DNA of 64,000 nt from NCBI GenBank assembly GCA_051117635.1, contig JBNPEH010000005.1, positions 42,389 to 106,388 on the forward strand, given 5' to 3'. The position numbers were made by a program, and so were the translations under genes. This stretch comes from Opitutales bacterium. Its GTDB lineage: Bacteria > Verrucomicrobiota > Verrucomicrobiia > Opitutales > JABSRG01. Positions 1-64,000 of the stretch are shown in pieces (positions within the stretch are counted from its first letter, which is position 1; each line of letters opens with the position of its first letter). The notes beneath the pieces were generated by a model. The model made no database searches and was not told where the DNA came from. It saw only the letters and a list, made by a program, of their open reading frames with translations.

Positions 1-719
1 AGCTCAATCCGGTCGGCCACCGTGGAAGCGAAATTCTCCAGCTCGGTGATCGCGACCTTCGACAGCGTCAGCAGATAGTTGTAGCCGAAGACGGAGGGGA
101 TGGCGACCAGCAGCCCGGCCACCGTCGTCAGCAGTGCCCCCGAGACCCCTGGTGCCAGATTCTGCAGCGAGGCGGTGTTCTGGACGGCCACCGAGCCGAA
201 GGCATCCATCACCCCCCAGACGGTGCCAAGCAGCCCCAGAAACGGCGCGCCGGTCACGATGCTGCCCAACATCACCATCTTGGATTCGTAGCGAATGGTC
301 TGTTCGGCGACGGCCCGTTGCAGGGCATTCTCCACATGGCCCATCCGAAGCGAGAGCTTGTGCGGATCCCCGCCGGTCGGTTCGCCGCCGTAGCGGTAGA
401 AGGCCTCGAGCGCCTCGCGCACCAGGTTGGCGTAGGGCCCCCGGCCGATGCCCCGGTCGGTGGTATCCAGGCTGAGCAGCTGATCGATTTTCCCGATCTT
501 GCGCTCAAAATTCAGGTTGAGGCTGCGCAGGCGCGACAGATCAAGGTACTTGCCGATCATTACCGTCCAGGCCACCATGCTGAAGAGGATCAGAAAGATG
601 ATGATGACCTTGCCGGCGACATTGGACTGCGCGAAGTAGGTGAAAATGCCAGGCTCGGAACCCGCCGCCTGGGCGATAGGCGGCAGCCAGATTGGGGATG
701 CGGTCAGGGACGAAAACAT
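1..719 (-). CDS. MotA/TolQ/ExbB-family proton-channel protein (3' end runs off the left window edge)
   Basis: Absent from the ORF track because the frame is open at position 1. My translation of the reverse strand from the ATG (rc of 717-719) gives MFSSLTASPIW...IIIFLILFSMVAWTVMIGKYL...GSIVTGAPFLGLLGTVWGVMDAF...LAPGVSGALLTTVAGLLVAIPSVFGYNYL, the conserved ExbB/TolQ core. Confidence 0.85.
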   Translation of the reverse strand, partial: MFSSLTASPIWLPPIAQAAGSEPGIFTYFAQSNVAGKVIIIFLILFSMVAWTVMIGKYLDLSRLRSLNLNFERKIGKIDQLLSLDTTDRGIGRGPYANLVREALEAFYRYGGEPTGGDPHKLSLRMGHVENALQRAVAEQTIRYESKMVMLGSIVTGAPFLGLLGTVWGVMDAFGSVAVQNTASLQNLAPGVSGALLTTVAGLLVAIPSVFGYNYLLTLSKVAITELENFASTVADRIE

Positions 720-952
720 GGAAGGACGGATCGGGACGAAGACAGGCCCGAGCGGAGCGAACCGGGTCAGCCTGCTACCTGATCACAAGCTTGCCGCCGC
801 CCGGATGCCGGTGGCAATGCCGAATCAGGTGCCGCGCAGCCGTCCGAGCCGTCTCAGGAAAAGCTGGCCCTGCATGGTTTCCTCTCCTTTAGATGCAGCC
901 TTTTCCCGGGGACCATCCCTCGGACCAACCGCCCCCCCATCCCTTTCCTGTT

Positions 953-2065
953 ATGGACAACAAGGCCCTCACCCTGAAGGAACTGCAGAGCAACGCCGGC
1001 CGCCTCAACAACCGCCTGGCAGTCGTCGGCCTGGACGGCTTTGTCGACAAGATCATCCACCCGGTGGACAAACGCCACGGTCCCGGCGATGCCTTCGAAC
1101 GAATCAAGACCATCACGGACTTTGCCGGACGCATCGGCCGGGCCGCCGGCAAGAGCGCCAATATCGAACTGGCACCGGTCCTGGAGAAGCTGGGGGGCAA
1201 CGGCCCTATCATGGCCAACGCGCTGCTCAGCCTGGGTTTGAAGACCCGCTACATCGGCGCCCTCGGCCAACAGGTCATCCATCCCATCTTCGAGGCCTTC
1301 GCCAGGGCCACCGACGCCATCTCGCTCACGGATCCCGGGGTTACGCACGCCTGCGAATTCAACGACGGGAAGATCCTGCTCGGGTCGCTCGCCCCGCTGG
1401 AGAAAGTCACCTACGACCGGATCATCGAAGTGATGGGCGAGGGGCCGTTCCTCGACCTGATGTCGCGGGGCGACCTGATCGCGCTGACCAACTGGACCAT
1501 GCTTCCCTACATGACCGAGCTGTGGAACACCCTGACCGATCAGGTCCTGCCCAACCTGAACCGCCTCGAAGGCCGTCAGTTCTTCTTCGACCTGGCCGAC
1601 CCCGAAAAACGGTCGACCAGCGACCTGCAGGGCGCCCTCCAGGCCATCAAGCGCTTCCAGAGCTTCGGCAATGTCACCCTCGGCCTAAATTTCAAGGAAG
1701 GCCAGCAAGTCGATGCGCTGCTCGGGAACGCCGAATCCGAACCTGAGCCGGACCAGCTCAAGGCCATGGCCACCCGGATCCGGAACGCACTCGGGATCAC
1801 CTGCGTGGTGGTCCACCCCACCCGCTCGGCCGCCTGCGCCACCAAGGAAGACGCCTATTGGGTCGAAGGACCGTTCACGGACAACCCGAAGATCACGACC
1901 GGGGCCGGCGACCACTTCAACGCCGGGTTCTGCACCGGCCGCCTCCTCGGGCTCAGCCCGCTGGCCGCCCTGACCGTCGCCGTGTCCACCTCCGGATCCT
2001 ACGTCCGCACCGGCCAGAGCCCCAACCTGTCCTCCATCCAGTCCTTCATCAGCGGCTGGAAGTGA
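953..2065 (+). CDS. PfkB-family (ribokinase-like) carbohydrate kinase
   Basis: ORF 893..2065. C-terminal PfkB signature TTGAGDHFNAGF. I prefer the ATG at 953 (MDNKALTL...) over the upstream start. Confidence 0.8.
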   Translation: MDNKALTLKELQSNAGRLNNRLAVVGLDGFVDKIIHPVDKRHGPGDAFERIKTITDFAGRIGRAAGKSANIELAPVLEKLGGNGPIMANALLSLGLKTRYIGALGQQVIHPIFEAFARATDAISLTDPGVTHACEFNDGKILLGSLAPLEKVTYDRIIEVMGEGPFLDLMSRGDLIALTNWTMLPYMTELWNTLTDQVLPNLNRLEGRQFFFDLADPEKRSTSDLQGALQAIKRFQSFGNVTLGLNFKEGQQVDALLGNAESEPEPDQLKAMATRIRNALGITCVVVHPTRSAACATKEDAYWVEGPFTDNPKITTGAGDHFNAGFCTGRLLGLSPLAALTVAVSTSGSYVRTGQSPNLSSIQSFISGWK

Positions 2066-2075
2066 GCGTCGGTCC

Positions 2076-2317
2076 TCAGTTGGTCAGTTGACAGATGTCA
2101 GTGGGCCGTGGGTCAGGGCGGAGCGCGCTGCTTCAGCGAGCGACGGTCACCCGAGAGCCGAGGGTTGGCCATCACTCATTGCATCGCTTGCTGAAGCGGC
2201 GCGGTACGCAGGTTCGGCCCAACCCTAAGAACCATTAACCGTGCCGACCGCTGACCAGGCTCCGCCAACCAACCGACGACTGACAACTGACCCACTGACC
2301 CACTGACAACTGACTCA
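2076..2317. repeat. About 240-bp structured intergenic element bounded by inverted arrays of TCAGT(T/G)G / CTGAC octamers
   Basis: Arm 1 (2076-2118) is tcagttggtcagttgacagatgtcagtgggccgtgggtcaggg. Arm 2 (2280-2317) is ctgacaa ctgaccca ctgaccca ctgacaa ctgactca. The rc of arm 2 aligns to arm 1 apart from a 7-nt indel. Inner inverted repeats: gctgcttcagcgagcga (2127-2143) with tcgcttgctgaagcggc (2184-2200). Confidence 0.6.
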
Positions 2318-2367
2318 CGCTTGCCGGTCTCCCTTGCCCGCGGCGGCCGGACCATCATACTGGAGTT

Positions 2368-3030
2368 ATGTCAGAAACCGAGCTCGCACACCCCGGGCGC
2401 CTGATCACTTTCGAGGGATCGGAAGGCAGCGGGAAAACCACTCAAATCGGCCGGCTGGCCACGCTGCTGGAGGACGCCGGTTACGAGGTTGTCGTCACCC
2501 GGGAACCGGGCGGCACCGAACTCGGTGAGCAGATCCGGCACCTGCTCAAGCACACGTTCGGAGGCGCCCCGATGGCCATCGAGACGGAGCTGCTGCTCTT
2601 CGCCGCGGCGCGGGCCCAGCTCGTCCGCGAGTTGATCATTCCCGCCCGCGAGGCCGGCAAGATCATTCTCTGCGACCGGTTCCTCGATTCGACCACCGTC
2701 TATCAGGGAATGGCCCGGAAAATTGCCCAGGACCCCATCCGGTTAATCAACGATTTCGCCGTCGGCTCAATGGAGCCCGACATGACCATCGTCCTCGACG
2801 TGCCGGCCGAGGTCGGCATGAACCGCATCAAGAAACGGGTGACTGACATTCCGGACCGGATGGAGCAGGAGAACATCGGTTTCTACAAGCGCGTCCGCGA
2901 GGGCTACCTCATGCTGGCCAAACAACTGCCCGGGCGTTTCCGCGTCATCGACGGCACCAGGGATGTGATGGAGATCGAGGCCGAGATCTGGGACGAGGTC
3001 AGCCAGCTGCTGCTCAGCGTCGAAGCCTGA
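2368..3030 (+). CDS. tmk: Thymidylate kinase
   Basis: ITFEGSEGSGKTTQ P-loop, TREPGGT and DRF motifs. Size is 220 aa. Conserved tmk-holB adjacency. Confidence 0.95.
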   Translation: MSETELAHPGRLITFEGSEGSGKTTQIGRLATLLEDAGYEVVVTREPGGTELGEQIRHLLKHTFGGAPMAIETELLLFAAARAQLVRELIIPAREAGKIILCDRFLDSTTVYQGMARKIAQDPIRLINDFAVGSMEPDMTIVLDVPAEVGMNRIKKRVTDIPDRMEQENIGFYKRVREGYLMLAKQLPGRFRVIDGTRDVMEIEAEIWDEVSQLLLSVEA

Positions 3031-3067
3031 GGCCGGGGCCCACCTGTTCCGCCGGCCATACGGTATC

Positions 3068-4048
3068 ATGCCTTTGGATACAGAAGCTCAACCCACCGAG
3101 CCGGCCCGCCGTGCCGTAGCCGTGCTGGAACGTGCGGTTTCCCGGGGCCGGCTGGCTCACGCCCTTCTCCTGCAAGGGGAAAACCTGAAGGCGCTGGAAA
3201 CCGTTGCGGCCCGGACCGCGCGCAACCTCCTCGCCCTGACCGCGGGCCGCGATCCCCTGCAGCATCCGGACTGTTTCACGCTGCGCCCGTCCGGCAAAGC
3301 CCGCTTCATCCGGGTGGCGGACAAGGACGGCCACCCCGGCCCCAACACCATGCGTGGCTTCATCCGGGAGATCCAGTTTTCGCCCAACCAGGCAGAGCGG
3401 AAGGTCGGGCTGGTCTTTGAGGCCGACCGCATGAATCCGGCGACTCAGAACGCCTTTCTCAAGACGCTGGAGGAACCGCCAGCCGACACGACTCTGCTGC
3501 TGATCACCACCCGCCCGTTCGATCTCCTGGACACCATCCGCAGCCGGTGCCTCAACGTGCGGCTGCCGGCGGACCTGCAGGCGATCGACGCCGAGGCCTG
3601 GCGGGGCTGGCAAGATGCCTACCGCCAGTGGGTGCACTTTGCCTGTCGGGGTCCGTCCAACCGGGAAGCGGTCGTCCGCGGCATCCTTGGTGCCTACGGC
3701 CTGATCGCCCGCTTCCAGGATTTTCTCAATGCCTTCACCGAGGAGGCCTGGCAGGCCCGGAAGGCGAACCTGCCGGAGAACCTCAGCACGGAGGAGACCG
3801 ACGCCATCGAAGCCGGTCTACGCCGCGGCCTGCGGATCCAACTGCTGAGCGAACTGGAAACGGCCACCCGTGACGCCGCCCTGGCCGATCCCGACGCCCC
3901 GGCGGATCCCTCGAAGATCCGCAAACTCGCCCGCGTCGTGGCCGAGTTGGAGCACGCCCGCGGCCTGCTCGACCTGAACATGCAGGAAGGCACCGCCCTG
4001 GAATGTTTTTTTCTCAAAGCCGTCCGCATCTGGGCAGGCCGGGAGTGA
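3068..4048 (+). CDS. holB: DNA polymerase III delta' subunit
   Basis: AHALLLQG..., NAFLKTLEEPP, TTRPFDLLDTIRSRC motifs. Lies downstream of tmk. Confidence 0.85.
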   Translation: MPLDTEAQPTEPARRAVAVLERAVSRGRLAHALLLQGENLKALETVAARTARNLLALTAGRDPLQHPDCFTLRPSGKARFIRVADKDGHPGPNTMRGFIREIQFSPNQAERKVGLVFEADRMNPATQNAFLKTLEEPPADTTLLLITTRPFDLLDTIRSRCLNVRLPADLQAIDAEAWRGWQDAYRQWVHFACRGPSNREAVVRGILGAYGLIARFQDFLNAFTEEAWQARKANLPENLSTEETDAIEAGLRRGLRIQLLSELETATRDAALADPDAPADPSKIRKLARVVAELEHARGLLDLNMQEGTALECFFLKAVRIWAGRE

Positions 4049-4083
4049 AGCAGTTTAACCAAAGCCATACCCGGCTGGATCTT

Positions 4084-4160
4084 ACCCGGCTGTCTCACCA
4101 GAATCGAACAGGAGTGGTAAATAATTCTGGCCGAGGGACTTGCAGTGAGGCCGCGTACTG
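4084..4160 (+). repeat. Partial copy of the stop-codon-adjacent repeat family (left about 65 nt)
   Basis: acccggctgtctcaccagaatcgaacaggagtggtaaataattctgg...cttgcag aligns with 50243-50305. It fills most of the convergent holB/sulfatase spacer. Confidence 0.6.
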
Positions 4161-5666
4161 TCAGGCTTTTTCCGGCAACCACCAGAGTTGGTCCCAGGTG
4201 GCGTCGGGGCCGAGGGAATCGGGCTGCGGGGCGCCGGAGGTGCTGCGACCGTCCCGGACATAGCGGGCCAGCAGCTGTATCAGCCTTTCCACGACATCCG
4301 GTCGATCGTCGACCCGATTGTGGTGTTCGCGCACATCGATTTTCAGGTCGTAGAGCTGAAAGCGCGGCCGGTCCGCGATGGCGTCCACATCCAGGTAAGG
4401 ACTGGGCCAGCTCCAGCCCCCCGAGCCCGGGCAGCATTCCAGTTTCCAGCGGCCCTGCCGGATGGAAAAGGAGCCGTCGATGCTGTGGTGGACGGTGGCC
4501 TCGCGCAACGGCCCGTCGATGGGTTCACCCCGCAGGATCGGCAGCTGGCTGACCGAGTCCTCGGCCGCGTCGTCCGGCAGTTCGACCCCGAGGATGTCGG
4601 CGCAGGTGGCCATGAAATCGCCGAGGCATAGGGTTTCGCCGGTCACGGAGCCGGCCCGGATGGTGGCGGGCCAGCGCATGAGCAACGGCACCCGGTGTCC
4701 GCCCTCGTAGATGTCCGCTTTGTGCCCGCGAAAGATGTAGCTCGGGTTGTGCCCGTACTGGGCCAGTTGCGGGAAGTCGGCGCGGGGGGAGCAGCCGTTG
4801 TCCGAAGTGAAGATCACCCAGGTGTCATCCACGATACCCCGCTCATCGAGCGCCTTGAGGAGCTGCCCGACGACATCATCCACCTGCAGGCAAAAGTCGC
4901 CGTAGCGCGTAACCGTCCGGTCGCGCCAGCGCCCGGTCGGCAGGATCGGTGTGTGCGGCGCCGGCAGCGGAAAATAGACGAAAAAGGGCTGATCCGCGGA
5001 TTGCTCCCGGATAAAGCGGACCGCTTCGTCCGTGCAGCGCTGCAGGACTTCCTCGTGCACGAAATCGGGGGCAACGGGTCCCGGGCGCCAGACCTGTTTG
5101 CTTTCGCGGAAGCAGATTTTTTCCTCGTCCCTGCCGGGATCCCACCGGTCCGGGATGGCGGTGGGCCGGTCCTGATCGACATAAACATAGGGATCCATGT
5201 CGAGGCTGGCGGGGATACCGAAATAGCGGTCGAAGCCTTTGCTCAACGGCCCGTCCGGGATCGGCTGATCATAAGCCACCCCGTCTTCGAAGGGTGCCTC
5301 GCCCGGCGCCGCTTTCGGCCAGGTCCACCCCAGGTGCCACTTGCCGAAGCAGGCCGTGGCATAGCCCTGGCGGCGCAGCAGCTCGGCCACCGTAAGCCGG
5401 TTCTCCTCAATCAGGGCCCGGGAGTATCCCCACAGCACCCCCTGCTTCAGTGAGGACCGCCAGTTATAACGCCCGGTCAGGATATTGTACCGGGAGGGCG
5501 TGCAGACGGCGCTGCTGCTATGGGCGTCGCGACAGGTCAGGCCCTCGCGCGCCAAACGGTCGAGGTGCGGGGTCTGCCAGGCGGACTGCCCGTTCAGGCA
5601 GGACAGATCGCCGTAACCCATGTCATCGGCCAGGATGTAGATAATGTTGGGAGACTGCCGGGGCAT
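4161..5666 (-). CDS. Cys-type sulfatase (arylsulfatase family), no obvious signal peptide
   Basis: NIIYILADDMGYGDL and the CTPSR formylglycine motif. ATG at 5666 (MPRQSPN). The ORF track starts at a TTG at 5678. Confidence 0.9.
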   Translation of the reverse strand: MPRQSPNIIYILADDMGYGDLSCLNGQSAWQTPHLDRLAREGLTCRDAHSSSAVCTPSRYNILTGRYNWRSSLKQGVLWGYSRALIEENRLTVAELLRRQGYATACFGKWHLGWTWPKAAPGEAPFEDGVAYDQPIPDGPLSKGFDRYFGIPASLDMDPYVYVDQDRPTAIPDRWDPGRDEEKICFRESKQVWRPGPVAPDFVHEEVLQRCTDEAVRFIREQSADQPFFVYFPLPAPHTPILPTGRWRDRTVTRYGDFCLQVDDVVGQLLKALDERGIVDDTWVIFTSDNGCSPRADFPQLAQYGHNPSYIFRGHKADIYEGGHRVPLLMRWPATIRAGSVTGETLCLGDFMATCADILGVELPDDAAEDSVSQLPILRGEPIDGPLREATVHHSIDGSFSIRQGRWKLECCPGSGGWSWPSPYLDVDAIADRPRFQLYDLKIDVREHHNRVDDRPDVVERLIQLLARYVRDGRSTSGAPQPDSLGPDATWDQLWWLPEKA

Positions 5667-5794
5667 GCGGACAGCCAACCGAAGCCGCCGGGAACGGACA
5701 AGCCCGCCGGGGCCTCAACCGTTGATTTTCCTTGGCAGCTCGATCCCGGGAAAAACGCTGCCAGGGCTTTCGCCAGGGCCAACCCCCTCGCCGA

Positions 5795-6256
5795 TCAATG
5801 CCCGTGGTCGCAGTGCTCGTGACGGCAGAGCCGGAAATTGCGCCAATGACCGGCGATCATAGCCAGGCCACCCAACAGGGTAAGCCCGGTCCCCAGAGGC
5901 AGGATACCGTGGTCGTGTCCACCCGCCGCGTGATCGCCCAGACCAAGGATCACCCCGGCGGTCAGCAGGCTGAGACCGACGGCCAGACGCACGAACACTT
6001 GCCAGTCCTTGTGGCGGCGACAACCCACCAGAACAGCCAGAATACTCAGAGGCAGCACCGCCGCCAGCATCCAGGCGTGAAAATGCCCGTCGGACAACAC
6101 GGTGCTTCCGACCACCGGAAAGCCGACGAGCAGCACCGGGGTCAGCAAGCAGTGCACGCTGCAGATCCCGGCCAGCGCCAGTGAACCGAGGTCCAGAACA
6201 AGCTGCAGGCGAGCGGAAAACGGATGAGACTGAGTTTGGGGGGTCGGGCGAGCCAT
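5795..6256 (-). CDS. MerC-like small membrane protein with His/Cys-rich C-terminus (putative metal transporter)
   Basis: SVHCLLTPVLL motif typical of the MerC superfamily, four hydrophobic helices, C-terminal CRHEHCDHGH. ATG at 6256, alternative TTG at 6265. Confidence 0.55.
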   Translation of the reverse strand: MARPTPQTQSHPFSARLQLVLDLGSLALAGICSVHCLLTPVLLVGFPVVGSTVLSDGHFHAWMLAAVLPLSILAVLVGCRRHKDWQVFVRLAVGLSLLTAGVILGLGDHAAGGHDHGILPLGTGLTLLGGLAMIAGHWRNFRLCRHEHCDHGH

Positions 6257-6277
6257 CACCGGCAAACAAACCCCGGA

Positions 6278-6312
6278 CCCCCTCTATTGCAAGGCATTTG
6301 CAATAGGGGGGG
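6278..6312. promoter_or_regulatory. 15-5-15 near-perfect inverted repeat (candidate operator) in the divergent MerC-like/phytoene-synthase region
   Basis: cccccTCTATTGCAA ggcat TTGCAATAggggggg. Arms match 14/15. It lies 22 bp upstream of the MerC-like ATG. Confidence 0.35.
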
Positions 6313-6347
6313 GGTGTCTGACTCCGCGCAGCGCTCTTGAGCTTTCA

Positions 6348-6372
6348 GAATTTTCACATTATTTGAAAATTC
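6348..6372. promoter_or_regulatory. AT-rich 9-7-9 perfect palindrome overlapping the phytoene/squalene synthase start
   Basis: GAATTTTCA cattatt TGAAAATTC. A local AT island in GC-rich DNA. Confidence 0.3.
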
Positions 6373-7361
6373 CCGTGACGCCCGCTCTTGCCCAAAAGCT
6401 ACCCTCCGCCTGGACGCCCCAACAACCGGAAGCGGGGTGGCATCGGCAGGCGCACCTGCAACCCGCCTTCCGGCACTGCCGGTCCGTCACACGGGAGCAT
6501 GCGCGCAGTTTCTATTTTTCGTCCTTCCCGCTACCCCGGTCGAAGAAACTGGCGGCTTTCGCGGTCTATGCCTTCTGCCGGTATATCGACGACATCATCG
6601 ACGAGGGGGAGGCCGGTAAACGGGAACGCCCCAGCCGTGAAATCCTCCGCGAGGAACTGGTCCGGATCGAGGCCGGGACCAGCACCCTGCCCTTCGCACC
6701 GGCGTTTGCGGAGGTAAACCGGCAATTCGGGATCGACCGTCGGTTCTACGAGGACCTGATCGAAGGCTGTTGCCGGGACCGGGAACCAGCCGACATCCAG
6801 ACCTATGAGGAACTGGAACTGTACTGCTACTATGTCGCCTCGGTCGTTGGTCTGATGATGAGCCATATCTTCGGGCTGTCCGACGTCAAAGGCGTCCAGC
6901 AGGCCGTTGAGATGGGGGTCGCCATGCAGTTGACCAACATCCTGCGCGATGTGCGGGAAGATTGGCACATGGGCCGGATCTACCTGCCCGCCGAAGAACG
7001 GGAACGGTTCGGTATTACGGACAAGCATATCGAGGATGGCATCGTGGATGATGCCTGGCGACGCTTTATGGCCTTTCAGGTCGAGCGCACGCGGCGGTTT
7101 TATGCGGCAGGCGCCCGAGGGCTCGCGCTGCTATCCCCGGACGGATCCCGCCAGACCGCCACCCTGATGGCCCGCGTCTATGCTGGGATCCTGGACGAGA
7201 TCGAGAAGCGGGAGTACGATGTCTTTTCCGGGCGGGTATTCGTCCCGACCCGGCGTAAACTCCGCATCGCGCTGAAGACCGGCTTCCGGGGGGTGAGGAA
7301 GCGACGGGCGTTGCCGGCATCGCACGGCCGTTCGGCTAAGACTCCCTATAATCGGCTCTAG
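6363..7361 (+). CDS. Phytoene/squalene synthase family protein
   Basis: FYFSSFPLP, YAFCRYIDDIIDE, YCYYVASVVG, QLTNILRDVREDWHMGRIYLP motifs. No in-frame ATG near the N-terminus, so the start is TTG 6363 or GTG 6375. Confidence 0.85.
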   Translation: MKIPVTPALAQKLPSAWTPQQPEAGWHRQAHLQPAFRHCRSVTREHARSFYFSSFPLPRSKKLAAFAVYAFCRYIDDIIDEGEAGKRERPSREILREELVRIEAGTSTLPFAPAFAEVNRQFGIDRRFYEDLIEGCCRDREPADIQTYEELELYCYYVASVVGLMMSHIFGLSDVKGVQQAVEMGVAMQLTNILRDVREDWHMGRIYLPAEERERFGITDKHIEDGIVDDAWRRFMAFQVERTRRFYAAGARGLALLSPDGSRQTATLMARVYAGILDEIEKREYDVFSGRVFVPTRRKLRIALKTGFRGVRKRRALPASHGRSAKTPYNRL

Positions 7362-7430
7362 CCCGAATTTCTCTCCAGAATCGGGAAAAAGGAAAGCTCA
7401 TCGCATCTGGGCTTCATGAGAAGTCCGGGC
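7361..7430. repeat. 70-bp miniature copy of the repeat family (both ends present, interior deleted)
   Basis: gcccgaatttctc (7361-7373) pairs with gagaagtccgggc (7418-7430). 12 of 13 positions pair, one of them a G-U wobble. It overlaps the TAG of the synthase gene and the last codons and stop of pyrD. Confidence 0.7.
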
Positions 7431-8490
7431 CGGATGCCGTCGGGGCTTTCCGCCGGGCCAATGCATGTGTAATTCCGGTGACCAGACCGGGCCCTTTGAA
7501 GATCAGACCGGTGTAGAGCTGCAAGAGCGTGGCCCCGGCTTCGATTTTTTCGATCGCGGCGTCCGGGCTGTCGATGCCCCCGACCCCGATGATGGGCAGC
7601 TCCCCGGCGGTGCGACGGGCAATGTGCGCGATCACCTCGGTGCTGCGCTCACGAAGGGGAGGTCCACTCAGGCCGCCGGCCTCATCCACCTCGGCGAAGG
7701 CGCCGGGCCTGGCAGTCGTTGTATTGGTGGCAATGATACCGCTGAGCTCGAGTTCGTGCAGCAGGTCCAGGATGGCATCAATCTCCTCGAAGCGGCAGTC
7801 CGGCGCGATCTTCAGCAGGAGGGGAACCGGGGGCACGCCCACCTCGTCGGACCGCTCCCGATCCGCGTCCACCACCGCCTGAAGGAGCGCCCGCAGCGCA
7901 TCGACCTGTTGGAGATCTCGCAGTCCCTGTGTGTTGGGGCTGGATACATTGATCGTGAAATAGTCGGCATAGGGCGCCAGCCGCTGGTAGCCGGCCCGGT
8001 AGTCGTCGGCCGCCCGGTTCAGGGGGGTCACCTTGGCCTTGCCGATGTTGATGCCGATGGGAACGGTCCGCTGCCCCGGGGGGGGCAACCGCTCCAGACG
8101 ACGGGCGATGGCCTCGGTTCCCCTGTTGTTGAACCCCATCCGGTTGATGACCGCCGCATCGTCGGGGTAGCGGAAAAGCCGCGGCCGCGGATTGCCCGGC
8201 TGCCCCCACGGAGTGACCGTGCCCACTTCGACGAAGCCGAAGCCCAGCCCGGCCCAGGCAGGAACAGCGACCGCGTCCTTGTCCATCCCGGCGGCGAGCC
8301 CGAGGCGATTGGGAAACCGCACGCCGAAACAGGTAACCGGATCCGCCTGACGGTTGCGTCGCTCCAGCCAGCGGCAGAGCGGGCTCAATCGGGCCAGCAC
8401 CGCCAGCCCGTCCATGGACAGCAAATGGGCTGTTTCCGGATCCAGGCGGAACAGGAGGGGGCGGAGGCAGGCGGTATACAGGCGGCCCAT
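7414..8490 (-). CDS. pyrD: Dihydroorotate dehydrogenase (quinone), class 2
   Basis: LLFRLDPETAH, GLAAGMDKD, GFVEVGTVTP, NRMGFNN, INIGK, NVSSPNTQGLR motifs. ATG at 8490. The ORF track starts at a TTG at 8529. Confidence 0.92.
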   Translation of the reverse strand: MGRLYTACLRPLLFRLDPETAHLLSMDGLAVLARLSPLCRWLERRNRQADPVTCFGVRFPNRLGLAAGMDKDAVAVPAWAGLGFGFVEVGTVTPWGQPGNPRPRLFRYPDDAAVINRMGFNNRGTEAIARRLERLPPPGQRTVPIGINIGKAKVTPLNRAADDYRAGYQRLAPYADYFTINVSSPNTQGLRDLQQVDALRALLQAVVDADRERSDEVGVPPVPLLLKIAPDCRFEEIDAILDLLHELELSGIIATNTTTARPGAFAEVDEAGGLSGPPLRERSTEVIAHIARRTAGELPIIGVGGIDSPDAAIEKIEAGATLLQLYTGLIFKGPGLVTGITHALARRKAPTASGPDFS

Positions 8491-8667
8491 GGCAACCGCG
8501 ACAGTGGGTACGCGTGCCCGGAGGTTCAAGCCGATGGTGGCGCCCCTTCCTTAAAGCCTTGCGGGAAAGTACCGATGGAAGGGAATTGGCGCTTGAACCG
8601 GGTCGCACGCGCTCCGTAAAGAGGTGGCCTTCCTGCGATTCCGCCTGTAGCCCATTCGCTTTTTATC

Positions 8668-9390
8668 ATGCCCAAAACCGCCCCCAAACTCAGCTGGTGC
8701 CGTGTGCGCCTCGGTGAAGACATGAACTGGTGGGTCGAGGAAATCAGCGACGAGGTCCACTGGGATGTGGACGGACTCAGCATCCTCGATCCGCGGCAGA
8801 TTCAGTATATTCTCGAATTGATCGAGCCCTTGACCGAGTACGGTTATCAGGAGTCCCTCTTTGAGGCGGCCTTCTATCCCTTCACGATCAAGACGGAGCT
8901 CAAGGACGGGAAGATCGAGTTGGCGCGGTCCAATGAATCCTTTCTCGAGAGCGATGAACCGATGTTCGCGCTACCAGACGTGATGGACGAGGAGAAGGGG
9001 CCTTACGCCGATTTCCTCAACCACATCACACGGCTGCGGGTGAAGCTGCTCAACGACCTCATCGACTTTAAGCAGAATCTGACCGTCGATGAACTGGAGG
9101 AGGAAATCCGGGAGAACGAGAATAACGAGTTCATGGAAGGCCGGGCCGTGCATTTCTTCACCGAGATCACCTCCATCCTCGAATACGTGCCGGAAGGTTA
9201 CGAGCTCGACAAGGAGGAGGTCGAAGATACCGACGACGACGAGGAGGAAGAAATCGACGAGGATTTCCCCGATGTCGAAGAGTCCGAGGAGAAGATCGAA
9301 GAGGACGAAACGATGAAGTGGGACGACGACGAGGACGAGGAGACCGAGGACGAGAACGAGGAGACCGAAGACGAGGAAAAAGAAAAGTAA
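8668..9390 (+). CDS. Hypothetical protein with an extremely acidic C-terminal tail
   Basis: 240-aa ORF with no family I recognise. About two thirds of the last 60 residues are D/E (DTDDDEEEEIDEDF...DDDEDEETEDENEETEDEEKEK). Alternative ATG at 8722. Confidence 0.6.
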   Translation: MPKTAPKLSWCRVRLGEDMNWWVEEISDEVHWDVDGLSILDPRQIQYILELIEPLTEYGYQESLFEAAFYPFTIKTELKDGKIELARSNESFLESDEPMFALPDVMDEEKGPYADFLNHITRLRVKLLNDLIDFKQNLTVDELEEEIRENENNEFMEGRAVHFFTEITSILEYVPEGYELDKEEVEDTDDDEEEEIDEDFPDVEESEEKIEEDETMKWDDDEDEETEDENEETEDEEKEK

Positions 9391-9503
9391 GGCCTGCCGT
9401 TAACGTTCGGAGATGCCGACCGTAATCCCGGGGGACAGCCACTGACACTGCGCGGGCTGTCGCTGGCTGAAGCGACGTGGTACGGACTTTCGCCCGACGC
9501 GCC

Positions 9504-10520
9504 TCAGGCTCCTCTTTTTGCTTCGGCGAAGACGCGGGCGAAATAGGTCAGGATCAAGTCGGCACCGGCTCGCTTGATGGCTAGGAGCGATTCGTCGCGG
9601 GCGGCCGCGCCGTCAAGCCAGCCCCGTTCGGCCGCGGCCTGGATTTGGGCGTATTCGCCGGAGACCTGATAAGCGGCGACCGGCAGCAGGGTTTTGTCAC
9701 GCAGCTCGCGGACGATATCGAGATAGGGTCCGGCCGGTTTGACCATCAGGACATCGGCTCCCTCCTGTTCATCCAGGAGGCTTTCCAGCAGGGCCTCGCG
9801 GCGGTTGGCCGGATCGAGCTGGTAGGTGCGCTTGTCGAGGCTGATGGTTCCGGCGGCTTGAGCGCTGCCGACTGCATCGCGGAAGGGCCCGTAGTAGGCC
9901 GAGGCAAACTTGGCCGCGTAGGCGATCATCCCGACGTTCCGATAGCCGGCCTCATCCAGTGATTCGCGGATCGAGCCGACCCGACCGTCCATCATGTCGG
10001 AGGGGGCGACAAAATCGACACCCGCTTCGGCCTGCAGGGCGGCCATTTCGTTCAGCACCTCGACCGTGGCGTCATTCTCCACTTCGTCCCCCTCCTCGCT
10101 CAGCAGACCGTCGTGGCCGTGGGTCGTGTAAGGATCGAGAGCCACGTCGGTGACCAGCACCAGCTCGGGCAGTTCCTGCTTCAGGCGACGCACGGCACGC
10201 AAAACCAGCGTCTCCGGATTGAGCGCTTCATCGCCAGCCGGCGTTTTCAGCTCCGGGTCGATCCGGGGAAACAACGCCACCGCCCGCACGCCCAGACCGA
10301 GCAGGGTTTCGGCCTCGGCCATCAGACTGTCAAGCGTATGGCGAACCTGACCCGGCATAGCGTCCACCGGCTCGGGTTGCCCCTCCCCGTCGATCACGAA
10401 CAGGGGCTGGATCAGGTCCGCCGGCGTCACGGTGCATTCGCGCACCAGATCACGGATGGCCGCGGTCCTTCGCAGCCGCCGGGGGCGCCGCTGCAGGTCG
10501 AGGGCAAAGCGATCTTCCAT
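9504..10520 (-). CDS. hemB: Porphobilinogen synthase (delta-aminolevulinate dehydratase)
   Basis: RPRRLRRTAAIRDLVRE, LIQPLFV, VTDVALDPYTTHGHDG, VAPSDMMDGR, YQVSGEY motifs. ATG at 10520 avoids an overlap with cysS. Confidence 0.92.
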   Translation of the reverse strand: MEDRFALDLQRRPRRLRRTAAIRDLVRECTVTPADLIQPLFVIDGEGQPEPVDAMPGQVRHTLDSLMAEAETLLGLGVRAVALFPRIDPELKTPAGDEALNPETLVLRAVRRLKQELPELVLVTDVALDPYTTHGHDGLLSEEGDEVENDATVEVLNEMAALQAEAGVDFVAPSDMMDGRVGSIRESLDEAGYRNVGMIAYAAKFASAYYGPFRDAVGSAQAAGTISLDKRTYQLDPANRREALLESLLDEQEGADVLMVKPAGPYLDIVRELRDKTLLPVAAYQVSGEYAQIQAAAERGWLDGAAARDESLLAIKRAGADLILTYFARVFAEAKRGA

Positions 10521-10629
10521 CCCGCCACGGTGAGCATCACCGGCAGCGGCTGCAACGCCAGAAGCCAGGCCCGCCGGGGGATTCACCGTTGCGCCGGGCC
10601 GGCCCCGGCCCTGAACTGAACGGCTTGCC

Positions 10630-12033
10630 ATGGCTGAAGACGCACCCGCCCCCGCCCTTCGTCTCTACGATACCCTCACCCGGGAAACCTTGCCGCTCCG
10701 GCCCGCCGATGGTCAGCGGCTGCGTTGCTACACCTGTGGCCCGACCGTTTACGGGCCGGCCCACATCGGCAACTTCCGGACCTTCGTGCTGACGGACGTG
10801 CTGATCCGCACCGCGCGGGTGGCCGGCCTGAAGCCCTACAGCGTCCGCAACATCACGGATGTGGACGACAAGACCATCCGCGACAGTCAGGCGGCGGGCG
10901 AGGACCTGCGCCGGTTCACCGACCGATGGACCGAGCGCTTCCATGCCGACTGCGAAAGGCTCAACCTCCTGACGCCCGACGCCGAGCCCCGTGCCACCGA
11001 TCACATCGATGACCAGATCCGGCTCATCGAAGCCTTGATCGGGCGCGGGCATGCCTATGCCTCGGACGGCTCCGTCTATTTCGATGTCAGCAGCTTTGCG
11101 GATTACGGAAAGCTCTCGCACATGGACCCCGCGGCGCTGCAGACGCAGGCCGAAACCAGCGGCGGGCGCACCAACGACGCCGACGAATACGACCGCGAGG
11201 CGGTGGCCGATTTTGCGCTCTGGAAGGCGCACAAGGCGGAGGACGGCCCCGTCGCCTGGGACAGCCCGTGGGGCCGTGGCCGGCCCGGCTGGCACCTCGA
11301 GTGTTCGGCCATGAGCATGCGCTATCTGGGCGAGAGCTTCGACCTGCACGGTGGCGGGGAGGATCTCTGTTTCCCGCACCACGAGAATGAAATCGCTCAA
11401 AGTGAAGGCGCCACCGGCCAGCCGTTTGCGGCCCACTGGTTCCACTGCGTGCACCTGCTGGTGGAAGGCAGAAAAATGGCTAAGAGCCTGGGAAATTTTT
11501 TCACCATCGAGGACCTGATCGACGGCGAGGGCTATGCACCCATGGAGGTTCGCTACCTGCTGCTCAGCGGCCACTACCGGCAGCAGCTCAATTTCACGAA
11601 AGGCGGGCTCCAGGCCGCGCGCAGCGCCCTTGAAAAACTGGGCAAGGTCGCCGGCGACCGGAAGCCCGCCCCACCCTTCAACGACGGTTGGGGCGTTTTC
11701 GCCAACGCCTGGCAGGCGCTCTGCAACGACCTCAATACACCCGCCGCGCTCGGCGCCTTTTTTGCCGGGCTCAAAACGGCCGACCTGGCCAGGCCCGAAG
11801 ACGCCGCCGGCCTCGACAAGCTGCTCTACGCGCTCGGCCTGGAAAGCACGGCCCCGCCCGGGGAAGCCGCACCCGAGGCTCCGGCCGAGGTCCGGCAGCT
11901 CGCCGAGGAACGCTGGGCCGCCAAACAGGCGAAGGATTTCGCAACGGCCGATCGGCTGCGCGCCCAGATCGTCGAAATGGGCTGGCTGGTGAAGGACGGC
12001 AAGGAGGCCTACACGTTGGCACCGAAAGGCTGA
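10630..12033 (+). CDS. cysS: Cysteine--tRNA ligase
   Basis: CGPTVYGPAHIGN (HIGH), GWHLECSAM, KMAKSLGN (KMSKS). Confidence 0.95.
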   Translation: MAEDAPAPALRLYDTLTRETLPLRPADGQRLRCYTCGPTVYGPAHIGNFRTFVLTDVLIRTARVAGLKPYSVRNITDVDDKTIRDSQAAGEDLRRFTDRWTERFHADCERLNLLTPDAEPRATDHIDDQIRLIEALIGRGHAYASDGSVYFDVSSFADYGKLSHMDPAALQTQAETSGGRTNDADEYDREAVADFALWKAHKAEDGPVAWDSPWGRGRPGWHLECSAMSMRYLGESFDLHGGGEDLCFPHHENEIAQSEGATGQPFAAHWFHCVHLLVEGRKMAKSLGNFFTIEDLIDGEGYAPMEVRYLLLSGHYRQQLNFTKGGLQAARSALEKLGKVAGDRKPAPPFNDGWGVFANAWQALCNDLNTPAALGAFFAGLKTADLARPEDAAGLDKLLYALGLESTAPPGEAAPEAPAEVRQLAEERWAAKQAKDFATADRLRAQIVEMGWLVKDGKEAYTLAPKG

Positions 12034-12097
12034 GTCCGGCCAATTTCTGCCGCCTTAACCGGTTGTCAGGAACAGCAGGAAGGCTTTGGATAACGGT

Positions 12098-13147
12098 ATG
12101 CCAAAGCCGCTTTTCGTCCTGCTTGCCTGCTGTTTGGGGTTGGGGTCGCTTAACGCCTTTCCGAAACAGCGAGAGGCCCGCGATCTGGAAAAAGCCCTGG
12201 CCCACAACTCGAATCCGCACCCGCCGCGGGATCTGGAACAGGAGCCCATTCTACCGGTGGACGATGCGGACCGGTACCGTTGGGACTTCCCGGCGATCAT
12301 CCAGTATGTGGATGGGGATGGCAGGCCGCATCCGGTTGTGGGCGTTCGCAAAAACATCCCGCTCATTCAACGCGGCAAGCGCGTCGTCGAGGTGGATACC
12401 AACCAATTCCGGTTCGAGCGCACGACCGTGTACCAGCGCGGTTATATCCAGGTTCTGGATACGGGTTTCAGCGACATGGAGGTCATGAAGAATGCCAATT
12501 TCTTCGCAACCACCGGAGAAGACACGCCCCGCGCCCGCTTTGAGACCCGTTTCCGACCTAACCGATCGTTCACGGACCTGACGGCGGCGGTGGTGGCCTA
12601 TCGGCGGATAGAGGAACGCCCCGACCTGAATGCCACCCTGCCCAGCCGCATTACTTTCAACACAATCGGGGAAGTGGAGGCCGGGAACGAGCGGGCCGTC
12701 ACCCTGTTTGCCGACCATCTGGGGGAGTTCGATAAATTCACGCGGCTGATCCTCCTCTTCTATGACCAGGGACTGCCGGTGCGCACCAATCTGGCTCAAT
12801 CGGTCTATGCTTACCTGCGGCCAAAGGAAGTGGCCGCCCATCGGTCGATTCTGGAGCCGTATTTGGCAAACGGTCGCAACGAGGAAACCGACCGCCCCCG
12901 CCAAACCGTGCTCGCCTTCACCCCCTACCTGCCGGAACCGCTTTATCAAGAAGCCGGGCCCATCGATGCGAAGGCGCGGTTCATCGTCGGCTCGGACGGC
13001 ATTCCGCGGGACATCACCATCGAGGGGGTTGAGCACGCGGAAGCACGCCAGTACCTCGCCTGGCGGGTTGCCGAATGGCAGTTCCTCCCCAAGCTGGAAG
13101 CCGGTCGACCGGTAAAGGAAACACTTCGCGTCCCGATCGCCTATTGA
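12098..13147 (+). CDS. Secreted protein or lipoprotein of unknown function with a TonB-C-like C-terminal domain
   Basis: Signal-like N-terminus MPKPLFVLLACCLGLGSLNA. The C-terminal about 60 aa (ARFIVGSDGIPRDITIEGVEH...WQFLPKLEAGRPVKETLRVPIAY) resembles TonB_C. Confidence 0.5.
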   Translation: MPKPLFVLLACCLGLGSLNAFPKQREARDLEKALAHNSNPHPPRDLEQEPILPVDDADRYRWDFPAIIQYVDGDGRPHPVVGVRKNIPLIQRGKRVVEVDTNQFRFERTTVYQRGYIQVLDTGFSDMEVMKNANFFATTGEDTPRARFETRFRPNRSFTDLTAAVVAYRRIEERPDLNATLPSRITFNTIGEVEAGNERAVTLFADHLGEFDKFTRLILLFYDQGLPVRTNLAQSVYAYLRPKEVAAHRSILEPYLANGRNEETDRPRQTVLAFTPYLPEPLYQEAGPIDAKARFIVGSDGIPRDITIEGVEHAEARQYLAWRVAEWQFLPKLEAGRPVKETLRVPIAY

Positions 13148-13173
13148 ATCCGTCCGGCCTTTCCCTTCAGCTC

Positions 13174-13198
13174 CCTCTTTCCGATTCCACCTTCAGGG
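13174..13198 (-). repeat. Degenerate solo copy of the repeat-family left end (reverse orientation)
   Basis: The rc is cctgaaggtggaatcggaaagaggg. Compare 33365-33394, cctgaacttctcaccggaatcgggaaagag. Confidence 0.35.
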
Positions 13199-13292
13199 AC
13201 ACCCGCCAAGCCAGGCGCTCCCGCCGCTCGGTCAATCACTGCGATCCGGACCCGCTGCCGACCCACAGTCCTCCCTTTCCCCCTTTCCGACG

Positions 13293-15137
13293 ATGAAGAC
13301 GATGACCCCCCTGGAAGAATTGCGGCATTCCGCCGCGCACGTGCTCGCCACGGCCGTCCTGCGCCTCTTTCCCGAGGCAAAGCTGGATATCGGTCCGCCG
13401 ACGGACCAGGGCTTTTACTACGACATCGACCTCGACCATCCGGTCTCGACCGAGGACCTCGAAACCATCGAGGCCGAGATGAAAAAGGTCATCAGAGAGA
13501 ACCAGAAGTTCGAGCGTTTCGAAACCTCGCGCGAGGAAGCGGAGGCCCTGATTCGTGAGATCGGCCAGGAGCGCTACAAGCTGGGGCGCCTCGAGGACAT
13601 TCCCGAGGATGAAACGGTCTCTTTCTACCGGAACGGCGAGTTCGTCGACCTGTGCGCGGGGCCACACGTCAACTACACCAAAAAAATCAAGGCCTTCAAG
13701 CTGCTCAGCGTCGCCGGTGCCTACCACCGGGGCGACGAGAAGAACAAGCAGCTGCAGCGCATCTACGGTACCGCGTTTCCCAGCCGGGAGGAGCTCGAAA
13801 CCTACCTGAAAAACCTCGAAGAGGCGCGCCAGCGCGACCACCGCCGGATTGGCCGCGACATGGGCCTCTTCCACATCGACGACGAGGTCGGCCAGGGCCT
13901 GATCCTCTGGAAGCCGGCCGGCGCCGTTCTGCGCCAGGAGCTGCAGACCTTCATCGCCGAGGAGCTGGAAAAGCAGGGCTATCAACAGGTCTTCACGCCC
14001 CACATCGGGAAACTCGATCTCTACAAGACCAGCGGCCACTTCCCCTACTACCAGGACTCGCAGTATCCGCCGGTCGTGCACCGTGATTTTCTCAGCGAGA
14101 AGGCGACCGAGAACTGCAGCTGCGGCGAACTGATGCAACTGATGGAGGCCGGCGACATCGAGGGCTACCTGCTCAAGCCGATGAACTGCCCGATGCACAT
14201 CAAGATCTTCGACAGCCAGCCGCACAGCTACCGCGATCTGCCCGTCCGCCTCGCCGAGTTCGGTACCGTCTATCGCTGGGAGCAGTCGGGGGAGTTAAAC
14301 GGCATGACACGCGTTCGCGGCTTCACTCAGGACGACGCCCACCTCTTCTGTACCGAGGACCAGTTGGCCGAGGAAGTGCTCGGGTGCCTGAGCCTCGTAA
14401 AAACCGTCTTCGGCACCCTCGGCATGAGCGATTACCGGGTCCGGGTCGGCCTGCGCGATCCGGACTCCGACAAATACACCGGTGAGCCCGAAAACTGGGA
14501 CAAAGCGGAAGCCGCCTGCCGTGAAGCCGCCCAAAGCCTGGACGTCCCCTTCAGCGAGGAGCCGGGCGAGGCCGCCTTCTACGGCCCCAAGATCGATTTT
14601 GTGGTCAAGGACGTCATCGGTCGCGAATGGCAGCTGGGCACGGTGCAGGTAGACTACAACCTGCCAGCCCGCTTCGAGCTCTCCTATGTCGGTCCCGACA
14701 ACCAGCCGCACCGCCCCGTCATGATCCACCGGGCGCCCTTCGGATCGATGGAGCGGTTCGTCGGCGTGCTGATCGAACACTTCGGTGGCAACTTCCCCGT
14801 CTGGCTCGCCCCCGAACAGGTGCGGGTGCTGCCCATTTCCGAGAAGGTGGCCGGCTATGCTGACGACGTCCTGGCCAGACTCAGGGCTGCGGGCATCCGC
14901 GCCACCGTCGACCGCGACGACGGCAAGCTCGGGGCCAAGATCCGCAACGCCGAGATGGACAAGGTGCCGGTCATGTTCGTGGCCGGTGAACGCGAGGCAG
15001 AGGCCGGCCAGGTATCCGTCCGCTCGCGCGTCGGCAAGAGCCTGGAAGGGCCCGGCACCCTTGAGGAGGCGATCGGGCGGGTACGCACCGCGATCGCCGG
15101 CAAGACCCTGCCCGAAACCAAGGAGAACACGCCATGA
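13293..15137 (+). CDS. thrS: Threonine--tRNA ligase (apparently lacking the N-terminal TGS domain)
   Basis: RHSAAHVLATA editing-domain motif at residue 11, DHRRIGRDMGLF, KPMNCPMH, FTQDDAHLF, RAPFGSMERF. Confidence 0.95.
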   Translation: MKTMTPLEELRHSAAHVLATAVLRLFPEAKLDIGPPTDQGFYYDIDLDHPVSTEDLETIEAEMKKVIRENQKFERFETSREEAEALIREIGQERYKLGRLEDIPEDETVSFYRNGEFVDLCAGPHVNYTKKIKAFKLLSVAGAYHRGDEKNKQLQRIYGTAFPSREELETYLKNLEEARQRDHRRIGRDMGLFHIDDEVGQGLILWKPAGAVLRQELQTFIAEELEKQGYQQVFTPHIGKLDLYKTSGHFPYYQDSQYPPVVHRDFLSEKATENCSCGELMQLMEAGDIEGYLLKPMNCPMHIKIFDSQPHSYRDLPVRLAEFGTVYRWEQSGELNGMTRVRGFTQDDAHLFCTEDQLAEEVLGCLSLVKTVFGTLGMSDYRVRVGLRDPDSDKYTGEPENWDKAEAACREAAQSLDVPFSEEPGEAAFYGPKIDFVVKDVIGREWQLGTVQVDYNLPARFELSYVGPDNQPHRPVMIHRAPFGSMERFVGVLIEHFGGNFPVWLAPEQVRVLPISEKVAGYADDVLARLRAAGIRATVDRDDGKLGAKIRNAEMDKVPVMFVAGEREAEAGQVSVRSRVGKSLEGPGTLEEAIGRVRTAIAGKTLPETKENTP

Positions 15138-15556
15138 TCCGCGACCTGAACAACGACAGCGACGATCCCGGTCCGCAGGAGATCCTGCCCGGCGAGCGGA
15201 ATGTCCTCGGTGAGCCCATCATTCCCTGCAGCCGTGAACCGCTGACCGGTTATTTTCGTGACGGCTGCTGCAAGACGCATGAGTCGGACACCGGCAATCA
15301 CACCGTCTGTGCCCGCCTGACGGCCGCGTTCCTCGACTTCTCGCGCGACCGCGGCAACGACCTCATCACGCCACGCCCGGAGTTTCATTTCCCGGGGCTG
15401 AAACCGGGCGACCACTGGTGCCTGTGCGCCGCGCGCTGGGAAGAGGCCCGGCAGGCCGGCTGCGCCCCGCCGGTTGTGCTGGCCGCCTGCCACGAACGCG
15501 CGCTGACCGTCATCCCGCTGGAGCTGCTCAAGGCCCACGCCAGCGACGACACCTGA
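15134..15556 (+). CDS. DUF2237-family protein
   Basis: TGYFRDGCC...GNHTVCA...GNDLITP...GLKPGDHWCLCAARW pattern. ATGA overlap with the thrS stop. Confidence 0.75.
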   Translation: MIRDLNNDSDDPGPQEILPGERNVLGEPIIPCSREPLTGYFRDGCCKTHESDTGNHTVCARLTAAFLDFSRDRGNDLITPRPEFHFPGLKPGDHWCLCAARWEEARQAGCAPPVVLAACHERALTVIPLELLKAHASDDT

Positions 15557-15638
15557 CCCGGATTTCTCACCAGAACCAGAAAACCGAGCGGCAAATTATA
15601 AAAGCGCTGCGACGCAATTTCTAAAACGGCTCTCGTGG
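15556..15638 (+). repeat. Partial copy of the repeat family filling the convergent DUF2237/enolase-superfamily spacer
   Basis: acccggatttctcaccagaaccagaaaaccgagcggcaaattataaaag...caatttc aligns with 50243-50312. It starts on the last base of the TGA stop. Confidence 0.6.
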
Positions 15639-17057
15639 TCAGACCTCGGGCAGAAAGGCCAGGTCCGGGAGCGCAGCGAGGCCGAAGGGCGCGTGGTTCA
15701 CGGAGGTCAGCGGAAGACGGCCGTCGCGGATGGCGAGGGCGGGCCAGCCGGCGTCCGTCGGTCGGTAGAGATCCTCGTGATGGGTTGTCATGAGTTTCTG
15801 GATACTCTGGGGCCAGAAGGACAGCCCGGCGAAATAGTGGTGGCCGTTCCGCTCGACGGAGGAGTTGCCCAGCGCGGCCTGGACAGCCAGATCCTGCGGC
15901 AGCGCGACGGGGCCGATATTGGAAAGGTCTTCCCCGCTCATGAGGTGTTCCCGGCCGGATGCCTGCTGGCGATGGGTCAGGAGGCAGCGCCCGGCCACGC
16001 CGTGAATGACGCCCTTGCAGTTCTTGTGGCTGGTACCGACATAGCCGCAGTCCAGAGCCCGAGGCAGGCAATCCAGGTCGCCGTCCGACTCGTCGATAAT
16101 GACTGGTGGGCGATCTTCCCAGGCGGTCAGGGTTTCCTGCATATCATCGCCCAGGGCAATATCGCGGTGGAACGGTTGCTCGAGAAAGAGCAGGCCCTTT
16201 TTCAGCAAGGCCAAATCCGGCTCGTCGAGCATTGCCCGCCAGAAGGTCCGGAAGGCGTCGACGGTATGCCAGCTCTCGTTGCCGTCGATGGTGAAACGGG
16301 CTTCGGGGCCGACGGATTGCTCAACAACCCGACAGATGCCTTTAAGCCGTTCGAGAGATGCATCCACATCCTCCCCGACCTTGAGTTTGAAGTGGGTGAC
16401 TCCGTAATGGTGGATGACTTCTTCGAGGGTATGCGGGAGACCGTCCTGCGGCGCTTCCGGGCGGTCGACCCCATCAGCCTGCGTGAGGGGATCCACCAGC
16501 CCGACGGTGTGCCGGGCCTGGATGGCCGGAACCGGCTCCCGGGGCAGGAGATCGGCCGGTGAGGCGCCGGCCAGTTCGGCGTGCAGGTTCCCCAGATCGA
16601 TCCCCAGGGCGTTCGCCCGGAGCAGTTCCTGAAAAGGCCGGTGGGTTGCGCGACAAACGGCATCGATGATGGCGCGTTCGACCAGGGCGGTACCAAAATG
16701 GGTAAGCAACGGCGGGTAGCCCTGCGCATCACCCCAGGCTTCCTGCTGACGGTGCAGGTCCTGCCAGACCGTAAAGACATCGGACCCTTTCAGACCCGTC
16801 GCCACCGAAGCGGCGTGCCGATGCACATGGATCATTTCGGCCACCTCATCCTCCGGGTCCCGTTTGGGATCTTTCGTAAACCATTTTGGGGCCAGATGGT
16901 CGGCGGAAACGCCCGTCTGGCGGGTTCCCTGCCAGGTCAGGTCGACCTCGCAGAAGAGATGGGGCAGCGCGGTCATGGTCGCGATGCCGTACTTGAAGGG
17001 CATGCGCGTTTCAAGATCCGCACGGCGCAAACGAACGGCGTGGATAGATAATTCCAT
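15639..17057 (-). CDS. Enolase-superfamily enzyme (mandelate racemase/muconate lactonizing enzyme family)
   Basis: FKLKVG (KxK), FTIDGNESW, FLEQPF, IIDESD metal-ligand pattern. 472 aa, longer than typical members. Confidence 0.75.
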   Translation of the reverse strand: MELSIHAVRLRRADLETRMPFKYGIATMTALPHLFCEVDLTWQGTRQTGVSADHLAPKWFTKDPKRDPEDEVAEMIHVHRHAASVATGLKGSDVFTVWQDLHRQQEAWGDAQGYPPLLTHFGTALVERAIIDAVCRATHRPFQELLRANALGIDLGNLHAELAGASPADLLPREPVPAIQARHTVGLVDPLTQADGVDRPEAPQDGLPHTLEEVIHHYGVTHFKLKVGEDVDASLERLKGICRVVEQSVGPEARFTIDGNESWHTVDAFRTFWRAMLDEPDLALLKKGLLFLEQPFHRDIALGDDMQETLTAWEDRPPVIIDESDGDLDCLPRALDCGYVGTSHKNCKGVIHGVAGRCLLTHRQQASGREHLMSGEDLSNIGPVALPQDLAVQAALGNSSVERNGHHYFAGLSFWPQSIQKLMTTHHEDLYRPTDAGWPALAIRDGRLPLTSVNHAPFGLAALPDLAFLPEV

Positions 17058-17083
17058 AATACAAGAGGCGGTGGCCGCCCGGG

Positions 17084-17869
17084 TCAGTTGATGACGCCGT
17101 CGGTGATTTTCTTCAGCAGATCGGGATTCTGCCGGATGGTCTGTTCTCCCCTGGCCAGGGCGGTGAACAGGGCATCGGTCGTTTGCGCGGCGACATAGGT
17201 GGGCAAGTCAAAGTCGCCCGGCAGTTTGATTCCGGTCATTTGCTTGAGGCCGCCCATCACGCTGTCGCTGTCGGAACCACCGCCGCCCAGCGCGGCTTCG
17301 ATCCGGTCGACATAAGCCTCGGTCCCGGACAGTCGGATGGCTTCCTCCGCCAGCGGGGTCAATCGGTTCACCAGTGTTTTGCGGGAAGTTGCCTTGAGGT
17401 AATCGGTGGCAGCGGTCGGCCCTCCGTCGACAATTTGATCGACACCGGAAATGGGAAAATCACCGATTATATTCCCAAGGACGGGAATAGCTTTCCCGGC
17501 AAGCTCCTTGCCGGCCGTGTCCAGTGATTTGGAGAAATTCTTGAGGAGATCGCCCTCGCCGGCGGCATTCAGCGCCGAACTCAGGTCGGAAAAACGATCG
17601 GGGATCTGGATGGCGGGCTGATTCGGCTCCGTCTCCAGTTCGTTGGTCGCCCGCGCGGCGGCCTCCTTCAGGAGATTCCGGACGGCCCCGGTCTTTTCGG
17701 CAACGGTCGTGTCACCGGGGTCGGTGACCTGAGCCGAGGCGGAAGTTGATTGACCGCCGTCAGACGCAGACGGCTCAGGTTGAGTGGGTTCGGGATCCCC
17801 GCCACCACAGCCAGTCAACAGGCCGAGGGTGATGGCGGGCATGAATACGATGCACAAAAATAACTTCAT
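17084..17869 (-). CDS. DUF4197-like lipoprotein
   Basis: Lipobox LLTGC. DGGPTAATDYLKATSRKTLVNRLTPL segment typical of DUF4197 as I remember it. Confidence 0.65.
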   Translation of the reverse strand: MKLFLCIVFMPAITLGLLTGCGGGDPEPTQPEPSASDGGQSTSASAQVTDPGDTTVAEKTGAVRNLLKEAAARATNELETEPNQPAIQIPDRFSDLSSALNAAGEGDLLKNFSKSLDTAGKELAGKAIPVLGNIIGDFPISGVDQIVDGGPTAATDYLKATSRKTLVNRLTPLAEEAIRLSGTEAYVDRIEAALGGGGSDSDSVMGGLKQMTGIKLPGDFDLPTYVAAQTTDALFTALARGEQTIRQNPDLLKKITDGVIN

Positions 17870-18076
17870 TCCCGTATAGTAACCCAGGTCACTGGCAGGC
17901 GCCAGACTCGGTTGATAAAGGTCGGCCCCGCTGATGCCGGCTTCGACCGTTTACAATCCCGTCCGATATTTTGTCCGGAATGCCAGGATCCTCATATTGA
18001 TCCATGAGCGATTCGAAACACACCGTCACCATTCGCAGCGTTGAACCGCTGAATCACAACATGCGTCGCATTCGGA

Positions 18077-20089
18077 CTATGCATCCGGGCGTACCGGTAA
18101 CTCAACCAGAAAGCGGCTGCCTCCGCCGGAACGCGGCTCCCAGCGAATATCGCCCCCCTGCAGACGGGCCAGCGACCGGATCAGGTGCAGCCCGAGGCCG
18201 ACGGATTCCTCCCCGCCGGTCGGGCGGTTGGACAAGGGTTGAAACGGCAGAAACAAGCGGTCGCGATCTTCCGGCGGGATGCCGGGGCCGGTGTCCCAGA
18301 CTTCGAAGAAAACCGTGTCGGAGCGGGACTCGGCACAAAGGCCGATCCTTCCGCCGACAGGGGTATATTTCACCCCGTTGCTGAGCAGATTATTGAGGAT
18401 TTGCCCGAGCCGGGTCAGGTCGACGACAACTTCGGTGTCCGGCAGCGCCACTTCAAAAGTCTGGCCCTTGGCTGCAGCCACCGCCTTCCAGCGGTTGAGG
18501 ATCGTATCCAGACCTTCACGCAATCGGAAAGTCTTCGGGTGGAAGGAGACCACGCCCCGCTGAACAGCCGAAACATCCATTAGCCGTTCCAGCAGACTCC
18601 AGAGGTTTTTCGACGACACGCGCGCGTCCCGGAGCAGTCCTTTACGGGTGGTCAGGTCGGTCTCGGCCTCGACCAGCTCCAGAAGCGTGACCAGATTCCC
18701 GCTCAGCGACCGCAGATCGTGGGCGGCATAGCCCAGGAGCGCTGATTTCTGGCGGCTCTCCTCCTCGGCTCGCTCCCGAAGTTCATCCAGTTCCCGAAGC
18801 AGCTCCTCCATCCGGGTTGACCGCGACCGTTCCGCCTCCAGTTCGCGGCGCATGCCGGCGACCTCCTTGTGGACTTCCAATGCCTGGACGCGCCGGTGGG
18901 CCTCGTCGTCGTAGACCGCCTGCTCGAGTTCCCGTCCGCGGGACAATGCCTCATAGGCGGGCCCGGCATCGCCCCGTTTTTTGAGGAGTTCAGCCAGGCG
19001 CACCCAGGCGCGGGCCTGCTCGGGTTTCAACTCGGCTCGCTCGGCGACGGTCAGGCCTTCGCGGCACCAAGGTTCCGCCTGTTCATCCCCGGTGGGCGCC
19101 AGTTCCGCCAGCGTGATGAGCGTGGTGGCGATCCCCCGGTCATTACCGATTTGGCGGTAGATCGCCAGGGCTTCCTCCAGGCTTTCCCGGGCGGCCGTTT
19201 CGGCACCGGCATCCTGTTCGACCCGGGCCCAGTTCTGAAGAGCATGCGCCAACCGCAATCCGAGGTGGTGCTGTCGCCCCAGTTTGACCGCTTCCTCGGC
19301 AAAAAACCGGCCCTCCTGCCGTCGACCGGCTTTGCGGAGCGCTCCGGAATAGTTCAGCAGGACGGTAACCCGGAAGCGGGGATCCGGTCGCTCCTTGAGG
19401 ACATCGAGGGCCTCCTCGTAGTAAGCGAGCGCGGCACCGGGCCGTTTCAGCCGGTCGCAGGCCAGACCGGCGTTGATCAGGGTGGGTACCCGACTGCGTT
19501 GATCCTCGGCTTGCCGCCAAAGGGTCAGGCTTTCTTCCAGCAACTCGAGCGCGGCCGAAAACTCACCGAGGTAAATGAGGTCGAGGCCGGCATTGCTGGT
19601 CAGGTTGGCGGTAACGGCCGGATCATCGAGTTCCCGGGCCCGTTGCAGGGCCTGGTTCTGCCAGCGTAGCGCCTCGCGGTACTGAGCCTTCCGGCTTGCC
19701 ATCATGGCGCGGATATTAAGAAAGCCCAGTTGCTGCCGTAACAGGTTGTGCCGTTCGAGGAACGGCTGGTGTTCCTCGATAAACCGCGCGACCTCATCCG
19801 TGCGTCCCAGGTGCATCAACGCATTGGCGCGCAGCTGTAGCAGCTTTCCACAGGTCAGGGGATCCGCCTCCGGTTCGGCCCGGGCCAGCCCCGCATCGGT
19901 CAGTTCAAGCGTACGACCGGCATCGCCCGGAAACGCGGCATCCGCATCAGCCAGCAGTCGGTTCAGTGTGTGGTCACCGGTCGCCCGCGGTTCAGGGGGT
20001 CCGCTCATGGGGTTGCCTTGCTGGTGACCGGCTTTTCGTTCGCTACCGTCCCATCGAGTGCTGCCATGGGTGCCTTTTCTCCCACTCAC
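18077..20089 (-). CDS. Cytoplasmic TPR-repeat, coiled-coil sensor histidine kinase (no adjacent response regulator)
   Basis: TPR-like N-terminal about 400 aa. HisKA H-box LLGYAAHDLRSL. HATPase N/G boxes NLLSNGVKYT, DTGPGIP, GLGLHLIRSL. Alternative ATG at 20008. Confidence 0.85.
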   Translation of the reverse strand: MSGRKGTHGSTRWDGSERKAGHQQGNPMSGPPEPRATGDHTLNRLLADADAAFPGDAGRTLELTDAGLARAEPEADPLTCGKLLQLRANALMHLGRTDEVARFIEEHQPFLERHNLLRQQLGFLNIRAMMASRKAQYREALRWQNQALQRARELDDPAVTANLTSNAGLDLIYLGEFSAALELLEESLTLWRQAEDQRSRVPTLINAGLACDRLKRPGAALAYYEEALDVLKERPDPRFRVTVLLNYSGALRKAGRRQEGRFFAEEAVKLGRQHHLGLRLAHALQNWARVEQDAGAETAARESLEEALAIYRQIGNDRGIATTLITLAELAPTGDEQAEPWCREGLTVAERAELKPEQARAWVRLAELLKKRGDAGPAYEALSRGRELEQAVYDDEAHRRVQALEVHKEVAGMRRELEAERSRSTRMEELLRELDELRERAEEESRQKSALLGYAAHDLRSLSGNLVTLLELVEAETDLTTRKGLLRDARVSSKNLWSLLERLMDVSAVQRGVVSFHPKTFRLREGLDTILNRWKAVAAAKGQTFEVALPDTEVVVDLTRLGQILNNLLSNGVKYTPVGGRIGLCAESRSDTVFFEVWDTGPGIPPEDRDRLFLPFQPLSNRPTGGEESVGLGLHLIRSLARLQGGDIRWEPRSGGGSRFLVELPVRPDA

Positions 20090-20144
20090 CCGGCGGGTCG
20101 CAAGAAAAAGGAAGGAGCGCCCGGCGGGAAGGCTGTCGTCGGGC

Positions 20145-21296
20145 TCAGTGCGCGTGCGTCAGGTGAAACTGGCGACTGGCGAGGTCGGTGAGCTCAAGCC
20201 AGGCACGCCAGGCGGCACTGATCTCCTGCTTGTGCCGGCGAATCTCGATCCGCAGGAGCTGCCGCTGTTCACCGGTCGCCTTCTTGAGCTGCTGGACCTT
20301 TTCGAGCAGGGCGGCGGCGCTGGCTTCGAAGCTGTGGGCCAGTTCCTCCAGACGGGCCCGGACTTCGGTGGCCCGCTCGTCGATGTGCTCACTGAGGTGC
20401 TCGCGAAAGAGTTGGAAATCCTTGGCCACCAGTTTCCGTTGAATCCGCACCTGATTCACCGTCCGCAGCTGTTTCACCAAGCCGAGCCGGGATGCGGTCC
20501 AGACCAGCCATTTGGTGGGATCGAAATGGTACCAGCGGACGCCGTTCCGGTAATCGCTGGCGAAAGCATGGTGGTAATTGTGATAGCCCTCCCCGAAGGT
20601 CACGAGAGCCAGCAGCGCGTTGTCTACGGCGGACAATTCGCGGGCATAGGTCTTGGAACCGATGGTGTGGGCCAGGGAATTGATGAACCAGGTGCTGTGG
20701 TGGATGGCGAAGATCCGGAGAACGACCCCGAAATAGAGGGCGGTGACCGGCTCCATGAAAAGACAACCCAGGCCCCAGACCCCGAAGTTCACCGCGATGG
20801 CCAGTGGCAGGTAGTACTTGTGCTGAAACATCACCCGGGGATTTTTCAGGAGATCCCGCACCAGGTGGTCCTGGATGTCCCGCTTGTAATTGAACAGCCA
20901 CAACACGTGGGCGTACCAGAACCCCTTCTTGATGGAGTACGGATCCTTGTCCGTATCCACATGGTTGTGGTGAAGCCGGTGGTCGTGACTCCAGGCCAGG
21001 GCTGTCCACTGAAAGGCCAGCATGGAGCTGATCAGAACCGCCCACTCGTAGAAGGCGTTGGCCTGATAGGACCGGTGGGCGAACAACCGGTGATAACCGG
21101 CCGTGATCGACAGTCCGCCGATGACGTAGGTCACCAGAAAGAGCGGAACCGCCTTCCAGGAAAAAGCCGCCACAGCGAAGGGCAGCAGGGCAATCACCAG
21201 CAGGTGATAAATGGCAATAAAGGAGAAGGTATCCCAGTTTTTGATACGCATGGGTGCAGGTCTAAGCCGGAGGTTTACAGAGTGAACGGTTGGCAC
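20145..21296 (-). CDS. Acyl-CoA (Delta9-type) fatty-acid desaturase with a C-terminal coiled-coil extension
   Basis: Three His boxes: HRLFAHRSY, HDHRLHHNHVDTDKDPY, GEGYHNYHHAF. Alternative ATG at 21251. Confidence 0.9.
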   Translation of the reverse strand: MPTVHSVNLRLRPAPMRIKNWDTFSFIAIYHLLVIALLPFAVAAFSWKAVPLFLVTYVIGGLSITAGYHRLFAHRSYQANAFYEWAVLISSMLAFQWTALAWSHDHRLHHNHVDTDKDPYSIKKGFWYAHVLWLFNYKRDIQDHLVRDLLKNPRVMFQHKYYLPLAIAVNFGVWGLGCLFMEPVTALYFGVVLRIFAIHHSTWFINSLAHTIGSKTYARELSAVDNALLALVTFGEGYHNYHHAFASDYRNGVRWYHFDPTKWLVWTASRLGLVKQLRTVNQVRIQRKLVAKDFQLFREHLSEHIDERATEVRARLEELAHSFEASAAALLEKVQQLKKATGEQRQLLRIEIRRHKQEISAAWRAWLELTDLASRQFHLTHAH

Positions 21297-21481
21297 CGGG
21301 GGTCAGTCCGGTGCTCCGGCGCAGCCATCCATTGAGACAAGGCAGGACCGGTGCAAGGAGGAAAAGAGCACGGACGGGGCTCCTTTTACTGATACTGAGT
21401 AGACCGATAAGGGATGCTTTTGATCCCTTGCCGGCCGGATGCGAGGGTCATACCCCGCCCTCCAGCTTAAAAAGCTCCTCA

Positions 21482-21497
21482 ATTTTCATTTGAAAAT
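21482..21497. promoter_or_regulatory. AT-rich 7-2-7 palindrome upstream of the desaturase gene
   Basis: ATTTTCA tt TGAAAAT. It shares the half-site with the palindrome at 6348-6372. Confidence 0.25.
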
Positions 21498-21568
21498 AAG
21501 GTGCCATTCTCAGCGCCAGCCCTGTCGCAGCCCCTCAGGTTGGTCTCGAGGGCGGTGACCCGGCCCGT

Positions 21569-23392
<1,824 letters not shown>

Positions 23393-23634
23393 GGCGGCTG
23401 GGCGTGCAGGCAAAACCGGGGAGCAGAACAGGTTAGCCGCCGCCTGGCGAGAGAAACCGCAGGGCCGCCAGGTGTTCGGGGCAATGGCTGCGCAGGTGCC
23501 GGGGGGCGATCGTGGCATCCCCGTCCGGCCGATCCAAATCCATCAGAACGGAAGGATGATGGCGAGGCCGAGGCTGCGCAATGGCACCATGACCGCAAAA
23601 GAATGAACGGTACGCCCGGGTACGGCCGCAACCG

Positions 23635-23751
23635 TTACTGAGTCTTTTTTTTCTTCTTCTTGCGGATCGTTTCCTGACGGCGGTCTTTTTGCCGTTCGAG
23701 ATATCGCTTACGCCGCAGGCGTTTCTGTACTTTGTTCAATTGTTGGCCCAT
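23635..23751 (-). CDS. Possible small, highly basic protein (38 aa)
   Basis: MGQQLNKVQKRLRRKRYLERQKDRRQETIRKKKKKKTQ lies in an otherwise empty 450-bp spacer. No homology recognised. Confidence 0.2.
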   Translation of the reverse strand: MGQQLNKVQKRLRRKRYLERQKDRRQETIRKKKKKKTQ

Positions 23752-23845
23752 GCCCGGTATATGGCCGGTGTCCGGGGCACCGGTCAAGGCCGGTTGCGCA
23801 GGCGGACCCTCGACTCGCCTTCCCTGCCTCCGCCAGAATAGAGCC

Positions 23846-24220
23846 ATGTCCACGGTCCTCATCATGCTCGGCGGTGCCCTCGGCGCCGGTAGTCGTTACT
23901 GGCTCGACCGGTGGGTCAGCCATACGGCGGACACCGCCTTCCCCTGGGGCACCTTCGCCTGCAACGGCCTGGGATCCTTGGCTATCGGTATCGTATTCGC
24001 CCTCCTCGGAACCGGTCCCGAGCACGCCGCCTGGCGGCTTTTCCTGATGACCGGTCTGCTGGGCGGCTTCACCACCTTTTCCACCTTTTCGATGCAAACG
24101 CTGATCCTGGTGCGCAGCGGGCAACCGGGGCTGGCGGTCCTCAACGCCGGGGTCTCCCTCGGCGGCTGTCTGCTGGCCTGTACCCTGGGCCTTTGGCTGG
24201 CGGGCGGGCTACGCCTCTGA
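23846..24220 (+). CDS. crcB: Fluoride ion channel CrcB/FluC
   Basis: GGALGAGSRYW, FPWGTFACN, GLLGGFTTFSTF motifs. ATG at 23846 gives 124 aa. Confidence 0.9.
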   Translation: MSTVLIMLGGALGAGSRYWLDRWVSHTADTAFPWGTFACNGLGSLAIGIVFALLGTGPEHAAWRLFLMTGLLGGFTTFSTFSMQTLILVRSGQPGLAVLNAGVSLGGCLLACTLGLWLAGGLRL

Positions 24221-25642
24221 CTCGCCCAGAAAGTCCGGCAACCAGGCGGCCAGGGCTTCGGCGGCCGCCCGTTCGGTTTCCTCCAGGGCAGCGGATTGAT
24301 CCCGGGCGGCCTGTCGACTCAGCGCCGCGATCTGGCGCACGAGGGAGTCGGGCAGCTGTCGCGACGGATTATTCGCCCGGACCGGTGCCGCTTCGGTTTC
24401 TTCGGGACCACCGGACAGATTGCGTCGGGCGTGTGACCAATGGGCCAGCGCATCCAGAAGGATGAGGCCCCGGTCCAGCAGGATGAAAGGGAATTGCGGA
24501 TTGTGGTTGGGCCCGAGAGCGAGTTCACGACCGCCCAAGGGGATTTTCTGGACCTGCACGGAAGCCAGTCGCTGGCCCTGGGTCCAGACACCGGCGGCGC
24601 CGGCGACCGCACCCACGGCTGCCCAGAGACCGAGCGAAACGCCGCCGAAGATGGCGTCCCCGGCCGCGCCGGTCACCGCACCGCCGACCGCCCCCGCCCA
24701 GGTGAGTTGCCGCTTATCGAGACCGAGAAAAGACCAGGTGCGCCGGGAGAACAGGTCATCATTCAGCACCCGCTCCTCGGGGAGCTGCGGTTGAAAGACC
24801 CGGTGCCGGAACAACCGGCAAAGGGTCTCGCGGGTCCCCCGTTCAAACCGGCGCAGGTCGTCCTGATAACGCTTGTCCAATTGATCCCGCAGCTTCGCCT
24901 CGTGCCGGGGATCCTCCGGCAGGGGGCCGGTCACCCGGTGGGCGCAGGCCTGGCGGACCAGGGCGACCAGCTCGCCGGCGGCCAACCGCAGGCGTTCCGC
25001 CCGCTCCTCGCGCATCAGGGTGATAGCCGTGTCGAGATCCCTTGCCCAGTCCGGGTCGATCGCCTTCAGTGCCTCCAGCAGTCCGATGCGCTCAGGATAG
25101 GCGGCCTGGTGGGCGTTGAAGACCCGAAGCGCGTTGAATTGCTGCCGGAACGCGGTTTTCCAATCTTCGAGGTAACGCTCTTCGGGGGTCTTGGCGTTGA
25201 TGACGGCCAGGCGGGGAAGTCCGGTCCGGCGCAGGATTTCCATTTCAGTGCGATCCATAGCTCGGACCGGCCGCGAAGCATCCACCACGTAAAGGAGGGC
25301 CGTTCCGGCCGCGACCGGCTTGAGTAGTTCGACATCCAGCGCGTAGCGTTCATCCGAAGCCTTGGCCCGCCGGAAAGCCGCGATGCCTTCCGGCCCCTCC
25401 ACCCCATGGTCCTCCAACCAGGCGAGTACCCCCTCCGGGTGCTCGAAACCCGGTGTATCCACAAAACGGATAACCGCCTTCCCCCCGGCCTCCACCGTGT
25501 AGGGCAGGCAGGCCCGGGTCGTCCCGGGCGTGCGATCCACCCCGATCCGGTCGTCCTCCACCAGCGTGGACAAGACGGAGGATTTCCCCTCGTTCGGGTG
25601 ACCCAGCACCGCAAAGACGGGTAATGTGCCCGGCTCGCTCAT
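24209..25642 (-). CDS. Membrane-anchored P-loop GTPase (GTPase/DUF3482-like)
   Basis: G1 GHPNEGKSS, G3 DTPG. Glycine-zipper membrane segment GAVGGAVTGAAGDAIFGGVSLGLWAAVGAVAGAAGVW. ATGA overlap with the upstream gene. Confidence 0.8.
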   Translation of the reverse strand: MSEPGTLPVFAVLGHPNEGKSSVLSTLVEDDRIGVDRTPGTTRACLPYTVEAGGKAVIRFVDTPGFEHPEGVLAWLEDHGVEGPEGIAAFRRAKASDERYALDVELLKPVAAGTALLYVVDASRPVRAMDRTEMEILRRTGLPRLAVINAKTPEERYLEDWKTAFRQQFNALRVFNAHQAAYPERIGLLEALKAIDPDWARDLDTAITLMREERAERLRLAAGELVALVRQACAHRVTGPLPEDPRHEAKLRDQLDKRYQDDLRRFERGTRETLCRLFRHRVFQPQLPEERVLNDDLFSRRTWSFLGLDKRQLTWAGAVGGAVTGAAGDAIFGGVSLGLWAAVGAVAGAAGVWTQGQRLASVQVQKIPLGGRELALGPNHNPQFPFILLDRGLILLDALAHWSHARRNLSGGPEETEAAPVRANNPSRQLPDSLVRQIAALSRQAARDQSAALEETERAAAEALAAWLPDFLGESEA

Positions 25643-27198
25643 GCGGTCGAAGCGGTTGCCGCGGGTGCCCAGGGTTCCACGATAATGCGGGACAAACCGG
25701 CATCGGCGACCCGGTCGCGCCAGACAGCGAGATCGGCCGGATCGGGAGGGGTCAATCCCGGCAGCGCGGACCGACCGGGATCGGGGCGCCCCGTCAGGAT
25801 CAGGAGGCAGGGGCCGGATACCGATGCCTGCCAGCGACCCAGCGCTTCCAGGTGCTCGCGAACCGGGGGCTGCCAGGCTTCCATCAGGCGTACCACGGCA
25901 GGCCCCTCGGGCCCGGCGGAGGCAGCAGCCGCCTCTATTTCCAGACCGGCTACGTCCAGCGAAGCCGTGAGGGTACGATGAAGCGCCTCCGCATCCTGCT
26001 CGTCCAACCAGTCGGGATCCACCCGGACGGTGACCGGTCCATCAAAGTAATTGCCCAACCCGGACCGCCGCTCGCGCTGATCGGCCGGTCCGCTGGGGAT
26101 CCTGGAGGGTCCGGTGGCCGCAGCCTCTCCACGGAAGAGGTTGACGGGGGTGGCCAGGGCGGCGTCAAGCCGCAGGCAATCGGTATTGTCGAGAGTCGGG
26201 CACCGGGCCAGCCGGCGAGCCCGCCAGCCGGTGACGACGGCTAGCACCAGCCGGGGCAGGAGACCATAGACCAGGACCGACATCAGGATAAAGGGCCACC
26301 AGGCGGAGAGAGCCTGCGTATCCAAAGCATCAATACCCTGCTGCACCACGAAGCGACTGCCCTGCACGGTGCTCAGGTCGGGAGCCGCCGCTGGCAACCA
26401 GTCTCTCCAGGGCAGGCTGACTGCCTGGACAAGCCGGTGCATGGTGTCGGCCTCCCGGATCAGCGTCGATTCCCAGCCGAAGGCGCGGTCGGTCACGGCC
26501 AGCGCAATGACGAGCGCCAGCAAGACCCCCGCATTAAAGGCCACCCCGGCGGCATGCAACCGGGCGAGCACCGCTCGCGCGAGCGTCCGCCGGTGGAGCG
26601 ACCAACGACGGCGGAACCAGGACCAGAAGGCGGCGAAGTCATCATTCTCGACGGATCCGCCCTCCTGCCGGACCCGACGCAGGAGCAACCAGCGCCAGAT
26701 CCCGCCCAGGGTTTCGAAAGCGAAGCTGCCGGTCCGGCCGGGGGCGTCCTGTCGACCCCGTCGCCGCAGGGCCTGGACCAGAAACAAGGCCAGCAACCAC
26801 ACCAGTTGAAGCCCCACCAGACCCGCCCAGACAAGCGTGATGTTGGCGGGGGAGTCGCCTTCGTAGGCGATCAGGCCCAGGGCAAGCAAGGCGCCCGAAA
26901 CGGCGCTGAAACCCAGCGCCAGCAAACCGACGCGGTCGAGCAAATCCTCTGCCGGGCGGCCGGGCCAGACCAGGTCACGGTGTTCGGCCTGCTGCGCGGA
27001 CAACCAGCCGGACAGGCGACCCCGGCGGCTGGTTTCGCCGGTCGACCAGCCGGAGGGCACGCGCTCGATGGCCCCGCGCTCGATCCGGAAAAGGGCATAC
27101 TCCAGATCAATCAACCGGGCGAGGGACCAGGGGACAGAAGACGGTTCGGGCGGCACGGAGCCTAGTGTTGGGCGGAGCCGGAGCCCCTGCAAGCGCAA
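25639..27198 (-). CDS. Polytopic membrane protein (DUF2868-like), partner of the GTPase
   Basis: At least four hydrophobic helices and a soluble C-terminal region. The only start at the 5' end is a TTG, so the start is uncertain. Confidence 0.7.
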   Translation of the reverse strand: MRLQGLRLRPTLGSVPPEPSSVPWSLARLIDLEYALFRIERGAIERVPSGWSTGETSRRGRLSGWLSAQQAEHRDLVWPGRPAEDLLDRVGLLALGFSAVSGALLALGLIAYEGDSPANITLVWAGLVGLQLVWLLALFLVQALRRRGRQDAPGRTGSFAFETLGGIWRWLLLRRVRQEGGSVENDDFAAFWSWFRRRWSLHRRTLARAVLARLHAAGVAFNAGVLLALVIALAVTDRAFGWESTLIREADTMHRLVQAVSLPWRDWLPAAAPDLSTVQGSRFVVQQGIDALDTQALSAWWPFILMSVLVYGLLPRLVLAVVTGWRARRLARCPTLDNTDCLRLDAALATPVNLFRGEAAATGPSRIPSGPADQRERRSGLGNYFDGPVTVRVDPDWLDEQDAEALHRTLTASLDVAGLEIEAAAASAGPEGPAVVRLMEAWQPPVREHLEALGRWQASVSGPCLLILTGRPDPGRSALPGLTPPDPADLAVWRDRVADAGLSRIIVEPWAPAATASTA

Positions 27199-27324
27199 GC
27201 CCGGGAAGCAACCCCATGGATAAAATCGGGCGGCAGGGAAGGACCGGCTTGCTGACTTATCTTCAGTTTGTTAAGGAGATTAAAGAAACGGGTTATTAAT
27301 AATAACATATCAACAGCTATCCTT

Positions 27325-28329
27325 ATGTCGTTCCTCCTTGCTCCGGATTGTGTGGTGAATGGTGCGCCCGGCCCGACCGTATCCGTGGTCCCTAGTCCCG
27401 GGCTCCTTTCCGCCCCGGGTCTGGGTCTGTTTCTGGCCGGCCTCCTGCTGGGAGCCCTTGCCATGGTCAGCGGTTGGCTGTTCTGGCAAAGGAGAAAGGG
27501 CTCGGTTCATGCCAGCGAGGTCGATTTCTCCCGGGCATTGCGGGGCGAACCCTCCCCCGCGGTCGACCCTCAGGAAGCGGTCGCCCTGATCGCACACGAA
27601 CTCAGGAATCCGCTCAACCCGGTCATCGGTATGGGCGAGGTCATCAGCGAAACCGCCCGGGAGGAGCACATCCGCAAGCTTGGTCAGAACATCCTGGAAT
27701 CGGGCAAGGACCTGAAGAAGCTGATCGACAGCATGCTGGACTACACACGGGTTCAACAAGGCAAAATCGAGCTGCGGCCCCGGTCGGTCAACCTGTACCG
27801 GTTACTGGAAGGGCTGATCGAAATTCATCGAAAAGAGGCCGAGCATCGCGGGCTGACACTCAGGCTGGTTGTTCAGGACACGCTGCCCGAGAAGATTCGA
27901 ACCGACCCGGAGCGCCTGCGACAGGTCGTCAGCAACCTGCTGACCAATGCACTCAAATACACCAACACCGGCGGAATCTCGGTGGAGGCCAGGGCGGGCA
28001 CCCGGCCGGCGAGCCAACCGGGCTTCGGCCCCGGCACACCCTTCTGGCTCAGTATCACCGTTTCGGATACAGGAATTGGTATTCCAGAGGATGATGCCGA
28101 GCGCTTGTTGGAGCCTTTCTACCGAAGTGACGAGGCCAGACGATCCGGAGTGGAGGGAACCGGCCTCGGTCTGGCCATCTGCAACGAGATCATCAAGGCG
28201 ATGCAGGGCATCCTGACGCTCGCGCCGGGGGAATCCGGCGGCACGGTCGCCCGGGTTCAATTGCCTGTGCTGGCCAGCCCCCGGCTCAGGAGTGAACGAT
28301 CCGGAGACAATCCCGAAAGGCAGCATTGA
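27325..28329 (+). CDS. Membrane-anchored sensor histidine kinase
   Basis: One TM segment (GLGLFLAGLLLGALAMVSGWLFW). H-box LIAHELRNPLN. HATPase NLLTNALKYT, DTGIGIP, GTGLGLAI. Preceded by an AT-rich region (27240-27324). Confidence 0.85.
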   Translation: MSFLLAPDCVVNGAPGPTVSVVPSPGLLSAPGLGLFLAGLLLGALAMVSGWLFWQRRKGSVHASEVDFSRALRGEPSPAVDPQEAVALIAHELRNPLNPVIGMGEVISETAREEHIRKLGQNILESGKDLKKLIDSMLDYTRVQQGKIELRPRSVNLYRLLEGLIEIHRKEAEHRGLTLRLVVQDTLPEKIRTDPERLRQVVSNLLTNALKYTNTGGISVEARAGTRPASQPGFGPGTPFWLSITVSDTGIGIPEDDAERLLEPFYRSDEARRSGVEGTGLGLAICNEIIKAMQGILTLAPGESGGTVARVQLPVLASPRLRSERSGDNPERQH

Positions 28330-28823
28330 TGCCTTCCACCCGCCCCCGCCACGCGGTCTTCGACCCCGGCATCGATACTGGGGTTGTCATTGATCTCGAT
28401 CACATAGGCACGGTCATCGACCTGCTTGAGGTCGACCCCGTAAAGGCCGTTACGGATGAGGCCGGCCGCTTTCCGGGCCGTTTCCAGGACCGGGTCCGGC
28501 ACCGCTTCAAGCAGAACACAATCGGCATTCCCTTCGGTCTGACCCTTGCGGGCCGAGTGGTTGTAGATCTGCCAATGCCCCCGGACCATGTAGTACCGGC
28601 AGGCATACAATGGTTGTCCGTCGATCAGGCCGATCCGCCAGTCGTAGTCGGTCGGCATGAAAGCCCGGGCGATGATCAGGTCGCTTTGCTCCAGGCTTAC
28701 CCCGGCCCGCGCCGCCGCACGCTGAAACTGCTTGAGCCCGTTTTCATTGGACGGCGGAAGCTTTTCGGCAGGATTGACCAACGTCGAGGTCTGGCACGGC
28801 GCGCTAGCGACGTTGTCCAGCAC
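28257..28823 (-). pseudogene. Remnant of a RimK-like ATP-grasp ligase gene (N-terminus missing, apparent internal deletion)
   Basis: The pre-ATP-grasp-like PPSNENGLKQFQRAAARAG joins almost directly to the C-terminal PTDYDWRIGLIDGQPLYACRYYM...GLYGVDLKQ...VIEINDNPSIDAGVED. The central ATP-grasp core is absent, and the 3' end overlaps the kinase gene by 73 bp. Confidence 0.5.
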
Positions 28824-28919
28824 CGACTGGTTCGAGTTTTCTTTTTACCACGAAGGACACGAAGGCCTGGCTGGGCTCAAAGGACATATCTCTTCATTCC
28901 GTCTTTCAGTTTGGTGACA

Positions 28920-29123
28920 TCACGCATGAGCGATTCCGTTCAATTTCAATTCTCTGCTCAGGCAACGCTGATAGGCTGATTCCAGCAACCCTGGATCAGG
29001 AAAACGATGTACCTCGATCGCACATCCGATCACCTGACGGGAAAGCGCATCGAATTGCTTCGCCATCTCCGGCAGACCTCCGTCTCTTCCTTCGTGCTCT
29101 TCGCGTTCTTCGTGGTGATTCAT
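28920..29123 (-). pseudogene. Truncated GxxExxY-family (PD-(D/E)XK-like) gene
   Basis: MNHHEEREEHEG...VIGCAIEVHRFPDPGLLESAYQRCLSRELKLNGIA then stop. About half the usual length, and the C-terminal GxxExxY half is missing. Confidence 0.55.
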
Positions 29124-29441
29124 TCTTTTCTCTCGATCAGGGCGAAGTCGTAGCGGGTAGTCTTGGCGGTCGGGCGGCTGGGGGGCGCCGCGGGCGAACC
29201 ATTCGCCCGCCGCCTGCAGGACAAAGGGGCGGTGCTCGTCCGGGATGCCCTCCGCGGTGACGGCCGCTTCAGCACCGCGGAGCGGAAATCCTGAGGGGTG
29301 GCCACATCGGGCACCGGTCGATGCCCCCGCGCCTCAGCCAACAGCGATACGTAGTAGCCGACCGTCTGATACCGATGTCGGAGGGCGCCGCCTGAAAGCG
29401 GCCCGATTGACTCCCATGAGTCCTGGTCGCAGGTTGAGTTT

Positions 29442-30983
29442 GTGTCCGATCTCAGCGTTAAAGTCCGTCACCTGACCGTTTCCGATTTTCCCGACCTTCG
29501 TGAGGCGATGGAGCTTTCCTATGCCGGCATCGATACCGAGCTGTGGAACCGCAAGGAATTGAGCCGTCTGTTGAAAAAGTTTCCGGAGGGCCAGGTCGCC
29601 ATCGAGGTGAACGGCAAGGCCGTCGGCTGCGCCCTTGCCATCATTGTCGACTACAGCCGGTTCGGGGATACGCATACCTACGACCAGATCACGGCAAACG
29701 ATACCTTCACCACCCACGACCCGGACGGCGATGTGCTCTACGGAATCGAGGTATTTGTGCATCCGGAATACCGCGGCATGCGCCTCGCCCGGCGGTTGTA
29801 CGAGGCCCGCAAGGAGCTGTGCGACGCCCTCAACCTGCGTGGCATTATTCTGGGGGGCCGGATTCCCGGCTATCGGAATCACAGGGAGGAGCTCAGCCCG
29901 CGCGAGTATATTCAGAAGGTGGAGATGCGGGAGCTGTACGACCCCATCCTCACCTTCCAGCTCGCCAATGGATTTCACGTGCGGAAGGTGCTCAAGGCCT
30001 ATCTCGAAGGGGATTCCCATTCAGGTGAATATGCCACGCTGCTGGAATGGAATAACATCTACTACGAGGAAAAGCCGCAGCTGTTGAACGCCCCCAAGTC
30101 GGAGATCCGTCTCGGTCTCGTCCAATGGGGGATGCGGCCCAGCGACAAGCTGGAAACGGTCCTGGACCAGGCGGAGTACTTCATCGACACGGTCTCGGAC
30201 TACCAGTCGGATTTCATTCTGTTTCCTGAATTTTTCAGCGCACCGCTGATGGTCGGCTTCAACCACCTGAGCGAGCCGGAGGCCATGCGGAAACTGGCGG
30301 AATTCACCCGGCCGATTCTTGAGCAGATGCAGAATTGGGCGGTGGCCTACAATATCAACATCATCGCAGGCAGCCTGCCGGTGGTCGACGGGGACCATCT
30401 CTACAATGAAGCCACGCTCCTGCGCCGGGACGGCTCGTCCGACAGCATCCGCAAGATCCACATCACGCCCAGCGAGCAGGAGGCCCAGGGGGTCATGGGT
30501 GGCGAGCGAATCCGTACGCTACAGACCGACTGCGGCCCGATCGGTATCCTGATTTGCTACGATTGCGAGTTTCCCGAACTCAGCCGACTCCTGCGCGACG
30601 AGGGGATGCGCATCCTGTTCGTGCCTTACATGACCGACATGCAGACAGGATACAACCGGGTACGGATTTGCTCCCAGGCCCGGGCGATCGAAAACGAGGT
30701 GTATGTCGCCATTGCCGGCTCGGTCGGTAACCTGCCGCGGGTCAATAACATGGATATCCAGTTTTCGCAGTCGGCGGTGTTCAGCCCGAGTGATTTTTCC
30801 TTCCCCAGCAACGGTGTCGTGGCGGAGGCCACACCCAACACCGAAATGGTACTGATGGCCGACGTGAACCTCGATTTACTCCGTGAGCTTCACGAGAGCG
30901 GAGCCGTCCGGAATATCAAGGATCGACGGATGGACCTGTACCGCCTCGCCTGGCGGGAAACGTCAGACGGCAAATCGGCCTGA
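29442..30983 (+). CDS. Bifunctional GNAT N-acetyltransferase / carbon-nitrogen hydrolase (nitrilase superfamily) fusion
   Basis: N-terminal GNAT (IEVFVHPEYRGMRLARRLY). C-terminal CN-hydrolase Glu-Lys-Cys triad context (LFPEFF, IRKIHITP, ICYDCEFPE). GTG start. Confidence 0.85.
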   Translation: MSDLSVKVRHLTVSDFPDLREAMELSYAGIDTELWNRKELSRLLKKFPEGQVAIEVNGKAVGCALAIIVDYSRFGDTHTYDQITANDTFTTHDPDGDVLYGIEVFVHPEYRGMRLARRLYEARKELCDALNLRGIILGGRIPGYRNHREELSPREYIQKVEMRELYDPILTFQLANGFHVRKVLKAYLEGDSHSGEYATLLEWNNIYYEEKPQLLNAPKSEIRLGLVQWGMRPSDKLETVLDQAEYFIDTVSDYQSDFILFPEFFSAPLMVGFNHLSEPEAMRKLAEFTRPILEQMQNWAVAYNINIIAGSLPVVDGDHLYNEATLLRRDGSSDSIRKIHITPSEQEAQGVMGGERIRTLQTDCGPIGILICYDCEFPELSRLLRDEGMRILFVPYMTDMQTGYNRVRICSQARAIENEVYVAIAGSVGNLPRVNNMDIQFSQSAVFSPSDFSFPSNGVVAEATPNTEMVLMADVNLDLLRELHESGAVRNIKDRRMDLYRLAWRETSDGKSA

Positions 30984-30994
30984 GCCGACTGTTG

Positions 30995-31375
30995 TCAGGC
31001 TTGCGCCTTCTTGCCGGCCTGATCGACCAAATCGCGCAATGTCTTCAGCCTTAACGGCTTGGACAAGTAGTCATTCATCCCGGCATCAATACACATTTGC
31101 CGGTCTCCCTGCAGGGCATAAGCGGTCAGCGCGACCAGGAAGACCTCCTTGTTAGCCTCGCCCGCCTCACCGGCACGGACTTTCTGGGCGACTTCGAGTC
31201 CGTTGAGGCGGGGCATTTGGACGTCGAGAAGAACGAGATCGTAGGCCTTCTCTTTCATTTTGTCGATACAGGCCTGACCATCATTGGCCAGGTCTACGGA
31301 GCAGCCGATAGCGGCTAACTGTGCTTGCAGGGATGCCTGGTTGGAAGGCTTGTCTTCAGCATACAGAATGTTCAT
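30995..31375 (-). CDS. Single-domain response regulator (CheY-like receiver)
   Basis: DLVLLDVQMPRLNG, ALTAYA, YLSKP. ATGA overlap with the upstream kinase. Confidence 0.9.
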   Translation of the reverse strand: MNILYAEDKPSNQASLQAQLAAIGCSVDLANDGQACIDKMKEKAYDLVLLDVQMPRLNGLEVAQKVRAGEAGEANKEVFLVALTAYALQGDRQMCIDAGMNDYLSKPLRLKTLRDLVDQAGKKAQA

Positions 31376-32970
31376 GGCAACGACGAGTCGGGCGCCTCTC
31401 CGGAGGACGCCAGAGGAAGGGTAAAGCGAAGTTGGGTACCTTCGCCGATTTGACTTTGACAGTGGATTGAGCCACCCAGCCTTTCGATAATTTGCTGGCA
31501 GATAGTAAGACCCATTCCAATGCCTGAATAGCGCCTGGAAAGCGAATCGTCAACCTGTGTAAACGGTCTGAAAATTGCCTGCAGCTTGTCCTGAGGAATA
31601 CCGATTCCGGTGTCGACCACCTCCCCGACCAGGGAGGGCACGCCCCCATCCTCCTCCACACTGAAATGGACGCTAATCCAACCGGATGGGGTAAATTTGT
31701 AGGCGTTACTCAGGAGGTTGGACAGAATCTGACGAAACCGGTTGGGCTCGGTCCGGATTGTTTCCGGACACTCATCGGCGAAGACGACCGAACACTTGAG
31801 GCCTTTCTGGGCGATCTGCCCCCGATAAATGCCCACGACCTCATCGACGGTTTCTTTCAGGGGTAAGGACCGATAGGCAAACGGGGCCGTCTCACTGCCA
31901 AGGCGTGTGTACTCCAGGATGGAGTCGACCAGCTTCAACAGGTCCTCCCCACCCTCCTGGATGATTTGAACATATTCGGCCTGTTCCTCCGACAGGTCGC
32001 CCAGGCCCAGCAGTTCGGCGAAACCGATCACGGCATTCAGCGGCGTCCGCAGTTCGTGGCTCATCACCGCCAGGAAATTGGTCTTCACGCGGTTGGCCAC
32101 TTCGGCGTTCATCGCCATTTCCTGAGCCTCCTCCATCTTGCGGTTGAGCGCCTCGTTCAGGCGGGTGGTTTCCGCAATGAGCGCCTGCTGGTGCCGCTGG
32201 GCGTCCGTCTCAGCCGTGATATCCAATAGAATCGTTCCGATGCCGAGGGTCTGATCCCTGTCGACGCCCACCGGAAAACGCGTGACGCGCACCCGGCGTT
32301 CCCGGCCATCGGGAACATGCATGGCGAGGTCTTCGCGGACCAGACCATCGCCGGCCCGAATGCGTTGGGCCGTTGCTTCAAAACCGGGCTTCAATCCCAC
32401 CGGGAGCATCTCCCCGATGGGCTGTCCCCTCAGGCGATGAGGGGCGCTGTCCGGACACACCAGCCGGCAGAAAGCATCATTGGCCAGGACGATGTGGCCG
32501 GAGCTGTCCTCCATCACCAGACCGATCGAGGCATGTTGAAGAAAAGCGGTTAACAGCCGGGTCTCCTGTTGCAGGTCCTGGTTGAGGTTCCGAATGGCCG
32601 TAATGTCGCGAAGAGAAACCAAAACAAGGCGCTGAACAGGCTCGTAAGCCAGGTTCCATACGGACCAGCGCTCGCTATCCGGTTTCTGTCGCAGCCGCAG
32701 CACCTGGTTCTGCCGGGACCGGCCGCGCAGCACGCCCGCCCACATCTCTTCGAAGCCCTCGCGGTCCGCGTCCACCACCCAGTCCAGCACGGCCCCGGGC
32801 CGGCTGAAGTCCGGATCCGGAGCCTGGTTGAGCAACCGCGCGAGTGGACGATTGGCCTTCACCAGCGATCCATCCTCCGCAAAGAAACCCATGGGGTCGC
32901 TCGTCAGGTCGAAAAAGGCTCCCTCCAGGTCGGCGGTGGGAGGTGGATTTGGGGGGCCGGATGGGTTCAA
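31372..32970 (-). CDS. Cytoplasmic multi-PAS sensor histidine kinase
   Basis: PAS-like repeats. H-box FLAVMSHELRTPLNAVIGF. HATPase NLLSNAYKFT, DTGIGIP, GIGMGLTI. TTG start in the ORF track. Confidence 0.9.
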   Translation of the reverse strand: MNPSGPPNPPPTADLEGAFFDLTSDPMGFFAEDGSLVKANRPLARLLNQAPDPDFSRPGAVLDWVVDADREGFEEMWAGVLRGRSRQNQVLRLRQKPDSERWSVWNLAYEPVQRLVLVSLRDITAIRNLNQDLQQETRLLTAFLQHASIGLVMEDSSGHIVLANDAFCRLVCPDSAPHRLRGQPIGEMLPVGLKPGFEATAQRIRAGDGLVREDLAMHVPDGRERRVRVTRFPVGVDRDQTLGIGTILLDITAETDAQRHQQALIAETTRLNEALNRKMEEAQEMAMNAEVANRVKTNFLAVMSHELRTPLNAVIGFAELLGLGDLSEEQAEYVQIIQEGGEDLLKLVDSILEYTRLGSETAPFAYRSLPLKETVDEVVGIYRGQIAQKGLKCSVVFADECPETIRTEPNRFRQILSNLLSNAYKFTPSGWISVHFSVEEDGGVPSLVGEVVDTGIGIPQDKLQAIFRPFTQVDDSLSRRYSGIGMGLTICQQIIERLGGSIHCQSQIGEGTQLRFTLPLASSGEAPDSSLP

Positions 32971-33021
32971 GCAGCGTTTCCTCCGGAAATGACAGGGGCC
33001 AGCGCAGACGTGGAGCCGTCC

Positions 33022-33330
33022 TCAGGTAAGCAGCGTTTGGTCCAGTTGCAGGAGAGTCAAGATTCGCACCAGCATGTCGGGTGGCTCGACCAGACGAAGC
33101 TGTACGTTGCCCGCCGCCAGCCGCCGGTGCAAGGCCAGCAGAACGCCGACGCCGGAGCTGTCGACCAGTTTCACGTGCTCCAGCCTAACCGAACAGACCT
33201 GTACGCCAACCAGATCGAGCCGGTCGATCTCCTTGCGCAGCATGCCGGCGACCGTGCTGTCCAGGGACGGCCCGGCAACCGTGAGCGACAGCGACACGCC
33301 TGATCTGGACGGCTGCAGCAACAAGAGCAC
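33022..33330 (-). CDS. STAS-domain protein (anti-sigma-factor-antagonist-like)
   Basis: LEHVKLVDSSGVGVLLAL...LRLVEPPDMLVRILTLLQLD pattern, 102 aa, GTG start. Lies directly upstream of the PAS kinase. Confidence 0.7.
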   Translation of the reverse strand: MLLLLQPSRSGVSLSLTVAGPSLDSTVAGMLRKEIDRLDLVGVQVCSVRLEHVKLVDSSGVGVLLALHRRLAAGNVQLRLVEPPDMLVRILTLLQLDQTLLT

Positions 33331-33364
33331 TAAACGATGATCGACCGGTATCCGAAGTGCTTAA

Positions 33365-33394
33365 CCTGAACTTCTCACCGGAATCGGGAAAGAG
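33365..33394 (+). repeat. Solo left-end copy of the repeat family in a divergent promoter region
   Basis: cctgaacttctcaccggaatcgggaaagag, flanked by cttaac/gttaag. Confidence 0.5.
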
Positions 33395-33470
33395 CGAGTT
33401 AAGAAGAAAGCGGCGGCAAATCCCCCCTTGCAGTTCGCCCCGCCCTGGCCTTCCCTTTGATTTCTTCCGT

Positions 33471-33989
33471 ATGGCCCGACATGCTCCCGCCCTCCGCCGC
33501 AGCCACACGTCCCGCGATGCCGCCCGGCAACCCGAGATCATCGGCTGGAAGGAGGTCATCAGCCTGCCTGACTGGGGAATCGACGGCCTGATTGCGAAGT
33601 CGGATACCGGAGCCCGCGGCTCCGCCATCGATGTGCGCAACCTGACTGTGCTTTCCGGCGACCGCGTCCGGTTTCATGTGGTGCTGAACCGGCGCGACCG
33701 GGAGAACACCCGGGAAGTGGTCGCACCGATCGCCTCCCGCGTCCGCATCCGTTCCAGCAACGGTCAGATGCAGGAGCGGTATCGGGTCCGGACCCTTTTG
33801 CGCATCGGGCATGTGGAGAAAGAGATCGAGCTGAGTCTCGTCAGCCGGCGCAACATGATCTGCCGTGTCCTCCTGGGACGAAGGGAGTTGTCGGGGGATT
33901 TCCTCGTCGATCCTGAGGCCAAATACCGGTTCGGCCCGCGCAAGCGCCGCCATCCGGCCACCCGCAACCGTACACCCGCAACCGCCTGA
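33471..33989 (+). CDS. Retropepsin-like 'ATP-dependent zinc protease' family protein (RimB-like)
   Basis: IGWKEVISLPDWGIDGLIAKSDTGARGSAIDV...ICRVLLGRR motifs. Lies 5 bp upstream of rimK. Confidence 0.8.
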   Translation: MARHAPALRRSHTSRDAARQPEIIGWKEVISLPDWGIDGLIAKSDTGARGSAIDVRNLTVLSGDRVRFHVVLNRRDRENTREVVAPIASRVRIRSSNGQMQERYRVRTLLRIGHVEKEIELSLVSRRNMICRVLLGRRELSGDFLVDPEAKYRFGPRKRRHPATRNRTPATA

Positions 33990-33994
33990 ATCCC

Positions 33995-35236
33995 ATGCCT
34001 GAGAAACCGTTCCGCATCGCCGTACTCTCCCGAAGCCCGAAAATCTACAGCACCCGACGCATCCTCGAGGCCGCCAGGGCGCGGGGCCACACCGCCAAGG
34101 TTCTGGATACGCTGAAATTCGGCCTCTACGTGGAGTCCAAGTCGCCGGACATGACCTACCGCGGTAAACCGGTGGCGGAGTTTGATGCCGTCATCCCGCG
34201 GATCGGCTCCTCCATCAGTTTTTTCGGAACGGCGGTTGTCCGCCAGTTCGAGCAGATGGGCCTGTTCACGCTCAACCAGTCCAATGGCATCGCCGTTGCG
34301 CGCGACAAGCTCCGGTCCATGCAGGTCCTCAGCCGGCATGACATCGGTATCGCACAATCCGCCTTCGTCCGCGAAAAAGGCGACATCCTCCAGGCGATCG
34401 AACATGTCGGCGGCGGTCCGGTCATCATCAAGCTGCTGGAAGGCACCCAGGGGGTGGGCGTGATCCTGGCCGAGACGGCCAAGATGGCCGAAACAGTCAT
34501 TGAAACACTACAGAGCACGCAGCAGAATGTCCTGCTGCAGAAGTTCGTTTCCGAGAGCAAGGGCAAGGACATCCGGGCCTTTGTCATCGGGGACCGGGTG
34601 GTTGGCGCCATGCGCCGGCGGGCCCAGGGCAACGAATTCCGCAGCAATGTGCACCGCGGCGGATCCGTTGAAACGGTGGAGCTGGACCCGGAATACGAAC
34701 GCACCGCCGTCCGGGCCGCCAAGATCATCGGGTTGCGTGTCGCCGGGGTGGACATGCTGGAGGGCCGGGAAGGACCGGTCATCATGGAGGTCAACGCCTC
34801 TCCCGGCCTGGAAGGCATCGAGGCCGCCACCGGCCGCGATATCGCCGGGGAGATTGTCGATTATCTCATCGAGCACACGCGCTACGGGGATCTCGACCTG
34901 CGCCAGCGCCTGGCCTTCGCCCGCGGTTATGTGGTGGCCGATTTCGGCATCCGGGCCAACTCCCCGCTGATCGGAAAATCCCTGGCCGAGTGCGGCCTCC
35001 GGGAACGCGACATCATCGTGATGGACATCAACCGGAACGGGCAGCATATCCCCGCCCCGAAGGGCGATGACACCATCCTGGAGGGCGACGTCCTGCTTTG
35101 CTACGGACCGCGCCTCGCCCTGCGCGAAGTCCTGCCTGCTCTGGTCCGGCCCCAACGCCGGCGGGCCGCCCCCAAGGCCAAGAAGAAGGCGGCCGCGCCC
35201 CGCAAAAAAAAGCCGGATGAAGGAGACCGCGCATGA
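33995..35236 (+). CDS. rimK: RimK-family alpha-L-glutamate ligase fused to a C-terminal RCK_C (TrkA-C) domain and a Lys-rich tail
   Basis: ATP-grasp IIKLLEGTQGVGV, QKFVSESKGKDIRAFVIG, FRSNVHRGG, GVDMLEGREGPVIMEVNASPGLEGIE. Then ...SPLIGKSLAECGLRERDIIVMDINRNGQHIPAPKGDDTILEGDVLLCYGP (RCK_C pattern). Then PKAKKKAAAPRKKKP. Confidence 0.9.
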   Translation: MPEKPFRIAVLSRSPKIYSTRRILEAARARGHTAKVLDTLKFGLYVESKSPDMTYRGKPVAEFDAVIPRIGSSISFFGTAVVRQFEQMGLFTLNQSNGIAVARDKLRSMQVLSRHDIGIAQSAFVREKGDILQAIEHVGGGPVIIKLLEGTQGVGVILAETAKMAETVIETLQSTQQNVLLQKFVSESKGKDIRAFVIGDRVVGAMRRRAQGNEFRSNVHRGGSVETVELDPEYERTAVRAAKIIGLRVAGVDMLEGREGPVIMEVNASPGLEGIEAATGRDIAGEIVDYLIEHTRYGDLDLRQRLAFARGYVVADFGIRANSPLIGKSLAECGLRERDIIVMDINRNGQHIPAPKGDDTILEGDVLLCYGPRLALREVLPALVRPQRRRAAPKAKKKAAAPRKKKPDEGDRA

Positions 35237-36309
35237 CGGCGGCCCGCGGCATCTTTACCTTTGCGGGGCATCGCATTCCCCGAGGGCAAAGCCGAAACTG
35301 CCGTATCAAGATTTCCGAGACCTATACGGGCGCCCCGATCGAAATCCCCGTTCGGGTCATCACCGGTCGCGATCCCGGCCCGACCTTGTTCGTCACCGCG
35401 GCAGTCCACGGTGACGAGGTCAACGGTGTCGGCATCGTGCACGACCTGATGTTCGCCCGGCCGCCGCGACTCCGGAACGGCGCGCTCATCATGGTACCGG
35501 TGGTCAACTGCTTCGGATTCGAAAGCCATGAACGGTATCTGCCCGACCGGCGCGACCTGAACCGCAGTTTCCCCGGCAATGTGGACGGCAGCCTGGCCAG
35601 TCGCCTGGCCGCCACCGTGATGTCCGAAGTGGTGGCCCGGAGCGACTACGGCATCGACCTGCACTCGGCTGCCACCCAGCGCACCAATTTCCCTAATGTC
35701 CGAGCGGACCTCGACCTGGGCGGCACACGCCGGCTGGCCCGCGCTTTCGGGGCGGCCCTCATCGTGGATGGCAAGGGCCCCACCGGATCGCTGCGCCGGG
35801 AAGCCTGCAAGGCCGGTTGCCCGACGATCATCCTGGAGGCGGGCGAACCGGGAAAAATCGAACCCTCGGTCCTGGAGATCGGGGTGAGGGGCGTGCGCAA
35901 CGTCCTGATCGACCTCGGCATGATTGACGGCACACGGACGACACCGCCCTTCCAGACCTATATCCGGAAAACACTCTGGGTACGGTCCCCCGGCGCCGGC
36001 TTGCTGAAATTCCATATCGGCCCCGGGGACTTCCTGGAGGCCGGCGAGGCGATCGCCACGCTGTCTCCCATCCTCGGCTCGGACACGCAGACGCTCCATG
36101 CGCCGGACAACGCCATCGTCCTGAGTGTCGCCACCCTGCCGGCGGTGAAACCCGGGGAACCGGTCTGCCTGCTGGCCTTCCCCACCCGGCGCTTCAGTTC
36201 GCTCAAGCGCCAGGCGGAATCGTCCAGTCGCGGCATGCACAACCGCGCGCGCACCCACCTGGCCACCAACATTCACGTGGTCCAGCCGGTGGAATCCGAC
36301 GAGGACTGA
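35233..36309 (+). CDS. Succinylglutamate desuccinylase/aspartoacylase (AstE/AspA) family zinc hydrolase
   Basis: AAVHGDEVNG, DLNRSFPG, GIDLHSA motifs. ATGA overlap with the rimK stop. Confidence 0.85.
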   Translation: MTAARGIFTFAGHRIPRGQSRNCRIKISETYTGAPIEIPVRVITGRDPGPTLFVTAAVHGDEVNGVGIVHDLMFARPPRLRNGALIMVPVVNCFGFESHERYLPDRRDLNRSFPGNVDGSLASRLAATVMSEVVARSDYGIDLHSAATQRTNFPNVRADLDLGGTRRLARAFGAALIVDGKGPTGSLRREACKAGCPTIILEAGEPGKIEPSVLEIGVRGVRNVLIDLGMIDGTRTTPPFQTYIRKTLWVRSPGAGLLKFHIGPGDFLEAGEAIATLSPILGSDTQTLHAPDNAIVLSVATLPAVKPGEPVCLLAFPTRRFSSLKRQAESSSRGMHNRARTHLATNIHVVQPVESDED

Positions 36310-36463
36310 TTCCCCTGTTTGGAAAAAATTCCGGTCGCCAGGCAAAGCACAACCAGGCCTTGGTTCTTCGACGAAAATCGTGAGTGGCAGCAAGGACCCT
36401 GACTGAGGATTAGGCCCTAATTTCACGTTGCCACCGTACCCGCTTTGGGGACAGGGTATTAAT

Positions 36464-36799
36464 ATGCAGATTGAGCTGGATAAGCACGGGAAGGCCGATC
36501 TCATACGAATGACCGGTCGCCTCGACTCCGCCTGCTCCCGCGAGGCGGAGGAGCGCGTGTTCGCTTTGCTGGGGGAATCGCCGCAAAACGACCTGCTGGT
36601 GGATTGCACGAATCTGGAATACATCAGCAGCGCCGGCCTGCGGGTCCTGCTCAAAGCCGGCAAACACTTGCACGGCACCGGCTGCGGCCTGACTCTTATC
36701 GGCCTGCGCGGGCCGGTAGCCCGGGTGTTCGAGATGTCCGGCTTCGACAAGTTGTTTCCGATGCTGGACGCCTTGCCGGGGCAGGAAGCGCCACGCTGA
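36464..36799 (+). CDS. STAS-domain anti-sigma-factor antagonist (SpoIIAA/RsbV-like)
   Basis: MTGRLDS...DCTNLEYISSAGLRVLL...LIGLRGPVARVFEMSGFDKLF. ATG at 36464. Confidence 0.85.
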   Translation: MQIELDKHGKADLIRMTGRLDSACSREAEERVFALLGESPQNDLLVDCTNLEYISSAGLRVLLKAGKHLHGTGCGLTLIGLRGPVARVFEMSGFDKLFPMLDALPGQEAPR

Positions 36800-36860
36800 C
36801 AGCAGCACGTGTTTCCGACCCGGCCGTGCCCCCCTGCGTAGGGCATGACGCCCTCGAGCC

Positions 36861-38723
36861 TCAGGGCAGTCGCTTGACCAACAGCAGGTGGTTTCGCCCA
36901 CGCTGTCGCCGATAGCGCAAGTCATCCATCAACTGGCGGACCACGTAAACGCCCAGGCCCCCGATCGGACGTTTTTCAAGGTCGCCGCCCAAATCGGGGT
37001 GACGGGCCTGGACCAATGGATTGAAGGGGGGCCCGCAGTCGATGATCCGGGATTCGATCCGGTCGGGCAGGGCCAGAATCTGAATCTGGACAGCGGGCTG
37101 CCCCTTAATGGGCACCGCCCGCTTACCGGCGCCAAACCCGTGCTCGATCGTGTTCACGACCACCTCTTCGAGACAGAGTGTCAGGTCGTGTTGCACGGCT
37201 TCCGGCCAGTTGCAGGCGACGCCCAGTTCGGCGAGTTCGGTTCCCAATTTCGAAACGGCATCCAACGCGGGTGCCAGATCGAAGACCCGCACCTGGCGCT
37301 CCCCGTCGAACGACGTGGCCGCAGCCGTGCCGTCCCCGTGGAACAACACCCGCAGAAGCGTGATGTCATCCTCCAGATGGTCGGCCTGGCCGAAGGATTC
37401 GATGGCCCTCCCGACGGCAGCCATCTCCAACCCGTTCTTCTCCTGATCCAACAGGCGCCGTAACCGTTCCAGGCCGAAGGGCTTTCCCTCCGCGTCCAGC
37501 CGGTCGGTTGCGCCGTCCGTGTAGAGGAACAACCGGTCACCGGGCGCCAGGGACAGATCCTGGTTTTCATAGCGAAACTCGGGCTCCACGCCGAGGGGCA
37601 GGCCGCTTTGCACCGGCAGGGGCATCCAGTCCCGGCCACCCCGGGAGACCAACCCGGGATCATGGCCCGCATTGGCATAGGTCAGCTCTCCCGTGCGACA
37701 GTTCAGGATGCCCGCAAACAGGGTGACAAACATGCAGTTCCGGTTGTTCTCGCACAGGACCCGGTTGGCATGCGCCAGAATATCCGCCGGCCGGTCGAAC
37801 AGGGCGGATCCGGAACTCAGACAGGTCATGGTGCCCGCCATGAACAGGGCCGCCGCCACCCCTTTGTCACTGACGTCCCCGATCGCGAAAAACAGCCGGT
37901 CATCCGCCAGAAGGGCGTAGCTGTAGAGATCGCCCCCCGCCTGATAGGCCGTCCGGTTGAACAGGTCCAGCGAGACGCGCGGATCGGAGAGAACGCCGCC
38001 CCAGGGAGACGGCAGCATCGATTCCTGGATCTGCCCGGCCACGCGCAGCATACCTTCGACCCGTTCCCGCGCCTTGACCTCTTCGCGGAACTGCCGGATC
38101 TGGGCGCCAAGCCGGTCGTCCATGTCCAGGAAGGCCCGAGCCAGGGCACCCACTTCATCCCCCCGTTGTTCGGCGACCGTGCGGACCGGCTGGATGGACC
38201 AGGGATCCGGCGTCGTCTTCTTTTCCGTATCCGCCAGCGGCGTATAGCCAACGAGCGCCCGGGCCAGCGTGTTGATCGGCGCCTTCACCTCGCGGTTACT
38301 GTGCTCCAGCCGGGCAATCAGCAGCTCCACGATAAACCGGTGCACGGCTGCTGCCACCAGGGGCGCATCTGTTTCCATGCGCCGCAGGGCTTTGCCCGTC
38401 AGTGCAAAGAGCCGAACCGGTTCGAGCGCCTCCACCGTGGCCCCGCGTTTTTCCCGGCGGTAGAGCCCCATTTCCCCGACGGCTTCCCCCGGTTCACAAA
38501 TCCGCAAGGTCACGCCTTCGCCGCCTGTCGTCTCAATGAAGATCCGGAGCCTCCCCGCAACCACGAAAAAGAGAGCATCGGAAACGGCGCCTTCGCGAAA
38601 CAGGAGGGACCCCGCGTCCAGATCCAGCCGATCCAGGAACGGCAACAGACCCGCTTCCCCGTCCAGGGGCTCGAGAAACCGTTTCAGCGCGGCAGGCAGA
38701 AGCTGGGTGTCCGGGGTCGCCAT
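36861..38723 (-). CDS. cNMP-binding / PP2C (SpoIIE-type) phosphatase / RsbW-like HATPase fusion protein
   Basis: N-terminal cNMP-binding fold (LLFREGAVSDALFFVVAGRLRI...GEAVGEMGL). PP2C region (GGDLYSY...FAIGDVSDKGVAAALFM...AGHDPG...LYTDG). C-terminal NTIEHG, IIDCGPPFNP, GGLGVYVVRQL. Start at ATG 38723, because the 854-aa ORF extension overlaps copA. Confidence 0.85.
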   Translation of the reverse strand: MATPDTQLLPAALKRFLEPLDGEAGLLPFLDRLDLDAGSLLFREGAVSDALFFVVAGRLRIFIETTGGEGVTLRICEPGEAVGEMGLYRREKRGATVEALEPVRLFALTGKALRRMETDAPLVAAAVHRFIVELLIARLEHSNREVKAPINTLARALVGYTPLADTEKKTTPDPWSIQPVRTVAEQRGDEVGALARAFLDMDDRLGAQIRQFREEVKARERVEGMLRVAGQIQESMLPSPWGGVLSDPRVSLDLFNRTAYQAGGDLYSYALLADDRLFFAIGDVSDKGVAAALFMAGTMTCLSSGSALFDRPADILAHANRVLCENNRNCMFVTLFAGILNCRTGELTYANAGHDPGLVSRGGRDWMPLPVQSGLPLGVEPEFRYENQDLSLAPGDRLFLYTDGATDRLDAEGKPFGLERLRRLLDQEKNGLEMAAVGRAIESFGQADHLEDDITLLRVLFHGDGTAAATSFDGERQVRVFDLAPALDAVSKLGTELAELGVACNWPEAVQHDLTLCLEEVVVNTIEHGFGAGKRAVPIKGQPAVQIQILALPDRIESRIIDCGPPFNPLVQARHPDLGGDLEKRPIGGLGVYVVRQLMDDLRYRRQRGRNHLLLVKRLP

Positions 38724-38829
38724 GAGCGGCTTACCCGATCTTTCGCGCCGACCTGCCTCGCGCAAGGGCAAACCGGCCTGCGTGCGACACCGGATTGAAG
38801 GCGGGGACCGGGACTGGTAACCTGCACCC

Positions 38830-41190
38830 ATGCCAGACCCTGGTTCGGAACCACCCCACGACAAACAATCATCCACCGGACGGGGGAAGGGCAGCGGCCA
38901 TGGCTGCGGGGGTCGGCAGGACGACTCCGCGTCCGGTCCGGTCGGCAGGGCCTGGTACTGCCCCATGTGTTCAAGCGTGGAATCGGACGACCCCGGAGAC
39001 TGCCCGACGTGCGGGATGGCGCTGGAAAGAAATCCGGCCGTAAAAGGGTCACGGACATCCGGATACACCTGCCCCATGCATCCCGAGGTTTTCAGCGAGG
39101 AACCCGGGACCTGCCCGCAGTGCGGTATGGATCTGGAACCGGCTTCCCCTGGCCGTGACGAGAATGCCGAAGCGGTCGAGAGCCGCCGCATGACCCGCCG
39201 CTTCCAAATGGCCACCGCGCTGGCCGTGCCGGTGCTGGTTTTGGCCATGGGGCCCATGGCAGGCATCCCCCTCGACTCCTGGCTGCCCCCCACCCTCAAC
39301 CACTGGCTGCAGGCCCTCTTGTCCGGCCTGGTCATCGTTTTCCCGGGCCGTTTCGTTTTCCAGCGTGCCTGGCAATCCGTCCGTTCGGTGAATCCAAACA
39401 TGTGGACCCTGATCGGGCTCGGCACCCTGGCCGCCTTTGGATTCAGCCTGCTGGCGTTGCTGGCAGACGAGAACCTGCCCGCGGCCTTCCGGGAGGGCGA
39501 CCACCCCCCGGTCTACTTCGAGTCGGCGGCGGTCATTCTGGCGCTCGTCATCCTCGGGCAGATGCTGGAAGCCCGCGCCCGCAGCCGGACGGGCGACGCG
39601 CTGAAGGCCCTCATCAACCAGTCGCCCCGCGAAGCCCATCAGGTCGACGACGCGGGCAACGAGACCACGATCGGGGTTGACGCGGTTCAGGCGGGCGACC
39701 GCTTGCGGGTGCGTCCCGGGGAATCGGTGCCGGTCGATGGCAAGGTGGTCGAGGGCGAGAGCCGGATCGACACGTCGATGATCACCGGAGAGCCGGATCC
39801 CGTTCGGGTGGAGACGGGCGACGCGGTCACGGGGGGAACGATCAATCAGTCCGGATCCTTTCTTATGGAAGCGGAGCATGTCGGGGCGGACACGCTGCTC
39901 AGTCGAATCATCGATCGGGTAGCCGAAGCCCAGCGCAGCCGCGCGCCCATTCAGAGCGTTGCGGACCGGGTGGCCGCCGTATTTGTCCCCGCGGTGGTCG
40001 GCGTATCCATCCTCGCTTTTATCATCTGGGCCTGGTGGGGACCGGAGCCCGCGCTCGCTTACGCCGTGGTCAACGCGGTGGCAGTCCTCATCATTGCCTG
40101 CCCCTGTGCGCTCGGTCTGGCCACGCCGATCTCCATCATGGTCGGCGTCGGTCGTGGCGCGTCGCAAGGCATCCTGATCCGCGATGCCGAGGCGCTCCAG
40201 GTGCTGGAGCGGGTCAATCTGTTGCTGGTGGACAAGACCGGCACGCTGACGGAGGGCAAGCCCCGGGTGACCGATCTCCGACCGGTCGGCGACCACCGGG
40301 ACGAGGACCTGCTTCGTCTGGTGGCTGCCGCCGAGTCATCGAGCGAACATCCGCTCGCCCGATCCATTGTGGAGGCGGCGGAAGACCGTGATCTGGACCT
40401 GCCGGAAAGCTGCGATTTCGCCAGCCAGACCGGTCGGGGCATCACGGCCCGGGTGAAGACCACGACCCTGCACATCGGCAAGCGCGCCTTCATTGAGGAT
40501 CAACTCGACGAAACGGATTCGCTCGATGAGTTGAAGGCTGTCGCGGCTGATTGGGAGCAGGCCGGCAAGACCGTCGTCTGGGTCGCGATCGACGGTCGGC
40601 CCGGCGGCCTCATTTCCGTGGCGGATCCGATCAAGGAAACCACGCCGCAAGCGCTCCAGACGCTCAGGGCCCTCGACATCGAAGTGCGCATGCTGACCGG
40701 AGACCAGCCCGATACCGCGAAAGCGATCGCCCGTCGACTCGGCATCGACGGGGTCGAGGCCGGTCTCTCGCCGGAGGACAAGCAGGCGTGCGTCAACCGG
40801 GCCCGGAAGGAGGGTTACCGGGTCGCGATGGCGGGCGACGGCATCAACGACGCCCCGGCGCTGGCCGCCGCCGATGTCGGTATTGCGATGGGCACGGGAA
40901 CCGACGTGGCCATCGAAAGCGCGGGCATCAGCCTGGTCCGGGGCGATCTGAGAAGCATCGAGCAGGCGGTGCTCCTGAGCCGGGCAACGCTGCGCAATAT
41001 TCGCCAGAACCTCTTTTTCGCCTTTGTCTACAACGGCCTGGGCGTCCCCCTGGCGGCCGGGCTGCTGTATCCGGTGTCCGGCATCCTGCTCAGCCCGATG
41101 ATCGCCGCCGCCGCCATGAGCCTGAGCTCGGTTTCGGTCATCGGCAACGCGCTCCGCCTGCGGAAATGCGACCTCGGTGGAAACCGGTAA
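38830..41190 (+). CDS. copA: Copper-type P1B heavy-metal-translocating ATPase with two N-terminal CPxC...CPxCGM zinc-ribbon-like metal-binding modules
   Basis: WYCPMCSS...CPTCGMALE and YTCPMHPE...CPQCGMDLE. TM CPC (IIACPCALGLATP), DKTGTLT, GDGINDAPALA. Confidence 0.9.
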   Translation: MPDPGSEPPHDKQSSTGRGKGSGHGCGGRQDDSASGPVGRAWYCPMCSSVESDDPGDCPTCGMALERNPAVKGSRTSGYTCPMHPEVFSEEPGTCPQCGMDLEPASPGRDENAEAVESRRMTRRFQMATALAVPVLVLAMGPMAGIPLDSWLPPTLNHWLQALLSGLVIVFPGRFVFQRAWQSVRSVNPNMWTLIGLGTLAAFGFSLLALLADENLPAAFREGDHPPVYFESAAVILALVILGQMLEARARSRTGDALKALINQSPREAHQVDDAGNETTIGVDAVQAGDRLRVRPGESVPVDGKVVEGESRIDTSMITGEPDPVRVETGDAVTGGTINQSGSFLMEAEHVGADTLLSRIIDRVAEAQRSRAPIQSVADRVAAVFVPAVVGVSILAFIIWAWWGPEPALAYAVVNAVAVLIIACPCALGLATPISIMVGVGRGASQGILIRDAEALQVLERVNLLLVDKTGTLTEGKPRVTDLRPVGDHRDEDLLRLVAAAESSSEHPLARSIVEAAEDRDLDLPESCDFASQTGRGITARVKTTTLHIGKRAFIEDQLDETDSLDELKAVAADWEQAGKTVVWVAIDGRPGGLISVADPIKETTPQALQTLRALDIEVRMLTGDQPDTAKAIARRLGIDGVEAGLSPEDKQACVNRARKEGYRVAMAGDGINDAPALAAADVGIAMGTGTDVAIESAGISLVRGDLRSIEQAVLLSRATLRNIRQNLFFAFVYNGLGVPLAAGLLYPVSGILLSPMIAAAAMSLSSVSVIGNALRLRKCDLGGNR

Positions 41191-41417
41191 CGTCGAGGTA
41201 TCTCACGGAGAGGAGCGCAGCGACTCGGAGTTGAGATCACCGTCTGGATGGCCGTTCCTTTTTGACTCACGCCATTTCGACAAGCTCAAGGCCCTGAGCC
41301 TGCCGCAGGGCAAAGCCCCAAAGACCCCAAGGTTTTCATCTTCGATTCACTTCGTTCATTACCCGCTGGCGGGATCTTTGACTTTGGGTCTTCGGGTCTT
41401 GAGCGTAGCGGGCGTGA

Positions 41418-41454
41418 GATTCATGAGAAGTCCGGGTTCGGTGGCTCGAACCCG
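41418..41454 (-). repeat. Solo right-end copy of the repeat family plus an 8-bp hairpin directly after the GT2 stop (candidate terminator)
   Basis: gattcatgagaagtccggg (41418-41436) matches 50467-50485 and 7412-7430. Hairpin cgggttcg gtggct cgaacccg (41433-41454) abuts the stop codon at 41456-41458. Confidence 0.45.
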
Positions 41455-41455
41455 A

Positions 41456-42157
41456 TTACCGCCGGAACAGGTTGTATTTGAGGATGGCGTAGATGGCGCG
41501 AAAGCCGTCCTTCCACCCGATCTTTTTACCCTCGGCGTAGGTGCGCCCGTAGTAGCTGATCCCGACCTCGAAGATGGCCACATCCTGTCTGGCCACCTTG
41601 GCGGTGATCTCAGGCTCGAAACCGAAGCGGTTCTCCTTGATTTCAATGCCCTGGATGACCTCGCGGCGGAAGACTTTGTAGCAGGTTTCCATGTCGGTTA
41701 GGTTGATGTTGGTCAGCATGTTCGACAGCGTGGTGAGAAACCGGTTGCCGACCATGTGCCAGAAATAGACCACGCGGTGCGGCCCCCCACCCTGGAAGCG
41801 GGACCCGAAGACGACGTCCGCCTTGCCCCCGAGAATGGGCCCGAGCAGGCGACCATAGTCCCCCGGATCGTACTCCAGGTCGGCGTCCTGAATCAGAATG
41901 ATATCGCCGGTGGCCTCGGCGATACCGGTCCGCAGGGCGGCTCCTTTCCCCTGATTTTCCGTGTGCCGGCAAATACGGGTCAGCTGTTCCTCCGGCGCCG
42001 CTTGGAGAGCGGCCAGCGTTCCGTCGGTCGAGGCGTCGTCCACGGCGATCACCTCACAGGCCAGCTCCAGGTTCTCGACCGAGCGATGAACGGCCGCGAG
42101 AATCCGTGCGATGGTCCGCTCCTCGTTGTAGCAGGGTATGATGACCGAGAGCTTCAT
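41456..42157 (-). CDS. Family 2 glycosyltransferase
   Basis: [16 protein letters not shown]...VDDASTDGT...[10 protein letters not shown]. Confidence 0.9.
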
Positions 42158-42172
42158 GCGGTGTAGTGACCG

Positions 42173-43018
42173 CTACAATACATCGGCGAAGGCGCGCTGC
42201 AACCCCAGGAACACCCAGGCGCCCACCCCGGCCACCAGCAGGCTGACCAGCCAGAGACAGACAAGGGCGACGGGCTCCGGGGGGAAGCCCCAAAGCACCA
42301 TCCGGCGGCCCTGCTCCACAACATGCACCAGCGGGTTCAGGTCCAGCCAGGGTCGCAAACCGACCGGCGCCTGCTCCACCCGGTAGAAGACCGCGCTGGC
42401 ATAGAGCAGGGCCTGGCTGAGAAAGGCGCTGAAAGGGCCGAGGTCACGGAAGAAAACGCCCAGGCCGGACAACAGCCAGGCCAGCCCGAGCCCCAGCAGC
42501 AGCAGGGGCGGGAGGACCAGGGGCAAGCCGACCAGCGCGGTGATGCCGGGAGGGCGCCCGACCAGAAACTGCCCGGCCAGAACCATGAGGAGGCTGACCA
42601 GCAGCGGCAAGGCCGCCGCCAGGGTCGCCGCCAGCGGAATCAGCTCCACCGGCACCCGGACCTTTTTGACGAAATTGGGCCGGGCCACGATCAGGCTCGG
42701 CGCCTGGCCGAGCAGGCCGCCGACGAACTGGAAAAGCGTCAGCCCGAAGAAAATACCCAAGGCATAGTCGCCGCGGCTTTCATCCGGAAGCACACCGAAG
42801 CGTCCACCGAAAATGACACCGAAGACCAGGTAATACAGCGCCAGCATCAGCAGCGGGGAGAGAATCATCCAGAGCGCACCCAGGCTGCTGCCGCGATACT
42901 GCTCGGCCACCATCCGCCCGGTGAACTGGCGCAGCAGGCCCCGGTGCCGCCAGCATCTCGCCGGCAGGGTCAGCGTCCGGTGCAGGCTGGTTTGGTCACT
43001 GTCTGTCCGGCGGTCCAT
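42173..43018 (-). CDS. ABC-2-type polysaccharide/O-antigen export permease (Wzm/TagG-like)
   Basis: RYRGSSLGALWMILSPLLMLALYYLVFGVIFG and six hydrophobic segments. ATG at 43018. Confidence 0.8.
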   Translation of the reverse strand: MDRRTDSDQTSLHRTLTLPARCWRHRGLLRQFTGRMVAEQYRGSSLGALWMILSPLLMLALYYLVFGVIFGGRFGVLPDESRGDYALGIFFGLTLFQFVGGLLGQAPSLIVARPNFVKKVRVPVELIPLAATLAAALPLLVSLLMVLAGQFLVGRPPGITALVGLPLVLPPLLLLGLGLAWLLSGLGVFFRDLGPFSAFLSQALLYASAVFYRVEQAPVGLRPWLDLNPLVHVVEQGRRMVLWGFPPEPVALVCLWLVSLLVAGVGAWVFLGLQRAFADVL

Positions 43019-44171
43019 GATCGTCGCAGGGGCATCGGCGACAGCCTTCCTCCGCCCGGGCTTGTCGGGAAGCCTTTCCGTCCCCGTTGAGCCAGGGGGC
43101 CAGGGCCTGCCGGTATTGGTCGGCCTGTCGCTCAGGCGAAAAATGTTCCCGGACAAAAGCCGGCCCCACCGCCGCAAACGACCGGCGGCGTTCCGGATTC
43201 TCCAGCAATTGCACCAGGGCCCGGCGGTAACCGGTCGTGTCGGCCGGGCGGACCAGCAGGCCGCTGCGTCCGTCCGCAAAACATTCCCCGACCCCGGCGA
43301 CGTCGTAGGCGACCACCGGCAGGCCGGCCGCCTGCGCCTCGATGAGGAAGTTGGGCAGCGATTCCTCCAGCGATGTCAGGCAGGCCACATCGGCCGCCTC
43401 GTAGTAGGGCACCGGATCGGCCTGGTAGCCGAGAAAACGGACGCGGTCGGCCAGCCCGTAGCGGCGGGCAATCCGTTCGCAACGGCGGCGCTCCCGTCCC
43501 TCACCGAGGAGCCAGAGTTCCCAGGCAGGATCGGTTTGCAGGCCGCTCAGGATGGCCAGCAGCCCCTGGTGGTTTTTACCCGGACGGAAGGCCGCGATTT
43601 TGATCAGCACAGGGGTTTCCGGTGGTGTTCCCACCGCCTGGCGGCAGCGATCGCGTCGGTCCGCCCGGCCGGCGGGATCGAATAGCCGGACAAGCGGATT
43701 GCGAATCACCTGTATCCGATTTTCGGATACATCCAGGCGCCGAACCCGGGCCTCCGCGTAACGGCTGTTAACGATGACGACCCGGGCCGAGCGCAGACCC
43801 GCCCGGTAGGGCGAAGTAAAGGGCCGGCCGGTGCGGACTGTGGCGATCCGCGGCAGCGCAGGCAGATGTTTCGCCAGCCACGCCCCCGCCTCGTTGGCGG
43901 TGCGGCCCATGAGGATCAGCAGACCCGGCTGCAGGGCCTTGAGGCGCACGCCAAGACGCCGGCGGGGAAAGCGATTGATGCGCCAGTCCCGCCTGGTCAG
44001 GGATTCGTGCGTCAGGCCCAGGTCGGCGGCCCGACCGGCGAGGCGTCCGCCCGGGCGAGCCGTCAGGAGGTGGACCGTTTGCCCGGCGTCCTGAAGCAAC
44101 TTTCCCAGGAAGAGGGTCTGCGCCTCGGTGCCGCCCGACCGGAGAAAATCCTGGAGAATGACAACGCGCAT
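42996..44171 (-). CDS. Family 4 (GT-B) glycosyltransferase
   Basis: MRVVILQDFLRSGGTE... N-terminus. C-terminal EESLPNFLIEAQAAGLPVVAYDVAG (E-x7-E-like). ATG at 44171. Confidence 0.8.
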   Translation of the reverse strand: MRVVILQDFLRSGGTEAQTLFLGKLLQDAGQTVHLLTARPGGRLAGRAADLGLTHESLTRRDWRINRFPRRRLGVRLKALQPGLLILMGRTANEAGAWLAKHLPALPRIATVRTGRPFTSPYRAGLRSARVVIVNSRYAEARVRRLDVSENRIQVIRNPLVRLFDPAGRADRRDRCRQAVGTPPETPVLIKIAAFRPGKNHQGLLAILSGLQTDPAWELWLLGEGRERRRCERIARRYGLADRVRFLGYQADPVPYYEAADVACLTSLEESLPNFLIEAQAAGLPVVAYDVAGVGECFADGRSGLLVRPADTTGYRRALVQLLENPERRRSFAAVGPAFVREHFSPERQADQYRQALAPWLNGDGKASRQARAEEGCRRCPCDDHGPPDRQ

Positions 44172-44223
44172 GACGGGCGGACCTGGGGCGAATCGGCGGG
44201 CAGCGGGGGCAGGCCGATGGCGC

Positions 44224-45483
44224 TCAGGGCTTGCCAAAGAGAAGAGACACGTTGGCCCCGCCGAAACCGCTGCTGTTGCTCAAGGCAAGCCGGGGTACCT
44301 CGTCGCGGGTCGCACGGAGAATGTTCAAATCTTCGGCGGCGGCATCCAGTTCCCCGATGTGCGCGGATCCCGGCGTGAAGCCCTCCCTCATACCCAGCAG
44401 GCAGAACCCGGCCTCCATGATACTGCCGAGCGAGAGGCCGTGACCGGTGAGGCTTTTGGTGCTGCTGATACCGGGATAGGCACCCGCCCGGGAAAAGACC
44501 TCTTTCAAAGCCAGCATCTCGGCGGCGTCGCCGGCTGAGGTAGAGGGGGCATGGGCGTTGATGTAATCGATTTCCGCAGGGGGAATGCCGGCGTTTTCCA
44601 AGGCGCGGGTCATGGCCCGGATCAGGCCCAGCCCCTCCGGATGCGGCAGCACGGTATTGAAGCCGTCGCTGGATTGGCCCCAGCCCAGCAGCGTGCCATA
44701 GATGGAAGCTCCGCGGGCCTCGGCTTCAGCCCGGCTCTCCAGGAGGACCGCCGCTCCACCGCCGGTGCCCACGAAACCGTCACGCCGGGCGTCAAAAGGA
44801 CGGGAAGCGGTATCCGGGTCCGGGTTGATGGTCAGCGCGCGCATGGCGCCGAAGGGCAGAATACAGTCGGCATTGCCGTCCTCGGCACCGACCACGAACA
44901 TCCGTTTCTGGCGGCCCAGCCGGATTTCATCACAGGCGGCCCCCAGGGCGTGGCCGCTGCTGGCGCAGGCGGAAGCGAAGCCGCAACTGGAGCCCCGGAT
45001 CCGGAACTGGGCCACGAGATTGAAGTTCAGGGTGCCCGCGATCGAGGCCACGATTCCCTTGGGGTTGGCCCGTTCCACCCCCATGCGATGGAGCTGGTCC
45101 ATAAAGTGATGCAGCAGCCAGGAGGAGCCGGCCGACGCCGTGTACAAACCGGTTTCCGGATCCGACACCGCCTCCGGGGTGAGGCCCGCGTCCTCAATCG
45201 CCTGGACCATGGCGCAATACCCGTAAAGCGCGTTGGGCGACAGCCCACGCAGGAACGAGCGGCTGACCGGGTAGGCCTCGGGCAGCTCCCAGTCCTCCTG
45301 GTCGGGCGACTCGCAATTAAAGCCTTTCACCGTACCGAGCACCTTGACCGGTATGGCCGGATCCTCGAAGGGCGGATAGCGCTCGAATCCGTGCCGCAGG
45401 TGCCGCAGGCTGTCGGAGACCGAGGCCTTGTCGTTCCCGATGCTGGTGATAAAGCCTAGGCCTGTGACGACGACATCATCCAT
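44224..45483 (-). CDS. Beta-ketoacyl-ACP synthase (KAS I/II family)
   Basis: VVVTGLGFITSIGN, active-site ACASSGHALG, INAHAPST, TGHGLS, NSSGFGGANVSL. ATG at 45483. Confidence 0.9.
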   Translation of the reverse strand: MDDVVVTGLGFITSIGNDKASVSDSLRHLRHGFERYPPFEDPAIPVKVLGTVKGFNCESPDQEDWELPEAYPVSRSFLRGLSPNALYGYCAMVQAIEDAGLTPEAVSDPETGLYTASAGSSWLLHHFMDQLHRMGVERANPKGIVASIAGTLNFNLVAQFRIRGSSCGFASACASSGHALGAACDEIRLGRQKRMFVVGAEDGNADCILPFGAMRALTINPDPDTASRPFDARRDGFVGTGGGAAVLLESRAEAEARGASIYGTLLGWGQSSDGFNTVLPHPEGLGLIRAMTRALENAGIPPAEIDYINAHAPSTSAGDAAEMLALKEVFSRAGAYPGISSTKSLTGHGLSLGSIMEAGFCLLGMREGFTPGSAHIGELDAAAEDLNILRATRDEVPRLALSNSSGFGGANVSLLFGKP

Positions 45484-45673
45484 GGGATAAAGGAGGACCA
45501 CCGCTTGCGCGACAAAAGGAGCACTCCGCGGCTGGGTCAGCCGGAAGCATCGACCCGCCGACAATCTTCACTCAACCCCAAAAATTGAAGGTCACCGCAC
45601 CGGACGGTTGTCCCGACACATCGGCTTTACACGGAAGACACGAAGGCGTAACAAAACCTTCCCTTGCCGCCTT

Positions 45674-46816
45674 ATGCCCGGACCCCGCCCACCCGTTCAC
45701 CTCGTCACGCACGAGTTTACTCCCAATATCGGGGGAGCCGGTGTCTATTGCCAGGCACTCGCCGAGGGAGCCGACCACAAGGGATTTCCCATCACGGTTT
45801 GGGCGGCCGGTAAGATCGACCGGGGGGACACCGCCTTTCCGTTCAAGGTCAAGCGCATGGGTCACCGGGGATCGCAGGGTTGGGAAGCCCGCTTCGGCCT
45901 GCTCCGAACCGCTCTGGGCGTCGCCCGGTCGGCCTGGTTGAACCCGGACCACGTTGTCCACGTCGCCGAACCGGGCGCCCTCGCCGCCTGGCTCTACTTG
46001 CAGATGCATCCGCGCCTGCGCCAGGTACGCCCCATCCTCACGTTTCACGGATCGGAAATCCTCAGGTTTTCATCCCTCGGCCACCGGCGGCACCTGATGC
46101 GGCAACTGATCGGCCGGGCGTCCCGGATCGCGGTTCTGTCGCGCAACAATCGGGATCTGCTTCGGGCCCGTTATCCGGAGGCCAACGGGAAGGTCATCCT
46201 CACACCCGGTGCGCCACGCAAGCGGGCGGAGCCCAAGCCATCCGAGCTGCCGGCACGCCCGAAGAGAGCCGAAGTCGTGATCCTGACCGTGGGTCGGATT
46301 CACCCGCGCAAGGGACAACTCCGGCTCATCGAGGCCCTGACCCGGCTCAAAAAGAAATGGCGAAAGGAAATCGCGCTCTGGATCGTCGGGCCGGTGGTCA
46401 AGCGCGATTACTTTCGTGCGGTGAAAGCGGCCGCGCGGGACAGCGGCGTGGACGTCATCTTCCACCACGGTGTCAGCGAAGCGGAGCTTACCGGGTTCTA
46501 TCGTCAGGCGGACATCTTCGCCCTGACCTCGGTCCCGACCGGCCACAGCATCGAAGGCCTGGGGTTGGTCTATCTGGAAGCGGCTGCCGAGGGTCTGCCG
46601 GTCGTCGCCCATGAAACCGGAGGCGTGGCGGATGCGGTGGTGGATGAACAGACGGGGCTGCTGGTGTCCCCGGATGATCTGGAGGGCCTGACGACCGCTC
46701 TGAAACGCCTGATCAAGGACGCGAAACTGCGCGAGCAAATGGGCCGTTCGGGGCAGGCCTTCGCCCGCCAGTTTTCCTGGGAGGCCATGGCCTGCCAGCT
46801 TTATGGGGATCTTTGA
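45674..46816 (+). CDS. Family 4 (GT-B) glycosyltransferase
   Basis: VHLVTHEFTPNIGGAGVY N-terminus. C-terminal EGLGLVYLEAAAEGLPVVAHETGG. ATG at 45674. Confidence 0.85.
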   Translation: MPGPRPPVHLVTHEFTPNIGGAGVYCQALAEGADHKGFPITVWAAGKIDRGDTAFPFKVKRMGHRGSQGWEARFGLLRTALGVARSAWLNPDHVVHVAEPGALAAWLYLQMHPRLRQVRPILTFHGSEILRFSSLGHRRHLMRQLIGRASRIAVLSRNNRDLLRARYPEANGKVILTPGAPRKRAEPKPSELPARPKRAEVVILTVGRIHPRKGQLRLIEALTRLKKKWRKEIALWIVGPVVKRDYFRAVKAAARDSGVDVIFHHGVSEAELTGFYRQADIFALTSVPTGHSIEGLGLVYLEAAAEGLPVVAHETGGVADAVVDEQTGLLVSPDDLEGLTTALKRLIKDAKLREQMGRSGQAFARQFSWEAMACQLYGDL

Positions 46817-48030
46817 TGGCGTCGCCGTCGGGTCCGGACCGGTGGCATGGAAATGGCTCCCGGGGGCCTGTGGCATCACCCATCCGTCAGTGTCGCCTTC
46901 AAACCCGCCATCGGCGGTTAGCCGGCTTCGCGTCAGCCGTGCCCGTCGCCCTGCTGGCAACCCTGACCGGCTGTAGTGGCGGGGGGGGCGATCCGGCGAC
47001 CGAAGCGGAAACGGCGTTCGGCCCGGTCAAGACCTATGAGGAGGCGCTGGCCTGTGTCCGTGAGCAGCTCCCGGGCGAACGCTATGTGACCAATGCCTAC
47101 CTGCCCGGTGTGGAGCCGCCACCGCCGATACCGGAGACCCCGGACGCCATCAGGGTGGGCGCTCCCTGGATCCTCAATGACGAGACCGCCGCCTGGTACG
47201 TCGGCATGGAGAAGGGCTTTTTCCGCAAACAGGGCATTGAGATGGAGCTGATCCCGGGCAACATCGACCATGTACAGAGCCTGGCCGCGGGCAAAGTCGA
47301 CATCGCGATCGCCGCCACCTCGACCTACCCGATTCGGGCCAGAGCCAGCACCACGCCGGTCGACCTGATGATCGTCGCCACGCTGTTGAAGACCTCCCCC
47401 TACACCTGGATGGGGATCGACGAATCGGTGCCCCGCGACCAGCCCTCATCCAGACGGGTCACGCCGCAGGACATGGTCGGCGCGACGGTCGGCATTCAGG
47501 TGGGCTACGAGTTCATCGCGCGCCTGTTGGAAGGGAAGCACGGCCTGCCGGCCGGCAGCATCGAGGTCATGAAAGCCGGGCCCACCCCCGAGCCGCTGCT
47601 GGCCGGACGGGTCGACTACTATGCGGCCTGGATCGTGAACCAGCCCCGGATCCTGGAGGCGCAGGGATACTACAACTGGACCGCCTTCCCCCTCTCCGAA
47701 TTCGGCATCAACGATTATGCAGATGCCTCCGTCTTCCGCCGGGAAACCGTGGAAGCGCGGCCCGATCTGGTGCGCCGCTATCTTCTGGGGCTGGAAAAAG
47801 CCATCCGCTTCATGCTGGAAAATCCACGCGAATCCGCCGAGATCACAGCCCGGTACGCCGTCGACGCCGACCTTACGCCCGAACAGGTGATGCGTCGCTT
47901 CGAGCTGCAACGACCACTCATCCTGACCGAAGACGGCCTGCCGCTCATGGGACAGGATCCGGCGCGCTACGACGAACTGGCCGCCACCCTCCATCAGTAC
48001 GGGCAACTCGATATCACCGGCTGTCCCTGA
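46816..48030 (+). CDS. NMT1/THI5-like ABC substrate-binding lipoprotein (NitT/TauT family), possibly a Tat substrate
   Basis: TRHRRLAGFASAVPVALLATLTGC (RR motif plus lipobox). NMT1-like body. The ATG overlaps the GT4 stop (TGATG). Confidence 0.75.
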   Translation: MASPSGPDRWHGNGSRGPVASPIRQCRLQTRHRRLAGFASAVPVALLATLTGCSGGGGDPATEAETAFGPVKTYEEALACVREQLPGERYVTNAYLPGVEPPPPIPETPDAIRVGAPWILNDETAAWYVGMEKGFFRKQGIEMELIPGNIDHVQSLAAGKVDIAIAATSTYPIRARASTTPVDLMIVATLLKTSPYTWMGIDESVPRDQPSSRRVTPQDMVGATVGIQVGYEFIARLLEGKHGLPAGSIEVMKAGPTPEPLLAGRVDYYAAWIVNQPRILEAQGYYNWTAFPLSEFGINDYADASVFRRETVEARPDLVRRYLLGLEKAIRFMLENPRESAEITARYAVDADLTPEQVMRRFELQRPLILTEDGLPLMGQDPARYDELAATLHQYGQLDITGCP

Positions 48031-48039
48031 GACCCAGCC

Positions 48040-48810
48040 ATGCCGGATCCCTATCCAGCGTCGGCGATCGACATTCGCCAGGGCGGAAAAACGTTTACGG
48101 GGGGCACCGTCGCCCTGGAGGCCATCGACCTGATGGTCCAACCCGGCGAGTTCGTCGCGCTGATCGGTCCCAGCGGCTGCGGCAAGACCACGCTGCTCCG
48201 GCTCATGGCGGGCCTGGAGGCGGCCACGACCGGAACGGTCAACATCCACGGGCAGACACCGCGCCAGGCCTGCCGCGAGCACGCCATCGGCGTGGCCTTC
48301 CAGCGGCCGGCCCTGGTCCCCTCGCGCAGCGCCCGGGACAACGTGCGCATGACGCTGGAGATCACCGGCGAAGGCAACGCCCTCGATCCCGACCGGCTGC
48401 TGAGGGATTTCGGCCTCGGCGACTTCCCGGATGCCTATCCGCACCAGCTCTCCGGCGGCATGCAGCAACGGGTCAACATCGCCTGCGCGCTCGTTCACAA
48501 CCCCAAGCTGCTGTTGCTGGATGAGCCTTTCGGCGCCCTGGACGAACTCACCCGCGAATCGATGGCGGGCTGGCTGGCCGGTGTCCTGCAGAAGACCGGG
48601 CAGACCGCCGTGCTGGTCACCCATTCGATCGACGAGGCGGTCATCCTGAGCGACCGCGTGGTCGTGTTGAGCCCGCGCCCGGGACGCATCGCCGAGGTCA
48701 TTCCGGTCGACCTGCCGCGGCCCCGAACGGAACGGACGCAGCCCGATTTTCTTGCCGCGATCACGCAGGTCCGGGCGGCGCTCAACACGGTGATGACGAC
48801 CGAGTCCTGA
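48040..48810 (+). CDS. ABC transporter ATP-binding protein (NitT/TauT family)
   Basis: GPSGCGKTTLL, LSGGMQQR, LLLLDEPFGALD. Confidence 0.92.
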   Translation: MPDPYPASAIDIRQGGKTFTGGTVALEAIDLMVQPGEFVALIGPSGCGKTTLLRLMAGLEAATTGTVNIHGQTPRQACREHAIGVAFQRPALVPSRSARDNVRMTLEITGEGNALDPDRLLRDFGLGDFPDAYPHQLSGGMQQRVNIACALVHNPKLLLLDEPFGALDELTRESMAGWLAGVLQKTGQTAVLVTHSIDEAVILSDRVVVLSPRPGRIAEVIPVDLPRPRTERTQPDFLAAITQVRAALNTVMTTES

Positions 48811-48935
48811 AACGGGCGGGCACCTCCCCGACCCCAGGCCCGCGCCGTGAGGGAGCGCAGCCTGCTCCCCCCGGTGAAACCGCTTGCAGGCTGCCGCCCT
48901 TGATTGGGGAAAGCGGCACCGACTAAAATGCTGTC

Positions 48936-50243
48936 ATGATTCAGCCCAAGCAGGTCGCAGCCTGGTCCGCCCCGCGCGAACTGGAAACGGATGTCGTGGT
49001 GGTCGGTGGCGGTTCGGCCGGATCCGCTGCGGCGCTGGCCGCGGCCCGAAACGGGGCGTCTGTCGTCCTGATCGAGGAGGGAAACTGCCTGGGCGGAGTC
49101 AGCACCGCCGGCGGAGTCAACGAGTGGTTCGCCAACCTCGAAGGCATCGGTGACATCATGACCGAGGTGGTCGGCCAGATGGAGGCCGCCGGGGCCAAGT
49201 ACGGACGCTTTTTCAACGGCGAGATGCTCAAGTTCGTCTGGCAGGAGCTGCTCAGCCAGGCCGGCGTCACCCTGCTTTTCCATACCAGCCTGACCGGCAC
49301 GGTCCTGGACGGCCGGCGGATCACCGCGGTGGAGGCGCTGTCCCTCAGCCGGCCTGTCCGCATCGCAGGCCGCTGGTTCATCGACGCGAGCGGCGAGGGC
49401 GACCTGGCCGCCGCCGCCGGGGCCGCCTTTCATTCCGGAGATCCCGAAAACGGGAAGCAACTTCACATGAGCCTCACCGGGCTCATGGTCAAAAGCCCGC
49501 GCAAGGTGGAGCCCTGGTTGCCCGACCACCTCGAGCCGATCGCCGGGCCGGACGACGTGCCCGGGCTGAAAACGGCCTACCGCACACCCGACGGCCGCGT
49601 CTACGTCAACATGACCAAAATCATGAGCCGGGACTCGACCGACCCGATCGATGTGTCGGCAGCCGAGGCGGAGGCGCGCCGCCAGCTCCTGCGGTCGGTC
49701 CATTACCTGCAACGCACCCGGTTTCCGAACCACATCCTCGTATCCAGCGGAGCCCGGATCGGGATCCGGGAAGGCCGTCGCATCGTCGGCGAAACCACGC
49801 TGACCCGGGCCTACATCCTGCGCGAGGACGGGCAGGACGGGCGGTGCCCCGACCCCGCCACCGTGGCCACCTGTCAGGTCGATTTCCACAGCCTGAGCCG
49901 GGCGGGCCATGCCGGCTGGCGTGAGGCGGTGGCGCCCTATCAGGTGCCCTTCGGTGCCCTGGTGGTCGCGGGCATCGACAACCTCCTGACCGCCGGCAAA
50001 TGCATCAGCTCCGACCAGATCGCACACAGCTCGGTGCGCATGACCCCGACCTGCACCAGCATGGGCCAGGCGGCGGGCATCGCGGCAGGGCTCGTCGCCG
50101 CCGGTGGCGCGGAAACCTTCCGCACGCTACCCTACCGGGACCTCCAAGCGGCCCTGACCCGGCAGGGCTTCGACCTCGAGCCCACACACCACCAGAGCTT
50201 TGCCCCCGAGGTCACCAGTGACTCGGAAGCGGACCGGCTTTAG
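48936..50243 (+). CDS. FAD-dependent oxidoreductase
   Basis: DVVVVGGGSAGSAAALAAARNG dinucleotide-binding motif. 435 aa. Confidence 0.8.
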   Translation: MIQPKQVAAWSAPRELETDVVVVGGGSAGSAAALAAARNGASVVLIEEGNCLGGVSTAGGVNEWFANLEGIGDIMTEVVGQMEAAGAKYGRFFNGEMLKFVWQELLSQAGVTLLFHTSLTGTVLDGRRITAVEALSLSRPVRIAGRWFIDASGEGDLAAAAGAAFHSGDPENGKQLHMSLTGLMVKSPRKVEPWLPDHLEPIAGPDDVPGLKTAYRTPDGRVYVNMTKIMSRDSTDPIDVSAAEAEARRQLLRSVHYLQRTRFPNHILVSSGARIGIREGRRIVGETTLTRAYILREDGQDGRCPDPATVATCQVDFHSLSRAGHAGWREAVAPYQVPFGALVVAGIDNLLTAGKCISSDQIAHSSVRMTPTCTSMGQAAGIAAGLVAAGGAETFRTLPYRDLQAALTRQGFDLEPTHHQSFAPEVTSDSEADRL

Positions 50244-50485
50244 CCCGAACTTCTCACCAGAATCGGGAAACAGGGCGGTCAATAATACTGAACGAACGAT
50301 TTGCAGCATTTCTTCGAAATGCACGCACGTGGTGGAACCCTGTTTCCCGATTCTTTTCGCCCACATGCGCGATCTGCGGCGTTGTCGGGCTGGAAACCGC
50401 CTGGTTACGCACCTCAGTGCGCGCCCAGCCGGTTTCGCCCTCCGCCTGGCAGCTCATCCCATCTGGGCTTCATGAGAAGTCCGAG
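50243..50485. repeat. Full-length (243-bp) inverted-repeat-bounded structured element, the founder copy of the dispersed repeat family
   Basis: The ends gcccgaacttctc and gagaagtccgag(t) are inverted. Internal 17-bp perfect inverted repeat at 50259-50275 and 50338-50354. Hairpins at 50306-50322 and elsewhere. It occupies the whole convergent spacer. Confidence 0.7.
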
Positions 50486-52585
50486 TTAGGGGATGATCAG
50501 TTCCTGGCCAACCTGCAGCGACCGCGGGTCATCGAGCCGGTCGCTGTTGGCCGCGAAAATGTCGGCCCAGCGGCCGGACGTACCGTAGAACTGCCGGGAA
50601 ATGCTGCTGAGGGTGTCGCCGGCCTGAACGGTGTAGGTGCGGAACTCCGGTCTCGGCGGGAGAGCCGCCGCATCAGCTTCCGCATCGGCGGGACGGTCGG
50701 TGGCAACCTCCGGTTCTCCCACGGGGCTTTCGGCAGCGACCACAGTGTCTGGCCGGCGGGGGTCCGCGCGGCGGGGTGAAGCGGCTGCTGGCTCCGAATC
50801 CGTCGTGGCCGGCGGGGGGCCGGTCGACGCGACCCCGGCATCGGCAGGCTCGACCGCCGGGGAATCGGCTGGACGCGGATCGTAGAAGGCGAGCCGGTTT
50901 TCCAGACGGTCGACGCGATCCTGAAGGTCGGCATTTTCAGACTGGAGAGCCGCCACCCGCTCGGTTGCCGCACCCCGCGCATCGACCCGTTCGGCACGCA
51001 GGGCATCCAGCTCCGACTCGAGCGAATTCAGCGCCTCACGGGCGGCCGTCAGATCGCTTTTCAGCCGACGGTTTTCCGCGCGGGCCGAGGCGAGCGAAGC
51101 ATCGAGGGCGGCCACCCGGTCTCCGCTGGCGGCCTGGTTTCGGGTAAGTGTATCGATGCGGGCCTGGAGGGACTCGATGGTTTCCCGGGCTTCGGCGGAT
51201 GCCCTTCGCCGGGCGGCCTCGGCGGCATCCCGCTCATCCCGCGCGGCGGTCAACTGTTGCTCGAGGTCGGCTACCCGGTCCCGGGCCTCCAGCACGGCCG
51301 ATTCTTCGGCCTCCAGGCGCCCGCGCAAGGCGGCCAACTGATCGCTCAGATCTTCGCGTTCCGCACGCACCGCTTCCAGCGTCTGTTGACGCTCCCGCAA
51401 GGCAGCCAACTCATGACGCTGGCGCTCGACCTCGGCCTCCAGGCGCTCGCGGTCGGCCTGACTGGAGGCCAGCGCCCGGGCCTCCGCTTCCAGCCGCTGC
51501 TCCAGAGCACCCAATCGTTCGGACAAGGTGCGGTTTTCGGCTGCCAGCGTTTGCTCCGCTTCGGCGGCCGCCTTTCGAGCCCGGGACAGCAAACCTTTCT
51601 GTTCTTCGAGCTCGGAACGGGCCGAGGCCAGCGCCGTCCGGGCGGATTCCAGGGCGGCGGATCGTTCCGCCAGGGTCTCCTCCAACGAGGTGGACCAGGC
51701 CTCGGCGTCCTCCAGATCGGAGCGAAGAGCCTCCCGCTCCGTCTGCACGCTGGACAGTCGCTCAAGGACGGCTTCCCGGTCAGCTTCCACTGCCTCCAGG
51801 GTCGCAGCCAATCGATCGCGTTTGGCCCGCAAGGCCGAAGTGTTGTCACCATCCAAAGCGGCGGCATCTAATTGAGTCCGCAGCCGGTCGATGGTCTCGG
51901 CGTAGGCATGGGCCTGCTCCTGCAGCCGGCCCCGTGCGGCAAGCGCGTCCTCGAGCCGCGCATTCAGGTCAGCCAGCTGTTCCCGGGCCTGCCGCAATTC
52001 GACCGACGGATCGTCGGCGGACTTCGTTTCCAGCTGCTCACGCAATTCAGCGATTTCGGCGTTTTTCCGCTGGAGCATATTTTCCGCCATGTTGGCCCGG
52101 CGCCGGGCTTCTTCGAGCGCGACGGCCTGCTCGATGCGTTCGCGCTCGGCCGTGGCGCGGGCGGCCTCGGCTTCGGCTTCCCCGGCCTCCGACCGGCTGC
52201 GCGTAATCCCGGCAGGGGTCGGCGCCACCTCGGTCGAAGCCTCGCCCAGCATGGCTCGCCGTTGCCGGAGCAAGGTTTCCCCCCGGGCCACCTCCTCCTC
52301 CGACATTCGGTCCAGGACATCGGCAAGTGCGCGGCCGGTGGCGCCGTTGGACCGGGCTATTTTCAACCAGGCATAAGCTTCGGGCAGGTTGAATGGGCCT
52401 TGTTCCGGGTCGCCATAGATGATCCCCAGGTTGTATTGGGCAATCACGTTGCCGGACTCGGCCTTGGCCTGCAGCGAGGCCAGCGCGCTGTCCGTCACCT
52501 GACCGGACAAACCGCCCGCCAGCGACGACAGAACAACCGCAGCGAGGCACCCGAAGCACCGAGAAGACAGAACCTGCTTTACCAT
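50486..52585 (-). CDS. Exported Sel1-repeat / long coiled-coil / C-terminal LysM protein
   Basis: Signal-like MVKQVLSSRCFGCLAAVVLSSLAGG. SLR motif AESGNVIAQYNLGIIYG...AYAWLKIA. About 450 aa of A/E/R/L heptad-like sequence and a P/A-rich linker. LysM YTVQAGDTLSSISRQFYG...LQVGQELIIP. Confidence 0.8.
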   Translation of the reverse strand: MVKQVLSSRCFGCLAAVVLSSLAGGLSGQVTDSALASLQAKAESGNVIAQYNLGIIYGDPEQGPFNLPEAYAWLKIARSNGATGRALADVLDRMSEEEVARGETLLRQRRAMLGEASTEVAPTPAGITRSRSEAGEAEAEAARATAERERIEQAVALEEARRRANMAENMLQRKNAEIAELREQLETKSADDPSVELRQAREQLADLNARLEDALAARGRLQEQAHAYAETIDRLRTQLDAAALDGDNTSALRAKRDRLAATLEAVEADREAVLERLSSVQTEREALRSDLEDAEAWSTSLEETLAERSAALESARTALASARSELEEQKGLLSRARKAAAEAEQTLAAENRTLSERLGALEQRLEAEARALASSQADRERLEAEVERQRHELAALRERQQTLEAVRAEREDLSDQLAALRGRLEAEESAVLEARDRVADLEQQLTAARDERDAAEAARRRASAEARETIESLQARIDTLTRNQAASGDRVAALDASLASARAENRRLKSDLTAAREALNSLESELDALRAERVDARGAATERVAALQSENADLQDRVDRLENRLAFYDPRPADSPAVEPADAGVASTGPPPATTDSEPAAASPRRADPRRPDTVVAAESPVGEPEVATDRPADAEADAAALPPRPEFRTYTVQAGDTLSSISRQFYGTSGRWADIFAANSDRLDDPRSLQVGQELIIP

Positions 52586-52687
52586 GACTGTCTTCGCTAT
52601 AGGCGACGGACCGGCCGGGCACAAGGCAGCAAGCCCTCGGGGAAAGGCCTCAATCGCCGACCGGTGTTCCCTTTATCCGTATCCGGC

Positions 52688-53257
52688 TCAGGCCTTGTCC
52701 GGCTGCGAACGCAGGTCCGCCCACTCCCGCTTCAGCTGCGCCCAGATCCGATGATCGACAAACCGGTCGTAGAGCCACTCCGCGTCCCGGCAAATGCCTT
52801 CCTCCCGGAAGCCCAGACTGCGGGGGATCGCCTCGCTGCGCCCGTTACCCACCGCCGTCCGGATTTCCAATCGGTTCAGGTCCATCCGATCAAAGACATG
52901 GTGGACGACCGCGGCGACCGTCCGCCGCATGAGGCCGTGCCCCTGAAACCGCTCGCCGAGCCAATAGCCGATCGAGCTGCGTCGGTTGACCGAGTCCACC
53001 GCGTGCAGGCCGCAAATGCCGGCCAGCTCCCCGCGGTGCCAGATCACTACCGAGAAGCTGCGGTCCTCCATGCCCTTCTTCAGGGTAACTTCGATGAAAC
53101 GGCGGGTGTCATCCATGCTTCTGACCTGGTCCAGCCAGGGCAGCCAGGCCCGCAAGTGAGCGCGCGACCGTTCCGTCTCCTCGAACAGGGGCGCCGCATC
53201 CGACAGCTGCAGGGGAGCCAGGGACGTCTCGTCATCGATCTGATGGGCAAAAAACAT
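52688..53257 (-). CDS. GNAT N-acetyltransferase (RimJ/RimL-like)
   Basis: GYWLGERFQGHGLMRRTV...LNRLEIRTAVGNGRSEAIPRSLGFREEG. Confidence 0.85.
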   Translation of the reverse strand: MFFAHQIDDETSLAPLQLSDAAPLFEETERSRAHLRAWLPWLDQVRSMDDTRRFIEVTLKKGMEDRSFSVVIWHRGELAGICGLHAVDSVNRRSSIGYWLGERFQGHGLMRRTVAAVVHHVFDRMDLNRLEIRTAVGNGRSEAIPRSLGFREEGICRDAEWLYDRFVDHRIWAQLKREWADLRSQPDKA

Positions 53258-53313
53258 CGCGGCAACGAACCATGCCTACATGGCCTGAATCCCGCTTGCC
53301 AAGCCATTCAGGT

Positions 53314-53331
53314 TAGCCCGAACTGCTCACC
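53314..53331 (+). repeat. Solo left-end fragment of the repeat family abutting the ade start codon
   Basis: tagcccgaactgctcacc is followed directly by ATG 53332. Compare tagcccgaacttctcacc at 50241. Confidence 0.45.
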
Positions 53332-55149
53332 ATGCCGAACATCACCCGCCTGTCCGTTACGCCGCTTCATGAAGTCACCCGGCGCCTGGCCGATGTCGCC
53401 TCCGGGCGTGCCGCGCCCGACCAGGTCCTGACCGGGGCTCGCATCCTTTCGGTATACTCCGATCGCCTGATCGAGGACCGGGAAATCTGGATCAGCCGGG
53501 GGCGGATCGCGGCCGTCAAACCTGCCGGCAGTCACCAGGGCCTCTCCCCGGTTCCGGAAAACGTCACCGATGTCGGCGGCGGCATCCTGGCACCGGGCCT
53601 GGTCGACCCCCACATCCATATCGAATCGTCGATGATGACGGCCTGCGCTTACGCGGAGGCGGCCCTGCTCAACGGGACGACCACCCTCTTCTGCGACAGC
53701 CATGAAATCGGCAACGTCTGCGACCGCGACGGCATCGAGTGGATGCTCGAGGATGCCCGGCAGGCCCCGCTCAATATTTTCCTCACCCTGCCCAGCACCA
53801 TCCCGGCCACCACGCCCGATTATGAAACAGCCGGCGGCGACCTCACCCCGGAAAAGGTCGGCGCGATCTTCGACGCCTGGCCCGAGGCGGTCGCGCTCGG
53901 GGAAAAGATGGATTTTGTCCAGGTCTGCCTGGGCGACCCCCGCAGCCACGGCATCATCGCCGAGGCCCTCAAACGGGGTCGGCCGGTATCCGGCCACATC
54001 TACGGCCGGGAATTCGTCGCCGCCTATGCCGCCAGCGGGGTGACCGACACGCACGAGGCCATCGACCGCGACATCGCCAACGATTTCATCGAATCGGGCA
54101 TCTGGGTCTTCCTGCGTGGCGGCCCCCCCACGACGCCCTGGCACAGCCTGCCCGAAGCCATCAAGGCGGTCACCGAGCTGGGGGCCAGCCCCAAACGCGT
54201 CTGCGTCTGCACCGATGACCGCGACGCCGACGACCTGTTCCTATTCGGCCAGGACTGGGTGGTGCGGGAAGCCGTCAAGGCCGGCATGGATCCGAAAACC
54301 GCCTGGGCCATGGGAAGCCTGCACCCGGCTACACGCTATCATCTGGACGGCGAGTTCGGTGCACTCGGCCACAGCCGGCGCGCCGACATCGTACTGCTCA
54401 ACGACGACCTCGAGCCCCAGTCCACCTGGTACGGGGGTGAACTGATGGTTAAGGACCGGAAGGTCACGCCGCTTCTCGACGAGCAACTGACCACCCACCG
54501 GTACCGGTACCCGGAGGCCGCCTACCGGACCGTGCAGGTCGGCAAGGACCTGAAGCTGACCCCCGATCCGCCCCAGGGACCGTGCACGTTGAACGTCATC
54601 CGGACCGAGCTGCCCGGCATCATCACGCTGCACCGGAAGGTCGAGCTGACAGAAACACCGGCTTCCTGGGACACGGTGTTCGCGGATCATGACCTCTGCT
54701 TTATCACCGTGGTCGAGCGCTACGGCAAAAACGGCGCAGTCGCCCACGGGCTGTTCCAGAATTTCGGCCTGAAGTCCGGGGCGGTTGCCTCCTCCGTCGG
54801 GCACGACGCTCACAACATCGTCATGGCCGGGACGAATGAAACCGACATGCAGCTTGCGCTGCAGACAATAGCCGATACCAACGGCGGCGTGGTTGTCGTC
54901 GACCGGGGCGAGATCCTGGCGATGGTCCCGTTGCCGGTGGCGGGGCTGCTGAGCGACAAGCGCGCCACCGAGGTGGCCAGGGAAACCACCGTGCTGAAAC
55001 AGGTCTGGAAGGCCGCCGGCCTCACCCTCCCCTACATGGGTTTCAACCTCATCCCGCTTTCGGTCATCCCGGAAATCCGCATCACCGACAAAGGCCTGGT
55101 CACCGTGCCGCAGATGGAAATTGTGCCCCTGGTCGAGACAGACGACTGA
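53332..55149 (+). CDS. ade: Adenine deaminase
   Basis: [29 protein letters not shown], and a layout typical of AdeC-type amidohydrolases. 605 aa. Confidence 0.88.
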
Positions 55150-55305
55150 AGCCGGGGCGACCTCCGCCAGGATCAAACGCCGGGGAGTTCAGATAAGCCG
55201 CCCGATGCGGTGCCTTTACCCGGCTGCCGGCTGTTTTTCCCGGTCCGGCAGAACGGCATTGGCACGTTTTATGGTGCATATTCCATCCGAACACTTCCAC
55301 CACCT

Positions 55306-57744
55306 ATGAACACTCGCAAACTCATCACCTTCGGGCTGGCTGTCCTCACTTTGGGCATCAGCACCCCGCTCTTCGCCCAGGAAGACGAAGAAATTCTGAT
55401 TCTGGAGACTCTGGAGAGCAACGATATTCCCGTCGAGGAAAGCATCCTGCCGACCACGCGTCCCTTCAACTCCGTCTATGGCACCGATCGCAGCGTCCTC
55501 GACACGCCGCGCAACGTGACCATCATCTCACGCGAACAGCTTGATGCGATCAGCATCCAGACCCCGCGCGACTTCTCCAAGCTGACCTCCAGCTCCTACA
55601 CGAAGTCGAACTTCGGTGCGCCCACCACGCCGAACCTGCGCGGTCAGGAGGCCGATCTGTTCATTAACGGGATGCGGATGGGCCTGACCTCCAACGGCAA
55701 CGGCCTGCCGATCAACTTCAATGCCGTGGAATCCGCGAACATCGTCAAGGGGCCGGCTGGCGCCGTCTACGGAACCTCCAGCTACCAGGGCGGTTATGCG
55801 GACCTCATCACCAAGAAGCCGTTCTTCGACCAGAATCGCGGCTATGCGACCCTGACCGTCGGCTCCTACGAGCAGCTCCGCTGGCAGCTCGATTACAGCT
55901 GGGTGCTTTCCGAAACATCCGCCTTCCGGATCTCCTACTCCGGCGAAGAATCCAACAGCTTCTACGAGTTCGGCAAGAAAAACACCCAGGCCATTTACGG
56001 CGCCTACACCTGGCGTCCCGACGAGGTCCTGACCATCGAACTGAGTGCCCAGTACTTCCAGGCCGACTACACCGAGAACTGGGGCATGAACCGCCCGACC
56101 CAGGCGCTCATTGACGACGGGCTCTACATTCCCAACAGCCAGACCGACGCCGAGTATGAGGCCTATGTCGCCAACCTCGGCAACGGCATCGGTTCCTTCA
56201 GCTTCGGCGACAATCCGCAGCCCGGCGTCAACCAGGCCTCGGTCTTCGGCGGGGCCGGCTTCGCCACCATCGCGCCGCTTGATGTGGACAACCCGGTCAA
56301 GCTTGACCGCAGCAAGCGCCTGCTGGCTCCCGGCGACGACTCCTTCGGCCGCAATGTGCAGGCTCAGCTCATCGCCACCTGGAACATCAGCGACCAGTTC
56401 AGCATTCAGTCGAACAGCTTCTATCAGTGGATCGACCGCCAGACCTTCAGCTCCTATCACTACTCGGAACTGCTGCGCGACAACTGGAGCTTCGACAACC
56501 GCACCGAGTTCCGCTTCGACTACGATATCGGCGAAAACATGAATGTCTCGCTGAACACCGGCGCCCGCTTCCGCTATCAGGAGGTCTGGTCGGTCAACCA
56601 CTTCTTCAATGAGCCGGTCAACTTCTGGGACCTGACTCGCGATCCCGATACCCGCCGCGTTCCCGACCAGGGCTTCGCCGGTTTCCCGACCATCCCGGAT
56701 GAGCCGGCACGGGGTATCCTCGATGCCTGGTACTACGGGGGGACGGGCGCCGACACCGATGGCTATATCCTGGGCGGCTTCGTCCAGGGTGATTTCCAGA
56801 TCAATGAGAAGTTCAGCCTGCTGGCCGGCATCAACTACGACTACGTGAGTGCCCGCGCCCGCAACCCGGTGGACGGTTCGGGCGAGATCGACGACCAGAT
56901 GTTCCTTCCCAACTGGAACATCAGCCCGATCTACAAAATCAACGAAAACCTGACGGCCTACGTCACATTCAATGCCAGCGAGTCCCACCCCGTCGACACC
57001 GGTGGTCGCTTCGATCCGGCGGCATTCGACAATCCGGAGGAATCCGAGCTCTTCGAAGTCGGCCTGAAGGGCAGCTACCTCAACAACACGCTGTTCTTCA
57101 GCACCGCCTTCGTCGACCGGACCTTCGAGGTGTCGAATCAGGACAACACCCGCGACACCGTCTGGGTCAACACCTTCGAGTTCGAGCTTAACTACCAGCC
57201 GAACCCGAACTTCTTCGCGACCTTCGGCTACAGCTACCTCGACGCAGAACGCACGCTCTCCTTCTTCGCTTCGGCCTATACCGCCGACCGCGCGGATGAG
57301 ACCGGCGGCCTTTTCATCCAGCCGACCTTCCCGTCCCCGGCCGACCCCGAACAGCGCCTGACGTTCCCCGGCAGCCCGGAGCATCTGGCCAACGCACTGC
57401 TCAGCTACAAGTGGGACAACGGGTTCGGTGTGCAGCTCAACTTCCAGAGCTGGGGCCCGATGAACCTCGGTTTCGAAGGGTTTGAAGCTTTCGTTTTCGA
57501 ACCGCTGCCCGGTGGCGGCCTCGGTGACGGTTTTCCGATCACGGTCAATACCGTGGAAGTCCCGTGGTCCTACGAGGTCGACCTGACGGTCATGTACGAA
57601 ACCGGCCCCTGGGATTTCCGGCTGACCGCCTTCAACGTGACCGACGAGGAAAACTGGGACGCGCCCAACGCCGGTTACGGCAACGGCTCCGTCGTGGCCC
57701 GCCTCCCCACCACCCTCGAGTTCACTGCTCGCTACAACTTCTAA
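55306..57744 (+). CDS. TonB-dependent outer-membrane receptor
   Basis: Signal peptide MNTRKLITFGLAVLTLGISTPLFAQ. Plug motifs (DTPRNVTIISREQL, NLRGQEADLFINGMR). Barrel ending ...LEFTARYNF. Confidence 0.9.
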   Translation: MNTRKLITFGLAVLTLGISTPLFAQEDEEILILETLESNDIPVEESILPTTRPFNSVYGTDRSVLDTPRNVTIISREQLDAISIQTPRDFSKLTSSSYTKSNFGAPTTPNLRGQEADLFINGMRMGLTSNGNGLPINFNAVESANIVKGPAGAVYGTSSYQGGYADLITKKPFFDQNRGYATLTVGSYEQLRWQLDYSWVLSETSAFRISYSGEESNSFYEFGKKNTQAIYGAYTWRPDEVLTIELSAQYFQADYTENWGMNRPTQALIDDGLYIPNSQTDAEYEAYVANLGNGIGSFSFGDNPQPGVNQASVFGGAGFATIAPLDVDNPVKLDRSKRLLAPGDDSFGRNVQAQLIATWNISDQFSIQSNSFYQWIDRQTFSSYHYSELLRDNWSFDNRTEFRFDYDIGENMNVSLNTGARFRYQEVWSVNHFFNEPVNFWDLTRDPDTRRVPDQGFAGFPTIPDEPARGILDAWYYGGTGADTDGYILGGFVQGDFQINEKFSLLAGINYDYVSARARNPVDGSGEIDDQMFLPNWNISPIYKINENLTAYVTFNASESHPVDTGGRFDPAAFDNPEESELFEVGLKGSYLNNTLFFSTAFVDRTFEVSNQDNTRDTVWVNTFEFELNYQPNPNFFATFGYSYLDAERTLSFFASAYTADRADETGGLFIQPTFPSPADPEQRLTFPGSPEHLANALLSYKWDNGFGVQLNFQSWGPMNLGFEGFEAFVFEPLPGGGLGDGFPITVNTVEVPWSYEVDLTVMYETGPWDFRLTAFNVTDEENWDAPNAGYGNGSVVARLPTTLEFTARYNF

Positions 57745-57786
57745 GCGCGGCAATCACACTTCTTTCGGATTACCCGAAACCCTTCA

Positions 57787-57827
57787 GCGCCCCGTCGGCA
57801 TGTACCGGCGGGGCGTTTTTATTTTTT
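57787..57827 (+). terminator. Rho-independent terminator of the TonB-dependent receptor gene
   Basis: gcgccccgtcgg catgta ccggcggggcg followed by tttttatttttt. This is the only canonical stem plus U-tract I saw in the window. Confidence 0.8.
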
Positions 57828-57847
57828 GGGGAAGCCGGCAACCAGGC

Positions 57848-57982
57848 AGGGGCGTTGCTTGCGACGCCCGTCTGCCGTAGGGGCGTTGCTTGCGACGCCC
57901 GTCGGTGGCCGGAAGACAGTCGGTATTGCTTCGCCAGGCCCGTTCTGATCGGGCGTCGCAAGCAACGCCCCTACGGCAGACG
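57848..57982. repeat. REP-like palindromic repeat cluster: two direct copies and one inverted copy
   Basis: aggggcgttgcttgcgacgcccgtc at 57848-57872 and 57879-57903. The 32-bp segment 57869-57900 is exactly reverse-complementary to 57951-57982. Each unit is itself a hairpin (gggcgt...acgccc). Confidence 0.85.
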
Positions 57983-58133
57983 AAGTCCCCCCGGGGAACG
58001 GGAACAACTCACCGGGAGGGCCGCCGTGCGCCTCGGCAAAGCATCAGGTGCCGCCGGGCATGCCGATTGCTTTTCGCGGACGGGTCCTCGACGCTACCAC
58101 GGCCCTCACCCCAACCCCTCCTTCCCTTTCCCC

Positions 58134-59744
58134 ATGAAACCCTTCGTCAAAGGTGACATCGACGGCTTCTTCGCGCTGGGCCTCGACAACCTGCTCATGC
58201 TGATCCTGATGAGCAGCCTCTGTCTCGGCTTTCTGCAGTTTTCCCCGGACCTGTTCTACGGGCGCATCCTGCCGGCAACCGCCATCGGCCTGGTCATCGG
58301 CAATCTCTTTTACGCCCGCCAGGCGCTGCAGTTGGCCAGAAAGGAAAACCGCACGGATGTCTGCGCCATTCCATACGGCCCCAGCCTGCTGACCATTTTT
58401 GTCTTCGTCTTCCTGGTGATGTACCCCGCCCAGCAGAAGGCGCTGACCGGTTTTCTGGCGGAGGGCATGAGCCAGGAGGAGGCCAAGGCCGCGGCGGACA
58501 TCGTGGCCTGGCAAGCCGGGCTGATCGCCTGCTTCGCCTCCGGCCTGATCGAGTTCTTCGGTGCCTTTGTGGCCGAGCGGCTGCGGAGCATCACCCCGCG
58601 CGCGGCGCTGCTGGCCGCGCTGGCCGGAATCGGTCTGTTCTTCATCGGGGTGGATTTCATTTTCCGGGCCTGGATGTTTCCGATTGTCGGCATGAGCACG
58701 CTGGCGATCACCCTGGTGATCTACTTTGGCCGGGTCCGGTTCAACGGAGGAGTGCCCGCCGGTTTCGTGATCCTGCTGGTCGGCACGGTCCTCTCCTGGA
58801 TTTTCTACCGGGGAACGCTGGTCGGCACGACGCCGATCGATGCGGGACAGTTCGGCCTGCGGCTACCGATCCCGGTTATCGGAGATCTGGTCGCCTCCTT
58901 CAGTTTTCTGGTCGAATACCTGCCGATCATCATCCCGATCGGGTTTATCCACCTGATCCTGTCGCTGCAGAACATCGAATCGGCCGCGGCGGCCGGCGAC
59001 AGCTACGCAAGCAAACCCGCACTCGCCTTCAACGGCCTGGGGACGCTGGCCGCGGCCTGCTTCGGCTCACCCTTTGCGACCAGCATTTACATCGGCCACC
59101 CGGGCTGGAAGGCGCTGGGGGCCCGCGCCGGTTATTCCACCGCCAACGCGATGGTGATGTCGCTGATCTGCTTTTCGGGCACCCTGTCGGTCGTCGTCTG
59201 GCTGGTGCCGATCGAGGCGGGCATGGCCATCCTCATCTGGATCGGCGTCATGATGGCCACTCAGGCCTTCAACGCGACGCCCAACCGGCACGCGCCGGCA
59301 GTCGTCATCGGGCTGATACCCGCCGTGGGGGCCTTTGCCGCCATGATCCTGAAACACGGCCTGTTTATCGGCAGTGACCTGGCGGCGGGAGAAACGCTCT
59401 TCACCCCTGAAACAGTGGCCTCGCTGATGGAGGTCCGCAATTTCTTCGCGGACGGTCTTTTCGCAATGGAACAGGGCTATGTCTTCTCCTCGATCATCCT
59501 GGCCGCGGCGACGGTCGCCATCATTGAGCAGCAGTTCAACAAGGCGGCCCTCTGGTTCCTGCTGGGCGGTGCCCTGTCGGCAGTCGGATTCATCCACCAG
59601 TACCAGTTCACCTTCACCGACGTGGTGCCCGCGCTCGGCTTCAGCCTCAACAAGTGGGTGGTCGGCTACGCCATCATGGCCGCCATCGTCGCGCTGGTCC
59701 CCTACCTGACCCATTCGACCGACCGGCAGGCCGAGCCGGTCTGA
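58134..59744 (+). CDS. NCS2/AzgA-like nucleobase (purine) permease
   Basis: MKPFVKGDIDGFFALGLDNLLMLIL... and 12 or more hydrophobic segments. The 726-aa ORF upstream of ATG 58134 covers the repeat region, so I do not treat that part as coding. Confidence 0.8.
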   Translation: MKPFVKGDIDGFFALGLDNLLMLILMSSLCLGFLQFSPDLFYGRILPATAIGLVIGNLFYARQALQLARKENRTDVCAIPYGPSLLTIFVFVFLVMYPAQQKALTGFLAEGMSQEEAKAAADIVAWQAGLIACFASGLIEFFGAFVAERLRSITPRAALLAALAGIGLFFIGVDFIFRAWMFPIVGMSTLAITLVIYFGRVRFNGGVPAGFVILLVGTVLSWIFYRGTLVGTTPIDAGQFGLRLPIPVIGDLVASFSFLVEYLPIIIPIGFIHLILSLQNIESAAAAGDSYASKPALAFNGLGTLAAACFGSPFATSIYIGHPGWKALGARAGYSTANAMVMSLICFSGTLSVVVWLVPIEAGMAILIWIGVMMATQAFNATPNRHAPAVVIGLIPAVGAFAAMILKHGLFIGSDLAAGETLFTPETVASLMEVRNFFADGLFAMEQGYVFSSIILAAATVAIIEQQFNKAALWFLLGGALSAVGFIHQYQFTFTDVVPALGFSLNKWVVGYAIMAAIVALVPYLTHSTDRQAEPV

Positions 59745-59771
59745 CGACTCGGCCGTCAGCTGGCATTACCC

Positions 59772-60656
59772 ATGCTCCCCGAAGGCATGCGCCTTTTTTC
59801 CGTGCTGACGCTGACCGGCCTGCTGACCGGGGCAAGCGCCCTATCCGCCGCGGGGCCGGTTGACCCGGAAATCGCCAACCAGGGCACGAGCCTCACCTTT
59901 TCCGGCGGTTGGGAGGCGGCCCCGGAAGGCAACTTCACCCTGACCCGGGAGGAACTGGCGGCCATCCCGGGCGTCAAGACCGTCCGGGAGACCATGATCG
60001 GCCAGAGCGAGCCGGCCGATGTCACCGTCCTGCCGCTACAGGATTTCCTGAAGGCCTACCCGCCCCTGAATCCCGAGGCCGGGCTGGTCCTGGAGTGCCT
60101 CGACAAGTGGGAGAGCTTCCTGCCGCCGGAATTCATCGAGGAGCACAATCCGTATCTGCTTTTGTACTACAACGGAGACCCGCCCGGCATGGGAACGTGG
60201 CCGATGTTCGGCGGGGACATCGAGGCCATGGCCCCCTTCTACGTTTACGTCAGCAAGTTTGAAACGCCCGGCTTTGTCTACGACACGAAGTACGGCATGG
60301 TCTCCGCCACACAGATGTCCGGCATCCGCCTCGAAACCGAGGAAGAGCGCTACGCCCCGTTCTACGCCGGAAAAAACGGTGAACTCAGCGAGATCGCGCA
60401 AACCGGCCGGGCGCTGTTTCTCCGGCGCTGCAATACCTGCCACCAGGGTCCCGGCGGGGTCGGCGGCAACGTGTCCGCCCGCCCCTTCCAGATCCTGCAG
60501 GCCCACGCCAAATTCAACCCCGGCTACTTCCGCAGCACGGTGGCCAACCCGAAAGCCGTTTTCCCGGAGACCATCATGCCGAAGCATGAAGATTTCGGCC
60601 CGGCCGAATTCGAGGCCCTCATCGCCTTTCTCTCCCAAGCGGACCCCCAGCCATGA
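59772..60656 (+). CDS. Exported protein with a C-terminal mono-haem cytochrome c domain
   Basis: Signal-like MRLFSVLTLTGLLTGASALSAAG. CNTCH haem-binding motif with a downstream Met (TIMPKHE). The N-terminal domain is not recognised. Confidence 0.7.
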   Translation: MLPEGMRLFSVLTLTGLLTGASALSAAGPVDPEIANQGTSLTFSGGWEAAPEGNFTLTREELAAIPGVKTVRETMIGQSEPADVTVLPLQDFLKAYPPLNPEAGLVLECLDKWESFLPPEFIEEHNPYLLLYYNGDPPGMGTWPMFGGDIEAMAPFYVYVSKFETPGFVYDTKYGMVSATQMSGIRLETEEERYAPFYAGKNGELSEIAQTGRALFLRRCNTCHQGPGGVGGNVSARPFQILQAHAKFNPGYFRSTVANPKAVFPETIMPKHEDFGPAEFEALIAFLSQADPQP

Positions 60657-61618
60657 AGCCCCGCCCCCTGTGTCTGGTCATTGGTGTTCTCGCTATCGGC
60701 CTGAATCCGCTGCCAGCCTCCGGGGACCAGAGGCAGCCGGTTACCTTTCAACCCGACTGGTTTCCCAACGGCCAGTTCGCCGGTTTCTTCCTCGCCGAGG
60801 CGGATGGACTCTATGCAGATGCCGGACTGGATGTGACCATCGCCTCATTCGATTTCGGTACCGACTTCATCCGTCAGGTCGCCGAGGGCGGACCGGTTAT
60901 CGGGACGGCGGAAGCCTATATCCTGATCGATCGGATTGCCGCCGGCGAACCGCTTGTCGCCATCGGCGCGGTTCTAGGCCAGAGCCCGGCCGGTTACATC
61001 TATCTGGCGGACTCCGGGATCGAACAACCGGCGGACCTGGCGGGAAAGCGGGTCGGCGTCCACAATTACGCAGAGGAACTGCTACCCTACTTCCTGAATC
61101 AGGCGGGACTCGTCGAAGATGCAGCTGAAGGCGTCATCGTGAAACATGATGTATCCCTTCTGCTGGATGGCCAGGTGGACCTGCACCAGGGTTATGCCAT
61201 CGATGAGATGCTCCGCCTGCGGAAACAGACCGATCGTCCGGTGGACATCCTCCTGTTCGAGGAACTCGGGCTGCCCATGCTATCCATGGTCATCTACACC
61301 AACCGCACCTTCCTGAAAGATCATCCGGATCAGGTGCGCGCCTTTCTTGACAGCAGCCGGACGGGCTGGCGCAGAGCGGTCGATGAGCCCGAACGGACAG
61401 CCGCGCTGATCACCGGCTACCATGCCCATCCCGAGGTCGATCCCTCCCTCCTGCCCGAGCAGATCCGTGCCCTCCACGCCTTTGTCTTCATGGCCGGACG
61501 CGAGCCACTCAGTCTGGCCGGGGACCGCTGGGAGGCCATGCAGGCCGCCTTCCTGAAAGCCGGTATGATCAAGAGCGAAGTTCCCGCCCGGGATTCCATC
61601 TGGCAAGACGTCCCCTGA
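60653..61618 (+). CDS. NMT1/THI5-like ABC substrate-binding protein
   Basis: Signal peptide. FQPDWFPNGQFAGFFLAEADGLYADAGLDV motif. ATGA overlap with the cytochrome c gene. Confidence 0.8.
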   Translation: MKPRPLCLVIGVLAIGLNPLPASGDQRQPVTFQPDWFPNGQFAGFFLAEADGLYADAGLDVTIASFDFGTDFIRQVAEGGPVIGTAEAYILIDRIAAGEPLVAIGAVLGQSPAGYIYLADSGIEQPADLAGKRVGVHNYAEELLPYFLNQAGLVEDAAEGVIVKHDVSLLLDGQVDLHQGYAIDEMLRLRKQTDRPVDILLFEELGLPMLSMVIYTNRTFLKDHPDQVRAFLDSSRTGWRRAVDEPERTAALITGYHAHPEVDPSLLPEQIRALHAFVFMAGREPLSLAGDRWEAMQAAFLKAGMIKSEVPARDSIWQDVP

Positions 61619-61627
61619 TACCAATTC

Positions 61628-64000
61628 TCAAAATGATTGCGACCCTGATGCTGACTGCCGTTCGGGGCCGACCAACACCGCGATCCGGCGATCGGGGGTA
61701 AACTGTCGCCGGACATAGGCGGAAATGGCTTCGGGGTCCAACGCATCCACCCGGTTGTCGAAATCCTCGGCGTCGTTCACCGGCTGGCCATAGAGCGCAT
61801 TGAGCCCGGCCCGGAACACACGCGAGGAGAGGTTCTGGCGCCCCATCCGCCGCTGGGCCTTGAGCCGCTTGCGCGCCCGCTCCAGCTCTTCGGGCGCCGG
61901 CCCTTCGACTCCCAGGCGCTCGATTTCCGCATCGATGGCCGCCACCACACGATCGGCCGTGTCCGGAGCGGTGCCGCCGAAAAAGACAAAGGCCCCGCAG
62001 TCCGTACCCGAAATGCGCCCCGCCCCGATGAAATAGGCCAGGCCCTGTTCTTCCCGAACGGTTTCGAAGAGATGGCTCGCCATGCCGCTGCACAGTTCGT
62101 TGACGGCATCACCGACCACATGGTCCTCATCCCTGACCCCCACGTCGGGAAACACCAGGTGCACCACGGTCTGCGCGGATTCACGGTGGAACTGAACCGT
62201 GGTCGGCTTCTCCGGTCCCGCGTAGGGAGGGTACGGCGGCTCGACCGCTTGCCCTGACCAGTCGCCCAGGGCGGCATCCAGGCGCTTGAGCAGGTCCTCG
62301 GGCTCGAAGCTGCCAGCGGCCACCAAAACGCCATTGTGCGGCGAAACCAGACGATCGGCATAAGCTTGGAGATCGTCCGTCCTGAGATTTCGGATACACG
62401 CCGGCAGCCCGATGGCATTGACGGCGAACGGGTGTTCCCGGAAAAAGGCCTTTCTGGCCTCACGCCGGGCGAAGCTGACCACGTCATCGGTGATTTCCTG
62501 GAATTCCGCCACCTGAGCGTCAATCTCCCGGCGCAGGGTGGATTCCTTAAAGGTCGGTCGCCGCAAAGCGTCCGCCAGCAAATCGATCCCAAGGTCCAGA
62601 TCCTCCATCATGACCTCCATCTCGAGGCCGAAACTGTTATTGCCGGAGAAGCAGTCGAAGTCCCCTCCCACCTGTTCGATCAACTCTGAAACCGCTTCAG
62701 CAGACCGCCGCCCGGTATCCCGGGTCAACAGGGTCGCGAGCAACTGGGTGATACCCCGTTGATCCGCGGGCTCAAACCGCGGCCCACCCTCGGCCAGCCA
62801 CCCAAGCGCCACCTTGGGCAGACGGCGGGTCGGCTGCAGCCAGACCCGGATCCCGTTGGCCAACCGGTGTTCCGCAAAGGGAGGCAGGCCTTCCCCGCTC
62901 GCGTCAGTCGTTTGCCGCCTGCCCTGGACCGACCGCCCCAGGCTGACGGCAGCCACCTGATTGCGGACAAACACCTTGCCCATCAGGGACGGCAAGTCAT
63001 CCGCAGGAACCGAACGCAGCCGCTCCAGATAAGTCCGGGAAAACTCCCGGTCGCCGACCACCACCTCGGCCATTCCCAGGCGCATCGCCTGCCCGCTCAT
63101 GGTCTTGCGGGTATTGATCTCGCCGATCATCGCTTCCCGGCGGGCCTTGTCGACCCGCGACTCCGGAATGCCCGTCCGCATCGTTTCCTCGATGACTTCC
63201 CAGATCGCCGGCTCGACGGCGGCCTGCTTGTCCGGATCACACTGGTAGGAAATCCAGAACAGGCCGCGTCCGCCGGGCACCCAGGCGTGGGCACCGATGC
63301 CGTGAACGAGCCCCTGCTCCTCACGCAGGCGACGCCAGAGCAGGGAGCTGCGGCCCGCGCCAAGAACACTGGAGAGCACGGATATACCGGGCGTGTCGGG
63401 ATCGGCGAGACCCGGAATCGGGAAAGCCAGGCCGCCCCGGGTCAATTCGGTGTCCGCGATCCGGTGGACTTCACGTCGCGCCAGCGGCAGCGGTTCATCC
63501 GGTATGACGGGGTCGGTCAGGCGCCCCATGGCATAGGTTCCCCAGGTCGCTTCCACCGCCTGCTGCAGAACATCGGCGGAGACGGCCCCGGCCACGATCA
63601 GGACGACATTGTTGGGAACGTATCGATATTTATAATACGCCTGCAGTTCGTCGGGTTGCAGGGACGAAAAAAGCGGCCGGTGACCGATAACCGGATGGCG
63701 ATAGGGGTGTTTTTTGAAAGCCGTCTGGAAGAGCGCCCGCGCCATCTGCCGGTCGGGATCGTCCAGACCCATATCGATCTCCCTTAAAATGACCTCTCTC
63801 TCCGAACGGGCGTCGTCCGCGTCGAGACGTGCGTTCAGGACAAGGTCCCCCAGCAGGTCGAGGACCGCGTGGACGCCCTCGGAGGGGGCGTCGATGTAAT
63901 AAACCGTGCGGTTGAACGTCGTGTAGGCATTCAGGTTGCCGCCCAGGCCGTGCACCTCCCGGGTCAGCTCCCGGCCGGAACGGCGGTGGGTTCCCTTGAA
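61628..64000 (-). CDS. M16 (pitrilysin/insulinase) family zinc peptidase, two-lobed (5' end runs off the right window edge)
   Basis: The frame stays open to position 64000 (FKGTHRRSGRELTREVHGLGGNLNAYT...). A second M16-like half follows. The HxxEH motif would lie beyond the window. Confidence 0.85.
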   Translation of the reverse strand, partial: FKGTHRRSGRELTREVHGLGGNLNAYTTFNRTVYYIDAPSEGVHAVLDLLGDLVLNARLDADDARSEREVILREIDMGLDDPDRQMARALFQTAFKKHPYRHPVIGHRPLFSSLQPDELQAYYKYRYVPNNVVLIVAGAVSADVLQQAVEATWGTYAMGRLTDPVIPDEPLPLARREVHRIADTELTRGGLAFPIPGLADPDTPGISVLSSVLGAGRSSLLWRRLREEQGLVHGIGAHAWVPGGRGLFWISYQCDPDKQAAVEPAIWEVIEETMRTGIPESRVDKARREAMIGEINTRKTMSGQAMRLGMAEVVVGDREFSRTYLERLRSVPADDLPSLMGKVFVRNQVAAVSLGRSVQGRRQTTDASGEGLPPFAEHRLANGIRVWLQPTRRLPKVALGWLAEGGPRFEPADQRGITQLLATLLTRDTGRRSAEAVSELIEQVGGDFDCFSGNNSFGLEMEVMMEDLDLGIDLLADALRRPTFKESTLRREIDAQVAEFQEITDDVVSFARREARKAFFREHPFAVNAIGLPACIRNLRTDDLQAYADRLVSPHNGVLVAAGSFEPEDLLKRLDAALGDWSGQAVEPPYPPYAGPEKPTTVQFHRESAQTVVHLVFPDVGVRDEDHVVGDAVNELCSGMASHLFETVREEQGLAYFIGAGRISGTDCGAFVFFGGTAPDTADRVVAAIDAEIERLGVEGPAPEELERARKRLKAQRRMGRQNLSSRVFRAGLNALYGQPVNDAEDFDNRVDALDPEAISAYVRRQFTPDRRIAVLVGPERQSASGSQSF

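Follow-up and report, generated by a model that had tools for sequence, protein, structure and literature searches.

A RimB-like protease, a RimK-RCK_C fusion and an AstE-like hydrolase are functionally linked in a widespread version of the bacterial RimK system

To our knowledge, very few bacterial systems of polyglutamylation have been described, RimK and RimB being one of them, and work on this pair has been confined almost entirely to Pseudomonas and E. coli. The classical target of RimK is the C-terminus of the ribosomal protein bS6. Experiments have shown that its partner RimB specifically erases poly-Glu and also activates RimK (PMC7343187; PMC11957791), and the role of the RimB DTG motif has been demonstrated (PMC11957791); the protease requires a minimum of 5-6 Glu, spares a stub of about 4 Glu, and enhances the synthesis of poly-alpha-Glu (PMC11957791; PMC10092738). 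In the cyanophycin system, CphZ, an AstE-family enzyme that splits the dipeptide product, is encoded in a cluster together with an ATP-grasp polymerase and the peptidase for the polymer (PMC9974463). A text search of the RimABK paper (PMC11957791) and the RimK structure paper (PMC10092738) found no mention of an AstE-like hydrolase. The three genes described herein, encoding a RimB-like protease, a RimK-RCK_C fusion and an AstE-like hydrolase, represent a widespread form of the RimK system of bacteria that has so far gone unstudied. In our literature search, no relevant publication tied succinylglutamate desuccinylase, TrkA, aspartoacylase or COG3608 to RimK, while an earlier computational mention is possible; such neighbourhoods may feature in the amidoligase survey of Iyer et al. 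(2009).

Within the window, i.e., the whole 64-kb stretch of DNA that was analysed, the module occupies positions 33471-36309 and consists of three ORFs on the + strand in the order RimB-like, RimK-RCK_C and AstE-like. The first junction reads 'ctga atccc atg', which leaves a 5-bp gap, and the second reads 'cgc atg acg', an ATGA overlap, so that the tight packing described in the preceding sequence-only reading was borne out. All of the encoded proteins are basic (pI 9.1-11.6, n = 3), which fits polyanionic substrates. Rfam gave no match in the window, even when 32900-36900 was scanned permissively, and only a single tRNA in 13 related loci, and a promoter/terminator scan gave no signal exceeding the shuffle expectation. 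A search for evidence of expression or of an operon retrieved no sequencing run that contains the region. Long antisense ORFs such as 35101-36846 (- strand) were rejected, as in relatives they are merely shadows of sense genes in high-GC DNA, and a cluster designated Unk3 was treated as spurious because it yielded only fragmentary matches and no Pfam match.

The first gene (33471..33989, + strand) encodes a RimB-like, retropepsin-type aspartic endopeptidase of 172 aa from the ATG at 33471; its ORF is open from a GTG at 33357, an alternative start, and the alignments to homologues start at around aa 20 as counted from the ATG. The protein matched PF05618 with 69.3 bits versus a Pfam cutoff of 27. 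Its best NCBIfam model was RimB, with 89.4 bits and thus below the equivalog cutoff of 200, and the other retropepsin models scored lower (RloA3, 49; RloA2, 32; RloA, 30). The catalytic DTG motif (Asp-Thr-Gly; 33603..33611, + strand), as read from the sequence, is intact, is preceded by a conserved Lys (K-S-D-T-G at nt 33597-33611), and aligned with the DTG of solved homologues (PDB relatives 9g58, 9g59 and 2pma). The N-terminus, MARHAPALRRSHTSRDAARQ, was found by inspection to be without a hydrophobic stretch, indicating the lack of a signal peptide and a cytoplasmic location, and the pI of the protein is 11.6. The sequence-only reading had cast RimB as a vaguely defined processing protease, a role that we replaced in view of the eraser and activator functions shown for RimB (PMC7343187; PMC11957791).

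The second gene (33995..35236, + strand) encodes a protein of 413 aa, in which a RimK-type alpha-L-glutamate ligase is followed by an RCK_C domain and a polybasic tail. The RimK core (34013..34867, + strand) comprises a pre-ATP-grasp domain (aa 7-99; PF18030, E 3e-36) and an ATP-grasp domain (aa 102-291; PF08443, E 1e-58), and is about 64% identical to Pseudomonas RimK (7qyr; 352 bits over aa 7-293). The protein scored 248.9 bits against TIGR00768 rimK_fam (cutoff 143.4), narrowly missed the PRK10446 equivalog (324.9 bits versus an NCBIfam cutoff of 331), and was remote from MptN, CofF and LysX in the NCBIfam family matches. The extra domain (34949..35131, + strand; aa 319-379), a putative ligand sensor, matched PF02080 TrkA_C with 47.7 bits versus a cutoff of 27 (E 1.5e-12), and its best NCBIfam matches were the RCK_C domains of TrkA and K+/H+ antiporters. 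In the AlphaFold model of the C-terminal part, the pLDDT was 89-95 across this domain, and the 50 best PDB matches listed by Foldseek were all RCK_C, led by 3jxo (TM 0.76) and including at the top TM1088 TrkA, PH0236, MthK, KhtT with c-di-AMP, KtrA and BusR; the RMSD to KhtT and KtrA was 1.1-2.5 Å. These profile and structural matches confirmed the earlier assignment of the domain to RCK_C, and the previously quoted RCK_C motif and Lys/Arg-rich tail are both present.

PF02080 was likewise detected in all of the 120 best RimK homologues. The polybasic tail (35138..35233, + strand; aa 382-413) contains 13 K/R in 32 residues, its low pLDDT in the model suggests that it is disordered, and in orthologous fusions from different phyla RCK_C is almost always followed by a K/R-rich tail. 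The RCK_C domain and tail together retain 35-60% identity across phyla within one clade, and in an NJ tree the RimK-RCK_C fusions formed a clade apart from the Pseudomonas-type RimK. Ligand gating of RimK by RCK_C is plausible; the candidate ligands are c-di-AMP, cations, nucleotides and acidic amino acids, and the ligand-contact residues were not considered diagnostic.

The third gene (35233..36309, + strand; 358 aa) encodes an AstE/AspA-family (M14-like) zinc hydrolase, which matched PF24827 AstE_AspA_cat with an E value of 6e-34 and PDB 3cdx with 2e-24; the domain calls made beforehand all hold (PF05618; PF18030/PF08443/PF02080; PF24827). Across two alignments, A1 (11 sequences, at least 3 phyla) and A4 (26 sequences), the HGDE zinc-binding motif (35407..35418, + strand; H59 and E62) was invariant, as were H144 and E205, and thus the zinc triad (His-Glu-His) and the catalytic Glu are intact; E202, N110-R111 and eight Arg were further invariant residues. 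The structural model (pTM 0.82) showed a two-domain fold that keeps a small beta-domain beside the large alpha/beta catalytic domain, and Foldseek retrieved DoeB (6twl/6twm), 3cdx and 2qj8 at TM 0.71-0.81. The protein is nevertheless not AstE, DoeB or aspartoacylase proper, since it gave no match to the NCBIfam AstE model and remained under the equivalog cutoffs of DoeB (82 versus 402.7 bits) and aspartoacylase (20 versus 180). Membership in the CphZ subfamily was rejected because the identity is just 14-16% (TM 0.64), and the neighbours are rimK/rimB rather than cphA/cphB. A CCP-type M14 deglutamylase was also rejected, as the fold matches to 4b6z (E 2e-6, TM 0.41) and CCP5 8v3n (E 5e-6, TM about 0.41) are distant.

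The RimB-like, RimK-RCK_C and AstE-like genes are functionally linked. In the forward survey, RimB adjoined the fused rimK in 35 of the 37 species genomes carrying the fusion, and the AstE-like gene did so in 22 of them; in the reverse survey, rimK occurred in 57 of 80 AstE-like loci (34 fused, 23 plain). When only AstE-like loci flanked by 2.5 kb or more on either side were counted, rimK was found in 17 of 24 and was absent from the other 7. The order is not fixed: with B, K and A standing for RimB-like, RimK and AstE-like, the genome and metagenome surveys together showed about eight arrangements, namely B>K>A, <A<B K>, B>A>K, A>B>K, K>A <B, K>B>A, <K B>A and A> <K. As the linkage outlasts such rearrangement across phyla, the earlier proposal of one functional module is upheld, and a chance arrangement was dismissed because the same genes stand together in dozens of unrelated genomes. 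The AstE-like gene is not adjacent in about 40% of the fusion loci, including that of the close relative Coraliomargarita parva, and is thus either accessory or encoded elsewhere in those genomes.

In the related loci, only the three module genes recur, apart from MscS/MscK channels and the Mg2+ transporters CorA or MgtE, recurrent neighbours that point to the homeostasis of cations or of osmotic strength. Neighbours of the STAS, histidine kinase, response regulator or SpoIIE type did not recur in these loci; the previously suggested embedding in a signalling island is therefore incidental, and the island was left out of the system. The rpsF gene (bS6) was found neither in the window nor in any of the related loci retrieved. 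A profile built from two actinobacterial bS6 drew matches solely from Streptomyces and Mycobacterium, in proteins of 96 aa whose end is short and not acidic, and none from fusion-bearing genera such as Pelagicoccus, Coraliomargarita, Nocardioides, Pimelobacter (P. simplex ATCC 6946) and Serinicoccus. A long acidic run (DDDEEEE) occurs in just one ORF of the 64 kb (8620-9390), which was rejected as a nearby candidate substrate because it is too distant from the module.

Building on the observed domain identities, intact catalytic residues and evolutionary linkage of the three genes, we favour, with somewhat better than even confidence, the view that the locus is a self-contained poly-alpha-L-glutamate turnover module with a writer, an endo-acting eraser and a finisher; what we infer beyond these observations is the substrate of the AstE-like enzyme, the ligand of RCK_C and the target in the cell's physiology. 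RimK, as the writer, would polymerise Glu in an ATP-driven manner onto a protein C-terminus and/or as free poly-alpha-Glu. RCK_C would be the regulatory sensor in place of the Pseudomonas RimA and c-di-GMP, probably tuning the ligase by a small ligand that reflects cation or nucleotide status, and the conserved polybasic tail probably grips acidic chains or ribosomal RNA. A dimer of the RimB-like retropepsin would cut runs of at least 5-6 Glu into short stubs and oligo-Glu, and the AstE-like finisher would strip C-terminal Glu from the short pieces down to Glu-Glu, possibly also from the stub, with free glutamate being recycled as a result. The finisher role is modelled on CphZ, which ends cyanophycin breakdown after cyanophycinase. 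The general idea of reversible glutamylation put forward by the sequence-only reading is thereby kept, whereas its assignment of roles to RimB and the AstE-like enzyme is not. Several observations weigh against the turnover module: about 40% of the fusion loci are without an adjacent AstE-like gene; DoeB, the closest characterised relative of the AstE-like protein by score, acts in ectoine (osmolyte) catabolism on N-acetyl-diaminobutyrate, which is no peptide; the RimB-like protein (89 versus 200) and RimK (325 versus 331) lie under the NCBI equivalog cutoffs; and rimK is absent from the aforementioned 7 of 24 well-flanked AstE-like loci.

For the AstE-like enzyme itself, the family, fold and CphZ analogy suggest that it most likely breaks down short oligo- or di-alpha-Glu downstream of RimB. 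The sequence-only reading had instead taken it for the eraser, and in a corresponding alternative it would be the bS6 deglutamylase, working residue by residue like the M14 CCPs, with RimB merely a processing enzyme. This possibility, which we regard as unlikely, draws on the M14-like fold and on the CCP-type 4b6z and CCP5 8v3n (E about 5e-6) among the fold matches, and an exo-activity on the tail would fill a real gap, in that RimB cannot remove the stub of about 4 Glu. However, a TM of about 0.41 to the CCPs is weak compared with 0.64-0.8 for DoeB, 3cdx and CphZ, and all the family enzymes that we know to be characterised (AstE, ASPA, DoeB and CphZ) use small N-acyl amino acids or dipeptides; it was these two points that made an oligo-/di-Glu hydrolase appear likelier than a protein-tail deglutamylase. 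Moreover, the model retains the small beta-domain, which in aspartoacylase is thought to limit access, and the experimentally shown eraser is RimB.

The small substrates of the family would also suit a scenario in which the AstE-like enzyme acts on a small metabolite (N-acyl-Glu/Asp or an NAAG-like acidic dipeptide) and the fused RimK makes a small acidic compound and no polymer. Mammals offer a parallel in RIMKLA/B of the RimK family and aspartoacylase, which act on N-acetylaspartate derivatives; RimK-family ligases make NAAG, beta-citrylglutamate and the glutamyl tails of F420 and H4MPT; AstE, ASPA and DoeB are small-molecule amidohydrolases; and the involvement of DoeB in ectoine catabolism goes along with the osmotic or cation genes among the recurrent neighbours. 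We nonetheless hold this scenario to be improbable, because the core of the ligase, at 352 bits and about 64% identity to Pseudomonas RimK, marks it as a very close orthologue of RimK that is remote from MptN/CofF/LysX, and a protease of the poly-Glu-specific type, without an obvious small-molecule role, is co-conserved in 35 of 37 loci. That the AstE-like gene is adjacent only incidentally and that RCK_C is a leftover extension without function can hardly be credited, even though about 40% of the fusion loci have no AstE-like gene beside rimK, since the linkage is reciprocal and persists in several phyla despite about eight different gene orders, RCK_C and the tail keep 35-60% identity within one clade that spans phyla, and the AstE-like catalytic residues are invariant.

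Extending the turnover module to physiology, we tentatively put forward, as a speculation that we rate well short of probable, that poly-alpha-glutamate, free or on bS6, might be a regulated intracellular polyanion buffering Mg2+, K+ and osmotic strength in an RCK_C-sensed, on-demand and reversible manner. If so, RimK would sense cation or second-messenger status via RCK_C and polymerise glutamate as needed, and RimB and the AstE-like hydrolase would return the polymer to the osmolyte glutamate. Such a function would explain the fusion of a K+-transport-type sensor, the CorA/MgtE and MscS/MscK neighbours, and the hypo-osmotic phenotype reportedly associated with the Rlo retropepsins, which are related to RimB. 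The link of poly-Glu to cation or osmotic homeostasis suggested by the Mg2+-transporter and mechanosensitive-channel neighbours is testable. Under the turnover module favoured above, a built-in RCK_C sensor and polybasic tail would replace the c-di-GMP/RimA control in a large multi-phylum clade, and an uncharacterised AstE-family subfamily would likely carry out the last step of poly-Glu breakdown, giving a function to many genes annotated merely as 'predicted deacylase' or 'succinylglutamate desuccinylase/aspartoacylase family'.

Compared with the Pseudomonas RimABK system, the present locus has a RimK core of about 64% identity and a co-operonic RimB-type retropepsin with the DTG motif and no signal peptide, and the chemistry expected from these sequences would be alike, namely ATP-dependent alpha-Glu addition and poly-Glu-specific endoproteolysis. 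In contrast, the c-di-GMP phosphodiesterase RimA is missing here, RimK carries the RCK_C fusion and a long polybasic tail, and the AstE-like hydrolase is a third co-conserved enzyme. The RCK_C domain is alike in fold and Pfam family to those of K+ transport (TrkA, KtrA/C, KhtT and MthK) and BusR, but it has no RCK_N partner domain and is attached to a soluble enzyme instead of a channel, transporter or transcription factor. As in tubulin polyglutamylation by TTLL and CCP, an ATP-grasp-type Glu ligase would be opposed by a hydrolase of the zinc carboxypeptidase fold to give a reversible acidic tail, although the AstE-like protein resembles the CCPs weakly (TM about 0.41) and the demonstrated bacterial eraser is the aspartic protease RimB. 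Finally, while the cyanophycin system of CphA1, cyanophycinase and CphZ differs in its polymer (beta-Asp-Arg, versus alpha-poly-Glu expected here) and in its peptidase (a serine cyanophycinase, versus a retropepsin here), both would combine an ATP-grasp polymerase and a polymer peptidase with an AstE/AspA-family finisher.

The three open reading frames found by ORF scan at 33471-36309 (+) were located exactly as in the sequence-only reading, with both of its junctions legible in the sequence: a 5-bp gap separates the first two genes (ctga-atccc-atg), and the second and third share an ATGA overlap (cgc-atg-acg). The frame of the first gene is open from a GTG at 33357, and alignments of its homologues begin about 20 residues past the ATG at 33471, so that the latter, previously chosen start is reasonable. 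Neither a sigma-70-like promoter nor a terminator signal above shuffle expectation was detected between the genes, and no Rfam element was found in the window. Long antisense frames over rimK and the AstE-like gene, 35101-36846 (-) and 34156-34830 (-), also "recur" in relatives; they were rejected as genes, being shadow ORFs typical of high-GC DNA. All three products are basic (pI 9.1-11.6).

Domain searches bore out every domain call made earlier. The first gene belongs to PF05618, whose Pfam name, Zn_protease, is a misnomer, the family being that of the RimB-like retropepsins. Its product carries the K-x-D-T-G active-site motif (nt 33597-33611) and can be aligned with retropepsin-like homologues of solved structure (9g58, 9g59 and 2pma); RimB was the best-scoring model, yet under its cutoff (89 against 200). 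Since the N-terminus is devoid of a hydrophobic stretch, the protein resembles the cytoplasmic RimB, not the secreted Rlo paralogues. The second gene encodes Rimk_N and RimK ATP-grasp domains, and its core matched Pseudomonas RimK (7qyr) with 352 bits over residues 7-293 (about 64% identity) and E. coli RimK with 296 bits. These similarities identify it as a genuine RimK orthologue, which narrowly missed the NCBI equivalog cutoff (324.9 against 331).

The C-terminal extension of this RimK, proposed to be an RCK_C domain, was indeed matched by TrkA_C (PF02080) at residues 319-379 (47.7 bits, E 1.5e-12). An AlphaFold model of residues 291-413 gave pLDDT values of 89-95 over the C-terminal domain, with a low-confidence tail, and each of the 50 best PDB matches listed was an RCK_C domain, including those of TM1088 TrkA (TM 0.76), PH0236, MthK, KhtT with c-di-AMP, KtrA/KtrC and BusR. 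Among curated family models, those for the TrkA and K+/H+ antiporter RCK_C domains came nearest.

The third product was assigned to AstE_AspA_cat (E 6e-34), and two independent alignments showed that it keeps the zinc triad His59-Glu62-His144, the catalytic Glu205, the Asn110-Arg111 pair and eight invariant arginines. Its score lay under the equivalog scores of DoeB and of aspartoacylase, and no AstE model matched. The predicted structure (pTM 0.82) superposes on DoeB, 3cdx and 2qj8 at TM 0.7-0.8, followed by the cyanophycin dipeptidase CphZ (TM 0.64), and only distantly on true M14 carboxypeptidases including CCP5 (TM about 0.4). AstE releases glutamate from N-succinyl-glutamate, and thus a glutamate-releasing specificity would be natural for the AstE/AspA family; the arginine-rich invariant set would fit a substrate with multiple carboxylates.

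One genome per species was scanned, and 37 loci were found whose RimK carries the RCK_C extension (53-67% identity); they belong to Verrucomicrobiota, Actinomycetota (Nocardioides, Pimelobacter, Serinicoccus, Agromyces and Ilumatobacter), Myxococcota (Polyangia), Planctomycetota, Armatimonadota and others. When searched by tblastn with the window proteins, 35 of the 37 had an adjacent RimB-like gene and 22 an adjacent AstE-like gene. With B, K and A denoting the rimB-like, rimK and AstE-like genes and arrowheads their strands, the order is B>K>A in Opitutales and the divergent <A<B / K> in Actinomycetota; other loci have B>A>K, A>B>K or K>A with <B. Conversely, when metagenomes were scanned with an AstE-like protein alignment as seed, rimK lay next door in 57 of the 80 best loci out of at least 597 (34 fused to RCK_C, 23 plain), and in 17 of the 24 that had 2.5 kb or more of sequence on each side; further orders were K>B>A, <K B>A and A> <K. 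In an all-against-all comparison, only B, K and A recurred with the neighbourhood of the window. This linkage, seen in both directions and surviving repeated rearrangement across phyla, is strong evidence that the trio is a functional unit, and the proposal of a single three-gene module therefore holds.

The AstE-like gene is an accessory to rimK. It is not adjacent to rimK in a Phycisphaerales MAG, Polyangia, Agromyces and Ilumatobacter, and in Coraliomargarita parva its position 3' of rimK (L001:9274-10380) is occupied by a ParE/RHH toxin-antitoxin pair and a DUF772 transposase, suggesting that it was lost or displaced by a mobile element. The Candidatus Pelagisphaera MAG JBNMOQ01 carries two whole B>K>A modules (loci L006 and L008; RimKs 66% and 60% identical to that of the window), each followed by MscS-like and CorA-like genes. 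Three other MAG loci, labelled Zhongshania aliphaticivorans (L007), Fibrobacteraceae (L009) and Nitrospiraceae (L010), have an Opitutales-like gene content and order at odds with their labels; these contigs may be mis-binned, and taxon counts from MAG titles thus need care.

The closest RimK homologues (60-75% identity) were those of the Opitutales/Puniceicoccales group of Verrucomicrobiota, namely Coraliomargarita, Pelagicoccus and Pelagisphaera. PF02080 was present in all of the 120 best homologues, and among the best 150 representatives of 50%-identity clusters, 12 aligned through the RCK_C region; several others had N-terminal extensions of about 130-165 residues, consistent, judged by length alone, with published RimB-RimK hybrids. 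A neighbour-joining tree of RimK cores, which is indicative only as it was built with no bootstrap, placed nearly all fusions in one clade and grouped the plain RimKs linked to RimB and AstE-like genes with Pseudomonas RimK. These plain-type loci lie in Gammaproteobacteria (Chromatiaceae, Sedimenticolaceae and Thiosocius teredinicola, among others), and hence the AstE-like link is not restricted to the fusion clade. Nearly all fusion orthologues bear a K/R-rich tail after RCK_C (7-21 basic residues in 16-38 residues), and the tail of plain RimK is short and KTKTRGKG-like. The motif RRxRVKKLPKQPI shared by actinobacterial fusions (L022-L037, from Nocardioides, Pimelobacter and Agromyces) suggests that the tail has a defined role in binding and does not act through charge alone. 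Two "Euryarchaeota archaeon" MAG relatives (L004 and L005) encode a RimK homologue (46% core identity) whose 110-residue C-terminal extension weakly matched the RCK_C part (28%) with no Pfam match; this rimK is solitary: it neighbours a phage-type integrase, and neither RimB nor AstE is encoded in its vicinity.

The module of the window is flanked by partner-switching and two-component genes. The partner-switching set consists of two STAS genes, 33022-33330 (-) and 36428-36799 (+), together with a gene at 36861-about 38650 (-) that fuses cNMP-binding, SpoIIE phosphatase and HATPase_c_2 domains. The latter ORF was listed at 854 residues, starting inside a Cu-ATPase gene on the opposite strand, so that its true start is probably later; its Pfam matches begin at residue 269. 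The two-component neighbours are a histidine kinase with a PAS domain and a response regulator. None of the STAS, SpoIIE-fusion, kinase or regulator genes recurred in the related loci on all-against-all comparison, and the suggestion that a signalling island forms part of the system was thus abandoned. Also in the window are a 513-residue fusion of a GNAT acetyltransferase and a carbon-nitrogen hydrolase of the nitrilase superfamily at 29442-30983 (+), about 2.5 kb upstream of the module, and its sole ORF with a long acidic run (DDDEEEE, ending in TEDEEKEK) at 8620-9390 (+), which was discarded as a module substrate because it is too distant.

When every neighbour in 125 related loci was clustered without bias, the top recurrent families of recognisable function were CorA-like Mg2+ transporters (14 loci, e.g., L013/L016/L017, L062/L064/L068 and L112) and MscS/MscK mechanosensitive channels (11 loci, e.g., L006, L008, L106, L125 and L070), with MgtE (including L014, L070 and L120) and ammonium transporters in 4 loci each. 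They are often immediately adjacent to the module (24-430 bp), and none of these genes occurs in the 64-kb window itself; as internal controls, an ABC-ATPase query matched 4 loci only and a response regulator 1. In Thiosocius teredinicola, an MscS-family gene overlaps the rimB start. Taken with the K+-transport-type sensor, the hypo-osmotic phenotype of the Rlo retropepsin paralogues (PMC12239564) and the enrichment of rimK in brackish relative to marine genomes (PMC10219603), the CorA/MscS neighbours suggest that poly-Glu turnover is tied to cation or osmotic homeostasis, the enrichment of these neighbours being a rough estimate with no genome-wide background.

RimK extends RpsF with alpha-linked Glu and synthesises poly-alpha-Glu in free form as well; RimB, a poly-Glu-specific retropepsin-like endopeptidase requiring at least 5-6 contiguous Glu, stimulates poly-Glu synthesis by RimK (PMC11957791) and trims tails down to about four residues (PMC10092738). 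The earlier idea of a reversible writer/eraser module stands, except that the part of eraser, which it assigned to the AstE-like enzyme, is thus already taken by RimB; what lies beyond the reach of RimB is the disposal of short oligo-Glu or of the stub. The domain identities, the intact active sites and the gene linkage are established; as to substrates, ligand and target, we infer a scheme in which RimK-RCK_C would act as writer, the RimB-like dimer as endo-eraser and activator, and the AstE-like hydrolase as finisher, taking C-terminal Glu off short alpha-oligo-Glu so that glutamate is recycled. The RCK_C domain most likely supplies the regulatory input that Pseudomonas gets from c-di-GMP and RimA.

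On text search, terms for AstE-like hydrolases or TrkA domains were absent from PMC11957791 and PMC10092738, and literature searches for RimK together with either gave nothing relevant. The module is a conserved, widespread and experimentally untouched variant of the known RimK/RimB-type system. A counterpart exists in cyanophycin metabolism, where the AstE-family enzyme CphZ clusters with the ATP-grasp polymerase CphA1 and cyanophycinase and hydrolyses the dipeptide product (PMC9974463), and provides a direct precedent for an AstE-like finisher beside an ATP-grasp polymerase and a peptidase.

Follow-up and report, generated by a model that had tools for sequence, protein, structure and literature searches.

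Within the window analysed here, a stretch of 64,000 nucleotides (64% G+C) from an uncultivated verrucomicrobial genome of the class Opitutae, two convergent genes encode an FAD-dependent oxidoreductase and a coiled-coil protein with a terminal LysM domain. The spacer between them is filled by a single inverted-repeat-bounded, strongly folding unit (Table 1), whose coordinates and motifs are as the initial annotation had described. Its terminal inverted repeats (TIRs) are identical at 13 of 16 positions (50241-56 / 50473-88), and the right TIR matches the consensus TGAGAARTYCGGG at 12 of 13. The 17-bp inverted repeat reported earlier proved to be perfect (50259-75 / 50338-54), and hairpins were confirmed at 50306-22 and 50408-21. 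Folding energies reached -111 kcal/mol on the plus strand and -133 kcal/mol on the minus strand (z = -6.4 and -9.2 relative to shuffled sequences), exceeding 200 of 200 shuffles. No open reading frame with homology was found in the element, in line with the annotation's view that it holds nothing protein-like. The interior consists of nested palindromes that are not common to other families; such an interior is usual for MITEs.

Table 1. Coordinates of the element at the convergent spacer, its neighbouring genes and its other copies in the window (position 1 is the first nucleotide of the window)
Feature	Position	Strand	Remarks
FAD-dependent oxidoreductase gene	48936..50243	+	PF12831
Left target-site duplication copy, TTAG	50240..50243	+	its TAG is the FAD-oxidoreductase stop (50241-43)
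Probable complete MITE, long form, 242 bp	50244..50485	.	fills the convergent spacer; TIRs, direct TTAG duplication, fold z
Left TIR CCCGAACTTCTCA, 13 bp	50244..50256	+	IS1380 end match
Internal arm A	50259..50354	.	17-bp inverted repeat enclosing 7-bp hairpin 50306-22, then TTTT
Internal arm B	50361..50465	.	long imperfect hairpin including 50393-50412 / 50417-50436
Right TIR, 13 bp	50473..50485	-	reverse complement CTCGGACTTCTCA
Right target-site duplication copy, TTAG	50486..50489	+	reverse complement of TTA is the LysM-gene TAA stop (50486-88)
Coiled-coil protein gene with LysM domain at its end	50486..52624	-	LysM domain reaches the last residue
Left-end-only copy	4085..4135	+	56 nt alignable; 37 nt past the HolB stop
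Short form, 68 bp	7362..7429	.	left and right ends joined; internal-deletion derivative
Left-end-only copy	15557..15600	+	44 nt; adjoins the TGA stop of a DUF2237 gene
Left-end copy, 34 bp	33365..33398	+	flanks TTAA (33361-64) and TTAA (33399-402); weak right end, 7/13
Right-end-only copy	41420..41436	-	20 nt past a GT2 glycosyltransferase stop codon
Left-end fragment	53317..53332	+	TTAG before it; adenine deaminase start codon follows directly; 20-nt match 53313-32

A target-site duplication had been suggested as a check on full copies, and the complete element is indeed flanked by TTAG in direct orientation on both sides. When the element and one TTAG are excised in silico, the junction becomes cggcTTTAGggg and each gene retains an in-frame stop; the predicted empty site between the two genes reads ...GACCGGCTTTAGGGGATGATC... 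Since each gene regained its own stop through the TTAG duplication, the insertion would have been harmless to both.

Seven to eight copies or remnants are present in the 64 kb, and every one listed scores far above shuffled controls. This upholds the recurrences noted initially at 4085, 7362, 15557, 33365, 53313-32 and 41420-36; the reverse-complement fragment at 13174 is weak, with a match of about 15 nt to the sub-terminal part. The segments at 7361 and 7406-7430, previously given as separate recurrences, both match, but they belong to one short form in which the ends are joined directly (7353-7430). Its left part matches over 36 nt (33 of 36 identical to the long copy) and its right part, 7395-7427, is identical at 32 of 33 positions, so that the relationship between long and short copies appears recent. 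On its left the short form is flanked by CTAG, whose TAG is the stop codon of a squalene/phytoene synthase gene. The right flank is CCGG and does not duplicate the left; the right duplicate has been lost and the flank has decayed. A PyrD open reading frame extends 13 nt into the right end of the short form and stops at an internal TGA. The remaining copies are decayed or one-ended remnants. Both ends and an intact duplication occur in only one of about seven copies, and most are left-end-only, a share that is unusually high for a MITE family. One-ended transposition was considered for these, but no convincing alternative right end with a matching duplication was found apart from the weak case at 33365-33398. 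A look-alike at 45434-56, inside the coding sequence of a ketoacyl synthase, probably arose by chance. A true GTAG-type REP cluster at 57848-57982 is separate from this family.

The ends of the element recur on insertion sequences of the IS1380 family. In a metagenomic locus (L169), a 453-aa open reading frame is preceded, 94 nt before it, by CTAG followed by CCCGGATTTCTCACCAGGAAT; its scores are 414 bits for the IS1380 family transposase model NF033539 and 516 bits for PF13701. The left TIR matches this insertion-sequence end, CCCGGATTTCTCACCAGG, at 15 of 18 positions, and the likeness goes beyond the repeat (CTCACCAG). The left part of the element, including sub-terminal DNA, reads CTCACCAGAATCGGGAAA. 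Agreement of the left TIR with the terminal repeat of an annotated IS1380-family element on the Pseudomonas putida plasmid pKF715A is 13 of 16, and that element is bounded by CTAG on each side (CCCGCATTTCTCACAG...CTGTGAGAAATGCGGG between them). An annotated plasmid-borne element of Bradyrhizobium has the same arrangement, with CCCGCATTTCTCACAG and CTAG flanks, and one on a Rhizobium leguminosarum plasmid begins with CCCGAATCTCTCA between two copies of TTAG. In the prototype IS1380A the end is more diverged (CGCGGAAATCTCACAG); in the single copy read (L183), TCGA comes before it and no right flank was located. The interior of our element shows no relation to sub-terminal DNA in the insertion sequences examined, and no IS1380 transposase gene was found in the 64-kb window, including by tblastn with an IS1380 transposase. 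IS5 and IS630 were considered as parent families for their YTAR or TA targets and were dropped, the ends having been found on IS1380 elements. IS5-family ends start with G, and IS630 duplicates TA only.

We therefore read the unit as a non-autonomous DNA transposon (MITE) with IS1380-family TIRs that landed on overlapping convergent stop codons, a reading to which we assign a probability of about 0.85; the link to IS1380 is drawn from sequence. Of the two options left by the initial annotation, a MITE or a modular terminator or small-RNA cassette, it is the MITE that agrees with the TIRs, the 4-bp target-site duplication, the absence of coding capacity, the several copies and the deletion derivative. 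That annotation had recognised no described family in an element whose termini match the IS1380 family.

Relatives were sought in metagenomes with the pattern CCCGRAYTTCTC-N20-50-GAGAARTYCGGG, which returned at least 120 loci in DNA of 37-71% GC. Among the distinct elements in the matches listed, a YTAR flank was present on the left in 64 of 104 and on the right in 56 of 104. Nineteen of the listed matches had an informative, non-palindromic left flank; the right flank was identical in nine and the reverse complement in none, which is the signature of target-site duplication. Some of these relatives, at about 176 bp, are likewise heavily structured. In the same listed loci, element ends adjoin the stop codon of an open reading frame of at least 100 codons in 19% of cases, compared with 7% for all YTAR sites, and 4 of 82 elements among the listed matches lie between two such stops. 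Candidate autonomous elements among the listed loci, obtained by pairing weak ends 0.9-2.7 kb apart, were discarded, the open reading frames resembling by eye ordinary host proteins and not transposases. A 24-nt left motif gave no matches in metagenomes, and an inner left motif gave 24 single matches in genome contigs against about 17 estimated for chance. No copies were found in the BipA gene regions of the three nearest relatives (best BipA match 74% identical). Judged by its ends, our element appears to belong to a large group of MITEs with IS1380 ends that is spread across many metagenomes, and because its termini are of IS1380-family type it is not the founder of a repeat family, as had been proposed. 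Our literature searches found no description of IS1380-derived MITEs, and a search on the terminal-repeat sequence returned only unrelated animal, viral and medical studies.

The strong fold invites a different explanation, namely that the unit acts primarily through RNA, whether as a terminator working in both directions, as a stabiliser of 3'-UTRs or as a small-RNA gene, that selection maintains it, and that it is repeated as several genes need it. Both strands fold very stably, TTTT follows arm A, the copies are in sense orientation at the 3' ends of genes, and the minus-strand fold contains eight G-U pairs against three in the plus-strand fold. This 8:3 asymmetry is not significant, however, and an attempt to assign the RNA strand from it was abandoned. 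The whole window contains no Rfam 15 match at gathering thresholds, and at E-values up to 10 the locus gave only noise (best E = 0.27; best score 18.6 bits, where the cut-off is 50). No terminator-like site was detected in 49800-50900, although canonical terminators do occur in this organism, one of them at 57786-57826, and the run after arm A comprises only four Ts. Furthermore, the interior is unique to the copy at 50244-50485, the single-end copies fold no better than shuffles (z = -1.3 to +0.8), and related elements in other genomes retain, among the matches listed, only the ends and flanks. We thus regard a functional RNA as very unlikely, and a terminator or small-RNA cassette does not stand as the primary identity of the unit. 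Searches for tRNA and tmRNA found none, and a sigma-70 scan of the locus gave no promoter-like site; an AT-rich box, CAATAAT, was considered as a -10 element but has no usable -35 at proper spacing. A peptide made by read-through of the stop codons was also dismissed, since third codon positions are not where the copies differ.

Repeats of the REP/REPIN type offer another possible origin. The left unit would then be a tagged imperfect palindrome (YTAG + CCCGAAcTTCT-cacc-AGAAtCGGG) and the full element a tail-to-tail dimer, which a RAYT tyrosine transposase would mobilise in single-stranded form. The left unit can fold into a 9-bp bulged hairpin, singletons are common, units adjoin stop codons, and a classical REP cluster exists in the window. 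Nevertheless, the tag is YTAR (TTAG, CTAG or TTAA) with no conserved first G, and neither a GTAG/CGTC tag nor an inverted tag was found, the flanks being direct duplications and never reverse complements. The same ends bound IS1380-family DDE transposase genes, no Y1 transposase lies within the window, and homology between copies extends well beyond the hairpin. The direct duplication and the IS1380 ends largely refute this origin, which we consider highly improbable. A spacer that is palindrome-rich by chance, with accidental matches elsewhere, might be expected in a window of 64% G+C, GC-rich intergenic DNA generally folding well. It is already refuted and retains a negligible probability: a 27-mer of the element occurs three times against 0.00 expected, five copies have nhmmer E-values of 1e-9 to 3e-15, and the fold exceeds every shuffle.

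Returning to the IS1380-end MITE, we propose from the behaviour of the family that an IS1380-family DDE transposase encoded elsewhere would bind the 13-16-bp ends (CCCGRAYTTCTCA), excise the element and integrate it at a YTAR tetranucleotide, which would become duplicated. The target here would have been a TTAG in which the TAG of the FAD oxidoreductase overlapped the TAA of the LysM protein on the other strand, and the duplication would have restored its own stop to each convergent gene. It is feasible that the RNA hairpins now influence the neighbouring genes as a 3'-end barrier or stabiliser. More tentatively, IS1380/piggyBac-type MITEs could form a large uncatalogued group over many phyla, in which the YTAR target leads to preferential landing on stop codons in GC-rich genomes, the duplication regenerates the stops of one or both neighbours, and convergent genes have come to use copies like this one as structured buffers or terminators between them; we regard this broader proposal as possible, though doubtful.

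The MITE reading accounts for an odd, highly structured spacer and a local repeat family in this genome with no need for a new RNA or regulatory system, and it makes the element a commonplace genomic parasite that happens to be well preserved. The signature YTAR + CCCGRAYTTCTCA ... TGAGAARTYCGGG + YTAR could be used for masking or annotating such elements in metagenome bins. A TA-centred 4-bp target would also allow a transposon to occupy overlapping stop codons exactly, with neither gene damaged. If IS1380-end MITEs are as common as the matches listed by the metagenome scan suggest, they would constitute an under-annotated class and a bacterial parallel of piggyBac MITEs.

Several known systems share features with the element. 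Like REP, REPIN and BIME repeats mobilised by RAYTs, including the GTAG repeats of Opitutus terrae (PMC3733652), its family has short hairpin units, inverted pairs with variable spacers, many singletons and termini that supply TAG stop codons; unlike them, it has a direct target duplication, a YTAR flank in place of a GTAG tag, and ends that bound DDE transposase genes. Bacterial MITEs such as Correia/NEMIS, Nezha and other IS630-type elements with a TA duplication, and IS5-type elements with YTAR, are similarly small, non-coding, TIR-bounded, highly folded and intergenic, and often lie beside or over stop codons with deletion variants and solo ends, as here. In contrast to the IS630- and IS5-type MITEs, our element has ends that match IS1380, and its 4-bp duplication and CCC start fit IS1380/piggyBac. 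With the IS1380 family (IS1380A, IS1247, ISEcp1, ISPme1; NF033539, PF13701) it has in common the TIR consensus CCCGNATTTCTCA and the 4-bp YTAR duplication (CTAG or TTAG) seen alike in the Pseudomonas, Bradyrhizobium and Rhizobium elements; short duplications are known for IS1380-family insertion sequences, including IS1247 (PMC3281130). It differs in its length of 242 bp and lack of a transposase gene, autonomous members being about 1.65 kb. Among prokaryotes, IS1380 is the recognised counterpart of piggyBac (PMC5718144), and the eukaryotic piggyBac transposase superfamily is related to that of IS1380 (PMC5718144, PMC10813416). Eukaryotic piggyBac MITEs, which duplicate TTAA, resemble our element in the 4-bp TA-centred duplication and the CCC start, whereas our element comes from a bacterium, uses the looser target YTAR and has different terminal sequences.

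The 242-bp element at 50244-50485 is a MITE of a known kind, belonging to the IS1380 (piggyBac-like) superfamily. It fills the spacer between two convergent genes, the right-hand one encoding a LysM domain that reaches the very last residue of its ORF, and re-reading of the window sequence bore out the description of this spacer in the initial annotation. TTAG stands at 50240-43 and again at 50486-89, bracketing the element, and its right end agrees with the consensus at 12/13 positions. When 253 nt were folded as single-stranded RNA, the plus strand gave -111 kcal/mol (z = -6.4) and the minus strand -133 kcal/mol (z = -9.2), a difference that arises because the minus-strand fold holds 8 G-U pairs and the plus-strand fold 3; this asymmetry is not significant.

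Features of the element, its copies in the window, and related elements (window positions unless a locus is named)
Feature	Position	Strand	Details
FAD-dependent oxidoreductase ORF	48936-50243	+	PF12831; stop TAG at 50241-43
LysM-domain ORF	50486-52624	-	stop TAA, reverse complement of 50486-88
Perfect 17-bp inverted repeat	50259-75 / 50338-54		repeat finder
Hairpin, 20 nt, 80%	50393-412 / 50417-436		repeat finder
Terminal inverted repeat, 13/16	50241-56 / 50473-88		repeat finder
Left-part copy	4085		56 nt alignable
Left-part copy	7362		36 nt
Left-part copy	15557		44 nt
Left-part copy	33365		34 nt
Left fragment	53313-32		20 nt
Right-part copy	7395-7427		32/33 identical
Right-part copy	41420-36		17 nt
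Example metagenome elements	L049:8999-9174, L055:9079-9254, L116:6733-6908
P. putida pKF715A			left CTAG, CCCGCATTTCTCACAG; right CTGTGAGAAATGCGGG, CTAG; element 1,655 bp
Bradyrhizobium sp. CB82			left CTAG, CCCGCATTTTTCACA; right TGTGAGAAATGCGGG, CTAG
R. leguminosarum			left TTAG, CCCGAATCTCTCA; right TGAGAAATGCGGG, TTAG
A. pasteurianus IS1380A (prototype)			left TCGA, CGCGGAAATCTCACAG; right boundary not located in L183

BLAST, pattern, local-alignment and nhmmer searches of the window for copies gave concordant results. The left-end 27-mer was observed three times against an expected 0.00, and five left-end copies had nhmmer E-values from 1e-9 to 3e-15; a chance spacer is excluded by these copy statistics and by the fold statistics, in which 0/200 shuffles equalled the native fold on either strand. 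A 68-bp short form (7362-7429) joins left and right ends almost directly, and the 242-bp element corresponds to this form plus an interior of ~175 bp. The opening 30-40 nt of the interior are also present in the copies at 4085 and 15557, so the long form came first and the short form is an internal deletion of it. We found no second occurrence of the interior in the window or any fetched locus. Left-end-only copies fold no better than shuffles (z -1.3 to +0.8), and the simplest reading of them is as insertions that have decayed or been truncated; one-ended transposition is known for IS1380-family elements (‘TMos’; PMC3281130). No convincing alternative right end was found for them, the only case being a weak, 34-bp, TTAA-flanked one at 33365-33398.

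Several copies have distinctive surroundings. At 7414-7433, the final 13 nt of the PyrD (dihydroorotate dehydrogenase) ORF lie within the short form's right end, and the ORF stops at a TGA within the terminal repeat there, so that the last PyrD residues (…GPDFS) are transposon-encoded. At 33361-33402, a 34-bp left-end mini-copy with TTAA on both sides lies within a CTTAAC/GTTAAG inverted repeat; the spacer that holds it separates a STAS-domain gene from a divergently oriented Zn-protease/RimK operon. A hairpin (GGGTTCG-gtggct-CGAACCC, 41436-41457) adjoins the solo right end, around which 76 nt (41385-41460) fold with z = -3.1. Upstream of thrS (13170-13186, minus strand), a weak ~15-nt match, GGAATCGGAAAGAG, to left-end sub-terminal sequence may be a remnant or chance.

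The window is chromosomal, with 64% G+C and housekeeping genes for ThrRS, CysRS, BipA, Tmk, HolB, HemB and PyrD; none of its 64 kb encodes a transposase of any kind, a tRNA or a tmRNA. The best named BipA matches, in Opitutales, Puniceicoccaceae and other Verrucomicrobiota, are at most 74% identical, which makes the organism an Opitutae-class verrucomicrobium without a close sequenced relative. Elsewhere in the window, ORF 8668-9390 has no Pfam match and contains degenerate acidic (Asp/Glu-rich) repeat runs at 9085-9374, and a DUF3482 GTPase and DUF2868 gene pair (24209-27198, minus strand) lies beside a CrcB fluoride channel gene.

Across 185,579 species genomes, inner left-motif sequence gave only unrelated single matches, at about the number estimated for chance, and in metagenomes it gave none. 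The productive metagenome scan used both ends only, in the pattern CCCGRAYTTCTC-N(20-50)-GAGAARTYCGGG, and returned at least 120 loci from many samples, on contigs of 37-71% G+C. Among the matches listed, which comprise 104 distinct elements, interiors vary and flanks are constant: CTAG, TTAG, CTAA or TTAA (YTAR) stands immediately left in 64/104 and immediately right in 56/104, compared with a chance expectation of ~1.6% of positions for any given set of four tetranucleotides. Nineteen of these matches are informative, having a non-palindromic left flank together with YTAR on the right; in nine of them the right flank was identical to the left, and in none was it the reverse complement. Such direct, never inverted, flanks mark a 4-bp target-site duplication as opposed to an inverted tag, and the window element fits this pattern by its TTAG...TTAG flanks and right end. 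Both short (44-74 bp) and ~176-bp hairpin forms with IS1380-type ends and YTAR flanks occur among the metagenome matches listed, and one sample, Ga0256841, holds elements with such ends on at least 10 contigs.

Excising 50244-50485 with one TTAG leaves ...cggcTTTAGggg..., as read from the sequence and ORFs; at this predicted empty site the plus-strand gene keeps its ending, ...CTT TAG, as does the minus-strand gene, ...CCC TAA. Since both stops are intact there, the element inserted where the stop codons of the two convergent genes overlap, and the 4-bp duplication gave each gene a stop again. Among the metagenome matches listed, 36/187 element ends (19%) directly adjoin a stop codon whose ORF has 100 codons or more, compared with 7% for YTAR sites overall in those loci, and 4/82 elements lie between two such stops, in what looks like a wider preference for stop codons. 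TA-centred tetranucleotides are rare in GC-rich DNA outside stop codons and spacers, and this scarcity elsewhere would account for the pattern. Judging by the shared ends, mobilisation would be performed in trans by an IS1380-family DDE transposase. The highly stable hairpin now in both 3' untranslated regions, with TTTT after the internal inverted repeat at 50259-50354, could block or stabilise transcripts.

A REP/REPIN repeat was seriously considered for the element, given that a bulged 9-bp hairpin is possible in the left unit, that singletons predominate, and that Opitutus terrae is rich in GTAG REPs whose termini often provide TAG stops (PMC3733652). Against this reading, the duplication is direct, the flank is YTAR rather than GTAG, and the same ends surround DDE transposase genes. 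The GTAG-type REP cluster of the window is a separate one: at 57848-57982, directly past the canonical terminator (57786-57826) that follows a TonB-dependent receptor gene, there are 3 copies of a GC-rich palindrome with a GTAG tag, GTAGGGGCGTTGCTTGCGACGCCC, and two of them form a perfect 33-bp inverted repeat at a spacing of 48 nt. This region looks like a classical REP/REPIN cluster as reported in O. terrae.

The initial annotation had proposed either a MITE or a modular terminator or sRNA cassette. A dedicated terminator or sRNA is not supported, as no Rfam family reached threshold anywhere in the window (best at the locus, 18.6 bits; cut-off 50), no promoter-like or terminator-like site was found at the locus, and the organism uses canonical terminators elsewhere, such as that at 57786-57826, where TTTTTATTTTTT comes after a GC hairpin. 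These points argue against a transcript effect as the element's primary identity. Of the two proposals, the MITE was right and the cassette was not.

The family was identified through a viral-contig scan for TARCCCGRATTTCTCA, which led to locus L169, where CTAG is followed by CCCGGATTTCTCACCAGGAAT, 94 nt and a 453-aa ORF matching NCBIfam NF033539 (IS1380 family transposase; 413.9 bits, cut-off 180) and Pfam PF13701 (516 bits). This IS1380-family element (L169:1734-3213, minus strand of the locus; viral-classed contig IMGVR_UViG_3300043654_000084) has its left end and complete transposase ORF within the fetched stretch and its right end beyond it. Tblastn with the L169 protein recovered annotated IS1380-family transposases on plasmids. 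The ends of the MITE are those of IS1380-family elements, which overturns the earlier remark that its family was undescribed. We found no description of IS1380-derived MITEs in literature naming both ‘IS1380’ and ‘MITE’, nor the terminal sequence printed in this context; the assignment may be new as annotation, not new biology. Should a census confirm a phylum-spanning, stop-codon-seeking MITE class, its significance would extend beyond the present modest level.

PiggyBac duplicates TTAA and has ends that start with CCC. IS1380 is recognised as its prokaryotic counterpart (PMC5718144; PMC10813416), and the family member IS1247 is listed as having inverted repeats of 16/13 bp and a 5-bp duplication (PMC3281130). 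The left end of the window element, CCCGAACTTCTCACCAGA, is alike at 15/18 positions to the IS1380 end of L169 and at 13/16 to the IS1380-family repeat of P. putida.
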